This document shows, piece after piece, positions 1 to 64,000 of a stretch of DNA of 64,000 bases. The stretch comes from Eledone cirrhosa (taxonomy: Eukaryota): positions 1,426,001 through 1,490,000 of the forward strand of contig OZ024766.1 in the NCBI GenBank assembly GCA_964016885.1. Reading direction: 5' to 3'. Position numbers and translations under genes: made by a program. The notes under the pieces were generated by a model, which did not search any database, was not told where the DNA came from, and worked only from the letters and a program-made list of their open reading frames with translations. Numbering within the stretch: position 1 is the stretch's first letter; every line of letters starts with the position of its first letter.

Positions 1-3000
1 ATTTCTAAAACGTCATCATAAGTGTCTAAAATGGCTTAAACGTAGTCATAAATTACTAAAATGTCATCATACATGACTAAAATGACTCTACAATGGCTAA
101 AACGACATCATAGATGACTAAAATGACTCTAAAATGCCTAAAAAGGCATCATAAATGATTTAAAAGGCTAAAACATCATCATAAATGACTCAAATTACTC
201 TCAAATGGCTAAAACGGCATCATAAATGACTAAATTGACTCTAAAATGGCTTATAAAGTATCATAAATGAGTAAAATGGCTAAAACGTCATCATAAATGA
301 CTAAAATGACTCTGAAATGGCTAAAACAGCATCATAAATGACTTAATTGAATCTGAAATGGCTAAAACAGCATCATGAATGACTAAAATGACTCTAAAAT
401 GCCTAAAAAGGCATCATAAATGAGTAAAATGGCTAAAACATCATCATAAATGACTCAAATTACTCTGAAATGGCTAAAACGGCATCAGAAATGACTAAAA
501 TGACTCTTAAATAACTGAAAAGGCATCATAAATGAGTAAAATGGCCAAAACGTCATCATAAATGACTCAAATGACTCTGAGATGGCTAAAACAGCATCAT
601 AAATGACTAAATTGAGTCTGAAATGGCTAAAAAAGTATCATAAATGAGTAAAATGGCTAAAACGTCATCATAAATGACTAAAATGACTCTGAAATGGCTA
701 AAACAGCATCATAAATGACTTAATTGACTCTGAAATGGCTAAGACAGCATCATAAATGACTAAAATGACTCTAAAATGCCTAAAAAGGCATCATAAATGA
801 GTAAAATGGCTAAAACATCATCATAAATGACTCAAATTACTCTGAAATGGTTAAAACGGCATCATAAATGACTAAATTGACTCTGAAATGGCTAAAACAG
901 CATTATAAATGACTAAAATGACTCTTAAATAACGAAAACGGCATCATAAATGAGTAAAATGGCTACAACATCATCATAAATGACTCAAATTACTCTGAAA
1001 TGGCTAAAACGGCATCAGAAATGACTAAAATGCCTCTTAAATAACTGAAAAGGCATCATAAATGAGTAAAATGGCTAAAACGTCATCATAAATGACTAAA
1101 ACGTCACCATATGTGACTAAAATGTCTAAAACGTCATCATAAGTGTCTAAAATGGCTTAAACGTAGTCATAAATTACTAAAATGTCATCATACATGACTA
1201 AAATGACTCTACAATGGCTAAAACGACATCATAGATGACTAAAATGACTCTAAAATGCCTAAAAAGGCATCATAAATGATTTAAAAGGCTAAAACATCAT
1301 CATAAATGACTCAAATTACTCTGAAATGGCTAAAACGGCATCATAAATGACTAAATTGACTCTAAAATGGCTTATAAAGTATCATAAATGAGTAAAATGG
1401 CTAAAACGTCATCATAAATGACTAAAATGACTCTGAAATGGCTAAAACAGCATCATAAATGACTTAATTGAATCTGAAATGGCTAAAACAGCATCATGAA
1501 TGACTAAAATGACTCTAAAATGCCTAAAAAGGCATCATAAATGAGTAAAATGGCTAAAACATCATCATAAATGACTCAAATTACTCTGAAATGGCTAAAA
1601 CGGCATCAGAAATGACTAAAATGACTCTTAAATAACGAAAACGGCATCATAAATTAGTAAAATGGCTACAACATCATCATAAATGACTCAAATTACTCTG
1701 AAATGGCTAAAACGGCATCAGAAATGACTAAAATGACTCTAAAATGCCTAAAAAGGCATCATAAATGAGTAAAATGGCTAAAACATCATCATAAATAACT
1801 CTAAACACTCTGAAATGGCTAAAACGGCATCAGAAATGACTAAAATGCCTCTTAAATAACTGAAAAGGCATCATAAATGAGTAAAATGGCTAAAACGTCA
1901 TCATAAATGACTAAAACGTCACCATATGTGACTAAAACGTCTAAAACGTCATCATAAGTGTCTAAAATGGCTTAAACGTAGTCATAAATTACTAAAATGT
2001 CATCATACATGACTAAAATGACTCTACAATGGCTAAAACGACATCATAGATGACTAAAATGACTCTCAAATGCCTAAAAAGGCATCATAAATGATTTAAA
2101 TGGCTAAAACATCATCATAAATGACTCAAATTACTCTGAAATGGCTAAAACGGCATCATAAATGACTAAATTGACTCTAAAATGGCTTGAAAAGTATCAT
2201 AAATGAGTAAAATGGCTAAAACGTCATCATAAATGAATAAAATGACTCTGAAATGGCTAAAACAGCATCATAAATGACTTAATTGACTCTGAAATGTCTA
2301 AAACGTCATCATAAGTGTCTAAAATGGCCTAAACGTCGTCATAAATGACTAAAACGTCATCATACATGACTAAAATTACTCTAAAATGCCTAAAACGGCA
2401 TCATAAATGAGTAAAATGGCTAAAACATCATCATAAATGACTCTAAACACTCTGAAATGGCTAAAACGGCATCAGAAATGACTAAAATGACTCTTAAATA
2501 ACTGAAAAGGCATCATAAATGAGTAAAATCGCTAAAACATCATCATAAATGACTCAAGTTACTCTGAAATGGCTAAAACCTCATCAGAAATGACTAAAAT
2601 GACTCTTAAATAACTGAAAAGGCATCATAAATGAGTAAAATGACTAAAACGTCATCATAAATAACTAAAACGTCACCATAAATGACTAAAATGTCTAAAA
2701 CGTCAACATACCTGTCTAAAATGGCTTAAACGTCGTCATAAATTACTAAAACGTCATCATACATGACTAAAATGACTCTACAATGGCTAAAACGGCATCA
2801 TAGATGACTAAAATGACTCTAAAATGCCTAAAAAGACATTATAAATGAGTAAAATGGCTAAAACATCATCATAAATGACTCAAATTATTCTGAAATGGCT
2901 AAAACGGCATCACAAATGACTAAAATGACTCTTAAATAACTGAAAAGGCAACATAAATGACTAAAATGTCTAAAACGTCATCATAAGTGTCTAAAATGGC

Positions 3001-6000
3001 TTAAACGTCGTCATAAATTACTAAAACGTCATCATACATGACGAAAATGACTCTACAATGGCTAAAATAGCAGCATAAAGGAGTAAATTGGCTAAAACGT
3101 CGTCATAAATGACTAAAACATCATCATAAATGAAAATAAATGACTCTTCAATGGCTAAAACGGCATCATAAATGACTAAAATAACTCTTAAATAACTGAA
3201 AAGGCATCATAAATGAGTAAAATGGCTAAAACGTCATGATAAATGACTGAAACGTCACCATAAGTGTCTAAAATGGCTTTAACGTCGTCATAAATTACTA
3301 AAAGATCATCATACATGACTAAAATGACTCTACAATGACTAAAACGTCACCATAAATGACTAAAATGTCTAAAACGTCATCATAAGTGTCTAAAATGGCT
3401 TAAACGTCGTCATAAATTACTAAAACGTCATCATACATGACTAAAATGACTCTACAATGGCTAAAACGGCATCATTAATGACTATAATGTCTAAAAAAGG
3501 CAGCATAAATGAGTAAATTGGCTAAAACGTCGTCATAAATGACTAAAACATCATCATATATGACAAAAAATGACTCTTCAAGGGCTAAAACGGCATCATA
3601 AATGACTAAAATGACTCTTAAGTAACTGAAAAGGCATCATAAATGAGTAAAATGGCTAAAACGTCATCATAAATGACTGAAACGTCACCATAAGTGTCTA
3701 AAATGGCTTAAACGTCGTCATAAATTACTAAAACGTCATCATACATGACTAAAATGACTCTACAATGGCTAAAACGGCATCATAGATGACTAAAATGACT
3801 CTTAAATAACTGAAAAGGCATCATAAATGAGTAAAATGATTAAAACGTCATCATAAATGACTCAAATGACTCTGAAATGGCTAAAACGGCATCATAAATG
3901 ACTAAATTGACTCATAAATAACTGAAAAGGCATCATAAATGAGTAAAATGGCTACAACGTCATCATAAATGATTAAAATGTCACCATAAATGACTAAAAT
4001 GTCTAAAACGGCATCATAAATGACTAAAATGGATAAAAAGTCATCATAAATGACTAAGACGTCATCATAAATGTCTCAAATGACTCTGAAATGGCTAAAA
4101 CGGCATTATAATTGACTAAAACATCATCATAAATGGCTAAAATGTCTAAAATGGCATCATAAATGATTAAAATGACTCGGAATGGCTAAAAAGGTATCAT
4201 AAATGAGTAAAATGGCTAAAACGTCATCATAAATGACTAAAATGACTCTGAAATGGCTAAAACAGCATCATAAATGAGTAAAATGGCTACAACGTCATCA
4301 TAAATGATTAAAATGTCACCATAGATGACTAAAATGTCTAAAACGGCATCATAAATGACTAAAATGGCTAAAACGTCATCATAAATGGCTAAAACGGCAT
4401 CATAAATGGCTAAATTGATTCTAAAATGGCTAAAACGGCATTATAATTGACTAAAACATCATCATAAATGGCTAAAATGGCTAAAACAGCATCATAAATG
4501 AGTAAAATGACTAACACGTCATCATAAATGACTAAAACGCCACCATAAATGACTAAAATGTCTAAAGCGTCATCTTAAGTGTCTCAAATGGCTAAATCGT
4601 CGTCATAAATGACTAAAACTTCATCATACATGACTAAAATGACTCTACAATGACTAAAACGGCATCATACATGACTAAATTTACTCGAAAATGCCTAAAA
4701 AGGCATCATAAATGAGTAAAATGGCCAAAACGTCATCATAAATAACTAAAACGTCATTATAAATTACTAAAATGGCTAAAACCTCATCATAAATGACTAA
4801 AATGACTCTGAAATGTCTAAAAGGGCATCATAGATGAATAAAATGGCTACAACGTCATCATAAATGATTAAAACGTCATATAAATGACTAAAATGTCTAA
4901 AACGGCATCATACATGACTAAAATGACTCTACAATGGCTAAAATGGCATCATAGATGACTAAAATGACTCTAAATTGCGTAAAAAGGCATCATAAATGAG
5001 TAAAATGGCTAAAACGTCATCATGAATGACTGAAATGGCTAAAACGGCATCATAAATGGCTAAAGTTACTCTAAAATGTCTAAAAAGGTATCATGAATGA
5101 GTAAAATGGCCAAAACGTCATCATAAATGTCTAAAACGTTCTTATGAATTACTGAAATGGCTAAAACCGCATCATAAATGACTAAAATGACCCTAAAATG
5201 GCTACAAAAGCATCATAAATGAGTAAAATGGCTAAAACGTCATCATAAATGGCTAAAACGGCATCATAAATGGCTAAATTGACTATAAAATGGCTAAAAC
5301 GGCATTATAAATGACTAAAACATCATCATAAAGGGCTATAATGGCTATAACGGCATCATAAATGACTAAAACCTCATCATAAATTACTAAAACGTCACCA
5401 TAAATGACTAAAATGTCTAAAACAGCATCATGAATGGCTAAAATGGCTAAAACGGCATCATAAATGGCTAAAAAGGCAGCATAAATGAGTAAAATGGTTA
5501 AAACGTCATCATAAATGACTAAAACGTCGCCATAAATGACTAAAATGTCTAAAACGGCATCATAAGTGGCTAAAATGGCTAAAACGTCGTCATAAATGAC
5601 TAAAACGTCATCATACATGACTCTACAATGGCTAAAACGGCATCATGAATGACTAAAATGACTCTAAAATGCCTAAAAAGGCATCCTGAATGAGTAAAAT
5701 GACTAAAACGTCATCATAAATCACTAAAAAGGCTAAAACGGCATCATAAATGACTAAAATGTCTAAAACGGCATCATAAATGTCTAATGTTACTCTCAAA
5801 TAGCTACAAAGGCATCATAAATGAGTAAAATGGCTAAAACGTCATCATAAATGACTAAAACGTCGTCATAAATGGCTAAAGCAGCATCATAAATGGCTAA
5901 ATTGATTCTAAAATGGCCAAAACGGCATTATAATTGACTAAAACATCATCACAAATGTCAAAAATGGCTACAACGGCATCATAAACGATTAAAATGACTC

Positions 6001-6671
6001 TGAAATGGCTAAAAAGCTATCATAAATGAGTAAAATGGCTAAAACATCATCATAAATGACTAAAATGACTCTGAATGGCTAATACGGCATCATAAATGAC
6101 TAAAATGACTCTTAAATAACTGAAAAGCATCATGAATGAGTAAAATGGCTACAACGTCATCATAAATGACTAAAACGTCACCATAATATACTAAAATATG
6201 TAAAACGGCATCATAAGTGGCTAAAATGGCTAAAACGTCGTCATAAATGACTAAAACGTCATCAGACATGACTAAAACGTCGTCATAAATGACTTAAACG
6301 GCATCATAAATGACTAAAATGACTCTAAAATGGCTAAAAAGGCATCATAAATGAGTAAAATGAGTAAAACGTCATCATAAATGGCTACATTGACTATAAA
6401 ATGGCTAAAACGGCATTATAAATGACTAAAACATCATCAAAAATTGCTAAAACGGCATCATAAATGAGTAAAATGGCTAAAAAGGCATCATAATTGACTA
6501 AAATGACTAAAACGTCATCATAAATGACTAAAACGTCACCATAAATGACTAAAATGGCTAAAACGTCATCATAAATGACTAAAAAGTCATCATAAATGAC
6601 TAAAATAGCTAAATTGACTCTAAAATGACTAAAACATCATCGTAAATGACTAAAACGTCATCATAAATGAC
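1..6671. repeat. Complex satellite built from 21-, 30- and 41-bp variants of CATCATAAA/TGACTAAAA/TGGCTAAAA modules, with ~0.8-1.1-kb higher-order repeats; truncated by the window start
   Basis: Continuous array. The diagnostic variant CTTATAAAGTA recurs at 250 and 1371 (offset 1121), and the block at 11 recurs at 1132 and 1947. Confidence 0.95.
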
Positions 6672-6703
6672 TTGGCAAGCTATTTAGAACACTGGTTTAA
6701 CCG

Positions 6704-6772
6704 CTTTACTTCCCTCCGAAGAAGAGATATTATCTCGAAAATTAAAGACATTTAAATAATTCTAAGGTAAAG
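6704..6772 (+). ncRNA. Hammerhead ribozyme-like motif, type I, degenerate (U4->C)
   Basis: CCGAAGA-A-GAGAT/ATCTC stem II-GAAA-ATTA...TAAT stem III-TC; flanks CTTTACTT and AAGGTAAAG are partly complementary. Confidence 0.45.
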
Positions 6773-6931
6773 AACTAATTGTCAACAATATCTTTTGCAT
6801 TTGCATTCTTTATTCTATGTCCATACCTGCATTGTTTTGGCTTTATTATACATATACAAACGTTTAATATATATATATAATATATATATATTAATGTAAT
6901 ATATATATTAATATATATATATATAATATAT

Positions 6932-6964
<33 letters not shown>

Positions 6965-6971
6965 TAATGTA

Positions 6972-7002
<31 letters not shown>

Positions 7003-7064
7003 ATATTATATATATAATATATAATATATGTGAGAAAAACCACAGACCCACCATCTCAACTCTA

Positions 7065-7100
7065 CTTTTGAAAAGCAGAAGAACTGCGAAACCGGTAAAG
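7065..7100 (+). ncRNA. Minimal type I hammerhead ribozyme with U3-A8 core variant
   Basis: CTT-TTGAAAA-GCAG aagaa CTGC-GAAA-CCGG-TA-AAG: all three stems pair, stem III is palindromic, cleavage triplet GUA. Confidence 0.55.
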
Positions 7101-7393
7101 GAACCAAATAAATATATATATTTTAAAAAAAAATAAAACTCCAGTTGCATTTTCGATTTCATCTTTTTTTCTTTATACTTTCACTTGTGTAGGACACCTC
7201 GGTTATTTTTCATTTTGTAAAAAAACCTCACTTTCTAATATAATATATATATATATATTAATATATATATACATATATATAATATATATATATATATTAG
7301 ATATATATTAATATATATATAAAATATATATAAATATATGTATATAATATATATATTAATATATATAATATATATATATTATATATATATATA

Positions 7394-7435
<42 letters not shown>

Positions 7436-8012
7436 ATACTATATATATATTATATATATATTATATATATATATATATAATATATATAATATATATATAT
7501 ATAATAATATATATATTATATATATATATGAAGGATAAGTATTTTAAACTTTATTTTATCATGAGTTAAGGGTCTATTGATTTTTCCCTGGATTTCACTA
7601 AATTCTGTGGATGAATTTGTATCCTGATTCTCTTTTGAGATGAGTTTGAATTATTTTTCCTAAATCTTACGTTAACTATTTTTCCCATCTTGACCACATA
7701 GTCGCATATATATATTATAGAATACTGTTAGCTTCTCGCTAAAACAATTTCTATACCTTTCATATATATATATTATATATTAATATATTAAAATATATAT
7801 ATATTAATATAGATATATAAACGCAGAAGTGGATATTTCAAAAAACCTTGCAACCGGAGGAAGACAGGAAGACGATACTTTGGTTCGTGGAAACGTTCCC
7901 TTCACAAAACATACAGGTAATATATACTTACCTATGCAAATAAGTAATGGTATGAACATAACATATACTTAGCTACCACATCAAGACGTAAGATATCCAC
8001 GTATAGATCGAA

Positions 8013-8945
8013 CTATCTGTTAGGGTATAATGTGGGGCTGTAATACAGGAAAGTTTTGTGCAATTTATGTTTACAAGCCGAAATTGCCTCAGTTCTTTTG
8101 TTTAAGATGTGGTCTGTGGCGTAGAGTATTTCCAGGGCCTCAGCGGCGCAGAGGTCACATGGTCTTTTATTTCCGTTATACGATCTAGCCCTAGCTAGGA
8201 TCTCCCAGTGTAACTTATATTGGGTGTGGTTGTCTTTTAGACTCCAGATATAAGCTGAAAGTGACGTCATATTCCTTCTTAGAGTGTAACGAAAAGAATG
8301 GGTATGCATGTAAAGACGCTGCTTGAATCTATTGGCGGTTAACCCTATGTAGGCTCTACGGGACGTGGGTGTTTCAACCTTACATTTGTAGACAATGTTA
8401 CTAAAGAGGCATTTCCCGGATAGGGGGCAATCAACCCGATTCCTACAATTACAGTGAGTACTAACTAGAGGGTTGCACGTGTTCCTACGGCTAGGTAGTT
8501 TAGCTAAATTTGAAGCTGTGATGTTATGTGCAAGGTTAGGAGTCGTAGAGTAAGACATTTTAATAGTATTTCTATTAAAAATGTTACTATATTTATGTGT
8601 AGGGGGAAAATGCTTCGTAATAAGGGATAGAAAGATCTTAGGTAATGGTGTGGCAAACCTCCATATTATATGGTGGGTTATACCAACAAATGCGACGGGA
8701 TCTATTTCTTCTAGGTCTATTTTCGTACTCTGTATATGCTACCTTATCGACATATCCACTCCGAGCAAGAGCTTCATTGTAATAAGTGGAATGGTCGTTG
8801 AAAATATGCTCGTTAGTAGATAGACGGGAAAGCCTCAACGAAACGTTTCTTACCAGGTTCTTGGTTATGCTGGCAGGATGGTTGGAATGCTTACTTATGT
8901 AATTAAGCGTATAGTCTGCCTTTCATAGGTTATAGATTCCATACA
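8013..8945 (-). mobile_element. 5'-truncated Penelope-like retroelement (Naiad-type): RT thumb, linker and C-terminal GIY-YIG endonuclease; frameshifted pseudogene
   Basis: Translation SKHSNHPASI..LSRLSTNEHIF..ICWYNPPY [+1 frameshift near 8655] ..KHFPPTHKYSNIFNRNTIKMSYS..CNCRNRVDCPLSGKC..IVYKC..AYIGLT..FKQRLYMH..CDLC..LNKRTE..CKH. Embedded in (TA)n. Confidence 0.9.
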
Positions 8946-9926
8946 CTGGTGGTTTTTTCCCTGTATTATTGATAACTCACTATATATCTCTCTCTGGTGT
9001 GTTACCTTTTCAACATATTGTATTTTAAAGAGCTCAGGATCTCTTGTCCTTTGAGCACATTATTTACAAGGAATAGCGAGGGCCTATGCCTCCGTTAATT
9101 TATCGTGATATAAATATATATATATATATATATATATTTAATATATATATAATATATATATATTTAATATATATATATATATATTTAATATATATATAAA
9201 ATATATATATATATATATTTAATATATATATATATATTATATATATATAAAATATATATATATATATAAAATATATATATATATATAAAATATATATATA
9301 TATAATATATATTTAATATATATATATATATATTAAATACATATATATATTAAATATATATATATATATAATACATGGAAAGTTATATTTAAATTGTTGG
9401 GTTAACAACGAGTAAATATTTATAACTGATATAAAAGCACTCAACAAGTATTTGGAGTATATTTATGATATTATGAAATAAATATGGTTTTATAAATATA
9501 GTTTCCATTTATTTAATATCATATATATATAATATATATATATATATTAAATATATATATAGTATATATATATTAAATATATATATAGATATATATTATA
9601 GTATTAGTTAGTAACCTACATAGAGCACTCTTTATTCCTGGACCTTTCCGACGGAATTACTTCATTTACACATATATATATATTATATATATATTGATAT
9701 ATATTATATATATATGTATATATATATATATACATAGTAAGGTGCATTATTGGTCGTGTAAAATGGTCCAATAACTTTATGTTAGCAATATTAAGTCCTC
9801 CACGCTTTTGTATATCTCCAATATATATATATATATATATATAATATATATATATATAATATATATATATATATAATATATATAATAATATATAATAATA
9901 TATATAATAATATATATAATATATAT

Positions 9927-9968
<42 letters not shown>

Positions 9969-10023
9969 TAATAATATATATAATAATATATATAATATAT
10001 ATAATAATATATATAATATATAT

Positions 10024-10096
<73 letters not shown>

Positions 10097-10680
10097 TAAT
10101 AATACATATATATATATATAATATATATATAATATATATAATATATATATAATATATATATATAATATAATATATATATATATATAATATATATATATAT
10201 ATAATATAATATATATATATATATAATATATGTATATAATATAATATATATATAATATATATATATAATATAATATATATATATAATATAATATATATAT
10301 AATATAATATATATATAATATATATATATATATAATATAATATATATATATATAATATAATATATATATATATATATATAATATGTGCGAAATTCCTTCC
10401 TTGCTCACATTTCAACCAGGTTTGATGGTCTTTATTCTCTCGTTCACGATTCCACCGAATTTATATTCATAGAAATCTGGGACTTGTTTCCTTCTTCATC
10501 ACTTTCTGCTGCTTAAACCATTTTGTTTGTTTACCCTAGCGTCCCCTTTATTTACGTGTCCCAACAACTTTTTTTTAGCCGTTGCTCGCACCAACCTGAG
10601 GTATATGGCCTTTAATGCGACGAAATGCCTACGACGGTTGGATGGCCACTGATGAGGACAAACTTTTTCATATATATATA

Positions 10681-10711
<31 letters not shown>

Positions 10712-11146
10712 ATATATATATATAATATATCCCCTGTGATTGTTTCATATGTTTAATTATATGTCAATCAATTTCTAGTTGATATGTAAATATATATAAA
10801 TATATATATATAATATATATAATATATATATATATATATAATATATATATATATATGATAATAATAACTATTATGGAATGCAAAACAATTTACCTGCATA
10901 AAAAAAAAAATAAATAAAATCCATAAAAATTATAAGAAAAAAACCCCAACCACAACAACAACAACAACAACAACAAGAACAATGGGTATTTTTCAACTAT
11001 ATCTTTATTATCATAGTTATTATTATCATTATCATCAATGATGTGACTTTTAAAACATTTAAGTATGGGCTGATAACAAATAAAATTTCTTATATAAAGA
11101 TTTCTCATCAGACACACTGTAGATTATGGTGTATATACATGCAGGA

Positions 11147-11189
<43 letters not shown>

Positions 11190-11217
11190 CGTGTGTATAT
11201 ATCATTATATATATATT

Positions 11218-11298
11218 CGGTCGTCAAGTTTGAAATTTGTAGAACTTTGTAAAAAAAAAAAAAAAAAATTTCTACAAATTTTATATTTGATGACCCTA
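11218..11298. mobile_element. Short palindromic MITE (TIR GGTCGTCAAGTNTGAAATTTGTAG), TA-flanked
   Basis: Inverted arms around a poly-A spacer; same family as 54445-54527 and the 62.3-63.4 kb array. Confidence 0.7.
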
Positions 11299-11324
11299 TA
11301 TATATATATGTGTATATATATATA

Positions 11325-11371
<47 letters not shown>

Positions 11372-11580
11372 GTATATATATATTTGAACACAAATTTATA
11401 TAATATATATGTACACATCATCATTATATAGAACATGAGACCTTATTTAAGTGAAGCACAGAACCCTGGACTCTCTGAGGGGTCAGTGACCTTGCTTCGG
11501 TACTGACTAGGTCTTTGGAGACTTGTCCGGCCCTTATTAGCTGGGAAAGTGGACATTAATATGAGGATTATATACATATA

Positions 11581-11625
<45 letters not shown>

Positions 11626-11854
11626 GTATATATGTATATATATATATATGTATATGTATATATGTATATATATATATGTATATATATGTATATGTATATA
11701 TATATGTATATATGTATATATATATGTATATATATATATATATATATCTCATCATCATCATCTTTGTTTAACATCCATCTTCTACGCTAGCATGGGTTAG
11801 ACATCATCAATATATATATATATATATATATATATACGAGGATGATATACATAC

Positions 11855-11888
<34 letters not shown>

Positions 11889-11960
11889 GCGTGTGTGTAT
11901 ATGTATGTATATAGATAGGTATATATATATATGTAGGTATATATACATAAGCTAACACAC

Positions 11961-11994
<34 letters not shown>

Positions 11995-12467
11995 GTATAC
12001 AAACCTTCATATATATACACACACACATACACTATCATACACAGACACACACACACACATACATACATACAGACAGGCACTATCATACACAGACACACAC
12101 ACACACACACACAGGCAGGCAGACACTATCATACACAGACACACACATACATACATACAGACACACACTATCATACACAGACACACACGCACACACACAC
12201 ACACGCACACACACACACACACACGCGCACACACACACATTCAATAGAGTTTCAAAGAGTGTCTTTCTTTTTATCTACCTCTCTCTCCTTTTGGCAGCAG
12301 TGAAGAATGGGGGGAGGTTGGTTGCAGGAGGTACAAAGAGAAGGAAAGGGGATGCCAGGCAAGCTGGGAGGAGCCTAGGAAAAGTAGGAGGAGCCCGAAG
12401 CAAGGGTGGGGTGGGACCTATGCAGAGTGGGAGGAGTCTAGGTAAGGTGGGAGGGGAGTCTAGGCAA

Positions 12468-12886
12468 GGTGGGAGGAGTCCCAAGCAATGTGGGAGGAGA
12501 CCCAAGCAATGTGGGAGGAGACCCAAGCAATGTGGGAGGAGACCCAAGCAATGTGGGAGGAGACCCAAGCAAGGTGGGAGGAGACCCAAGCAATGTGGGA
12601 GGAGACCCAAGCAATGTGGGAGGAGACCCAAGCAATGTGGGAGGAGACCCAAGCAATGTGGGAGGAGACCCAAGCAAGGTGGGAGGAGACCCAAGCAATG
12701 TGGGAGGAGACCCAAGCAATGTGGGAGGAGACCCAAGCAATGTGGGAGGAGACCCAAGCAATGTGGGAGGAGACCCAAGCAATGTGGGAGGAGACCCAAG
12801 CAATGTGGGAGGAGACCCAAGCAATGTGGGAGGAGACCCAAGCAATGTGGGAGGAGTCCCAAGCAATGTGGGAGGAGTCTAAGCAA
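12468..12886. repeat. 21-bp minisatellite GGGAGGAGACCCAAGCAATGT, ~19 copies
   Basis: Near-perfect tandem copies with degenerate copies on the left; the stop-free 21-mer explains the overlapping repetitive ORFs. Confidence 0.95.
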
Positions 12887-13213
12887 GATAGGAGTAAAGA
12901 GAGAGAGGGGTGGGGGAGAGATTCTGTGTCAAGAGGAGGAGGAGGAAAGTGCTAAAAAAAACAAAAAAAAAACAATAACAACAACCCAACCAAACAACAG
13001 TTGCATGTGAGGGGGGTGGGGCGACAGCGGGGAGGCACAGACAGGATCTAATAGTTTAGCAGCAGTGGTTATAGTGTGTCTGTATCTATATACACACACA
13101 CACACATTATACATACATATATATGTATATATATATAACTTGATGTATGATATTGAGTGTCTTTTCTCTTTTTTTGTTAAAAAAAAATCAATATATATAC
13201 ACAAACATGTGTG

Positions 13214-13244
<31 letters not shown>

Positions 13245-13727
13245 ATATGTGTGTATATACATATATACACATAAACATGTATGTGTATATATATATATAT
13301 ATATATACATATATATGTGTATATATACATATACACAAACATGTATGTGTGTATATATATATGTGTATATATACATATACACACACACATATATATACAT
13401 TGAAGTATGTGAAAGAGAGTGTAACACATATATACGTCTATATATACACACAGAGAAAGAAATATAGAAAAAGCAGGAGAGGGGGAGAGTGTCAAATGGG
13501 CAAGATTGGGGAGGGGGAAGAGAGATGGGGGAAGAGGGAGCGAGCAAAGGGGGCGACAGGAAAGTAGGAGGAGCCTGAGAGAAGGGGGCGTGGTCAAAGT
13601 TGTGTTTGTGTGCACGTGTATGTATATGTGCATATGTATACAGGCAAGTGTATATGCGCGCGCATGCATGTGCGTGTGTGTGTTATGTGTTTGTTGGTGT
13701 ATATGTAATGTCCTTCTGCGTATTTAA

Positions 13728-13862
13728 TTAAAACGAAGATGAGGAATCGTAATCCTCTGGTGGTTTGTCCTTATAACGAGCTTTTCGAATTTCGGCCAAA
13801 CGTTTGCGAGCTGAATCCAATTCCTTCTCTTTGCGTAATATTTCTTCCTGCGCCATAATTTC
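13728..13862 (-). CDS. TLN: Talin last coding exon (dimerisation helix): EIMAQEEILRKEKELDSARKRLAEIRKARYKDKPPEDYDSSSSF*
   Basis: tttgcag acceptor, 135 nt, TAA stop; matches the talin C-terminal I/LWEQ dimerisation helix. Confidence 0.96.
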   Translation of the reverse strand, partial: EIMAQEEILRKEKELDSARKRLAEIRKARYKDKPPEDYDSSSSF

Positions 13863-14307
13863 CTGCAAAAAACATAGGACAAATAAAAACCATATAAATA
13901 CAATTTATGAGACTCTCTCCACCTTCACCCTCCCATGCCATAATACTTGCCTACCCACCTCAGGCATCTTAAATACAAATTGTGGGACTCTTTCCACCTT
14001 CACCCCTCCCCTCCCATGCTATAATACTTGCCGACCCACCCCAGGCATCTTAAAATCTTTTTCCAAGCTATTTCCTGAAAAAGGACTCAAGTCCAAAACA
14101 TAGAAAACTTCAACTACTTTGTGAAACTAATAAGACTGTTTTTGAAATGTTCTGTCTGTCTTGTTTATTCTTGAACTAAATATATATCATCATCATCATC
14201 ATCAGGTTTAGCGTCCGTGTTCCACGCTTGCATGGGTTTGGACGGGGGTTTTCCCACTTGAGGCAAGAGTGGTTGTCTTGCTCGCATAGGACTGTCTATA
14301 TATATAT

Positions 14308-14640
14308 ATCATCATTTCATTTTACGTCCGCTTTTCCCTGCTTGCAAGGGTGGGACGGGAACTGATGCTGGCTTGATTTCTACAGCTGGATGCCCTTCCT
14401 AAGACCAACCTCATTTACAGTGAGTGCTGGGTGCTTTTTAGCCATGGCACCTCCACGACCACTTTACAGTGGAATGATAGGGACCCCAGTCCCTATCATC
14501 TCATTTCTACAGCTGAGTAAACTGGAGCAATGTGAAATAAAGTGTCTTGCTCAAGGAAACAACACATCACCCGGTCTGAGAATTGAACTCACAACCTTTC
14601 GATTGCAAGCCCAATGCTCTAACCACTAAGCCATGTGCCT
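14308..14640 (-). mobile_element. tRNA-derived SINE with RTE-type 3' end and (GAT)n tail
   Basis: Head GGCACATGGCTTAGTGGTTAGAGC..GAGTTCAATTC (A/B boxes), TCCTTGAGCAAGACACTT core, GGAAGGGCATCCAGCTGTAGAAA motif; near-identical copy at 43399-43727. Confidence 0.85.
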
Positions 14641-14710
14641 CCCTATAGATAGATAGATATATATATAATTATATATCTATGTAGGAAAAGACAATAGTTA
14701 TGTCCCTTAC

Positions 14711-14836
14711 CTGTGCAATACCTCCAACCATTCGTTTGTTTATAGTTAACTCATCTTCATCAGCTTCGAAGCTCTGTGACTGCTGCGCTGCTTGGACGAG
14801 TGCATCGGATGCTTTCTTCACAGCATTTCCTGCCGC
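14711..14836 (-). CDS. TLN: Talin exon (R13): AAGNAVKKASDALVQAAQQSQSFEADEDELTINKRMVGGIAQ
   Basis: ttccag/gtaag, 126 nt, phase 0-0; talin I/LWEQ block. Confidence 0.96.
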
Positions 14837-15133
14837 CTGGAAAACAAAGACAAAAAAAAATAAGTGTAGGAGCTTTCTCAGGTCCTTTAATGACATTCTC
14901 ATAGGTATTTTAACAATAAGTGACCCCAGCCCTATCATGTTGTTACAGCTCACACCTATGTAGGTTTAGCTGGTTTCCTACACTGTTGTATCTCATAGGA
15001 AGTTTCTTGGGTGTTTTAATGGTAGGGACCCCCCAGTGCTACCATGTTACAGCTCCAGGTTTACCTGGCTATTTTCCATAGTTATACATCTGCTTTAGGG
15101 ACCCCCTGTATGAAAAATAAAACAAGTACGAAC

Positions 15134-15316
15134 CTGTAGTCTGTGCATTGATATTGAACCTACATCGGCTTTCACTTTGCAGGCAACCAAGAGTGCAGCG
15201 GTGGAACCAGCTACTTCTTTAGCTGATGCAATTAACTTTTCTTCACTAGCCTGGCCTTGGACCATTGCGTTAGCCGCCTCACATAGGCTCTGAGTCGCAG
15301 CGGCAACACGGCGCGC
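15134..15316 (-). CDS. TLN: Talin exon (R13): ARRVAAATQSLCEAANAMVQGQASEEKLIASAKEVAGSTAALLVACKVKADVGSISMHRLQ
   Basis: tccag/gttcgt, 183 nt; conserved LCEAAN..EEKLI.SAK.VA.STA.LLVACKVKAD. Confidence 0.96.
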
Positions 15317-15359
15317 CTGGATAATAATGTGAAGAGTTACAGAGTGTGAGTGAGTGAGT

Positions 15360-15498
15360 GTGAGGGAGGTAGATAGAGAGAGAGAGAGGTAGAGAGAGAG
15401 GTAGAGGTAGAGAGAGAGAGAGAGAGGTAGATAGAGAGAAAGGTAGGTAGAGAGAGAGGTAGGTAGAGAGAGAGAGAGGTAGAGAGAGAGAGAGAGAG

Positions 15499-15541
<43 letters not shown>

Positions 15542-15830
15542 GATAGAGAGAGAGAGAGAGGTAGATAGAGAGAGAGAGAGAGGTAGATAGAGAGAGAGAG
15601 AGAGGTAGATAGAGAGAGAGAGAGGTAGATAGAGAGAGAGAGAGGTAGATAGAGAGGTAGATAGAGAGAGAGAGAGAGGTAGATAGAGAGGTAGATAGAG
15701 AGAGAGATAGATAGAGAGAGAGAGGTAGATAGAGAGAGAGGTAGATAGAGAGAGAGATAGATAGAGAGAGAGGTAGATAGAGAGAGAGATAGATAGATAG
15801 AGAGGTAGATAGAGAGAGAGAGAGAGGTAG
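15360..15830. repeat. (AG)n/(AGGTAGAT) compound microsatellite; pyrimidine-rich on the talin sense strand
   Basis: Direct reading. Confidence 0.9.
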
Positions 15831-15841
15831 GAAGTACTTAC

Positions 15842-15910
15842 TGCAGATATTAAACCTTGAGACCACTGGCCATCTTCATCCAGGCTGGACTTGGAATAGG
15901 AAGCAGATAC
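15842..15910 (-). CDS. TLN: Talin exon (R13): VSASYSKSSLDEDGQWSQGLISA
   Basis: gccag/gtaagt, 69 nt; DGQWSQGLISA is the I/LWEQ 'W' block. Confidence 0.96.
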
Positions 15911-15957
15911 CTGGCAATGGATGAAGACCACGATGTTGATTAATACAGAGACAAATA

Positions 15958-16525
15958 TACAGGTGCTAATGTAAGGTAATGACAGGTGTTAATGTAATTA
16001 CAGGTGTACTAACGAGGTATGTTAACGATGAGGTGTTGACCAGGTGTACTAATGAGGTATGTTAACGACTAGGTGTTAGTCAGGTGTACTAACGAGGTAT
16101 GTTAACGACCGGGTGTACTAACGCGGTATATTAACGACCAGGTGAACTAACAAGGTATGTTAACAACCAGGTGTGGGTCAGGTGTACTAATGAGGTAATT
16201 TAACAACTAGGTGATAGGTGTAGTAATGAGGTGTTAATGACCAGGTGTTAAGTCATGTGCACTAATGAGTTTAAATTAATGACTGTGATAACCAGGTGTA
16301 TTAATGAGGTAAACTTAACTAGTGTAAGTTAACTAGTAGGTTATATAAAGACAGGTGTAATCTTGTTACCTGCGAACGAGTAAGTTATATAAAGACAGGT
16401 GTAATATTGAGTTAGGTTAATGAGCAGGTGATAACGAGACAGGTGTGATACTGAGTTAGGTTAACGAGCAGGTGTAATTGTGTTACCTGCTAACGAGTAA
16501 GTTATAAAGACAGGTGTAATTGTGG
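15958..16525. repeat. Degenerate ~29-bp tandem repeat (CAGGTGTACTAACGAGGTATGTTAACGAC-like)
   Basis: Recurrent CAGGTG and TTAAC/CTAAC words filling the whole intron. Confidence 0.75.
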
Positions 16526-16531
16526 AGTTAC

Positions 16532-16657
16532 CTTTCCTTGTAGTATGAGCTCCTTCTGTGCAGCAGATGCGGACTTTACCAGAGCAGCCGTTGCTGTGGC
16601 AATAGACTTCGCTGCTTCTAAGATTTGTTCTTCGAATCCCAGACTCTCGTCTGCTGT
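16532..16657 (-). CDS. TLN: Talin exon (R13): TADESLGFEEQILEAAKSIATATAALVKSASAAQKELILQGK
   Basis: ttccag/gtaac, 126 nt; conserved ADESL.FEEQILEAAKSI. Confidence 0.96.
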
Positions 16658-16689
16658 CTGGAATTGGAGATTAGAGTTAGATGGTAGTA

Positions 16690-17280
16690 GAGTGGGGTGG
16701 TGGGGTGGTGGGGTGGTGGGGTGGGGATGGAGGGGAGTTGGTGATGTGAGGTGAGGAGGGGAGAGGGTGGTGTGAGGTGAGGAGGGGAGAGGGTGGTGTG
16801 AGGAGGGGAGAGGGTGGTGTGAGGTGAGGAGGGGAGAGGGTGGTGTGAGGTGAGGAGGGGAGAGGGTGGTGTGAGGTGAGAGGGTGGTGTGAGGTGAGAG
16901 GGTGGTGTGAGGTGAGGAGGGGAGAGGGTGGTGTGACTGGGAGTGGGGGAGGGGTGAGTGTGGGGGAGAGGAGAGTGGGGGAGGGAGGAGAGTGGGGGAG
17001 GGGAGGGATGAGAGTGGGGGAGGGGTGAGTGTGGGGGAGAAGGGAGTGCGGGAGGTGAGAGTGGGGGAGGGGTGAGTGTGGGGGAGAAGGGAGTGCGGGA
17101 GGTGAGAGTGGGGGGAGGGGAGTGATGGGAGGGGAGAGTTGAGGGAGGGGAGGTGAGAGTGGGGGGAATGATGGAGGTGAGTGGGGGGAGGGGAGGTGAG
17201 AGTGGGGGGAGGGGAGGTGAGAGTGAGGGGAGGTGAGAGGGATAGGGAGAGGGGCAGAGAATAGAGGGGGGAGGGGAAGG
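16690..17280. repeat. G-rich low-complexity minisatellite (GAGGTGAGGAGGGGAGAGGGTGGTGT etc.)
   Basis: Direct reading. Confidence 0.85.
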
Positions 17281-17329
17281 AAAAGACAGAAAAACAAACA
17301 AACAAACATTTCAAATACAAATACAAAAG

Positions 17330-18015
17330 GAGGAGTACCCCAGGGTGGTGGTGCTGTGTCTGTTGCTGTAGAGAGGAGTACCCCAGGGTGGTGGTGCTCT
17401 GTCTGTTGCTGTAGAGAGGTATACCCCAGGGTGGTGGTGCTCTGTCTGTTGCTGTAGAGAGGTATACCCCAGGGTGGTGGTGCTGTGTCTGTTGCTGTAG
17501 CGAGGTATACCCCAGGGTGGTGGTGCTCAGTCTGTTGCTGTAGTGAGGTATACCCCAGGGTGGTGGTGCTCAGTCTGTTGCTGTAGAGAGGTATACCCCA
17601 GGGTGGTGGTGCTCTGTCTGTTGCTGTAGAGAGGAGTACCCCAGGGTGGTGGTGCTGTGTCTGTTGCTGTAGAGAGGAGTACCCCAGGGTGGTGGTGCTC
17701 TGTCTGTTGCTGTAGAGAGGTATACCCCAGGGTGGTGGTGCTCTGTCTGTTGCTGTAGAGAGGTATACCCCAGGGTGGTGGTGCTGTGTCTGTTGCTGTA
17801 GCGAGGTATACCCCAGGGTGGTGGTGCTCAGTCTGTTGCTGTAGTGAGGTATACCCCAGGGTGGTGGTGCTCAGTCTGTTGCTGTAGTGAGGTATACCCC
17901 AGGGTGGTGGTGCTTTGTCTGTTGCTGTAGAGAGGAGTACCCCAGGGTGGTGGTGCTTTGTCTGTTGCTGTAGAGAGGAGTACCCCAGGGTGTACCCGTG
18001 GTGCTGTGTCTGCTG
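17330..18015. repeat. 43-bp minisatellite CCCCAGGGTGGTGGTGCTCTGTCTGTTGCTGTAGAGAGGTATA, ~15 copies
   Basis: Period 43 (17381, 17424, ...). Confidence 0.95.
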
Positions 18016-18319
18016 CAGTGGTCTACCACAACGCGGACATGATTGATACTTGGTGGACTAGAATATTTAAACCACCAATAAATATCAAACATATCTGGTC
18101 ATGGCATCCATCATCATTCTCGTTGCTGCTGCTGTTGCTGCTGTCGTCACCATCTCCATTGACTAAACCAAGGTAGTGCCCCAGTATGGCCACAGTCTAG
18201 TGACTGCAACCAGTAAACCAAAGGTAGACCCCGAGCAAGATGGTCGTATAACATCCATGAGCTTGGCTGGTTTTGCTTGAGGGTCATCCGGAGATGGTTG
18301 CTTCTGACAGGACCCACCT

Positions 18320-18815
18320 CTGAGGCTGTGGCCCCCTGCCCCACTAGTGCTCTGGAGACCACAAGCAGTCACTAATAACAGGGGTCGCAAGCTCTCCTAT
18401 CCTGATTTGCTGGCCCCTGCCATCGTGCCACCTATGACCCTGTGTCCCCATTAGTGTCACTAATAACAAGGGGCCGCAAGCTCTCCTACCCCAATTTGCT
18501 GGCCCCTGCCATCGTGCCACCTCTGAGGCCGTGTCCCCACTAGTGCTTTGGAAACCACAAGCAGTCACTAATAACAGGGGACACAAGCTCTCCTATCCCA
18601 ATTTGCTGGCCACTGCCATCGTGCCACCTCTGAGGCTGTGACCCCACTAGTGTCACTAATAACAGGGGACACAAGCTCTCCTATCCCGATGGCATCTCCA
18701 GAGATTCTGGTATTGAAATCCAGGACTTGGCAGCGGCAATGAACGACAGATCCCCGTGGAGATCAATTGTTGAGTCCATTTCAGCTGAGGCCTCCCGATG
18801 ATGATGATGATGATG
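18320..18815 (+). mobile_element. LINE (RTE-like) 3' end with internal tandem duplications and (GAT)n tail
   Basis: Repeated FAGHCHRATSEAVSPLV-like segment, then EIQDLAAAMNDRSPWRSIVESISAEASR* and (GAT)n; related piece at 52760-52945 (-). Confidence 0.7.
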
Positions 18816-18858
18816 TCATGAAGAAAGAAAGAAAGAGAGAAAGAAAGAAAGATCTTAC

Positions 18859-18983
18859 TTTTGCAGCTTGGCGAGGTTGCAACTGGGCAAGTTTCTTTGC
18901 AGCTGCTTCAATTGAGCTTGCTGCTCCACGCAGTTCATTTTCTGCAATAACTGTCGGGTCACCATAGTCTACCCAGTTAGGTC
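18859..18983 (-). CDS. TLN: Talin exon (R12-R13 linker/R13 start): (G)PNWVDYGDPTVIAENELRGAASSIEAAAKKLAQLQPRQAAK
   Basis: ttgcag/gtaag, 125 nt, phase 1-0; conserved WVD..DPTVIAENEL.GAA..IEAAAKKL. Confidence 0.96.
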
Positions 18984-19153
18984 CTGCAAAGGTCATTATT
19001 ATTATTATTATTTGTAGTCGGTTAAAATATGTGTGTGTGTGTGTGTGTGTGTGTATGTACCATTGATGATGTCACAGGTGTGATCAAAGAACTTTGATAG
19101 ACTATAATATACGTACCACTGATGATGTCACAGGTGAGTGATGAAAGAACTTT

Positions 19154-19197
<44 letters not shown>

Positions 19198-19714
19198 TTA
19201 TATATATATATATATTTATTTATATATATATATATATTTATTTATATCTACATTTTTAACCGTTGGTCAATCAATGCCAGCTAAATTAACTATAGAGACA
19301 AAATATACAGAAGCGAAAACCAATCCAAACCAAACAGTGAGTGTGTTCTGTTATTTCTGGCAACATTATAACAATATATATATATGCATATATATATGTA
19401 TATATGTATATATGTGTTAAAAAAATAAGAATAACATGTTTTATAAAGGTGATGTCTTTATAATAAACACATTTATTTTAGAGCATAAGTGAACCTCATA
19501 TACAAATTGATTTTAAAATCCTTAGTTCAAAATTCTGCATCAGGTGTACTAACAAACATTGATTTCAAGATTCTTAGCTCAGAATTCTGATATAAGTTCA
19601 TTTTAAAATACTTAGCTCAAATGTTTGTTTTAGGTATATAGCTATCTAATTTAAAAGTTCATTTTAAAATACTTGGCTCAAATTTTTGTTTCCAGTATCT
19701 AACTAATTTAGAGT

Positions 19715-20135
19715 AGCAACTCAACTTGGAGTGACTCTCAGAGATCCAAGCTACGCAGTCTATCGAGTAACATTACTCCAAAGACCCTTCAAAGGAACCC
19801 CATTTTGGCCGCTTGTATATGCAATGTTATTCTTTTGGGCATTACCCAAGATTCATGACCATAGGTAAGGGTTTGTACGAATACCGAATTGAAGATAGCG
19901 AGTTTGGCTTTTTACACCTACCTCCTTTCTTCTGATTACTGACTGCTGAAGCTGGTGCATTACTGCACCAACTCCTGCAATTCTTGTACTTAATTCAGCC
20001 TCCTGCCTTCCATCACTCGTGAACACGGCCCCGAGACACTTGAACTTCTCCACCTGCTTCAGTGGAACTCCATTCACATGTAGAGTGCACTGCGCAGGTT
20101 TCCTTGACAAGACAGGTGTCTCAGCCATGCTGTAC
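19715..20135 (-). mobile_element. RTE-clade LINE RT fragment
   Basis: PLKQVEKFKCLGAVFTSDGRQEAELSTRIA..YGHES; frameshifted. Confidence 0.8.
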
Positions 20136-20723
20136 TCGGTATCAAACCTATCGAGTTTCAGGAACAATTTATTTCAGAGTGAGTGAGAAAGAGATATAGA
20201 GGAAGAATCAACCCCAGTACGAGACTGGTACCATTTTTTTCTGTTGTGACCGTAACATTACCCCCCCCCCCCCCCCCTTCTGTGCCCTATAAATCAAACC
20301 TTCGTTAATTTACACTCATTATATTGGTGTCCTTATTATTATTTTTAAATAAAAAAAAATATCAAGAAAGCAAAATAATATTTTCAGAATAAAATTAATA
20401 TTAACAAAATTAAAATTCTAAAAATAAATTGAATTAACAAAATATTTAAAACAAAAATAACATTAACAAAATGATATTTTAAAATAAAATTCAAATTAAC
20501 AAAATAAATATTTTAAGAAATAAATTATATTAAAATTAATATTTAAAAAAAAAATTTTAAATCTTTAAATAAATTAAGAAAATTTTGTATTTCCTGGCAT
20601 GGAAGAAACTGTGCTCTTTCTCCCCTTTTACCGAAATAAGTCTGGAGAAATTTACCCAGAGGTCAAAGGTTACGTTAGTTATTTTACAATAAACTAACTG
20701 TTGCCCCACCCAAATTTAACACC

Positions 20724-20939
20724 TTAACCCTTTAGCATTTATATTACTCTATATATACTATTGTATTTTCACAGTAAAGGCTTTACCTCGCATAATATTG
20801 AATGTATGAGATTTTGATATTATTTATTTTGAGAACAATACCTTAACATCAGTATGATTGGCCAGTTACAGCCGGCTTGAACTGAAGGAGGTGAAGGAAT
20901 TCTGGCCGGATATGGCCGGTTTAAATGCTAAAGGATTAA
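20724..20939. mobile_element. TTAA-flanked MITE (piggyBac-like ends CCCTTTAGCATTT...AAATGCTAAAGG)
   Basis: Inverted termini with TTAA; partial copies at 21312-21467, 29296-29697 and 36378 onward. Confidence 0.7.
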
Positions 20940-21679
20940 AAGAGGGGTTGTGGTTGTGACTGAGACTCCAGTATATCTTTAAAACCAGGTAATACAGAAA
21001 ATATTTTAATATATATTACGAAAATAAGATTCAAAATATAATTAATAAAATAAAAAAAATAAAAAATAAAAAAATTTACAATATAAAACAAAATTGTATT
21101 AACTGCATTTAAAATTGTTGTTAATTTATTATTATTATTGTTTTCCTATTTTTTTTACTCGATTTTTGTGTATAACCCCCACTGTCCCTGTCTATTGTAT
21201 TGTCCCCTATATGTCAGCCCTTGTGGCCAATAAATGAAACCATTATTATTATTATTATTATGGCCTTGTCTTGTGCCAAAGGTAGAAACAATTATTATTA
21301 TTATCATCATTTACCTCACATAATATCGAATCTATAAGATTTTGATATTATTTATTTTGAGAACAATACTTTAACATCAGTATGATCATCTTGTTACAGC
21401 CAGTTTGAACAGAAAGAGGTGAGAGAATTCTGGCCAGATATGGCCAGTTTAAATGCTAAAGGGTTTTAAATAGTTGGTTTTGTTTCATAGAAAGTGAGCT
21501 GGCTTTGGTTGGGTTTGTATCAATAGTGACAAAAAACATGGCTGAATAACAAAGTACATATTTTGCATAAAATTCATAAAAAATAAGTAGTTAGACTATT
21601 GAAAGATAAATTACATAGAAATATATCAAATGAAAATTGTTAGAATGTAAAACAAAATCAGTTTAAAAAATACATATAA

Positions 21680-24320
21680 ATATATGAAATATTTGCAGAT
21701 ATGAAATAGTGAAGAATATCTACAGATGTGAAATATACGTATATGTGAAATATATGCACGACTAGAATATATATGAATTCTTCATTGAGTTCAATGATTA
21801 TGAAATATAAGCAGAAATATGAAATACAGTAAGTTAACTACAAAAATAATATATAATATATACAGAAGTGTGTAATATAGATGGCCGACTGAAATTTATA
21901 GCGAAATGTATACCAGGAATATAAATGAATCACTGTGAAATCTATGCAGAAACAAATTATATAATTGCACATAGATACAACACACAGGAAAATATCTGTG
22001 AAATTTAGGGAGCAAGCATGCAAAGGGGGGAGTATAGTTATATATATATAACTATGAAATGTGTGCAAAAATAAATTGATGGGAATATATAATGATGGAA
22101 GGCTAATTTAAAAATTTGTGAAATCTGTACAGAAAATGTAACAAGAACTTAGCTTGGCTGACATGAAATGTATGTAGAATTATAAAATCTTTATAAAATA
22201 AACACAGGAACATGTATTATGTGTATAGTCATATTTCATAGAGCTGTATCCTTTTATGAAATATATGCAGAAAAATGTAATAAAGGTTCTGTTAACTGCA
22301 AGCAGGAATATATAGGAAGCCACGGTGAAAGATACGCAGAAATGTACAACATAATGAGTGCTGTGTAAAATTTAAGCAGGAACTTATAGGTGGGGGGCCA
22401 CCGTGAAATATATGTAATGAAAAACCAATAAAAAACAAAACAATTTGGGTGACATTGAAATGGAAAAAGACACAAAAAATGCACTAAAATATCAACACAG
22501 AAAAACGTCACTGTGAAATATATGCAGAAAGAAGTGTGATCTTCAGGGGAGATCTGTGAAATAAGGACATAATTACAACATGTAATATATAGACCTCTGA
22601 CATGTGATATTCGCATATTTCACAGTTATGTGAAATATGAGCAGAAATGTGGAGTGTAACATACAGTCGATCACTATGAAATGTGTGTGGAAATATGGCA
22701 TGAAATATACATTGGGTCACTGTTAAATGTAAACAGATCCATGAAATATAATGTATAATAAGACACTGTGAAATATGTGCAGAAATGTGGAATGTAATGA
22801 ATATACAGTATATTGTTGTGAAATGTAATATAGAACAGGACACTGTGAAAAACTGTGGAAACGTGGCATAAAATATATATACTGAGTCACAGTAAATGGA
22901 TCCATGAAATATGTGCAGAAATGTGGGGTTTAATAAATATATATATATATAGAGTAGGCAGACCCAGAAAAACATGGGACGAGCTGATAAATTCTGACCT
23001 CACACGCTTACACCTCTCCAAGACAATGTCACTGGACCGAGACCTTTGGCGGTACTCAGTAATAGAGAAGACCCGCCTTACCTAAATACAAAGTAAAAAC
23101 CTACTACAGTCAGTAGGCATCTCTAACAAAACACCCCCCCATCCCACCACCTCCACCCCATCCACACCGCCCCTTTCAATGTACAGTTATGTTGGTCCCA
23201 CAACATCCAGGCCGAAACAAATGAGATCGTGTAGGTGTCACGACAAAAAACACACAGTCCACGCTGTAATGTGGCCGTGTAGGTAACACGGTAAAAACCT
23301 CCCAGCCCCACACTGTAAATGTGGTTGGTGTTAGGAAGGGCATCCAACTGTAGAAAACCCGCCAGACAGTCCTATGCGAGCAAGACAATCACTCTTGCCT
23401 CAAGTGGGAAAACCCCCGTCCAAACCCATGCAAGCGTGGAACATGGACGCTAAACCTGATGATGATGATGATGATAGTATATTGTGAAATATCTGGCACA
23501 AAATATACACTAGGTCAGATCTCAGTGAAATGTAAACAGACCCATATACAACACATTACTGTGAAATGTGTGGAAACCTGGCATAAAATATTCACAGGGT
23601 GACATCACAGTGAAATGTAAACAAACCCATGAAATATACAACATGTTACTGTGAAATGTGTGAGGAAACCTAGCATGAAATATACTCTGGGTCACAGTAA
23701 TTAGACCCATGAAATATACGACAAGACACTGTGAAATGTGTGAGGAAACCTAGCATGAAATATACTCTGGGTCACAGTAATTAAACCCATGAAATATACG
23801 ACAAGACACTGTGAAATGTGTGAGGAAACCTAGCATGAAATATACTGGGTCACAGTAATTTGACCCATGAAATATACGACAAGACACTGTGAAATGTGTG
23901 AGGAAACCTAGCATGAAATATACTCTGGGTCACAGTAATTAAACCCATGAAATATACGACAAGACACTGTGAAATGTGTGAGGAAACCTAGCATGAAATA
24001 TACTCTGGGTCACAGTAATTTGACCCATGAAATATACGACAAGACACTGTGAAATGTGTGAGGAAACCTAGCATGAAATATACGACAAGACACTGTGAAA
24101 TGTGTGAGGAAACCTAGCATGAAATATACTCTGGGTCACAGTAATTTGACCCATGAAATATACGACAAGACACTGTGAAATGTGTGAGGAAACCTAGCAT
24201 GAAATATATTCTGGGTCACAGTAATTAGACCCATGAAATATACGACATGTTACTGTGAAATGTGTGAGGAAACCTAGCATGAAATATACTCTGGGTCACA
24301 GTAATTTGACCCATGAAATA
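21680..24320. repeat. Old degenerate GAAATAT/CTGTGAAAT repeat with a homogenised 80-bp array (23700-24320), interrupted by an RTE/SINE composite
   Basis: 80-bp period (23706, 23786, ...); same words in degenerate form upstream. Confidence 0.8.
22950..23475 (+). mobile_element. Composite non-autonomous retroelement: RTE 3' CDS (GRPRKTWDELINSDL..DRDLWRY) plus SINE-like body and (GAT)n tail
   Basis: Close copies at 34640-35330 (-) and 44478-45128 (+); partial copy at 31185-31785. Confidence 0.8.
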
Positions 24321-24594
24321 TAGAGAATGGTAACACTATTGGAATGGAGCATCACAACAATGGTTAACCCTACATGGAGGCTTTAATGTATGTCACATGA
24401 CTGCTACAAGAACAAAAAGGAACATGGAGGAATGCTACACAAAACATTCTACAAAGAATGGAACAGGAATCTCTGGCATTAAAAAATATAATCAACAATT
24501 GATGTCTTCAAAGAATGCTCCACTGGTATTGAGGAATTCTCCAGAAACCATCTATGAATGGCAGAAAGAATATGATTGCAAATACAAGTGGGTG

Positions 24595-25170
24595 AAATGG
24601 GGTTCCTTCGAAGGGTCTGATAGAGGGCATAGCTCGGAGATCAGAGAGTCATTCCAGGTAGAGCTGTTACTTCTCTGATTTGAGAGATCACAGCTCTGAT
24701 ACTATGGACATGTGGTTAGAATGTCTCAAGAAAGAATCACTGGAGAGTCACTCCAGGTAGAGCTGCTACTTCTCTGAATTGAGAGATCACAGCTCTGGTA
24801 CTATGGACATGTGGTTAGAATGTCTCGGGTAAGAATCTCTGGAGAGTCACTCCAGGTAGAGCTGCTACTTCTCTGAATTGAGAGATCACAGCTCTGGTAC
24901 TATGGACATGTGGTTAGAATGTCTCAAGAAAGAATCTCTGGAGAGTCACTCCAGGTAGAGCTGCTACTTCTCTGAATTGAGAGACCACAGCTCTGATACT
25001 CTGGACATGTGGTTAGAATGTCTCAGGAAAGATTTTATGGACAAAACCAACTGGCCAAGATGGTCGGATAACATCCATGAGCCTGGTTGGTTGGTCTTGT
25101 TTGGGGATCCAGCCAGATCAATTGGAGATGGTTGCTTCTGATAGGACCTACTGGAAGGGGTACTTGCAGA
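24595..25170 (+). mobile_element. RTE fragment containing a 99-bp tandem array (~4 copies)
   Basis: EMGFLRRV..IRES.QVE.LLL.IERSQL.YYGHVVRMSQER; unit period 99. Confidence 0.8.
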
Positions 25171-25234
25171 CTCTGCTTGCCCCCCCCCCCACCCCACACA
25201 ACCTTCTCCAGGAATAAGTGGACAAAGAAGAAAA

Positions 25235-25692
25235 AAATGGTTTCTAATTTAATCAAAGTGCCAATGATTTTGGAGGTGGAGGAGGGGAAAGTTGATTAAA
25301 ACATCCCCAGTGGATTACTGGTACTTTATTTTATCGACCCCGTAAGGATGAAAGGCAAAGTTAACCTTGGTGTGGGATTTGAACTCAGAACGTAAAGGGA
25401 CTTAACTCTATACTGCAAAGCATGGTGTCTGATGCTCTACCAATTTTGCGATTTCACCTCAATAATGATAATGGTTTCGGATTTAGGCACAGGGCCAGCA
25501 ATTCTGGGGGAGGGAAGTCGATTAAATCAATCCAGTGTATTACTGGTACTTTATTTTATCGACCGCCCGACCACAGCCTCCGCCCCCCTCCCCCGTAACG
25601 ATGAAAGGCAAAGTGTTAACCTCTGCGGGATTTGAACTCAGAACATAAAGGGCCATAACTCTGTGCTGCCTGCAAAGCATGGTGTCCGACCT
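25235..25692 (-). mobile_element. Two tandem copies of the abundant octopod-type tRNA SINE
   Basis: Reverse complement of GAGTTCAAATCCC..GGTTAACTTTGCCTTTCATCC..GATAAAATAAAGTACCAGT. Other copies: 34430-34625, 35335-35487, 41680-42090, 48460-48640, 55070-55620, 57342-57510, 63435-63665. Confidence 0.85.
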
Positions 25693-25884
25693 ACATAATA
25701 ATAATAATAATAATAATAACAATAATAACAATAATAACAACAACAACAACAATTCTAGCTACAACAGCTACTACAACAACATGGTAACAACAACGACAAC
25801 AACAACAACAACAATGACAATGTTTATAGGAAAATAAAAGAAGGGGGTGGTGGTGGTTTGGTTAGAATATAAAAGAGAACCAAC

Positions 25885-25896
25885 CTAATGTACCGT
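25885..25896 (-). CDS. TLN: Candidate 12-nt talin microexon ACGGTACATTAG (adds DGTL)
   Basis: CACTAAC branch point, gtgttgttgtctccag acceptor, gttggt donor; phase 1-1, no stop. Confidence 0.6.
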   Translation of the reverse strand, partial: TVH

Positions 25897-26699
25897 CTGG
25901 AGACAACAACACGTTAGTGTCAGTTTTATATTTCTCTGTAGGGGAAAAGAACACACATGGGTGTAGTGATACAGCGGTAATGAAAATAGTTCTTGGGAAA
26001 CACAAAATAGTTCTCTGGTAAAACTAGGATGATACCATGACAACAGTAGTAGTAGTAGTAATAATAATAGAAATGGAAATAATAGTAGTAGTAGTAGTAA
26101 TAATAGAAATGGAAATAATAGTAGTAGTAGTAGTAGTAGTAATAGTTGTTTTGTGTCTGTTTTCTCATGGGTGTAGTGATACAGCGGTAATGAAAATAGT
26201 TCTTGGGAAACACAAAATAGTTCTCTGGTAAAACTAGGATGATACCATGACAACAGTAGTAGTAGTAATAATAGAAATGGAAATAATAGTAGTAGTAGTA
26301 GTAGTAGTAGTAGTAATAATAGAAATGGAAATGATAGTAGTAGTAGGACCAGTAGTAGTAATAATAATACTAGTAGAAGCAGTAATAGTAGTACCAGTAG
26401 TAGTAATAATAGTAGTAGTAGTAGTAGTAGTAGTAATAATAGTAGTAGAAGCAGTAGTAATGCGTCCTATATTTCTTCTCTGTGGAGAAAAGAACATACA
26501 TGGGTGTAGTGATACAGCAATAATGAAAATAGTTCTTTGGAAACAAAATAGTCCTCTGGTAAATAAGAATTTAAATAAGAATTTAAATAAGCGCCCTTTA
26601 AAATGGTCAGTTTTGTTATAAAGAACCAGTGTCAAGTTGGTGGAAGAGACTTGATATTTATGTTTTGAACAGAATGGGTTGAGCTAAACTGCCCACCCA

Positions 26700-27260
26700 A
26701 TGTGTCACAAAACTTAGGGTGTTTGGAACATAACTTAACAAAGGTTCTTAGATAAAATTATGATGAAAGGTTCTTAGATAAAATTATGATGAAAGGTTCT
26801 TAGATAAAATTATGATGAAAGGTTTTTAGATAAATATAAACACTTTAAAACAGTTTTGTATCATAGAACCAGGGGTGTTTGGGACATAACTTAACAAAGG
26901 TTCCTACATAAAATTATGATGAAAGGTTTTTAGATAAATATAAACACTTTAAAACAGTTTTGTATCATAGAACCTGGGGTGTTTGGGACATAACTTAACA
27001 AAGGTTCCTACATAAAATTATGATGGAAGGTTTTTAGATAAATATAAACACTTTAAAACAGTTTTGTATCATAGAACCTGGGGTGTTTGGGACATAACTT
27101 AACAAAGGTTCCTACATAAAATTATGATGAAAGGTTTTTAGAATAAATATAATCACTTTAAAACAAATAGTTTTGTATGATAGAACCAGGGGTGTTTGGA
27201 ACATAATTTAACAAAGGTTCTGACAAACAGTTCTGTATGATAGAACCGGGAGGCAGTATC
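26700..27260. repeat. ~105-bp tandem repeat (GGGTGTTTGGGACATAACTTAACAAAGGTTC...), with a related copy at 32890-33050
   Basis: Direct reading. Confidence 0.85.
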
Positions 27261-27454
27261 AGGAATGCTGGTAACAAAAGGGTTAAACATTTATAAAAAT
27301 CAACTACTTCAAACATATTCAAATGAGATATATGAAATGACAGGCTGCAAATTTAACAGATTTCATGAAACTTGAAGTGACCCCAAAGAACAGAGGTCAA
27401 GAATCCCTTTTCTCTGGATTGTGCTGGGGTTTTGTATTCTGGTACATATATAAT

Positions 27455-27494
<40 letters not shown>

Positions 27495-27716
27495 TATATA
27501 TATATAAATACACACACACACATACATATGTATATATAAATACACACACACACATACATATGTATATATAAATACACACACACATACCATTATTAATATA
27601 AATACACATGCACACACACATATGTGTATATACACATACACACACACACACACATACATACATATATATATATATAAATACACACACACATACCATTATT
27701 AATATAAATACACATG

Positions 27717-27764
<48 letters not shown>

Positions 27765-28165
27765 GCAAATTTAATAATTTGCTAAGGTAAGATTTTTTTT
27801 GCTACCTTAGCAATTTTAATTTTCTTTCTAGTGCATTGTATGGTTTACAAAATTATTTAAATTTGTGTTTCCTGTTCAACAATGCTTCAAGCAAACTACT
27901 ATGTACATATATATATATATATACATGCATATATATATATATATAATACACACAGAAATTGTGGTGTGTATATATAAAGCAGATGGATGTGAAAAGGGGT
28001 GGGGGTGGGGTGGACAAAGCTACTACAGTTATTGTTACTTATAATACATCAATATACACACACATCCATATATGTATATATATATGCACACACACATATA
28101 TATATATATACACACACACATATATATATATATATATACACACACACATATATTTATTCTTTCTC

Positions 28166-28202
<37 letters not shown>

Positions 28203-28269
28203 ATATAGGGGTCTAAGCCAGTGTATTGGGGTTTAAGGATGTGAATGCTACTACAACACAACATATATA

Positions 28270-29974
28270 CAAGGGGGCTTCAAAAAGTTTGTGGAAAAAG
28301 TACATAGTTAAAAATTATATGCAGGGATTTTTATCTCAATGCACCCGGATGTTCTCGTACTAACGTGTGATAACATGTTCTAAAATGAACCCTTAAATAC
28401 ATGTTGCAATGCAGCGCCACCTGCTGGAAGTCAGTGCTCCCTCGAGTAACATGGCCTCCATCAAAACTGAAGGCAGTACAAATTTCAAATTCATGGAAAA
28501 GCTAGGGTGGAAGAGCAACCATATCATTGTCGCTCTGGAGCAAGTTTACGGGGACAATGCCCCAAAGAAATCAACAACCTACAAATAGATAAGTCGTTTT
28601 AAAAGTGGAACAGATCAGGTTGAAGATGATCTCCGCAGTGGCAAGCCATCCACGTCAGTCTGAGTGGAAAACATTGATGCTTTTCGCGACCTAATTGAAA
28701 AGGATAGGCAAATAACCACTGAATCAGTAGCAGACACACTCAGTATCTCCGTTGGTTCTGCACACGTGATTCTGCTGGTGGAGGGTTTGGGGCTGAGCAA
28801 GCTTTCCGCTCGATGGGTCCCAAAGCTGTTGCGATCAGATCAGCAGGAAACAAGGGCAGATCTTTTGATGGAAATTTTGAACAATTGGGATTAAGACCCC
28901 TGAAGATTTTCTGCAGAGAATTGTTACCAGGGATGAAACATGGCTCTACGAGTACGGCCCCGAGGACAAAGCTCAATCGAAGCAGTGGCTGCCCCAGGGG
29001 CGGAAGTTGGCCAATCAAAGCAAAATTGGAGTGTTCAAGAGGGAAGGTCATAGCCACTATCTTCTGAGATACAGAGGGGATTTTGCAGGTTGACTTCCCC
29101 CGAGAACAATTACAGCTGCATATTATGAAGGCATTTTGAAAAAAACTGGCCAAGAAAATTGAGGAAAAATGCCTGGAGAGGCTGCATCAATGCGTTCTCT
29201 TCCACCACAACAATGTGCCCACTCATAGCACTTAGCAGACACAAGTTGTGTTACAAAAAACTCGATGGGAAATTTTCTGACACCCACCTTATCTCTTTAA
29301 CCTTTACATTACTCTATATTTACTATTATGTTTATGGTAAAGGCTTTATCTTACTTCAGGTCAGTCTTGAGTACTACTGGTAACATGTAACCCAGAACAA
29401 CCTGTCGCATGGTCGACTTAGAAGAGAACTATTGACCTTCAGGAGAAACAGCGACCCCTGATTGTATTCAGCAACCAAAACAAATATGAAGTACACCAAA
29501 TCCAATGCTCCTAGGGGCTGCCCAGGTTCTTCTTATTTGCGAGGGTAAACTCGGCCAGATTAGATTAGATTTATCTTACATAATATCTCACATAATATCG
29601 AATCTATGAGATTTTGAGGTTATTTATTTTGAGAACAATATCTTAACATAAATATGAGTTGCCAGATACAGCCGGTTTAAATGCTAAAGGGTTAAAATCC
29701 CAATTTAGCCCCATCCAACTTCTTTTTGTTTCCAAACCTGACAAAACCATTGCAAAGTAGCCATTTCCCATCAGTTGAAGATGTAAAAAAAAAGCTGCCT
29801 TGTCATGGTTTAAATCACATGGCCCTCAGTTTTACAAAGATGGATCTAAAGGCTGGTATCAATGTTTCCACAAGTGTACTGACCTAGCTGGAGCATATGT
29901 TGAACATTAAACATCATAACTTAAACCGCTTTTTTCCAACTGTCCCTTTTCCACAAACATTTTGAAGCCCCCTC

Positions 29975-29975
<1 letters not shown>
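28270..29975 (+). mobile_element. Full-length degenerate mariner (DD34D) transposon with nested insertions
   Basis: 29-bp TIRs C(A/G)AGGGGGCTTCAAAA(A/T)GTTTGTGGAAAA, TA TSD. Transposase from ATG 28451 with WVPKLL, DETWLYEY, HPPY..PNLAPSNFFLFPNL; contains stops and frameshifts. Confidence 0.92.
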
Positions 29976-30028
<53 letters not shown>

Positions 30029-30074
30029 CCCATGCTAGCGTGGAAGATAGACGTTAAATGATGATGATGATATA

Positions 30075-30500
30075 TATATATATATAATAGACTGAGCCGG
30101 TGTAGGGGGTGTTAAGGATATGAAAGCTACTACAACACATATATATAATAGACTGAGCCAGTGTAGAGGGTTGTTAGGATATGTAAGCTACTACAACACA
30201 AACATATATATATATATAAATATATATATATATAATGGACTGAGCCAGTGTAGGGGGGGGGTGCTAAGGATATGTAAGCTACTACAACACAAACACATAT
30301 ATATATATAAATATATATATATATAATGGACTGAGCCAGTGTGGGGGGGGGGGGGGGTTAAGGATATGTAAGCTACTACAACACAAACATATATATATAT
30401 AATGGACTGAGCCAGTGTAGGGGGGTGTTAAGGATATGAAAGCTACTACAACATATATATATATAATGGACTGAGCCGCTGTGGAGGGGTGTTAAGGTTG
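30075..30500. repeat. Tandem repeat GACTGAGCCAGTGTAGGGG..AAGGATATGTAAGCTACTACAACA with (TA) spacers, ~6 copies
   Basis: Direct reading; a single copy lies left of the mariner (28210-28262). Confidence 0.8.
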
Positions 30501-30521
30501 TGAAATTATTTATAGACATAC

Positions 30522-30533
30522 CTCCTACAAGAC
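30522..30533 (-). CDS. TLN: Candidate 12-nt talin microexon GTCTTGTAGGAG (adds GLVG)
   Basis: cattctctttcatccag acceptor, GAG|gtatgt donor; phase 1-1, no stop. Confidence 0.65.
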
Positions 30534-31299
30534 CTGGATGAAAGAGAATGGAATGATCCATGAGTGAGACATGGTATTGGGGGGAGGGGAGGCAGTGAGA
30601 GTAGCCAAATGTGGAGAGGGTGGGGGAAGTTGTAGTGGTGGAGTGGTGGTGGTGGTAGGGTGTAGTGGTGGTGTAGTGGTGGTGGTGTAGTGGTGGTGGT
30701 ATATGTGGTGGTGGTGGCGTAGTGTAGAGTGTAGTGGTGGTGGTGGTGTAGTGTAGTAGTATATGTGGTGGTGGAGTAGTGTAGTGTAGTGGTGGTAGTG
30801 TGGTGTAGTGTAGTGTAGAGTGTAGTGGTGGTGGTGGTGGTGTAGTGTTAAGCGTGGTGGTGGCGTAGTGTAGAGGGTAGTGGTGGTGGTGGTGTAGGGT
30901 AGTGGTGGTGGTGGTGGTGGTGGTGGTGTAGAGTGTAGTGGTGGTGTGGTGTAGTGGTATATGTGGTAGTAGAAGAGGTGGATAGCCAGGATGAGTTGTT
31001 AGAGTCAGAAAACCTCTACATCTACTCTCAAGATGGGTTAGTATAAAACAGAAACAGCAGCAATTACAGAAAGCACTGGCAACATTTGAGATGTAGTCCT
31101 CCCAATGGAAATGACTATAAGAAATAGTTGATCAGAAAAAATGGTTGAAAATCCTCTCTTACAAAGCCGCAAATCTCTCCACCTCACTTCACTTTTGAAA
31201 AATCACCCGTAACCTCTGGTGTCACGCAGTAATACAGAAGACCCGACTTCCCATGGGTACAAGCCGAAGCTGAAACATATAGACAGTATGACCCCACCC

Positions 31300-31715
31300 C
31301 CTCCCACTGTAAAGTGGTTGTGTAGGTGTCACAACAAAAGACACCCAGTCCACACTGTAAAGTGGTCATGTAGGTGTCACAACAAAAGACACCCAGTCCA
31401 CACTGTAAAGTGGTTGTGCAGGTGTCACAACAAAAGACACCCAGTCCACACTGTAAAGTGGTCGTGTAGGTGTCACAACAAAAGACACCCAGTCCACACT
31501 GTAAAGTGGTTGTGTAGGTGTCACAACAAAAGACACCCAGTCCACACTGTAAAGTGGTCGTGTAGGTGTCACAACAAAAGACACCCAGTCCACACTGTAA
31601 AGTGGTTGTGCAGGTGTCACAACAAAAGACACCCAGTCCACACTGTAAAGTGGTTGTGTAGGTGTCACAACAAAAAACACCCAGTCCACACTGTAAAGTG
31701 GACGTGCAGGTGCCA
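31300..31715. repeat. 48-bp minisatellite (~8.5 copies) amplified inside a SINE body
   Basis: Period 48 (31305, 31353, ...); single-copy equivalent at 44890-44935. Confidence 0.92.
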
Positions 31716-32261
31716 TGGTAAAAAAGCACCCAGCATTCACTGTAAATGAGGTTTGTGTTACGAAGGACCCCCATCTGTAGAAATCAGAAATTTGTATGAT
31801 TTTCAAAAGGATTCAACATCAAAGATGGGTGAGTTGCATAACGTTGAGTGCTTTCCTACCATTACATCATGATTAACATTGCTGAATGACCAACTCTACC
31901 CAATGGTGAACCACCAAATTTGTACGTGTATATATATATATACACACACACGTCCAAAAATAGCCGCCGAAACGGCTTGAGCTCTGCCGTCGAGGTCTTG
32001 AACATTTTCCTATATATATGTATATATAAATGTATATAAATGTATATATATATATATATTTCCAGAGATAGTTTACCAAATTTTCTCCAATTCCTGTGTT
32101 CAACTATTATTATAATCACTTACATTGTTACAACTACATTTCAAATAGCAAATATAATATATACATTTTTCTCAACATACATACAATCATATATAATTAA
32201 TAAATATTCTGATTAGTAAATAAATATATACACAGACACACACATATATACATAGACATAC

Positions 32262-32310
<49 letters not shown>

Positions 32311-32374
32311 CAAATATATAGTTTCTTGAAACCTTCAGTAATGAAATAATTATATTGTGTTGTTTATTATATAA

Positions 32375-32448
<74 letters not shown>

Positions 32449-32744
32449 TATAAATTATGTCCATAGAATCATTTGATAAGATATATACACCATTTCCTCT
32501 CCCAATCAGCATAATCAACCACACAAAAAACTAATTAAACCAGGCTATAAGATTAAAAGGCACCTATGAAGAAATAGTAGATAAATAAACAACAGCCATC
32601 TATTCACGATCAACAGCTATAAAATATTTACCCAGCATTTCAATAGCACGTGGGAATCGATTAAATATATCGTCAACCATACACAATTAGGTATAAAATT
32701 AAAGTTAGAAGAAAAAATGCATATAAACAGAAAAACAGATATAC

Positions 32745-32753
32745 CAGGAAAAT
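32745..32753 (-). CDS. TLN: Candidate 9-nt talin microexon ATTTTCCTG (adds DFP)
   Basis: actgatggtgttttatatag acceptor, CTG|gtatat donor (weak); phase 1-1. Confidence 0.4.
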
Positions 32754-33400
32754 CTATATAAAACACCATCAGTTTAGATTTTAAATTTGCATTGTATGTT
32801 TTAAAACAGCAACAACAACAAAAACAACAACAGCAACAACAAAATAAAAAAATGAAAAATATAAGAAAATAAAATGTGATAAAATGTTATATATAGAACC
32901 AGGGGTGTTTGGAACATAACTTAACAAAGGTTCTTACAAACAGTTTTCTATCATAGAACCAGGGGTGTTTGGAACATAACTTGACAAAGGTTCTTACATA
33001 AAATTATGATGGAAGGTTTTTAGCTAAATATAAACACTTTCAAACAGTTTATCTATGTAACTATATATATAAGAGGCTTATTTGTTTTATGAAATACTAT
33101 CATCCTTATATGTCTGTCTGTGTGTCTTTCGGGTGAGGAAGTGTTGGGGGAATTAGGGTGGTGAATTAAATGATAACGAGGCTGGGTGATCTAATTAAGG
33201 CTAACTAATTAACGAAGGGGACTAATTGGAGAAATAAATGAATATGAAACTATTAATAAAATGTAATAAACAACAAAAAGATGAAATAATAGTATATATA
33301 TATATATGTACATATATATATATGTACATATATATATATATATATGTACATATATATATATATATATGTATGTACATATAAATATATATACACACAAATA

Positions 33401-34070
33401 CAGGGTGGTCCAAAAGTCACAACTGTTTTTTATTTTATAATATTTTTCCTTTCTCTTCAGGAATTATATGAACTAGGCCTGGGAAATTAATTATGGAAAA
33501 ACACAGCACCGAGCAATGCACCCTAGTTGGCAAATACTTCTAAAACCAGGGATCGATAATTCAGACCCAGAGAGCACATCGGTGACATATGTTCCCAGTG
33601 ACAGTGCAATTAGGAAATTGGTTAATTGTTTCGAATAGCAAGGAGCAGTAAGTGATCCCTCATGAACTGGGAGGCCTTGCACTGTCAGAACTGATGAGAC
33701 AAGGGAACAAGTTGGAGAGAGTGTCAAGGAAAATCCGGGCACGTCGACTCAAAGGCAATCAAGACAGCTGGGGATTTCACGAACTTCGCTGCAAAGGGTT
33801 CTCAGAAACCTTGTTGCCCTTTTTCCATACAAGGTGCAACTGGTTCAACAACTGAAGCCCCCAAACTATCAACAGAGGCTCCAATATGCTGTCAGAATTC
33901 AGGAATTGGTGAGAAATGACCAACATTTACCCAAAATTTTACCCAAGGATTGATGAGGGCAAAATAATTTCCATTATGTCCTTTAAATCGTATCAAAATT
34001 TCATATTTCAATCTGTACAATTCAGGAAGTTAATAAAAACTAAAACCCGTGTGACTTTTGGGCCACCCTG
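33401..34070 (+). mobile_element. Internally deleted Tc1/mariner-superfamily element (N-terminal HTH region only)
   Basis: TIRs CAGGGTGG(T/C)CCAAAAGTCAC with TA TSD; peptide SAIRKLV..GRPCTVRT..ENPGTSTQRQSRQLGISRTSLQRVL..FPYKVQLVQQL. Confidence 0.88.
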
Positions 34071-35820
34071 TATATATATATAAAAATATATATGTACATA
34101 CATGCATGTGTATATATATATATACACACATATATATATATATATATATATTGACAAAAATATAAAATATAAATATAACAGAACTGATGAAGATTTTAAC
34201 GAACAAATTAACACAGGAATAAATTAATTATAATTTGTTAGCAATTAACAATTAATTAATAAATAAGTAATAAAGTCAATCAATCAGACAATTAATCCAG
34301 AACAAAAATTTAATTCATTAATTAAATAAAAATAATAAATTAATTAATGTATAAAAAAAAGTATTAATTATTTCAAAAACAGTTTTCATAATTACATAAT
34401 AACGAGGATATTAATAATAATATTAATAATAAAATGGTTTCTTATATAGGCAAAAGGCCAGTAATTTGGGGGGTGGGGAAAGTCGATTAAATCGACCCCA
34501 GTGTGTGACTGGTACTTTATTTTATTGACCCTGTAAGGATGAAAGGCAAAGTTAACCTCGGCGGGATTTGAAGTTGGAACATAAAGGGACGCAACTCTAT
34601 GCCACAAAGCATGTTGTCCGACGCCCTACCACTAAATAACATCATCATCATCGTCATCGTTTAACATCTATCTTCCACGCTAGCATGGGTTAGACGGGAA
34701 TTTGTCCCACTTGAGGCAAGATTGGTCGGGTGACCATGTGTCGCTCGTATAGGACTGTCTGGCAGGTTTTCTATGGCTGGATGCCCTTCCTAACACCAAC
34801 CACGTTTACAGTGTGGACTGGGAGGTTTTTACCGTGTTACCTACACGGCCACATTACAGTGTGGACTGTGTTTTTTTTATTTTGTCGTGACACCTACACA
34901 ACCTCATTTATTTAGGACTGGATGTTGTGGCACCAACATAACTTTACAGAGAAAGGATGGTGTTGATGGGGGTAGGGTTAGTGGGAGGGGGTGTATATTT
35001 GGTTAAGAGGTGCCTACTGACTGTAGGTTTCACTTTGTACATAGGTAAGGCGGGTCTTCTGTATTACTGCGTAGCGCCAAAGATCTCGGTCCAGTGACAT
35101 TGTCTTGGAGAGGTGTAAGTGTGTAAGGTCGGAATTTATCAACTCGTTCCAGGTTTTTCTGGGTCTACCTACTCCGTAACTTCCATCAATTTTGATCGCC
35201 CTGCACTTTTTTATACAGCTGTCGTCTTTAACGCGCATCACGGGGCCATACCAACAGAGTCTTCTCTCAAGTAAACAGCATCTGATCCCTCTTATTCCTA
35301 ATTTCTCACTTAGTTCACTTATGTGTGGCATATAGTTACATCCCTTTTACGGTTTGAGTTCAAATCCCGCTGAGGTTAACTTTGCCTTTCATCCTTACGG
35401 GGTCGAGAAAATAAAGTACCAGTAATGTACTGGGGTCGATTTAATCGACCCCCCCCCCCCCGCCCAAATTGCTGGTCCTTTACCTATATTATTATTATTA
35501 TTATTATTATTGTTAAAAAAGACAGTTTAGAAAGAAAAAGAATATTAATCATCATCAACATTATTATGGTTATCATCATCATCATCATGAACATCTTTAT
35601 CCAAGCAGTGATGCTATTAATAGGAGAGATATCTTTTCAGAGCAGCCAGACAGACAGACAGACAGGAAGAGGGGGGGGAGTAGATAGGAAGGGAATATAG
35701 AGAGAGGGGGAAGATATATAATTACAGAGAGGGAGAGAGAGAGATAAAAGCAAACACAAAGGGAGACAATCAGGAAAAAGCACACGAGAAAAGCAATGTA
35801 TGTATAATTAAAAGTGTGTG

Positions 35821-35852
<32 letters not shown>

Positions 35853-36020
35853 CACACACGTAACATATACACATATATACATATACACACACATACATAT
35901 ACACACATAAATAAATACATATATATAAATACATATATATATATAAATACATATCTATATATATATACATATATATATGTACATATGCATATATATACAT
36001 ATATATATGTATGTGTGTAT

Positions 36021-36058
<38 letters not shown>

Positions 36059-36377
36059 GTGTGTCTCATCTCCAATATGTTGGTTGGTGTGTTAAATTCA
36101 AATCTTCCAATACTTCTACAAACAGATAAGTCACTGTCATTATTTATTTATTTATTTTTTGGTTTTTGGTGGGCAGTGACTACACCTTTGACCATGCTTT
36201 ATCTACACCTTCTTTAACATCTCTGACCACCCCTCAAGCCACATATACCACCCTCTAATGATCTTAGACCCTTCTTATATGCGCCGAGAGCCCTTTAAAA
36301 TATATATTGGCCTGTAACCCTTTTGATACCCATTTGGCCAAAACCAGTTCAGCTTCTATGATACAAAATCACCCTAT

Positions 36378-37340
36378 TTAACCCTTTAGCATTTACATTA
36401 CTCTATATATACTATTGTATTTTCACAGCAAAGGCTTTACCTCACATAATACCTCACATAGCATTTACATTAGTCTATATATACTATTGTATTTTCACAG
36501 TAAAGGCTTTACCTCACATAATACCTCACATAACATTTACATTACTCTATATATACTATTGTATTTTCACAGTAAAGGCTTTACCTCACATAATACCTCA
36601 CATAACATTTACATTACTCTATATATACTATTGTATTTTCACAGTAAAGGCTTTACCTCACATAACATTTACATTACTCTATATATACTATTGTATTTTC
36701 ACAGTAAAGGCTTTACCTCACATAATACCTCACATAGCATTTACATTACTCTATATATACTATTGTATTTTCACAGTAAAGGCTTTACCTCACATAATAT
36801 CTCACATAACATTTACATTACTCTATATATACAATTGTATTTCACAGTAAAGGCTTTACCTCACATAATATCTCACATAACATTTACATTACTCTTTATA
36901 TACTATTGTATTGTCACAGTAAAGGCTTTACCTCACATAATACCTCACATAACATTTACATTACTCTATATATACTATTGTATTTTCACAGTAAAGGCTT
37001 TACCTCACATAACATTTACATTACTCTATATATACTATTGTATTTTCACAGTAAAGGCTTTACCTCACATAATATCTCACATAACATCTACATTACTCTA
37101 TATATACTATTGTATTGTCACAGTAAAGGCTTTACCTCACATAATATCTCACATAACATTTACATTACTCTATATATACTATTGTATTTTCACAGTAAAG
37201 GCTTTACCTCACATAATACCTCACATAACATTCACATTACTCTATATATACTATTGTATTGTCACAGTAAAGGCTTTACCTCACATAATATCTCACATAA
37301 CATTTACATTACTCTATATATACTATTGTATTTTCATGGT
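36378..37340. repeat. 72-bp (and shorter variant) minisatellite, ~13 copies, amplified from the left part of the TTAA MITE
   Basis: Period 72 (36390, 36462, 36534); starts with the MITE end TTAACCCTTTAGCATTT. Confidence 0.93.
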
Positions 37341-37999
37341 AATTATAACGAAAGTATTCTATCTGACATCTTGACTTAATTGCCCCGTTTATAAGGATTA
37401 ACCCCATGTAAACCCTGACTCTATCACACCCCTGCCACACCACATTTACCCAAAAAATAAAAATTAAAAAATGACAGATCTTTAACAAAATTAATAAAAA
37501 ATTAAAAATCAATAAAAAGTATTGTAAGAACTGAAAAAAAAAATAACTGATAATTACAATTACACACAATTAAAATACATTTAACTGATAATTGTAATTA
37601 ATATTATTTTAATTATTGAATTACAAATGGCACACAACAAACAAGAGCGTTGTTAAGTAGAAATATATTTAAAATTAAAAATAATAATAAACCAAACCTT
37701 TCTGAGATCCCCGCTGCACCCCACCCCGCCACTGGGCCCCACCCTCCCTTTTTAGGGGACAGTGAGGAGAGTGTTATAAACTAGATAGCGGTTGTTATGG
37801 TTAAATATATACACCATATTTCGTCCACCCAGGGACGATATATACAGTTCTTTTCAAGGGCGGTGCCCCAGCATGATCTAAGCCGGTAAGCTGGAACAGG
37901 TAAAAGAGTAGATGCTATGGATATTTAAGGTGTATAATTGAAGGTAATATATCTCCTTAACCTTTAACATGCTCTAGACAATATAAGGCGCCTATGGAG

Positions 38000-38850
38000 T
38001 AATCTCCCTTGCGACTAACCCAGGTTCTGCTGCATGTCGGGCCGAGGAGGCCAAACTCTCCAAGTACCAGTCGCTCTCCGACAGGTTCGCGGTCGTGCCC
38101 TTTGCAGTGGTGACTTATAGTATCCTTGGCCCTAGGGCTACCTCCCTACTTACCACCAGAGGCGCTGAGATGGCTACCCCTAGCAGTGGTGACTTATAGT
38201 ATCCTTGGCCCTAGGGCTACCTCCCTACTTACCACCAGAGGCGCTGAGATGGCTACCCCTAGCAGTGGAGACTTCTGGTGTCCTTGGCCCTAGGGCTACC
38301 TCCCTACTTACAAACATAGGTACAGACCTGGCTACCCGTAGCAGTGGAGACTTCTGGTGTCCTTGGCCCTAGGGCTACCTCCCTACTTTCCACCAGAGGC
38401 ACAGACCTGGCTACCTGTAGCAGTGGAGACTTCTGGTGTCCTTGGCCCTAGGGCTACCTCCCTACTTACAACCGTAGGTACAGAGTTGGCTACCCGTAGC
38501 AGTGGAGACTTCTGGTGTCCTTGGCCCTTGGGCTACCTCCCTACTTTCCACCAGAGGCACAGACCTGGCTACCTGTAGCAGTGGAGACTTCTGGTGTCCT
38601 TGGCCCTAGGGCTACCTCCTACTTACCACCAGAGGCACAGACCTGGCTACCCGTAGCAGTGGAGACTTCTGGTGTCCTTGGCCCTAGGGCTACCTCCCTA
38701 CTTACAACCGTAGGTACAGAGTTGGCTACCCGCAGGTGTGAGCCTCGTGAGATGAAATGGCTCTTTCAGCGCATCTCCCTTACCATCCTCCGGGGAAAAG
38801 GCTTTTCCTTTCTGTCTGCCGGGGCTGTGGGGCAGCCAGCACGTGGGACC
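38000..38850 (+). mobile_element. 3' end of a CRE-like (restriction-like endonuclease) non-LTR retrotransposon with an internal 79-bp tandem array
   Basis: PGSAACRAEEAKLSKYQSLSDRFAVVPFAV..VETSGVLGPRATSLL..EPREMKWLFQRISLTILRG; unit 79 bp, ~8 copies. Confidence 0.8.
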
Positions 38851-39258
38851 CCTTTTTCTCACAATACAGAGAGAGATGGGGTGGGTGAGAGAGATGGAGG
38901 TGGGTGAGAGAGATGGAGGTGATGACAGTGGGAGTTTGGTTCCTCTGTGTTCGGACCTGGTGTACATGAGATGGGGAGGGTGAGAGGGATGGAGGAGATG
39001 ACAGTGGGGTAGAACCCGGGTGGGGGGAGAGGTGGGGGGAGAGATGGGGGGGGAGAGATGGGGGGAATCAAGGTAAGAAAGGTTTGATTTAAAAAAAAAA
39101 TTTTTTTTTAAATAATTATATATATAAAAAAAAATTAATGCATTAATGAAAAACGTTTAGAGAGGTTAAAAAAAGAAAGGGGAGTAACTCAGGGTGACAC
39201 AACGCACAGCACATTATTTTTTCTTTGTTTTTGTTTTGTAGAGCAAGCCACAACAAAC

Positions 39259-39282
39259 CTTCGTTATCTTGGATGTGATAAG
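39259..39282 (-). CDS. TLN: Candidate 24-nt talin microexon CTTATCACATCCAAGATAACGAAG (adds AYHIQDNE)
   Basis: tttttcgtttttccag acceptor, AAG|gtttgt donor; phase 1-1, no stop. Confidence 0.65.
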
Positions 39283-39450
39283 CTGGAAAAACGAAAAACT
39301 TTTAAAGCTGAAAACAACCTTCAAACACTGGAGAGCTCGCATCGGATTTTATTTGAAGAGAGAAACAAGGGGAGGTAACAATGTAGTGTCGATAACAACA
39401 ACAACGGCAACAACAACAAACAGCAGCAATTGGTGCTTCTATATAATGTG

Positions 39451-39497
<47 letters not shown>

Positions 39498-39627
39498 CAC
39501 AGACACACCTGTATACATGTAAATATATGCATGCGTGTGTGTGTATATATGTGTTAATTTTGGTGCAGTATGATGTATGTGTGTGTGTGTATATATACAT
39601 ATACACACACACACATTGGTATTATTA

Positions 39628-39670
<43 letters not shown>

Positions 39671-39723
39671 GAAGGAACAGTAAGTTGCAGGTGTTATGAC
39701 AAACAAAATATGAGTGTTTAATA

Positions 39724-39793
<70 letters not shown>

Positions 39794-39795
39794 AC

Positions 39796-39837
<42 letters not shown>

Positions 39838-41490
39838 GACCAAATAACTTATCTTATTTTTTTAGTAATTTAGTAACAGGACTATAACTTGAAGTTTCAT
39901 GTTTATATTTTCACAAGTTCATTGTAATATAATAATAATATATACACACACACACACACACACATATATACATACACACACACATATATACACACATACA
40001 TACACACACACACATATATATATATACACATATATACATACACACACACACATATATATATATAGTAAGTTTTTTTTTATAATACAATTTAAATATGGAC
40101 ATTTTTGTTCTTAGTTTTGTAAGGAAAGGCCAGGTAAGTGGCTAAGCTAACACACACCTCAGTATATAACTGGTATCTGACCACACCACACAGTACTCTA
40201 TCGAAACAGCCCCCCACCCCTGTCTGCTACCTCACCAAAAAAAAAAAAAAAAAACAGGAAAAAAATACACCAAACTGGGAGGTTTTTAGGTTTTATCTGG
40301 ACACACCATATCAAAAATACCCCCCCCCCCCACTAAAATTAAAACCTCTAGGTGGTGGGGTCAGTAAGGATGAGGTGAGGTGTGAGGGTGCAGAAAGCAG
40401 TGATCGAAACACTCAGGTGAAAAAAAAAAAGAAAAAAAAACAAACAAAAAAAAAAAAGGGGTCAGAGGAAGGGATTGGGTGGGAAGTGCATGCTGAAAAC
40501 CCTTCTAATGGTCTAAAACAGGCATGTCAAACTGAGGGTCCCCTGAGGGGCACATGTGTTGTCTGAGGGTCACACACGACAACTTATTGCGCATGTTACA
40601 ACTAATATCTTTTATTTTATTTTAGAAATCAAGCCAGAATCAGTTCCCGCCCCGCCCCACCCTTGCAAGCAGGGGACAGCGGACGTAGAGTGATGATGAT
40701 GATGATGACACTTGCGCTGTTTAAAAACCTTTGTGAGGGCCGCCACAGATGTGATTGTAAAGGGCCGCATATTTGTCATGCCTGGTCTAAAACATCCAAA
40801 CACTGCACTGCGCCACCCAGCACCCTCTTTTGTGATGTACCATGCTCCAGCCCCACCCCAGAACATACACAGGGGAGGGGACTGTGGCAGATATACAGAG
40901 GGACTAACATCCACTTGTCACGCCCTCTAGGGCTCTGCCCCATCCCGGGGAGCAGGATGCAAGGGGGACTGTAGCAGATATAGAGAGACAAACATCCACT
41001 TGACCTGCCCTCTAGGGCTCCGCCCTGCACCACCCCAGGGAGAGGGACGGCAAGGGAGAACTGTCCCGCCCTCCCCTGTCATGCTCAGATCCAGAAAATA
41101 CAAGGGGAATGTAAGAGATATAAAGGGAGACAAACATCAACTTGCCCCACCCTCCCCTCTTGTGCCATATCCCGCCCCCGTTTTCCGCGCCCCGCCCTCT
41201 TGCGCCATACCCTGCCCACGTTTTCCCCACCCCACCCTTGTGCCATACCCCGACCACTTTTTCCACGCCCTCTTGTGCCATACCCTGCCCACGTTTGTGC
41301 CATGCTCCACCCTCCTGTGTCTGGCCCAATCCCAGAACATACTAAGAGATAGAAGGGGGAGGGGGGAGGAGAGATGGGGAAGAAGGAGGAGGGGGAGGAG
41401 AGATGGGGAAGAAGGAGGAGGGGGAGGAGAGATAGAAGGGGAGGGGTGTAGTAGATATAAAGGAAGACAACTATGAAATGTTTTAATCAC

Positions 41491-41596
41491 CTTTGATTGC
41501 CTCCGCACACTGTACAATGTCCGCTACAGAGGTGGCTACATTTCTTGAGACTGTTACCATATTCTGTTTAGACTCAGCCGACGGCTTCTGTAGAGC
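41491..41596 (-). CDS. TLN: Talin exon (end of R12): ALQKPSAESKQNMVTVSRNVATSVADIVQCAEAIK(G)
   Basis: ttgcag/gtgatt, 106 nt, phase 0-1; aligns with the vertebrate LQKPS..AEAMKG segment and joins in frame to 18983. Confidence 0.94.
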
Positions 41597-42127
41597 CTGC
41601 AACAACAACAACAACAACAACAATAATGGTAGGCACAGTAATGATAATAATGATGGAAATAATCTTATATGTAATTGTTTCTAAATTTGGCACAAGGCCA
41701 GCAATTACCCCAGTGTATTACTGGTACTTTATTTTATAAAATATAATAATAATAATTGTTTCTACTTTAGGCACAAGGCCAGCAATTACCCCAGTGTATT
41801 ACTGGTACTTTATTTTATAAAATATAATAATAATTGTTTCTACTTTTGGCACAAGGCCAGCAATTACCCCAGTGCATTACTGGTACTTTATTTTATAAAA
41901 TATAATAATAATTGTTTCTACTTTTGGCACAAGGCCAGCAATTTTTTGGTTGATTAAATCAACCCCCAGTGTATTACTGGTACTTTATTTTATCGACACT
42001 ACAAGGATGAAAGGCAAAGCTAACCTTGGCGGCGTGCCACAAAGTATGTCGTACGATGCTCTACCGATTCTGCCAATCTACCGCCATAATGAAAGTAAAC
42101 GAGAAAAGAGGGAGAGAAATAACTTAC

Positions 42128-42232
42128 ATAGCTAACATGTTCAAGGACCTCTTTGTACGCAACGGCACAAGAAAAGCCGGCCATTTGAGTCTTTTGTCGG
42201 ATGTCTGCAGTTTCACCTGTGAATGAGGCAGC
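42128..42232 (-). CDS. TLN: Talin exon (R12): [35 protein letters not shown]
   Basis: tttctag/gtaagt, 105 nt, phase 0-0; fills the gap between the neighbouring talin exons. Confidence 0.9.
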
Positions 42233-42239
42233 CTAGAAA

Positions 42240-42350
42240 GAGACAGACAGACATAGACAGATAGAGAGAGAGAGAGACAGACAGACATAGACAGATAGAG
42301 AGAGAGAGAGACAGACAGACATAGACAGATAGAGAGATAGAGAGACAGAC

Positions 42351-42381
<31 letters not shown>

Positions 42382-42468
42382 CAGGCAGAGAGAGAGACAG
42401 AGAGACAGGCAGACAGAGAGAGAGAGACAGACAGACAGACAGAGAGACAGAGAGACAGACAGACAGAT

Positions 42469-42503
<35 letters not shown>

Positions 42504-42536
42504 GAGAGAGACAGACAGAGAGAGAGAGAGACAGAC

Positions 42537-42627
<91 letters not shown>

Positions 42628-43065
42628 CAGAGAGAGAGACAGACAGAGAGACAGACAGAGAGACAGACAGACAGACAGAGAGACAGACAGAGAGACAGAC
42701 AGAGAGACAGACAGAGAGACAGACAGAGACAGACAGACAGAGACAGACAGAGAGACAGACAGAGAGACAGACAGAGAGACAGACAGAGAGACAGACAGAG
42801 AGACAGACAGAGACAGACAGAGAGACAGACAGAGACAGACAGAGAGACAGAGAGACAGACAGACAGAGACAGACAGAGAGACAGACAGACAGAGACAGAC
42901 AGAGAGAGAGACAGACAGACAGAGACAGACAGAGAGAGAGACAGACAGAGAGACAGACAGAGACAGACAGAGAGACAGACAGAGACAGACAGAGAGACAG
43001 ACAGAGAGACAGACAGAGACAGACAGAGAGACAGACAGAGACAGACAGAGAGACAGATAGACATA
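42240..43065. repeat. (AGAC)n/(AG)n compound microsatellite, ~820 bp
   Basis: Direct reading. Confidence 0.95.
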
Positions 43066-43291
43066 TATAATATAATATAATAAAGAGAGACAAACACATA
43101 TATATATATATACTAGCTGAGGTACCCGGTAATACCCAGGAGCTGGGGTTTTCCCAGTTCCCATTAAAATGCCCAATGCCTCTTAGACCAAACCCCACAC
43201 ACTTGTCAAGTTTCATCGAGATGTTTGGTAGTTTTTGAGTTTTAGGTTCACAAACAAACAAACAGAAATTGCCATTTATGGTATATAGATG

Positions 43292-43349
<58 letters not shown>

Positions 43350-43398
43350 TATATATATATATATAGATATATATATAGATATATATATATCATCATCA

Positions 43399-43727
43399 TC
43401 ATTTCATTTTACGTCCGCTTTTCCCTGCTTGCAACGGTGGGACGGGAACTGATTCTGGCTTGATTTCTACAGCTGGATGCCCTTCCTAACACCAACCTCA
43501 TTTACAGTGAGTGCTGGGTGCTTTTTTGCCGTGGCACCTCCACGACCACTTTGCAGTGGAATGATAGGGACCCCAGTCCCTATCATCTCATTTCTACAGC
43601 TGAGTAAACTGGAGCAATGTGAAATAAAGTGTCTTGCTCAAGGAAACAACACATCACCCGGTCTGAGAATTGAACTCACAACCTTTCGATTGCAAGGCCA
43701 ATGCTCTAACCACTAAGCCATGTGCCT
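43399..43727 (-). mobile_element. tRNA-derived SINE, near-identical to 14308-14640
   Basis: Direct sequence match. Confidence 0.85.
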
Positions 43728-43733
43728 CCATAT

Positions 43734-43801
<68 letters not shown>

Positions 43802-43805
<4 letters not shown>

Positions 43806-44418
43806 CAGGTCACCAGTTGGTGCTACTGGTAACATGTATCCCAGTACAACCTGTCCCATGGTCGGGTCGTTGGCGACTAAACTGGCAACCCCACCAAGGT
43901 TTCTTGGTGAGGAGGGTGACTTTGGACATCCTGCAGGACTAAAAACAAAACCTGTCAAAGGGCAAAGGAGCTCTTTAGAGTCAATGGCCATCCAAAATCA
44001 CTGGGAGAGATGACCCCTTAGCCTTTGTCAAGGCAGAATTCTAGGAGAAGGAAAACTCTGATATAACACCTGCAACCCTGATGGTATCCAATGATGTTGA
44101 CTTGTTCTTCTTTTTGGTAAATATTATCTTGGTTAAGAGAGTGGGACTGGCTTTGTGCAGTGCCTTTGCTCACTATAAAAGCTTCACGGCACAGGCATTG
44201 CTTTATATCTGGAGATCTCTGATCTCTCTGCACTTGTCGTCACATGGTACCATGGGCCCAGCACTATGTGTCAATAATTGTCACAAGTGTAGTGTTTGTA
44301 CCAGAGTTTTCAAGTCGCTGGCTGGACTAAAAAGTCACACTCGTTCAGCGCATTGGTAGGAGTTCTCCTACATGGATATAAAGTAGTGGCCGTACTCGAA
44401 AACGAGTTGGCAGCCACC

Positions 44419-44420
<2 letters not shown>
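43802..44420 (+). mobile_element. Bipartite (internally deleted) RTE-like element: putative 5' UTR plus C-terminal C2H2 finger
   Basis: HKCSVCTRVFKSLAGLKSHTRSAH; flanked by (TA)n; 5' motif CTACTGGTAACATGTA..ACAACCTGTC..CATGGTCG shared with 29355-29570. Confidence 0.6.
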
Positions 44421-44469
<49 letters not shown>

Positions 44470-45136
44470 TATATACATCGGAGCCTGCATGCTCCGATGG
44501 ATGTGTAACAGTAATATACGTGAACGACAAAGCATAAATGAATTGAGAGAGAGACTGAGCATAAGAGGAATCAAATGCTGCGTGCAGGAGAGGCGGTTAC
44601 GCTGGTATGGACATGTGATGCGTATGAAGGATGACAGCTGCATAAAAAGGTGCAGAGCACTAGAAGTTGATGGAAACCGCGGAGTGGGGAGACCCAAGAT
44701 GACTTGGGATGAGGTGATAAAAGCCGACCTTACCCAACTACACCTCTCAAAGTCAATGACACACGACCGTGACTTCTGGCGTCACGCAGTAATACAGGGT
44801 ACCCGACCTCCCATGGGTACATGCTGAAGCATATAAACAATATGCCCCCCCCCCACCGCAAGGTGGTCGTGGAGGTGCCACGGCAAAAAAGCACCCAGCC
44901 CACACTGTAAAGTGGACGTGTAGGCGCCACGAAAAAGCACCCAGCACTCACTGTAAATGAGGTTGGTGTTAGGAAGGGCATCCAGCTGTAGAAATCAAGC
45001 CAGATCAGTTCCTGTATGAGCAAGGCATGGTCAGCCGACCAGACACTGCCCACAACAGGACAACCCGTCTAACCCATGCTAGCGTGGAAGAACGGACGTA
45101 AAACGGTGATGATGATGATGATGATGATGTATATAT

Positions 45137-45189
<53 letters not shown>

Positions 45190-45318
45190 TTCAAATCACA
45201 AGGGAGGTAAACCGCCAGAAAATACTAAGGATAATACGCATATACTACTACCACCACCACTACTACAACACCACCACCACCAGTGCAACAACAACAACAA
45301 CAACAACATAACAGTTAC

Positions 45319-45504
45319 CTTGCAGACATTAAGTAGATCAAAGATGGCCCGCCGCCCGATATTGGCTGCGACTATTACATCGTCCTGGTTACCTGAGTTG
45401 CCGGCGGCAACTGCTTTAGTCGTTGCCGTGGTGATAGGTTTCGTGTACTGTATGAGATCTTCAGCGGAAGCTTTCTGGTCTGGTGGAGTTGGGGATTGGT
45501 ACAC
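45319..45504 (-). CDS. TLN: Talin exon (R12): VYQSPTPPDQKASAEDLIQYTKPITTATTKAVAAGNSGNQDDVIVAANIGRRAIFDLLNVCK
   Basis: ctccag/gtaac, 186 nt; conserved KAVAAGNS..Q.DVI..AN..RRAI. Confidence 0.96.
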
Positions 45505-46288
45505 CTGGAGGACAGAGAGAGAGAGTGTATAAATAACAGTGGGGGGAGAGAGTAGTAGTGGGGGGAGAGAGAGTGGGAGAGAGAGAGAGTGGGAGGGAGA
45601 GAGAGAGAGTGGGAGAGAGAGAGAGTGGGAGGGAGAGAGAGAGAGTGGGAGAGAGAGAGAGTGGGAGAGAGAGAGTGGGAGGGAGACAGAAGCTAGTGAG
45701 AGAGGGAGAGAGGCTAGTGGGTGAGGGAGAGAGGCTAGTGGGTGAGGGAGAGAGGCTAGTGGGTGAGGGAGAGAGAGGGAGAGAGGCTAGTGAGGGAGAG
45801 AGAGGGAGAGAGGCTAGTGGGTGAGGAAGAGAGAGGGAGAGAGAGAGGGAGAGAGACAGAGAGAGGGAGAGAGAGGGAGAGAGGCTAGTGGGTGAGGAAG
45901 AGAAAGAGGGAGAGAGAAAGTGTAAACAGTAGAGTGGGGGAAGGGAGTGACCCAGGGGGAGACCCCGAGCAAGATGGTTGGATAACATTCATGAGCTTGG
46001 CTGGTCACATTTGGGAGACCCAGCCAGATCAGTTGGAGACGGTTGCTTCTGACAGGACCTGCTGGGGGGAGTGTTTGAGGGAAAAGGAGAAAAATAAAAA
46101 AAGGAAACAAAGAAGGAGTCAAAGAAGAAAAAAAAAAAAAATAAATAAAAATAAAAATAAAAAAAATAAAAATAAAAATAAAAAAAATAAAAATAAAAAA
46201 AATAAAAAATAAATAAAAAAATAAATAAATAAAAAAAAATAAAATAAAAAGAAGAAGGATAAGGATAAGGATAAGAAGATCAACTCAC

Positions 46289-46405
46289 CCGTAGTTCTTG
46301 GGTAATAGCTTCAATTGTCGACTCCAAAGCCCTCGTTCCTTGCTGTGTCTTGTCCTCCACAACTTTCACAGTTTTAAGCAGTGAGGTGACATTTGTTACC
46401 ATGGT
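46289..46405 (-). CDS. TLN: Talin exon (R11-R12 junction): TMVTNVTSLLKTVKVVEDKTQQGTRALESTIEAITQELR
   Basis: cttccag/gtgag, 117 nt; MVTNVTSLLKTVK..GTRALE.T is a strongly conserved talin motif. Confidence 0.96.
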
Positions 46406-46574
46406 CTGGAAGAGAAGAATAAGGTGGTAGGATCAACATAGCAGATATGGCAGGTCAGGACTGGAGTGGGGGATTGGAGGAGAGGATAAGGCCAACATCA
46501 AGAGAGAAATAAAGAAAACTACAGACAAAAATGTAAACTTTTCTCCCTAAATATGTAAAAACTAATTTTTTTCT

Positions 46575-46760
46575 CCATCATCATCATTTTACGTCCTCGT
46601 TTCCTTGCTTGCAAGGGTGGGAGGGGTCCTATTCAGCACAGCATCTCTCCACTTGTCACGGTCCTTCGTCATCTCCTCGGTAAGCTTCAGCAATCTGAAG
46701 TCAGCTCTCACCACCTCCGCCCATGTTTTTCGTGGACTTCCTCTACTGCGTCTTCCTTAC
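46575..46760 (-). mobile_element. RTE LINE 3' terminus with (GAT)n tail
   Basis: RGSPRKTWAEVVRADFRLLKLTEEMTKDRDKWRDAV. Confidence 0.75.
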
Positions 46761-46947
46761 CCATATTCTTATTATTCTTATTAAGATGTAATCTAATTGC
46801 ATTATACTCATCCGTCATGTGAAGAAGCCTACAAGCTTAAACCAGTAAAATCAAATGTGGAAATCCCTATTTTGTAAATAAATGTTTTGATGTTATTCTG
46901 AGAAAAAATCCCTTTAGCATTTTCTACTGTTTTTTCCTTTTTTACTA

Positions 46948-47001
<54 letters not shown>

Positions 47002-47566
47002 TATATGTTAAGTATTTCTGAAGGAAAAGCAAAGGAAAAAAGAGTGCTCTATGGATAGAACAGAGCTGTTTAATTCTCTCTCTCTATATATATATGTATA
47101 TATGTATGTATGTATGTATCTATCTATCTATCTATATACACACACACACACATAAATGAATTTACACACACGTATATATATATATACACACACACATACA
47201 TACAGACATCCCAAAGGCCCACAAAAATCTACCAGGCAGTAAATAAAGGCAAGGATGAAAAAAAAAAGGGCCTAGGGTGGTGGCAACCCTTTTAATAAAG
47301 AACATCAGGGGGTTGTCAATACACAGATCTTGCTACCCTAATAACGCTATTTTAGAAGAGAGTACACCCGAGGAAAGGATGGACAGGTATTTATATATAT
47401 ATATATACACACACACACATATATACACCCACATATATATATACACACACACATATATACACCCACACACATATATATATATACATACACCCACACATAT
47501 TATATACATACATAGTGTGTCTAGCGGCAGTGTAAAATGTTCAGCTATATAACTATTTAAAAAAGG

Positions 47567-47634
<68 letters not shown>

Positions 47635-48358
47635 CATATATATATACACATATATATACACATGTTAAATTACCGGCGCTGGGTTATTAAACATTAATTA
47701 GATATGTTAATTAATAGTCAATAATTAACAGTAAAGGAATTAACAATAAGTAATTAGCTTTATATCAATAATAACTTACTAATTATTTAACGAGAAAACA
47801 GAAAACAGTATATTAAAACAAGATGGAAACACAATGAAGAGAGTTAGCTCCCCTGAAGATATGTCACATGACTTTGGGTGTGTGTAAAAGAGGGGGTGTA
47901 TGTATGTGAGAGTGTGTGTGAGTGTGTGTGTGAGAGTGTGTGTGTGAGTGTGTGTGTGAGTGTGTGTGTGAGTGTGTGTGTGAGAGTGTGTGTGTGAGTG
48001 TGTGTGTGAGTGTGTGTGTGAGAGAGTGTGTGTGTGAGAGTGTGTGTGTGAGAGAGTGTGTGTGTGAGAGAGTGTGTGTGTGAGAGAGTGTGTGTGTATG
48101 AGAGTGTGTGTGTGTGTGAGAGTGTGTGTGTGAGAGTGTGAGAGTGTGTGTGTGTGTGAGAGTGTGTGTGTGTGTGTGAGAGAGTGTGTGTGTGTGAGAG
48201 TGTGAGAGAGTGTGAGAGTGTGTATGTGAATAAGTGTTCATATGTATGTTTGTGTGTTTATGTGTGTGTATATTTATTTGTGTATATATGTGTGTGTGTG
48301 GTGTGATGTGTGTGTATCTGCATGTGTGTTGGCTTTCATGCATCTCCAGTACACTCAC

Positions 48359-48385
48359 CATTAACTCATGATTTTGTGTGGAATC
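48359..48385 (-). CDS. TLN: Candidate 27-nt talin microexon (DSTQNHELM)
   Basis: gtttttttaag acceptor, ATG|gtgagt donor, phase 0-0 matching the downstream exon; TGCATG ~16 nt downstream of the donor. Confidence 0.55.
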
Positions 48386-49666
48386 CTTAAAAAAACGTCA
48401 CCACCACCATCTTCACCACCACCACCACCACCTCCACCATCATCATCTTCATTGTAGTAATAATAATTGTTTCTACATTTGGCACAAGGCCAGCAATTAC
48501 CCCAGTGTATTACTGGTACTTTATTTTATCACCGATGAAAAGCAAAGTCTACCTCGGCGGGATTTGAACTCAGAACGTAAAGGGGCGTAACTCTGTGCTA
48601 CAAAGCATGGCGTCCGACCCTCTACCGATACTGCCAATCCATGATAATGATAATAATAATTCGTTATCTCCATCTTAATTATTTCTTTGTCTTTTTCCTT
48701 CTTCGAAAATATTTCATTTGGTATTTTTTTCCCTCCCCCCAATATTTTTTTTTGTTTTTTTAAAAATGTTTGGATATATTTTTCTTTTTACTCTCCCTCC
48801 CTCATTTACTGAATAATGTTTTTGTTTTCCCTTTATATGTTCCAATGTGCACTGGAATGAACAGTCCCAACCATAAACTACTGAAACTGTAGTGATTTCC
48901 AGAGGTTAGCTGAAGAGATGGGACTGTCCATTTTCTGGATTTTTTTTTTTTTTTTTTTTGTCTTTATCTTTGTCCTGTGCGTCCCTATTCTGAGCACACA
49001 CACATATATATACATATATATATAGCTGCTGAGTGTGGAAAATAGAAAACTGTCTGCCATGAAGGTATAATAAAAAATTTGAAACATATTATCCGTCTGG
49101 TTCATCGTTGTGATCGAAGATCTCGCGCCAAGATTAAGATCTGATCAAACCTTCCGTCCTGCTCCACTCAAGATCCTGTTATCTGCACTAAATGTATGGG
49201 CTTGTTGTGTGTAAATCATCAGCTGGATAAAAGTGCCATTTAAGGCATAACCATTAAACATTGAAGTGACAAAACTGATGAGCCTTCATATGTCGAAACA
49301 CAATGAGAGTGTCCATCATATATATACATCTTGGTCGACTGCTTTTCATCAAAATCTTTCACATATTAATCTTCGTTTTTTTTTTTTAAAGACCTTGAGC
49401 CATTCATTTGTGAAACAAATTCTGATGAAGGACTAGCGTCCGAAATGTTAAGACCCTCTTCCTGCTATATCAAGCGTTGTCTCCTAATATATTCCTTCCA
49501 TATACTGTACTGATTGTGTTGTTATTTCTGTTTACCTTTTACATATATATATATCTACCCGGAATCTTGGAGACATGGGGGTTCAATTCCTTATAGCAAT
49601 CAATGGCAACATCTCTGTCCGTCGCTTAAAGGTCTTCACCATATTTCTGAGCATAAGTACATCATC

Positions 49667-49710
<44 letters not shown>

Positions 49711-50053
49711 ATTGTCCAGTTATTAAGTAAAATGGAGCTGAATTGTCAGTGTTCATGAAAAAAAGTCTGATGAGGAAATTGCCTTGGATATTATGTAAAC
49801 ACAGCTGGCTTTGAGCCGTTCAATTGTGAAACATGTGTCACGTGAGTAATTAAAAATACGGTTGAAATGAAATTTCTCTCTAATTCTTGGATGTGTTGTT
49901 TGGGTTTGTCCATAGAATGTTCCGGTGTTTTGTCCCCCAAAAAAATATGAAGGAAGGAGAGAGATGTCCAGAAGTTTGGGTGTGCCTGCTTGACTCATCT
50001 GTAGGAGGTGGCCATATCAGGATTGGCACGTCCAGTCTTGTTGTGTAATATAC

Positions 50054-50084
<31 letters not shown>

Positions 50085-50303
50085 CACGGCGTCATACAGG
50101 TACATGTGCACACACACACACACACACACAGACAGACAGACAGACACAACTGATGAAACTCAAACACGATAACGCAGAATATTATTATTATTATTATTAT
50201 TATTATTACTAATATCAGTATCTTTATACATACATGTGTGTATATATATATATATGCATATATACATATATATATATGCATATATATATATATGCATATA
50301 TAC

Positions 50304-50334
<31 letters not shown>

Positions 50335-50824
50335 CATATATATATATGCATATATACATATATATGCATATATACATATATACATATGTATATATATGCA
50401 TATATTTGCATATATACACACGTATATATAAGTCTCATGCATCCTCAAAAGTGCAGTTGTTACGTTAAAAAAACTAACATCAATATTTTTAAAAGGTTTT
50501 TAAAAAGTGAACCAAAGAGAAAAAATAAATGCAAATCAAAATTTAGGAGGAAGAAAGGAGGGTTACCTCCCCTTTTCTAGAAAAAAACACGTGCAGCATT
50601 CTGAATGTGTGTGTATATATATATATATATATATTTATATACATATATATATATATAGGTATATACATATATACATATACACATATATATATATATACAT
50701 ATATACATATACACATATATATATATACATATATACATATACACACCACACAAAACAATGGATAAAACCAAAAAAAAATAAAATATATATATATATTTCT
50801 TCTTATGTTCATATATTATGAAGA

Positions 50825-51800
50825 TCAGGGAGTCACTCCAGGTAGAGCTGCTACTTCTCTGAATTGAGAGATCACAGCTCTGATACTATGGACATGTGGT
50901 TAGAATGTCTCAGGTAAGAATCACTGGAGAGTCACTCCAGGTAGAGCTGCTACTTCTCTGAATTGAGACATCACAGCTCTGATACTATGGACATGAGGTT
51001 AGAATGTCTCAGGTAAGAATCTCTAGAGAGTCACTCCAAGTAGAGCTGCTACTTCTCTGAATTGAGAGATCACAGCTCTGATACTATGGACATGTGGTTA
51101 GAATGTCTCAGGTAAGAATCACTGGAGAGTCACTCCAGGTAGAGCTGCTACTTCTCTGAATTGAGACATCACAGCTCTGATACTATGGACATGAGGTTAG
51201 AATGTCTCAGGTAAGAATCACTAGAGAGTCACTCCAAGTAGAGCTGCTACTTCTCTGAATTGAGAGATCACAGCTCTGATACTATGGACATGTGGTTAGA
51301 ATGTCTCAGGTAAGAATCACTGGAGAGTCACTCCAGGTAGAGATGCTACTTCTCTGAATTGAGAGATCACAGCTCTGATACTATGGACATGTGGTTAGAA
51401 TGTCTCAGGTAAGAATCACTGGAGAGTCACTCCAGGTAGAGCTGCTACTTCTCTGAATTGAGAGATCACAGCTCTGATACTACAGACATGTGGTTAGAAT
51501 GTCTCAGGTAAGAATCACTGGAGAGTCACTCCAGGTAGAGCTGCTACTTCTCTGAATTGAGAGATCACAGCTCTGATACTATGGACATGTGGTTAGAATG
51601 TCTCAGGTAAGAATCACTGGGGAGATATTAAGGGCAAAACCAACCGGTAGGAGACCCAGGGGTATACCCTGAGCAAGATGGTTGTGTAACATCCTTGAGC
51701 TTCGCTGGTCTCACTTGGAGATCCAACCGGATCAGTTGGAGACGGTTGCTTCTGACAGGATCTGCTGCAGGGAGTGTTTAAGGACTCTGATCTTCTCAGC
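50825..51800 (+). repeat. 99-bp RTE-derived tandem array (~8 copies) followed by RTE 3' CDS
   Basis: Period 99 (50831, 50930, ...). Confidence 0.92.
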
Positions 51801-53093
51801 AGTAAGCGGGCAAAGAAGAAGAGGTGTAGATATTCTTTTTGGAAATAGGCCCCTTTTTAGCATGAATATGTAGCAAATAGTGCATTAGGTACAAACAGTG
51901 CAGTAATGATAAACTTCAACAAGGTTATATATAATATATGTATATATATATACACACACTCTATATAAACATATATACACTCATATATATATGTCTATAA
52001 ATATAAGTATATACAGGTAAAAAGTATGCTAGGACGGAGCCAAATGAAATCAAAAATCAAAATCCAAAATATATATATAGTACCATGATACTTGTAAGGA
52101 AAATGTGTTTAGAAATGATGAGCAGAGTTTGAAATTCATGAAAAAATAATGAAAATAATTGGGTTTATAAGCTTCATTAACAGAAGAAAATTGAACATTA
52201 GCACCTGCTAATGTCCAATTTTTTCCAGTTTAGGGAGATTTATGAGCCCTATTAAGACAATTTTTCTGTAGTCAAATCCTTTGATGAACTACAGTAATAT
52301 TTTAAAGAAAATTGATGCAAATATGATGTAAAAATAAGCGCCAAGAGACACAGCATAGAAAATATATTTGTTTGGAAGTTAAAGGTTATAAAATTTGAAT
52401 ATAAAAAGTAGAAAATTTATATAAAATTACTTATTTTCATCTTCCAACAACAGCAAAAAAAGACAAAAAAAAAAAAAAGACATCCAAATTTATTGTGCAA
52501 ATGTTTAAAAGAAACTTTTTAGCAATGTTTAGCATTATAACCACATATAAGGACCTGTAACTCCTGAGAAGGGGTCATAGGGGTGACATTATCATACAGG
52601 GTGGAATTTCTAGGGAGTTTTTAAAAACCTGGTGGAGCCCATCTCCTCTCCAGGTCTGAATACAGAAGATTTCTTCCAGAGAAGGAGAGAGAGAGAAGTG
52701 GGAGAGATATTTATAAAGTGTGGTATGGTATCGACCCGTAACTCCTGAAGAGGCACATGGGATAGGGCAGCTTGTGCCCCCTGTTATTAGTGACACTAAT
52801 GGGGACACAGCCTCAGAGGTGGCACAATGGCAGTGGCCAGCAAATCTTACTCTCCTGTTACATACAACGACAGATATGCGTGGGAGGCCGGCATATATCT
52901 CTCTCAAAGTTAGATGTCTCCAGCTTATGTTCTGAATGCATTGAAGCAGGCAAGTGTAGGTGCCATCAAGGTGCTTTTGTTGTTTGAATCAAAGCGTCCA
53001 TGTTTCACTTCCATATAACAAGACTGAATTGTTACAACCACCATATTCCTAACTACAATAGCATATCAAACACAAAAATATTACAACTTTGCA

Positions 53094-53165
53094 CCCGTCT
53101 GATGAGAACACATCAATGGGTTATTATGCAATAACGTTAATGTCTTTGAAATACGTATAACAGGG
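53094..53165 (+). ncRNA. Minimal type I hammerhead ribozyme with long stem II
   Basis: CCCGT-CTGATGA-[..GTTATT atgc AATAAC..]-GAAA-TACGTA-TA-ACAGGG. Confidence 0.55.
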
Positions 53166-53426
53166 TTATACAATAGAGGATGTACATTTAAAACCATCTC
53201 TCTTCTTTATAACATTGACACTGCATTTGATACCTTATTGATAATAATTTAAGGAACACAAGTTGTAGAGTGCTTTATGTCTTTTTGCACTACAATTGGC
53301 AGATTATTTGATCAACCAACATTTCTTTACATGGATAATATATATATATATATAACCCTCACTGAGCCCTATCTCACTTTTTATCGTTGTACATATATAG
53401 AAGTAGTTCCCCAACAGTTCACCATT

Positions 53427-53469
53427 ACCGAGAACAATTGTTTCACCTTACTTGGCTCATCAGCTTGGT
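53427..53469 (-). ncRNA. Minimal type I hammerhead ribozyme on the talin sense strand
   Basis: Minus strand ACCAAG-CTGATGA-GCC aagtaa GGT-GAAA-CAATTG-TT-CTCGGT. Confidence 0.65.
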
Positions 53470-53724
53470 TATATATATATAACCCTTACTGAGTCCTCCC
53501 TCAAGTTTTATCCTATATATATGTAAATATATATTGTGGTAGTTTTGGATAGTTCAGCGCTCTTTTTAAAATATGTTCATTCCAAAAATTAAAAATTTAA
53601 AATAAATTTGCCTATAGCTGAAAGGGGAAAAATACTTTAATATATTTGGGGAAGATAAAAAAATAATTCCATTAGATTTGGAGTGGTAAATGATTTTCTT
53701 GTTATCTGCGAAGTGGGTGTGTAT

Positions 53725-54156
53725 TAGCAGATGTGGGAGGGGCTTGAATTACAAAATCTGGGAGGAGAAAATATGTAAATCTGGACGGAACTTGAACCAG
53801 AAAATCTGGGCAGGGTCAACTGAACTGGGAGGAGCTTAAATTAGTAGATCTAAGAGGTGTTTGAATAAGCAGAAATGGGAGGAGCTTAAATCAGCAGATC
53901 TGAGTGGAGCTTGAATTAGCAAATTTGAGTGGAGCTTGAATTAATAAATCTGGGAGGAGTTAAAAAATAAAATAAAAATCAACAAAACTGGGAGGAGCTT
54001 AAGAAAGTATCAACAAAACTGGGAGGGGCTTAAATCAGCAAAACTGGGAGGTGTTTGAATTAGCAAATCTGGGAGGGGCTTGAATTAGCAAATCTGGGAG
54101 GGGCTTGAATCAGCAAAAGAGGGAGGGGCTTAAATCAGCAAAAGAGGGAGGGGCTT
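53725..54156. repeat. Degenerate ~25-bp minisatellite CTGGGAGGGGCTTGAATTAGCAAAT
   Basis: Direct reading. Confidence 0.8.
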
Positions 54157-54291
54157 CAAAGGTATATATAATTCAACGATAATGAATGAAGTCTGAGAAG
54201 GAGAATTCTAAATATTGAGGAATTTTTGGCAAGAACACAAGATAGGTTAAGTATTGGTCCCAAGGCACTGGATATTATGCAGGCTGTGTGT

Positions 54292-54377
<86 letters not shown>

Positions 54378-54444
54378 TATATACTCATATACATACACAC
54401 ATAAGTACATATATATATATATATATATATATACTTGTGTATAT

Positions 54445-54527
54445 ATTGGGTCGTCAAGTATGGAATTTGTAAAAATTTGTTTGTTTTTTCAACAAATTTC
54501 TACAAATTTCATACTTGATGACTCAAT
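54445..54527. mobile_element. Short palindromic MITE (TTGGGTCGTCAAGTATG..CATACTTGATGACTCAA)
   Basis: Inverted arms, TA-flanked. Confidence 0.72.
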
Positions 54528-54533
54528 ATATAC

Positions 54534-54574
<41 letters not shown>

Positions 54575-55169
54575 GTTGGGTAGAAAAACAACTTAAAACT
54601 AAGAAAGCACTATAAAAATAATCAAATAAAATATAACAAATTTTACTTAACATTTAAAACATCCCCACTAAACTGGTACACTATATATATATATATATAC
54701 ACATGTATGTATATATATTATATATATACGTTTATATATAAAATATATATATATACACATATATGTATATATATAAAATATATATATACGTTTATATATG
54801 TATATATATATATACAAATATATATACATATATATATATACAAATACATATATATAATCTATATACCCCCCCATCCCACCCCCACATTATGTTACAACAA
54901 CAACCAACAAAAGGCCAAATGCACAAACTAAAACAAACAAAGAAACAAAACATAAACAAATTAAATCAACAAAGTTAATTACTTAATTAAGCGGTTGTCA
55001 TGACAATGCAATCAAATTTAAGAAACGTGGCGGGGGTGGGGGCGATACTTTGTTTGAGCGACCCCCCAGAAGGTAAGGATGTAAGCAAAGCTAACCTCGA
55101 CAGGATTTGAACCCAGGACGTAAAGGGACGTAACTCTATACTGCAAAGCATGGTGTCCGATGCTCCACC

Positions 55170-55548
55170 GAATAATTGTTTCTACTTTTGTCACAAGGCC
55201 AGCAATTATCTCAGTGTATTACTGGTACTTTATTTTATCAACCCTGTAATAATTGTTTCTACTTTTGTCACAAGGCCAGCAATTATCCCAGTATATTACT
55301 GGTACTTTATTTTATCAACCCTGTAATAATTGTTTCTACTTTTGGCACAAGGCCAGCAATTAACCCAGTGTATTACTGGTACTTTATTTTATAAAATATA
55401 ATATAATTGTTTCTACTTTTGGCACAAGGCCAGCAAAAACCCCAGTGTATTACTGGTACTTTATTTTATAAAATGTAATAATATAATTGTTTCTACTTTT
55501 GGCACAAGACCAGCAATTATCCCAGTGTATTACTGGTACTTTATTTTA
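55170..55548. repeat. Tandem amplification (~70-77 bp, 5 copies) of the SINE 3' part; similar array at 41675-41990
   Basis: Repeated AATTGTTTCTACTTTTGGCACAAGGCCAGCAATT..GTATTACTGGTACTTTATTTTAT. Confidence 0.85.
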
Positions 55549-55803
55549 TCGACCGACCCCTGTAAGGACAAAAGGCAAAGCTAAACTTCGGCGAGATTTG
55601 AACCCAGTACGTAAAGGGCCATAGCAGCAGCAGCAATAGTAACTGGTAGTAGTAGTAGTAGTAGTAGTTGTAGTAACAACAACAACAACAACAACAAGAC
55701 AATCGTACATTCCAGAAATAAGAAAAACATATATATTATTATTTAAAAAAAAAAGAAGCAAAACTAAGACAAAAAATAAAGCAGAAAGATGCCATAACAG
55801 TTA

Positions 55804-55838
<35 letters not shown>

Positions 55839-56512
55839 GGTGGTTGGTGGGGGGGGTACTGTTGTTGGTAGTGGTGGTGTGGGAGTGGTGGTGGTGGTGT
55901 GGTGGTGTGGTGGTACTATTGCTGGGGTGGTGGTGGTGGTGGAGTGGGGCGTCTCTTGCTGGGGTCGTGGTGTGGCAGAGACTGTAGCGGTGGTGGTAGT
56001 CTGAAGATGGTATCGGTAATATCTTTTTCTATTATCACCTGTGTGCATATATACATTTCTGTCTCTCTCTATATATATGTGTGTGTATATATATATATAT
56101 ATACACACACATATATATATAGTTGCCTTAATTTCAATGTTGATTGCCATGGTTGTATTTTTATCACCACAACAAACTGGTGTAATCAGGTTTAAGTACT
56201 CTACATCAGTTGTATCTATCTAAGTAAGATCTGTTATCATATAAACATATACCCAACACGGTTCTACTTCTCTATACTGCAATTTACTAAATAACATCTG
56301 TTATGCACATTTCAAAGGCATAAGACTAACTTCAGTATTGACGCAGTTTTGGAAAGCATTGTGTCAATATAAGAAATTTAAATAATCGGAAGACAAAATG
56401 ATGACTATAAAAATTATGTTTAATGTTCATACACACTGTTTGGTTTTCTAATCTTTTAAATTTATTCTAAGAGATATGTATATATATATACATATATATA
56501 GAGAGAGATATG

Positions 56513-56574
<62 letters not shown>

Positions 56575-56863
56575 TATGTATATATATATATATATATATT
56601 TGAAAAAAATAAGGAAAAGAATGACTTCACTTGTAGTGCTAAATAATTTGATTTAATTTCATAATATAATAATATTATAAAATTAAATCAAATTAAAAGA
56701 GCTCAATGTAAAATAACAAATATACTACAGAGCCGAAATACTTTATAAATAGCAATCAAAGAGTGTTTAAAACATTTAATTATGATTGTTTCCTTGTAGC
56801 ACAAGGCTGGAATCATCGGGTGACAAAGTCTTGATATCATATTTGTGTTTGACCATTACTATG

Positions 56864-56910
56864 TACTCTGATGATCCCGGCCCTGTGCAAGGATGAAACA
56901 ATTGTAAGTG
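56864..56910 (+). ncRNA. Hammerhead-like motif in the right arm of a 170-bp inverted repeat
   Basis: ACT-CTGATGA-TCC..GGA-T-GAAA-CAATTG-TA-AGT; one-nucleotide irregularity at the base of stem II. Confidence 0.5.
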
Positions 56911-56952
56911 ATTACATGTTTGAAACACTCATATATATATATATAGTTATGT

Positions 56953-57015
<63 letters not shown>

Positions 57016-57069
57016 CAATTAAAGAAAGTTGGTTGATTGAAAATCTGCTGACTTTTTCTTAACAGATTC

Positions 57070-57253
57070 GCAATTGATCAGCTCAAGGTTTGATCTGTAT
57101 TGATCTGGCCCAACTCTGGAATCAAAAGCTCATCAGACCTCTGTTGTTGTAATGGCAGAATGAACATATGTTACCACAGCAGAGGTCCGACGAGCTTTTG
57201 ATTCCAGAGTCGGGTCAGATCGATACAGATCAAACCCTGAGCTGATCAATAGC
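57070..57253. repeat. Long inverted repeat, ~84-bp arms with ~16-nt loop
   Basis: Arms ~88% complementary by eye. Confidence 0.9.
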
Positions 57254-57519
57254 AAAACGCGTGTCACCAACCAATATAATGAAGGCTTAACAAATCGTCC
57301 TTGTATTGTTATTATTATTATATATATCTATATATATATACAAGGGCGGTGGATTGGCAGTATCAGTAGAGGGTCGGACGCCATGCTTTCCAGCATAGTT
57401 ACGTCCCTTTACGATCTGAGTTCACTTTGCCTTTCATCCGTACGGGGTCTATAAAATAAAGTACCAGTAATGCACTGGGTAATTGCTGGCCTTGTGCCTA
57501 AAGTAGAAAAATTATTATA

Positions 57520-57552
<33 letters not shown>

Positions 57553-57669
57553 CTATCTGTCTCTCTATATATATATCTATACATCTATATCTATATATAG
57601 ATGTATAGATATATCTATATATATATATATCTACACACCCATATACACATACATATATATATATATATT

Positions 57670-57708
<39 letters not shown>

Positions 57709-57741
57709 ATATTCATATATATATATATATTCATATTTTTA

Positions 57742-57802
57742 TTCATTCTGACGACTGAAGACAGACACAACATCTGTCTTCAAGAAACCACTGGTAAATG
57801 AA
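57742..57802 (+). ncRNA. Type I hammerhead ribozyme motif
   Basis: TTCATT-CTGACGA-cTGAAGACAGA cacaaca TCTGTCTTCAa-GAAA-CCACTGG-TA-AATGAA; perfect 6-bp stem I, 10-bp stem II. Confidence 0.65.
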
Positions 57803-57896
57803 ATAATTATCTTATGTTGTTTATTACATAACTATTAAGCTCTGTAGCCTACATAGAGCACTCTTTTTTCCTGGACCTTTCCGACGGAATTCATTT

Positions 57897-57927
<31 letters not shown>

Positions 57928-58317
57928 AATATAAATATATATATATATAAATATATATATAAATATATATATATTTATATATATATATTCTGGTTCACAG
58001 TCTTCAACACATAAAAGTTGTTGCCACCACACACTGAAGGTGGGGGGTTTGATGGTGATGTAAAGTTATGTTGAAAGTGTTGCAGGATGGAGTGGGATGG
58101 AGCCAATGGTAAGGGTTGGTCACTAGGAATATAGGGGAAGGATGGGTGTGATGAAGTGAGGAAAAAGGGAGTTCAGCAGCAACAGCAGAGAGGGAAGAAG
58201 ATAGAAGACAGAAATGATGATGATGATGATGATGATGATTAGTCAGTAAGAGTAGTAGTAGTAGTAGTAATAGTAGTAGTAGTAGTAATAATAATAACTG
58301 GCACTGCTTTATGATTT

Positions 58318-58351
<34 letters not shown>

Positions 58352-58490
58352 CGCATATATATATATGTATGTATATGTATGTATATGTATGTGTACGTAT
58401 GTATGCCTGTATATATGTGTGATTATATACACATACACATGTATTTATATACATAATGTATGTATATATATATGTATGTATATATACATA

Positions 58491-58553
<63 letters not shown>

Positions 58554-58691
58554 GACATACATATATATATAGACATACATATATATGTATATAGACATAT
58601 ATATACACATACATACATATATATATAGACATACACAGATGCATATATACAAATACATATCTACACATAGATATATACAGACATACACACC

Positions 58692-58747
<56 letters not shown>

Positions 58748-59169
58748 TATATACACATGTATGTATATATATATTGATTGCGTCAATCGTTTCATGCCAT
58801 GGCGAAAGAAAGTGGATACCGGACCTCAGCCGCAGAAGACACAACGTCAGAAATCTGAAATATCAGGGGTGTATACAGATATATATATATACACTCACAC
58901 AACATACATACATTATACAACATCACAACATCTATGTATATGAAGTGAATATACTGGGTTGTAACATAACTTCCCGCCGTTGTTATAACACTTCTTAATA
59001 AAAAAAACGGCGGGAATCTATGTTACAACCCAAATATATTATATAGGTAAGTGATGATGTTTGCTTGAAGAATTGTGGATGGTATCTTTGTTATTAATAA
59101 AGTGGTTAGATCGTTACCTTGAGATATCTTAATTAGTCATTAATATTCTTATGCTATCGCGAATACAAG

Positions 59170-59855
59170 TAGCTGAAATGGGGTTCCTCTGAAAGGTCTT
59201 TGGAATAATGTTATTCGATAAATTGTGTAACTCAGTGACCAGAGTGTCACTCCAGGTAGAGCTGCTACTTCTCTGATTTGAGAGATCACAGTTCTGATAC
59301 TATGGACATGTGGTTAGAATGTCTCAGGAAAGAATCACTGGAGAGTCACTCCAGGTAGAGCTGCTACTTCTCTGAATTAAGAGATCACAGCTCTGATACT
59401 ATGGACATGTGGTTAGAATGTCTCAGGAAAGAATCACTGGAGAGTCACTCCAGGTAGAGCTGCTACTTCTCTGAATTGAGAGATCACAGCTCTGATACTA
59501 TGGACATGTGGTTAGAATGTCTCAGGAAAGAATCACTGGAGAGTCACTCCAGGTAGAGCTGCTACTTCTCTGAATTGAGAGATCACAGCTCTGATACTAT
59601 GGACATGTGGTTAGAATGTCTCAGGTAAGAATCACTGGGAAGATATTAAGGGCAAAACCAACCGGTAGGAGACCCAGGGGTAGACCCTGAGCAAGATGGT
59701 TGTGTAACATCCTTGAGCTTGGCTGGTCTCACTTGGAGATCCAACCGGATCAGTTGGAGACGGTTGCTTCTGACAGGACCTGCTGCAGGGAGTGTGTGAG
59801 GACTCTGACCCCCACGGCCCTCTCAGGGATAAGTTGGGGAAGAAGAAGAAAAAGA
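59170..59855 (+). repeat. RTE fragment with the 99-bp tandem array (4 copies)
   Basis: Same unit and same downstream RTE sequence as 50825-51800. Confidence 0.9.
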
Positions 59856-60054
59856 AGATATTCTTATGCTGCCAGATTAAAAAACAATCATCAACATCAC
59901 CACCATCATTGTTTAACGTGTATTTTTCCACACTAGCATGGGTTAGACAGGTTGTCACATTATGGGAGCAGGTCAAGTGACCACGCCTCACTCATAAATC
60001 TGTATTTTGACTGGGTTTCTATGCTTGAATGCCCTTCCTAATGCCAACCATTTC

Positions 60055-60565
60055 AGAGCATAGCTTGGATCAAAGCAGAGAACAGCTTGCATCAGATAAT
60101 AGCATAGCTTGGATCAAGGCAAAGCTTGGATCAAGGCACAGCTTGCATCAGATAATAGCATAGCTTGGATCAAAGCATAGCTTGGATCAAGGCACAGCTT
60201 GCATCAGATAATAGCATAGCTTGGATCAAGGCACAGCTTGCATCAGATAATAGCATAGCTTGGATCAAGGCATAGCTTGGATCAAGGCACAGCTTGCATC
60301 AGATAATAGCATAGCTTGGATCAAGGCACAGCTTGCATCAGATAATAACATAGCTTAGATCAAGGCACAGCTTGCATCAGATAATAACATAGCTTAGATC
60401 AAGGCACAGCTTGCATCAGATAATAACATAGCTTAGATCAAGGCACAGCTTGCATCAGATAATAACATAGCTTGGATCAGATCAGAGTATAGCTTGGATC
60501 AGATCAGAGTATAGCATGGATCAGATCAGGACTTAGCTTAGACCATAGCATAGCTTGGATCAGAC
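60055..60565. repeat. 39-bp minisatellite (17+22-bp subunits) ATAGCTTGGATCAAGGCACAGCTTGCATCAGATAATAGC
   Basis: Direct reading. Confidence 0.9.
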
Positions 60566-62311
60566 ACCATGAGATCCATTCACCATTTCCAGTGTTGTTA
60601 GACAATTCACTGTTTCCAGATTTAAAAAAAAAAATAAAAAAAATGATAATACCAGAACAACAAAAGATATTCTACTTTGAATTAGTTTCCCCAATTGTTG
60701 TTTTGACAAAGGGAACATTTCCCCGAAATATCAAGGATTAATTAAACATCTCCAAGGTAACATCTTCACAACTTTGTTATTAGTTTTTGACATTTAATGT
60801 TTTCTATATGATATATTTAAAAAAAACAAAAACATTGTTGTTGGTATTGGTGTCATAATGGTTGCCTATGGAAGAATATGGTAAAAAAAATCTGACTGAT
60901 GGTTCATGGGGGAAATATGAGCACACAGGGTTTATGGTAAATAGGAGAAAGAAATGTGAGGAATTTGGTAAAAATTACCGTATTTCCTGGAATAAAACAA
61001 TGATGGTGTTTTTCTACAAAATAAATCTAGAAAATTTACCTTGTCTTGAAGGCTGAATGGACTAGAGTGATGCTTGATGGTAAAATATGAGGATAAGAGG
61101 AATATGGTAAACATGTTTTAATATGTTCCTTGATGATAATGTGTGTATGGGAGACTTATGAGCACACTGAGAATATGGTAAGTGTGTAAGATGGTGTATG
61201 AGAGAAAGACAGCTGAATATATTAGGAATAGGGTAAATATATGAGGAATAGGGTAAATATATGCTCTTGATGTGTGTATGGGAGATATATGAGCACATAG
61301 AGATTAGGGTAAAGTTTGTAAGATGGAGGAATCTGAGGAATATGGTAAAATTATGAACACCCTGGGACTAGGGTAAAGTCTGTGAGATGGCTGATGGGAG
61401 ATATCTGGGGAATATGGTAGAATTATGGATACAGTGATGGTAATATACCAGGGTTGGATAGCAGCAGAGAAATGTGATGGTGATGTCAGTTAAGTGCCCC
61501 AGGAGGGGAAAAAAGTGATAACGTGAACGAGGGAGGGAGGGAGGGAGGAGAGACAGTGATGGTAACAGCATATTTGTTGAGAGATGGATGAATATAAAGG
61601 AGCTAGAGTGTGAGTGCGTTTGAGTGAGAGTAGGAGTGAGAGTAGGAGTGAGAGTAGGAGTGAAGGGTTCCAAATGGCAGCTGAAACAAAAAAAAAACAA
61701 CAACACCAACAACAAAGAAAGAAAAGATTGAACACAATAAAATAAAACAAAAGATCAATATTAAAGAAAACTTATTGGAGTCGAGTGTAGCTTTGAGTGG
61801 AGTGTCACCTGGAGTATATGTTTGTATGTATGTGTGCATATGTGTGTGTATGTATGTATATATATATGTGTATATGTACATATATATGTAGGAATGCATG
61901 CATATTTGTATACATGTATATGTGTATATATATATATATGTATATATATATATGTATATATACACATATATATATATATGTATATATACATATATATATA
62001 TATACATATATATATATATGTATATACATATTTATATATGTATATATACATATATATATATAGGCATATATATATGTATACATACACACACACATATATA
62101 TTGCATACACACATACATGCATATGTGTGTGTATGTGTATATATATGCAAGTACATGTAAGAAATTCTAATCAAAGGTTAAATTAATGAGTAACTACAAA
62201 TACAATCTTTACTAATGATGCTAATTAAGGCCGTCAATAATTAACAAGTTTAACGAGGATATCGTTATTGAAACGACATAATAAACAACATTCCTTAATT
62301 ATTTTAATAAT

Positions 62312-63430
62312 TATTGGGTCAAGTATGAAATTTGTAGATATTGTTTTTTTCTACAAATTTCATACTTGACTTCCCAATATGAAATTTGTAGATATTGGTT
62401 GTTTTTCAACATATTTCTACAAATTTCATACTTGACTGTCAAGTATGAAATTTGTAGGTATTGGTTTTTCTACAAATTTCATACTTGACTGTCAAGCATG
62501 AAATTTGTAGGTATTGGTTTTTCTACAAATTTCATACTTGACTGTCAGGCATGAAATTTGTAGGTATTGGTTTTTCTACAAATTTCATACTTGACTGTCA
62601 AGTATGAAATTTGTAGGTATTGGTTTTTCTACAAATTTCATACTTGACTGTCAAGCATGAAATTTGTAGGTATTGGTTTTTCTACAAATTTCATACTTGA
62701 CTGTCAAGTATGAAATTTGTAGGTATTGGTTTTTCTACAAATTTCATACTTGACTGTCAAGCATGAAATTTGTAGGTATTGGTTTTTCTACAAATTTCAT
62801 ACTTGACAGTCAAGTATGAAATTTGTAGGTATTGGTTTTTCTACAAATTTCATACTTGACTGTCAAGCATGAAATTTGTAGGTATTGGTTTTTCTACAAA
62901 TTTCATACTTGACAGTCAAGTATGAAATTTGTAGGTATTGGCTTTTCTACAAATTTCATACTTGACTGTCAAGCATGAAATTTGTAGGTATTGGTTTTTC
63001 TACAAATTTCATACTTGACAGTCAAGTATGAAATTTGTAGGTATTGGCTTTTCTACAAATTTCATACTTGACTGTCAAGCATGAAATTTGTAGGTATTGG
63101 TTTTTCTACAAATTTCATACTTGACAGTCAAGTATGAAATTTGTAGGTATTTTCTTTTTTCTACAAATTTCATACTTGACCTAATAATTGAAATTTGTAG
63201 ATATTTTTTTTTTTTACAATTTTCATACTTGACTTCCCAGTATGAAATTTGTAGATATTGGTTGTTTTTCAACATATTCCTACAAATTTCATACTTGACT
63301 GTCAAGCATAATATTTGTAGATATTTTTTTTTTTCTACAATTTCCATACTTGACTTCCCAGTATGAAATTTGTAGATATTGGTTTCTTTTTCTATAAATC
63401 TTTACAAATTTCATACTTGACGACCCGATA
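62312..63430. repeat. 53-bp palindromic minisatellite (~20 copies) derived from the short MITE
   Basis: Unit GTCAAGTATGAAATTTGTAG-gtattggttttt-CTACAAATTTCATACTTGAC-t; period 53 (62438, 62491). Confidence 0.93.
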
Positions 63431-63729
63431 ATTAATGGTTTTTTTTTATATAGGCACAAGGCCAGTAATTTGGGGGGGGGGGGGGGGATGGGGAAGTCGA
63501 TTGAATCGACCCCCAGTACATTGCTGGTACTTTATTTTATCGACCCTGTAAGGATGAAAGGCAAAGTTAACCTCGGTGGGATTTGAACTCAGATCGTAAA
63601 GGGACGTAACTCTATGCTGCAAAGCATGGTGTCTGACTCTCCACCGATACTGCCAATCCACGACCCGATAAAAATGCCGTAAATGAGGGGCAAAGGGAGG
63701 AAAGCACAAGGAAGGACTGAGGGTGACAG

Positions 63730-64000
63730 ACTCTACACCGAAGTCAGAGGGGTGTTTAGGCTGCACCCAGCAGAAAAAGCTACAAAGGTATTATTTCTGC
63801 AAACAGTGGCCATCATCACCCACTGCATCAGCCACACCACCTCGCGAAACTCCTTCCTCAAGCAGGCTGCTGATGTCTTGAGTTTTACCGATGAGCTTGG
63901 CAGTATTGGGCCCGAGGAAGTCAAAGGTCTGAGGTTGACCAGTGTGGGAGGAAGTGGCTGGATAAGGCCCGATATTTGCTTGTCTTTCATTAGAAATATG
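63730..64000 (-). mobile_element. Degenerate CRE-like retrotransposon 3' fragment
   Basis: Frameshifted TFDFLGPNTAKLI..EFREVVWLMQWVMMATVCRNNTFVAFSAG resembles the 38700-38825 peptide. Confidence 0.5.

Follow-up and report, generated by a model that had tools for sequence, protein, structure and literature searches.

Evidence for small cassette exons in octopod talin at the position of the F2-R12 autoinhibitory lid

In autoinhibited talin-1, K272 and K274 of F2 contact E2288 and D2297, which together with E2294 form an acidic lid over the PIP2-binding face of the head (PMC6856716). The F2-R12 contact is weak and electrostatic; the lid has been described as loose (PMC6856716), and F2, R12 and R13 are mobile in higher-resolution structures (PMC11519669). 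Charge-reversal mutants of the lid bind more vinculin head, yet the 2K and 5K mutants stay compact, and removal of R12 opens both vinculin and actin binding (PMC6856716). Talin opening sets the timing of integrin activation and of vinculin recruitment. Work on the R12 lid has so far relied on engineered proteins, with altered charges or truncated; the available text of PMC6856716 deals with point mutations and describes no natural splice variant.

Splicing of the talin rod as such is already known. Human TLN1 exon 17b is a 51-nt frame-preserving cassette with tissue-variable use that adds 17 amino acids between rod bundles R1 and R2 and reduces bundle stability and unfolding force; the insert was modelled as mostly unstructured with a longer helix (PMC9997659). 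Mammalian TLN2 yields in-frame variants of the C-terminal part of the rod by skipping of exon 43 and by exon 54b, the latter being the major form in brain and an exon extension inside R13 (2458-2459) (PMC2702505). Ciona, an invertebrate with a single talin, produces the C-terminal forms Talin-a and Talin-b by splicing, with changes in the I/LWEQ module itself and in actin affinity (PMC1702346). The octopod inserts described here resemble the TLN1 and TLN2 variants in being in frame and, like exon 17b, in lying between two rod bundles. They differ from exon 17b in that they sit where R12 ends, within the head-rod lid, and in comprising two or three cassettes; from TLN2 54b in being cassettes at 2291-2292; and from the Ciona forms in leaving the I/LWEQ module untouched. 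Outside talin, the neural microexons of the eMIC/SRRM type are likewise short exons with a length divisible by three in long introns, marked by UGC close to the 3' splice site and a long AG exclusion zone (10.1101/2021.02.24.432780), and the recurrent splicing hotspots are a further parallel, since one gene has made such gains independently in several lineages (10.64898/2026.09.05.749416); talin is not named in the main text of either paper.

The window, which is the whole stretch of 64,000 nt that was analysed, contains the 3' end of the talin gene on the minus strand. The talin exons in it match Octopus vulgaris talin at 90-100%, except for one HSP that extends into an intron, and identify the DNA as that of an octopod. 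A reading made from the sequence only had singled out a phase-1 intron of 22.5 kb and had assigned it to the junction of R12 and R13, and on both points it was right. On human talin-1 (6R9T), the boundary falls after residue 2291, the last one of the upstream exon, and W2295 is carried by the exon that follows. The ends of the intron are fixed, and the skipped form is made, because an RNA contig of run X10, identical to the window, has the exon end at 41491 spliced directly to the exon start at 18983. A sequence of run X11 that was placed on the upstream exon is unspliced DNA. The elements of the junction are as follows.

18984..41490, minus strand: host intron, phase 1, 22,507 nt, with the direct junction in the contig of run X10.
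41491..41596, minus strand: upstream exon, constitutive; last helix of R12, ending at the K2291 equivalent and including the E2288 equivalent.
18859..18983, minus strand: downstream exon, constitutive; from G2292 on, the W-V-D linker (with the D2297 and D2300 equivalents) and R13 helix 1.

The remaining eight complete talin introns in the window measure 297-3,086 nt, in agreement with the 0.3-3 kb given earlier. Among the 52 introns of the talin gene, placed after addition of 200 kb of neighbouring genome, six are longer than 6.9 kb, against a median of 909 nt; the next intron upstream, which extends beyond the window, has 19.4 kb. The giant host intron is not unique in size within the talin gene. 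Its position is common to other animals.

Comparison with O. vulgaris led to two cassette exons in this intron.

39259..39282, minus strand: cassette exon A, 24 nt, AYHIQDNE; O. vulgaris match, splice-site rank 4 of 508.
25885..25935, minus strand: cassette exon B, 51 nt, EKYKTDTNVLLSPDGTL; O. vulgaris match, splice-site rank 3 of 508.

The O. vulgaris cluster contains 10 proteins, nine of which cover the junction, and eight of these are named. Four named isoforms have both inserts, one has A alone, one has B alone and two have neither; the ninth, unnamed protein also has neither. All four combinations of A and B are thus represented, with 0, 8, 17 and 25 additional amino acids. Exon A shares seven of eight residues with the O. 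vulgaris insert AYYIQDNE, and exon B shares 12 of 17 with the second insert, EKYKTDPSALPSPDGKL. When both strands of the host intron were searched, the best match to AYYIQDNE was 39282-39259 (score 35, next 23) and the best match to the second insert was 25935-25885 (score 55, next 26). Both matches are bounded exactly by splice sites, which are canonical, and both exons are stop-free with lengths divisible by three. The O. vulgaris isoforms and the exact matches between splice sites therefore make it almost certain that A and B are real frame-preserving cassettes, and indicate that they are used independently. The alternative forms in the O. vulgaris annotation were obtained through PASA updates from short and long reads (PMC10700109), and we infer that the accessions used here belong to that annotation. 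Exons A and B are accordingly already present in public gene models. In RNA identical to the window, inclusion of A or B was not seen, the single contig skipping all segments (1/1), and contigs lose rare forms. An insert was also not found in Argonauta (one protein) or in four cephalopod-like transcript proteins. Exon B (12/17) is far less conserved than the flanking exons (90-100%); its S-P-D-G is kept in both octopods. A partial local duplicate of its acceptor region is present at one further place in the intron:

26476..26563, minus strand: partial duplicate of the exon B acceptor region, 90%, after which the remainder of exon B is absent.

The sequence-only reading had proposed another composition, namely four microexons of 24, 9, 12 and 12 nt that would give up to 16 isoforms with 0-19 extra residues; the 51-nt exon B in its full length was not among them. 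Combinatorial use of frame-preserving cassettes and the reality of the 24-nt exon are upheld, whereas the O. vulgaris isoforms show two cassettes and four forms of 0, 8, 17 and 25 amino acids. The four AG..GT segments do exist with the lengths and peptides given for them, at 39282-39259, 32753-32745, 30533-30522 and 25896-25885. The host intron, however, holds 508 stop-free, frame-keeping AG..GT segments of 3-60 nt, so that the pattern alone carries little meaning and does not by itself speak for an array beyond chance. It is also not the final G of each segment that places it in phase 1-1; a length divisible by three is what does so. The three segments besides exon A are listed here.

30522..30533, minus strand: candidate microexon GLVG, 12 nt; 21.9 bits, rank 1 of 508.
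25885..25896, minus strand: DGTL segment, 12 nt, tail of exon B; 13.2 bits.
32745..32753, minus strand: DFP segment, 9 nt; 1.4 bits, rank 143 of 508.

Ranks were obtained with a splice-site model trained on this talin gene (52 donors and 51 acceptors, one doubtful acceptor being omitted). Two cassettes in other parts of the gene, which O. vulgaris isoforms already reveal, served as controls; in their own introns they rank 1/106 and 3/332. Exon B scores 17.3 bits and exon A 15.2 bits, and the 12-nt DGTL segment is seventh. Chance rates were taken from 799,600 control bases and scaled to an intron of the size of the host intron, for which about 50 segments are expected at 1.4 bits, about 2 at 13.2, about 1 at 15.2 and about 0.3 at 17.3. 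A score of 21.9 bits was reached 0 times in the 799,600 control bases, so that the rule of three bounds its chance rate near 0.08 per such intron; it was also never reached in 264 kb of antisense sequence or in 114 kb of other talin introns. From these rates, the scores by themselves point to GLVG only.

No other AG..GT pair in the host intron, up to a length of 300 nt, scores as high as GLVG, which is single-copy in the genome. It is preceded by an AG-free zone of 478 nt, which is partly simple repeat. None of the stored talin isoform proteins contains GLVG; exons of 12 nt are short enough for aligners to miss. We consider it likely that GLVG is a real microexon and a third cassette. A scan of metagenomes for cephalopod DNA that could bear on GLVG gave 11 loci with best segments of 45-82% identity to a cephalopod-like query, none of them usable. 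For DGTL, the segment exists, but its 12 nt form the tail of exon B, the 51-nt exon that matches the O. vulgaris isoforms, and probably not a microexon of its own as had been thought. An inner acceptor at DGTL is conceivable because a CTAAC branch-point-like motif sits 21 nt upstream; DGTL alone occurs in 0 of the nine junction-covering O. vulgaris isoforms, and we hold its use as an inner acceptor of exon B to be rather doubtful. DFP, previously taken for a 9-nt microexon, was rejected and most likely is not an exon, as its score is at background and it is absent from every stored isoform.

With a cut-off of 27 nt for neural microexons of the eMIC/SRRM type, exon A and GLVG fall within the range, while exon B with 51 nt is beyond it. 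UGC was found within 30 nt of the acceptor in none of the five segments, a motif that marks an enrichment and not a rule, and the AG exclusion zones are 14 nt for A, 54 nt for B and 478 nt for GLVG. In the UGC motif the segments do not match the signature of neural microexons, and exon B also differs from the eMIC/SRRM class in length.

Inserts at the same junction are found in other animals as well, as read from computed gene models and not from experiments. Among gastropods they occur in Biomphalaria, Littorina, Arion, Lymnaea, Physella, Babylonia, Pomacea, Gigantopelta, Patella, Haliotis and Bradybaena, and among bivalves in Mizuhopecten, Pecten, Argopecten, Mya, Mytilus, Magallana, Crassostrea and Ostrea. 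Several of these gastropod and bivalve gene models contain at least two independent cassettes, and many of the inserts share an exon of 11-12 residues with an E-I-R-W-S-like core, of which there are 11 distinct versions. In the proteins seen, some of them a single one per genus, the insert is lacking in the molluscs Argonauta, Lottia, Nucella, Ylistrum, Saccostrea, Mercenaria, Sinanodonta and Tegillarca. The nemertean Lineus has inserts of 46-76 amino acids. In Oncorhynchus talin-2, a two-residue insert DG is present in 6 of the 12 site-covering proteins among the matches listed, and one Pomacea protein also has a DG insert; this may be either a 6-nt exon or a tandem acceptor. Among the matches listed, with at most 15 members from any large cluster, none of 59 proteins from nine other invertebrate groups has an insert (Lingula 6, Owenia 3, ticks 10, scorpions 9, spiders 6, amphioxus 7, Ptychodera 7, Antedon 9, lice 2). 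Across lineages the inserts range from 2 to 76 amino acids, and those of other lineages share no sequence with exon A or B. The E-I-R-W-S-like exon was not found in the host intron, where the best profile matches scored 19.0 and 18.4 as compared to 19.3-27.6 for true members; the second of these is repeat DNA with splice scores of -8.7 and -2.5. At 29294-29262, an EIRWV look-alike was discarded because it is repeat DNA and its splice sites are poor. Going by these gene models, the junction appears to be a recurrent splicing hotspot that is not cephalopod-specific. The sequence-only reading knew of no description in cephalopods, and a search of the literature on talin splicing and microexons indeed gave no paper on this junction, although splicing databases and preprint supplements may list the exons; the phenomenon itself extends outside cephalopods.

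The insertion point corresponds to K2291|G2292 of human talin-1, between E2288 and E2294/D2297, and thus lies between the acidic residues of the F2-R12 lid. The basic partners K272 and K274 of F2 are kept in O. vulgaris talin, and the window retains equivalents of E2288, D2297 and D2300. At 2294 and 2299, where talin-1 has E, the octopod residues are N and G, so that the lid is less acidic in octopods. Among 88 distinct junction contexts, D or E is present at 2294 in 87 and at 2299 in 76, and D at 2300 in all 88; counts at 2288, 2295 and 2297 were excluded since the search pattern itself imposes them. The last three residues of exon A are D-N-E, two of them acids. Modelled by AlphaFold with A and B both included (pTM 0.47), O. 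vulgaris R12-R13 keeps both bundles, with the last R12 helix running on through A (pLDDT about 51) and most of B in coil (pLDDT about 41).

We propose that the cassettes alter the geometry and charge of the lid and hence the ease of talin opening, a reading to which we assign a probability of roughly 0.5. The 24- and 51-nt cassettes put a peptide between K2291 and G2292, as the likely 12-nt third one would too, and the acidic patch with which R12 ends is thereby divided. If octopod talin uses a lid of the mammalian type, which is assumed here, the inserts may shift E2288 away from D2297 and D2300, and the firmness with which R12 covers the PIP2-binding face of the head, and with it the ease of talin opening, would then change. 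In favour of this reading are the insertion point among the lid residues, the retention of K272, K274, E2288, D2297 and D2300, the preservation of both bundles in the model with A and B, and the recurrence of independent inserts at exactly this junction. With the low confidence of the model, exon A is predicted to extend the last R12 helix and exon B to form a flexible loop. Loosening of the lid by the inserts is the simpler guess; exon A could instead tighten it, because octopods are without the acids at 2294 and 2299 and A supplies two. Points against a mechanism through the lid are its loose and mobile nature, the smaller number of octopod acids and the missing likeness in sequence between exons A and B and the inserts of other lineages, and further the RNA contig that skips all segments, the lack of an insert in Argonauta and the four cephalopod-like proteins, the low conservation of exon B and the low confidence of the model over both inserts.

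The effect might instead be on actin binding, a longer R12-R13 tether easing the release of R13 helix 1 or the reach of R13 and the dimerisation helix to actin while head-rod autoinhibition is unchanged. R13 helix 1 begins about eight residues past the insertion point, F-actin binding displaces this helix and extension of the fragment towards R11 alters its oligomer state (PMC11831117), and Ciona varies actin affinity by splicing of the actin-binding module (PMC1702346). The insert is, however, upstream of the entire W-V-D linker, and linker and helix 1 therefore remain joined; moreover, R13 is actin-accessible already in closed talin (PMC6856716), and the complex with actin leaves R12 flexible (PMC11831117). 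Since the inserts enter the F2-R12 lid between its acidic residues, autoinhibition is a likelier target than actin binding, and the earlier suggestion that linker length or surface is tuned before the actin-binding site is the weaker reading, which we regard as unlikely. The inserts could also be docking or phosphorylation motifs on an exposed hinge that recruit a tissue-specific partner with the talin fold unaltered. Retention of the E-I-R-W-S-like exon, in its distinct versions, across gastropods and bivalves indicates selection on sequence, and the predicted disorder of exon B with its kept S-P-D-G would suit such a role; with the profile search of the host intron negative for that exon and no partner protein known, we consider this explanation improbable.

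Still less probable is a tolerant hinge on an old intron in which small exons arise and, at low inclusion, have little effect. Inserts that differ between lineages and vary so much in length, the RNA contig with the skipped form and the widespread intron position are as expected from it. Conservation of A and B in two octopods and of the W-bearing exon across two mollusc classes speaks against it, as does the absence of inserts from all 59 listed isoforms of the nine other invertebrate groups, despite talin variation elsewhere. If the exons hold without the mechanism, they would be an ordinary cassette pair already deposited in gene models.

Extending the lid mechanism beyond octopods, molluscs, a nemertean and, independently, salmonid talin-2 might splice small exons into the R12 lid to tune the activation threshold, and an alternative last exon two bundles upstream might give a natural lid-less talin, together forming a graded, tissue-set series from closed to permanently primed; this octopod, whose three cassettes would include an unannotated one of 12 nt, would then have eight lid states. 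This wider scheme is speculative. What makes the locus noteworthy is that a recurrent splicing hotspot falls on a mapped autoinhibitory contact, and not an array of 16 isoforms. Natural lid-splitting splice variants in molluscs and in fish talin-2 are ready reagents for tests of whether the lid matters in cells, and they suggest a way in which a single talin gene could supply muscle, skin or neurons with talins of different threshold.

Four independent microexons with up to 16 isoforms are very hard to maintain, for although all four segments are present in frame, with two in the top four and a third at rank seven, and although annotation pipelines frequently miss such short exons, DFP and GLVG occur in no stored isoform, DFP scores at background and DGTL is the tail of exon B. 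High-scoring AG..GT pairs with a length that is not a multiple of three are also present in the host intron, for example at 29436-29288.

The talin gene contains an alternative last exon which would give a shortened protein, and two further small cassettes of this gene match variable inserts of Octopus vulgaris talin isoforms (extended coordinates are those of the numbering that takes in 200 kb of neighbouring genome):

Window 58792-58854, minus strand: alternative last exon of talin; O. vulgaris isoform P0214 ends in a matching sequence
Extended coordinates 94113-94090 (locus L005): 24-nt talin cassette TVSSKELQ, matching a variable insert that O. vulgaris isoforms have near residue 1411
Extended coordinates 88542-88513 (locus L004): 30-nt talin cassette YYASWNSRAL, in a host intron of 14.7 kb, matching a variable insert that O. 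vulgaris isoforms have near residue 1508

The alternative last exon lies in the 19.4-kb talin intron 65826-46406 and consists of 20 codons and a stop, with which the protein terminates near residue 2119. The end of this octopod short form is close to that of the N-R11 construct (1-2141), which is without the lid, the acidic R12 patch covering the PIP2-binding face of the talin head in the autoinhibited structure. This lid-less construct is reported to bind vinculin and to show increased actin binding (PMC6856716). Gene models of many molluscs, ticks, spiders, one louse and salmonid talin-2 have the same end point, whereas the amphioxus protein instead continues from there with 1,886 unrelated residues.

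At the R12-R13 junction, gastropods and bivalves possess a conserved exon of 11-12 residues with a tryptophan (proteins P0020, P0077, P0091, P0160, P0285 and others), which adds a second tryptophan a few residues ahead of the W2295 equivalent.

Duplications and unannotated segments were also found in the talin gene:

Extended coordinates 69540-68806 and 97215-96901 (loci L002 and L005): stretches in which the 5' parts of two talin exons are incompletely copied in tandem
Window 26476-26563: incomplete second copy of the acceptor region of the 51-nt cassette exon B, 550 nt upstream of it
Extended coordinates 81220-81203 (locus L003): unannotated frame-keeping segment of 18 nt, splice score 15.8 bits
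Extended coordinate 120977: unannotated frame-keeping segment of 24 nt, splice score 18.1 bits

The tandem copies (about six at a spacing of 101 nt, and three further ones) are located directly upstream of the true exons and may represent either decoy acceptors or artefacts of the assembly. The duplicate near exon B is part of a local 210-nt duplication. Both unannotated segments are in talin introns other than 18984-41490, and their splice scores, strong as they are, fall inside the chance range.
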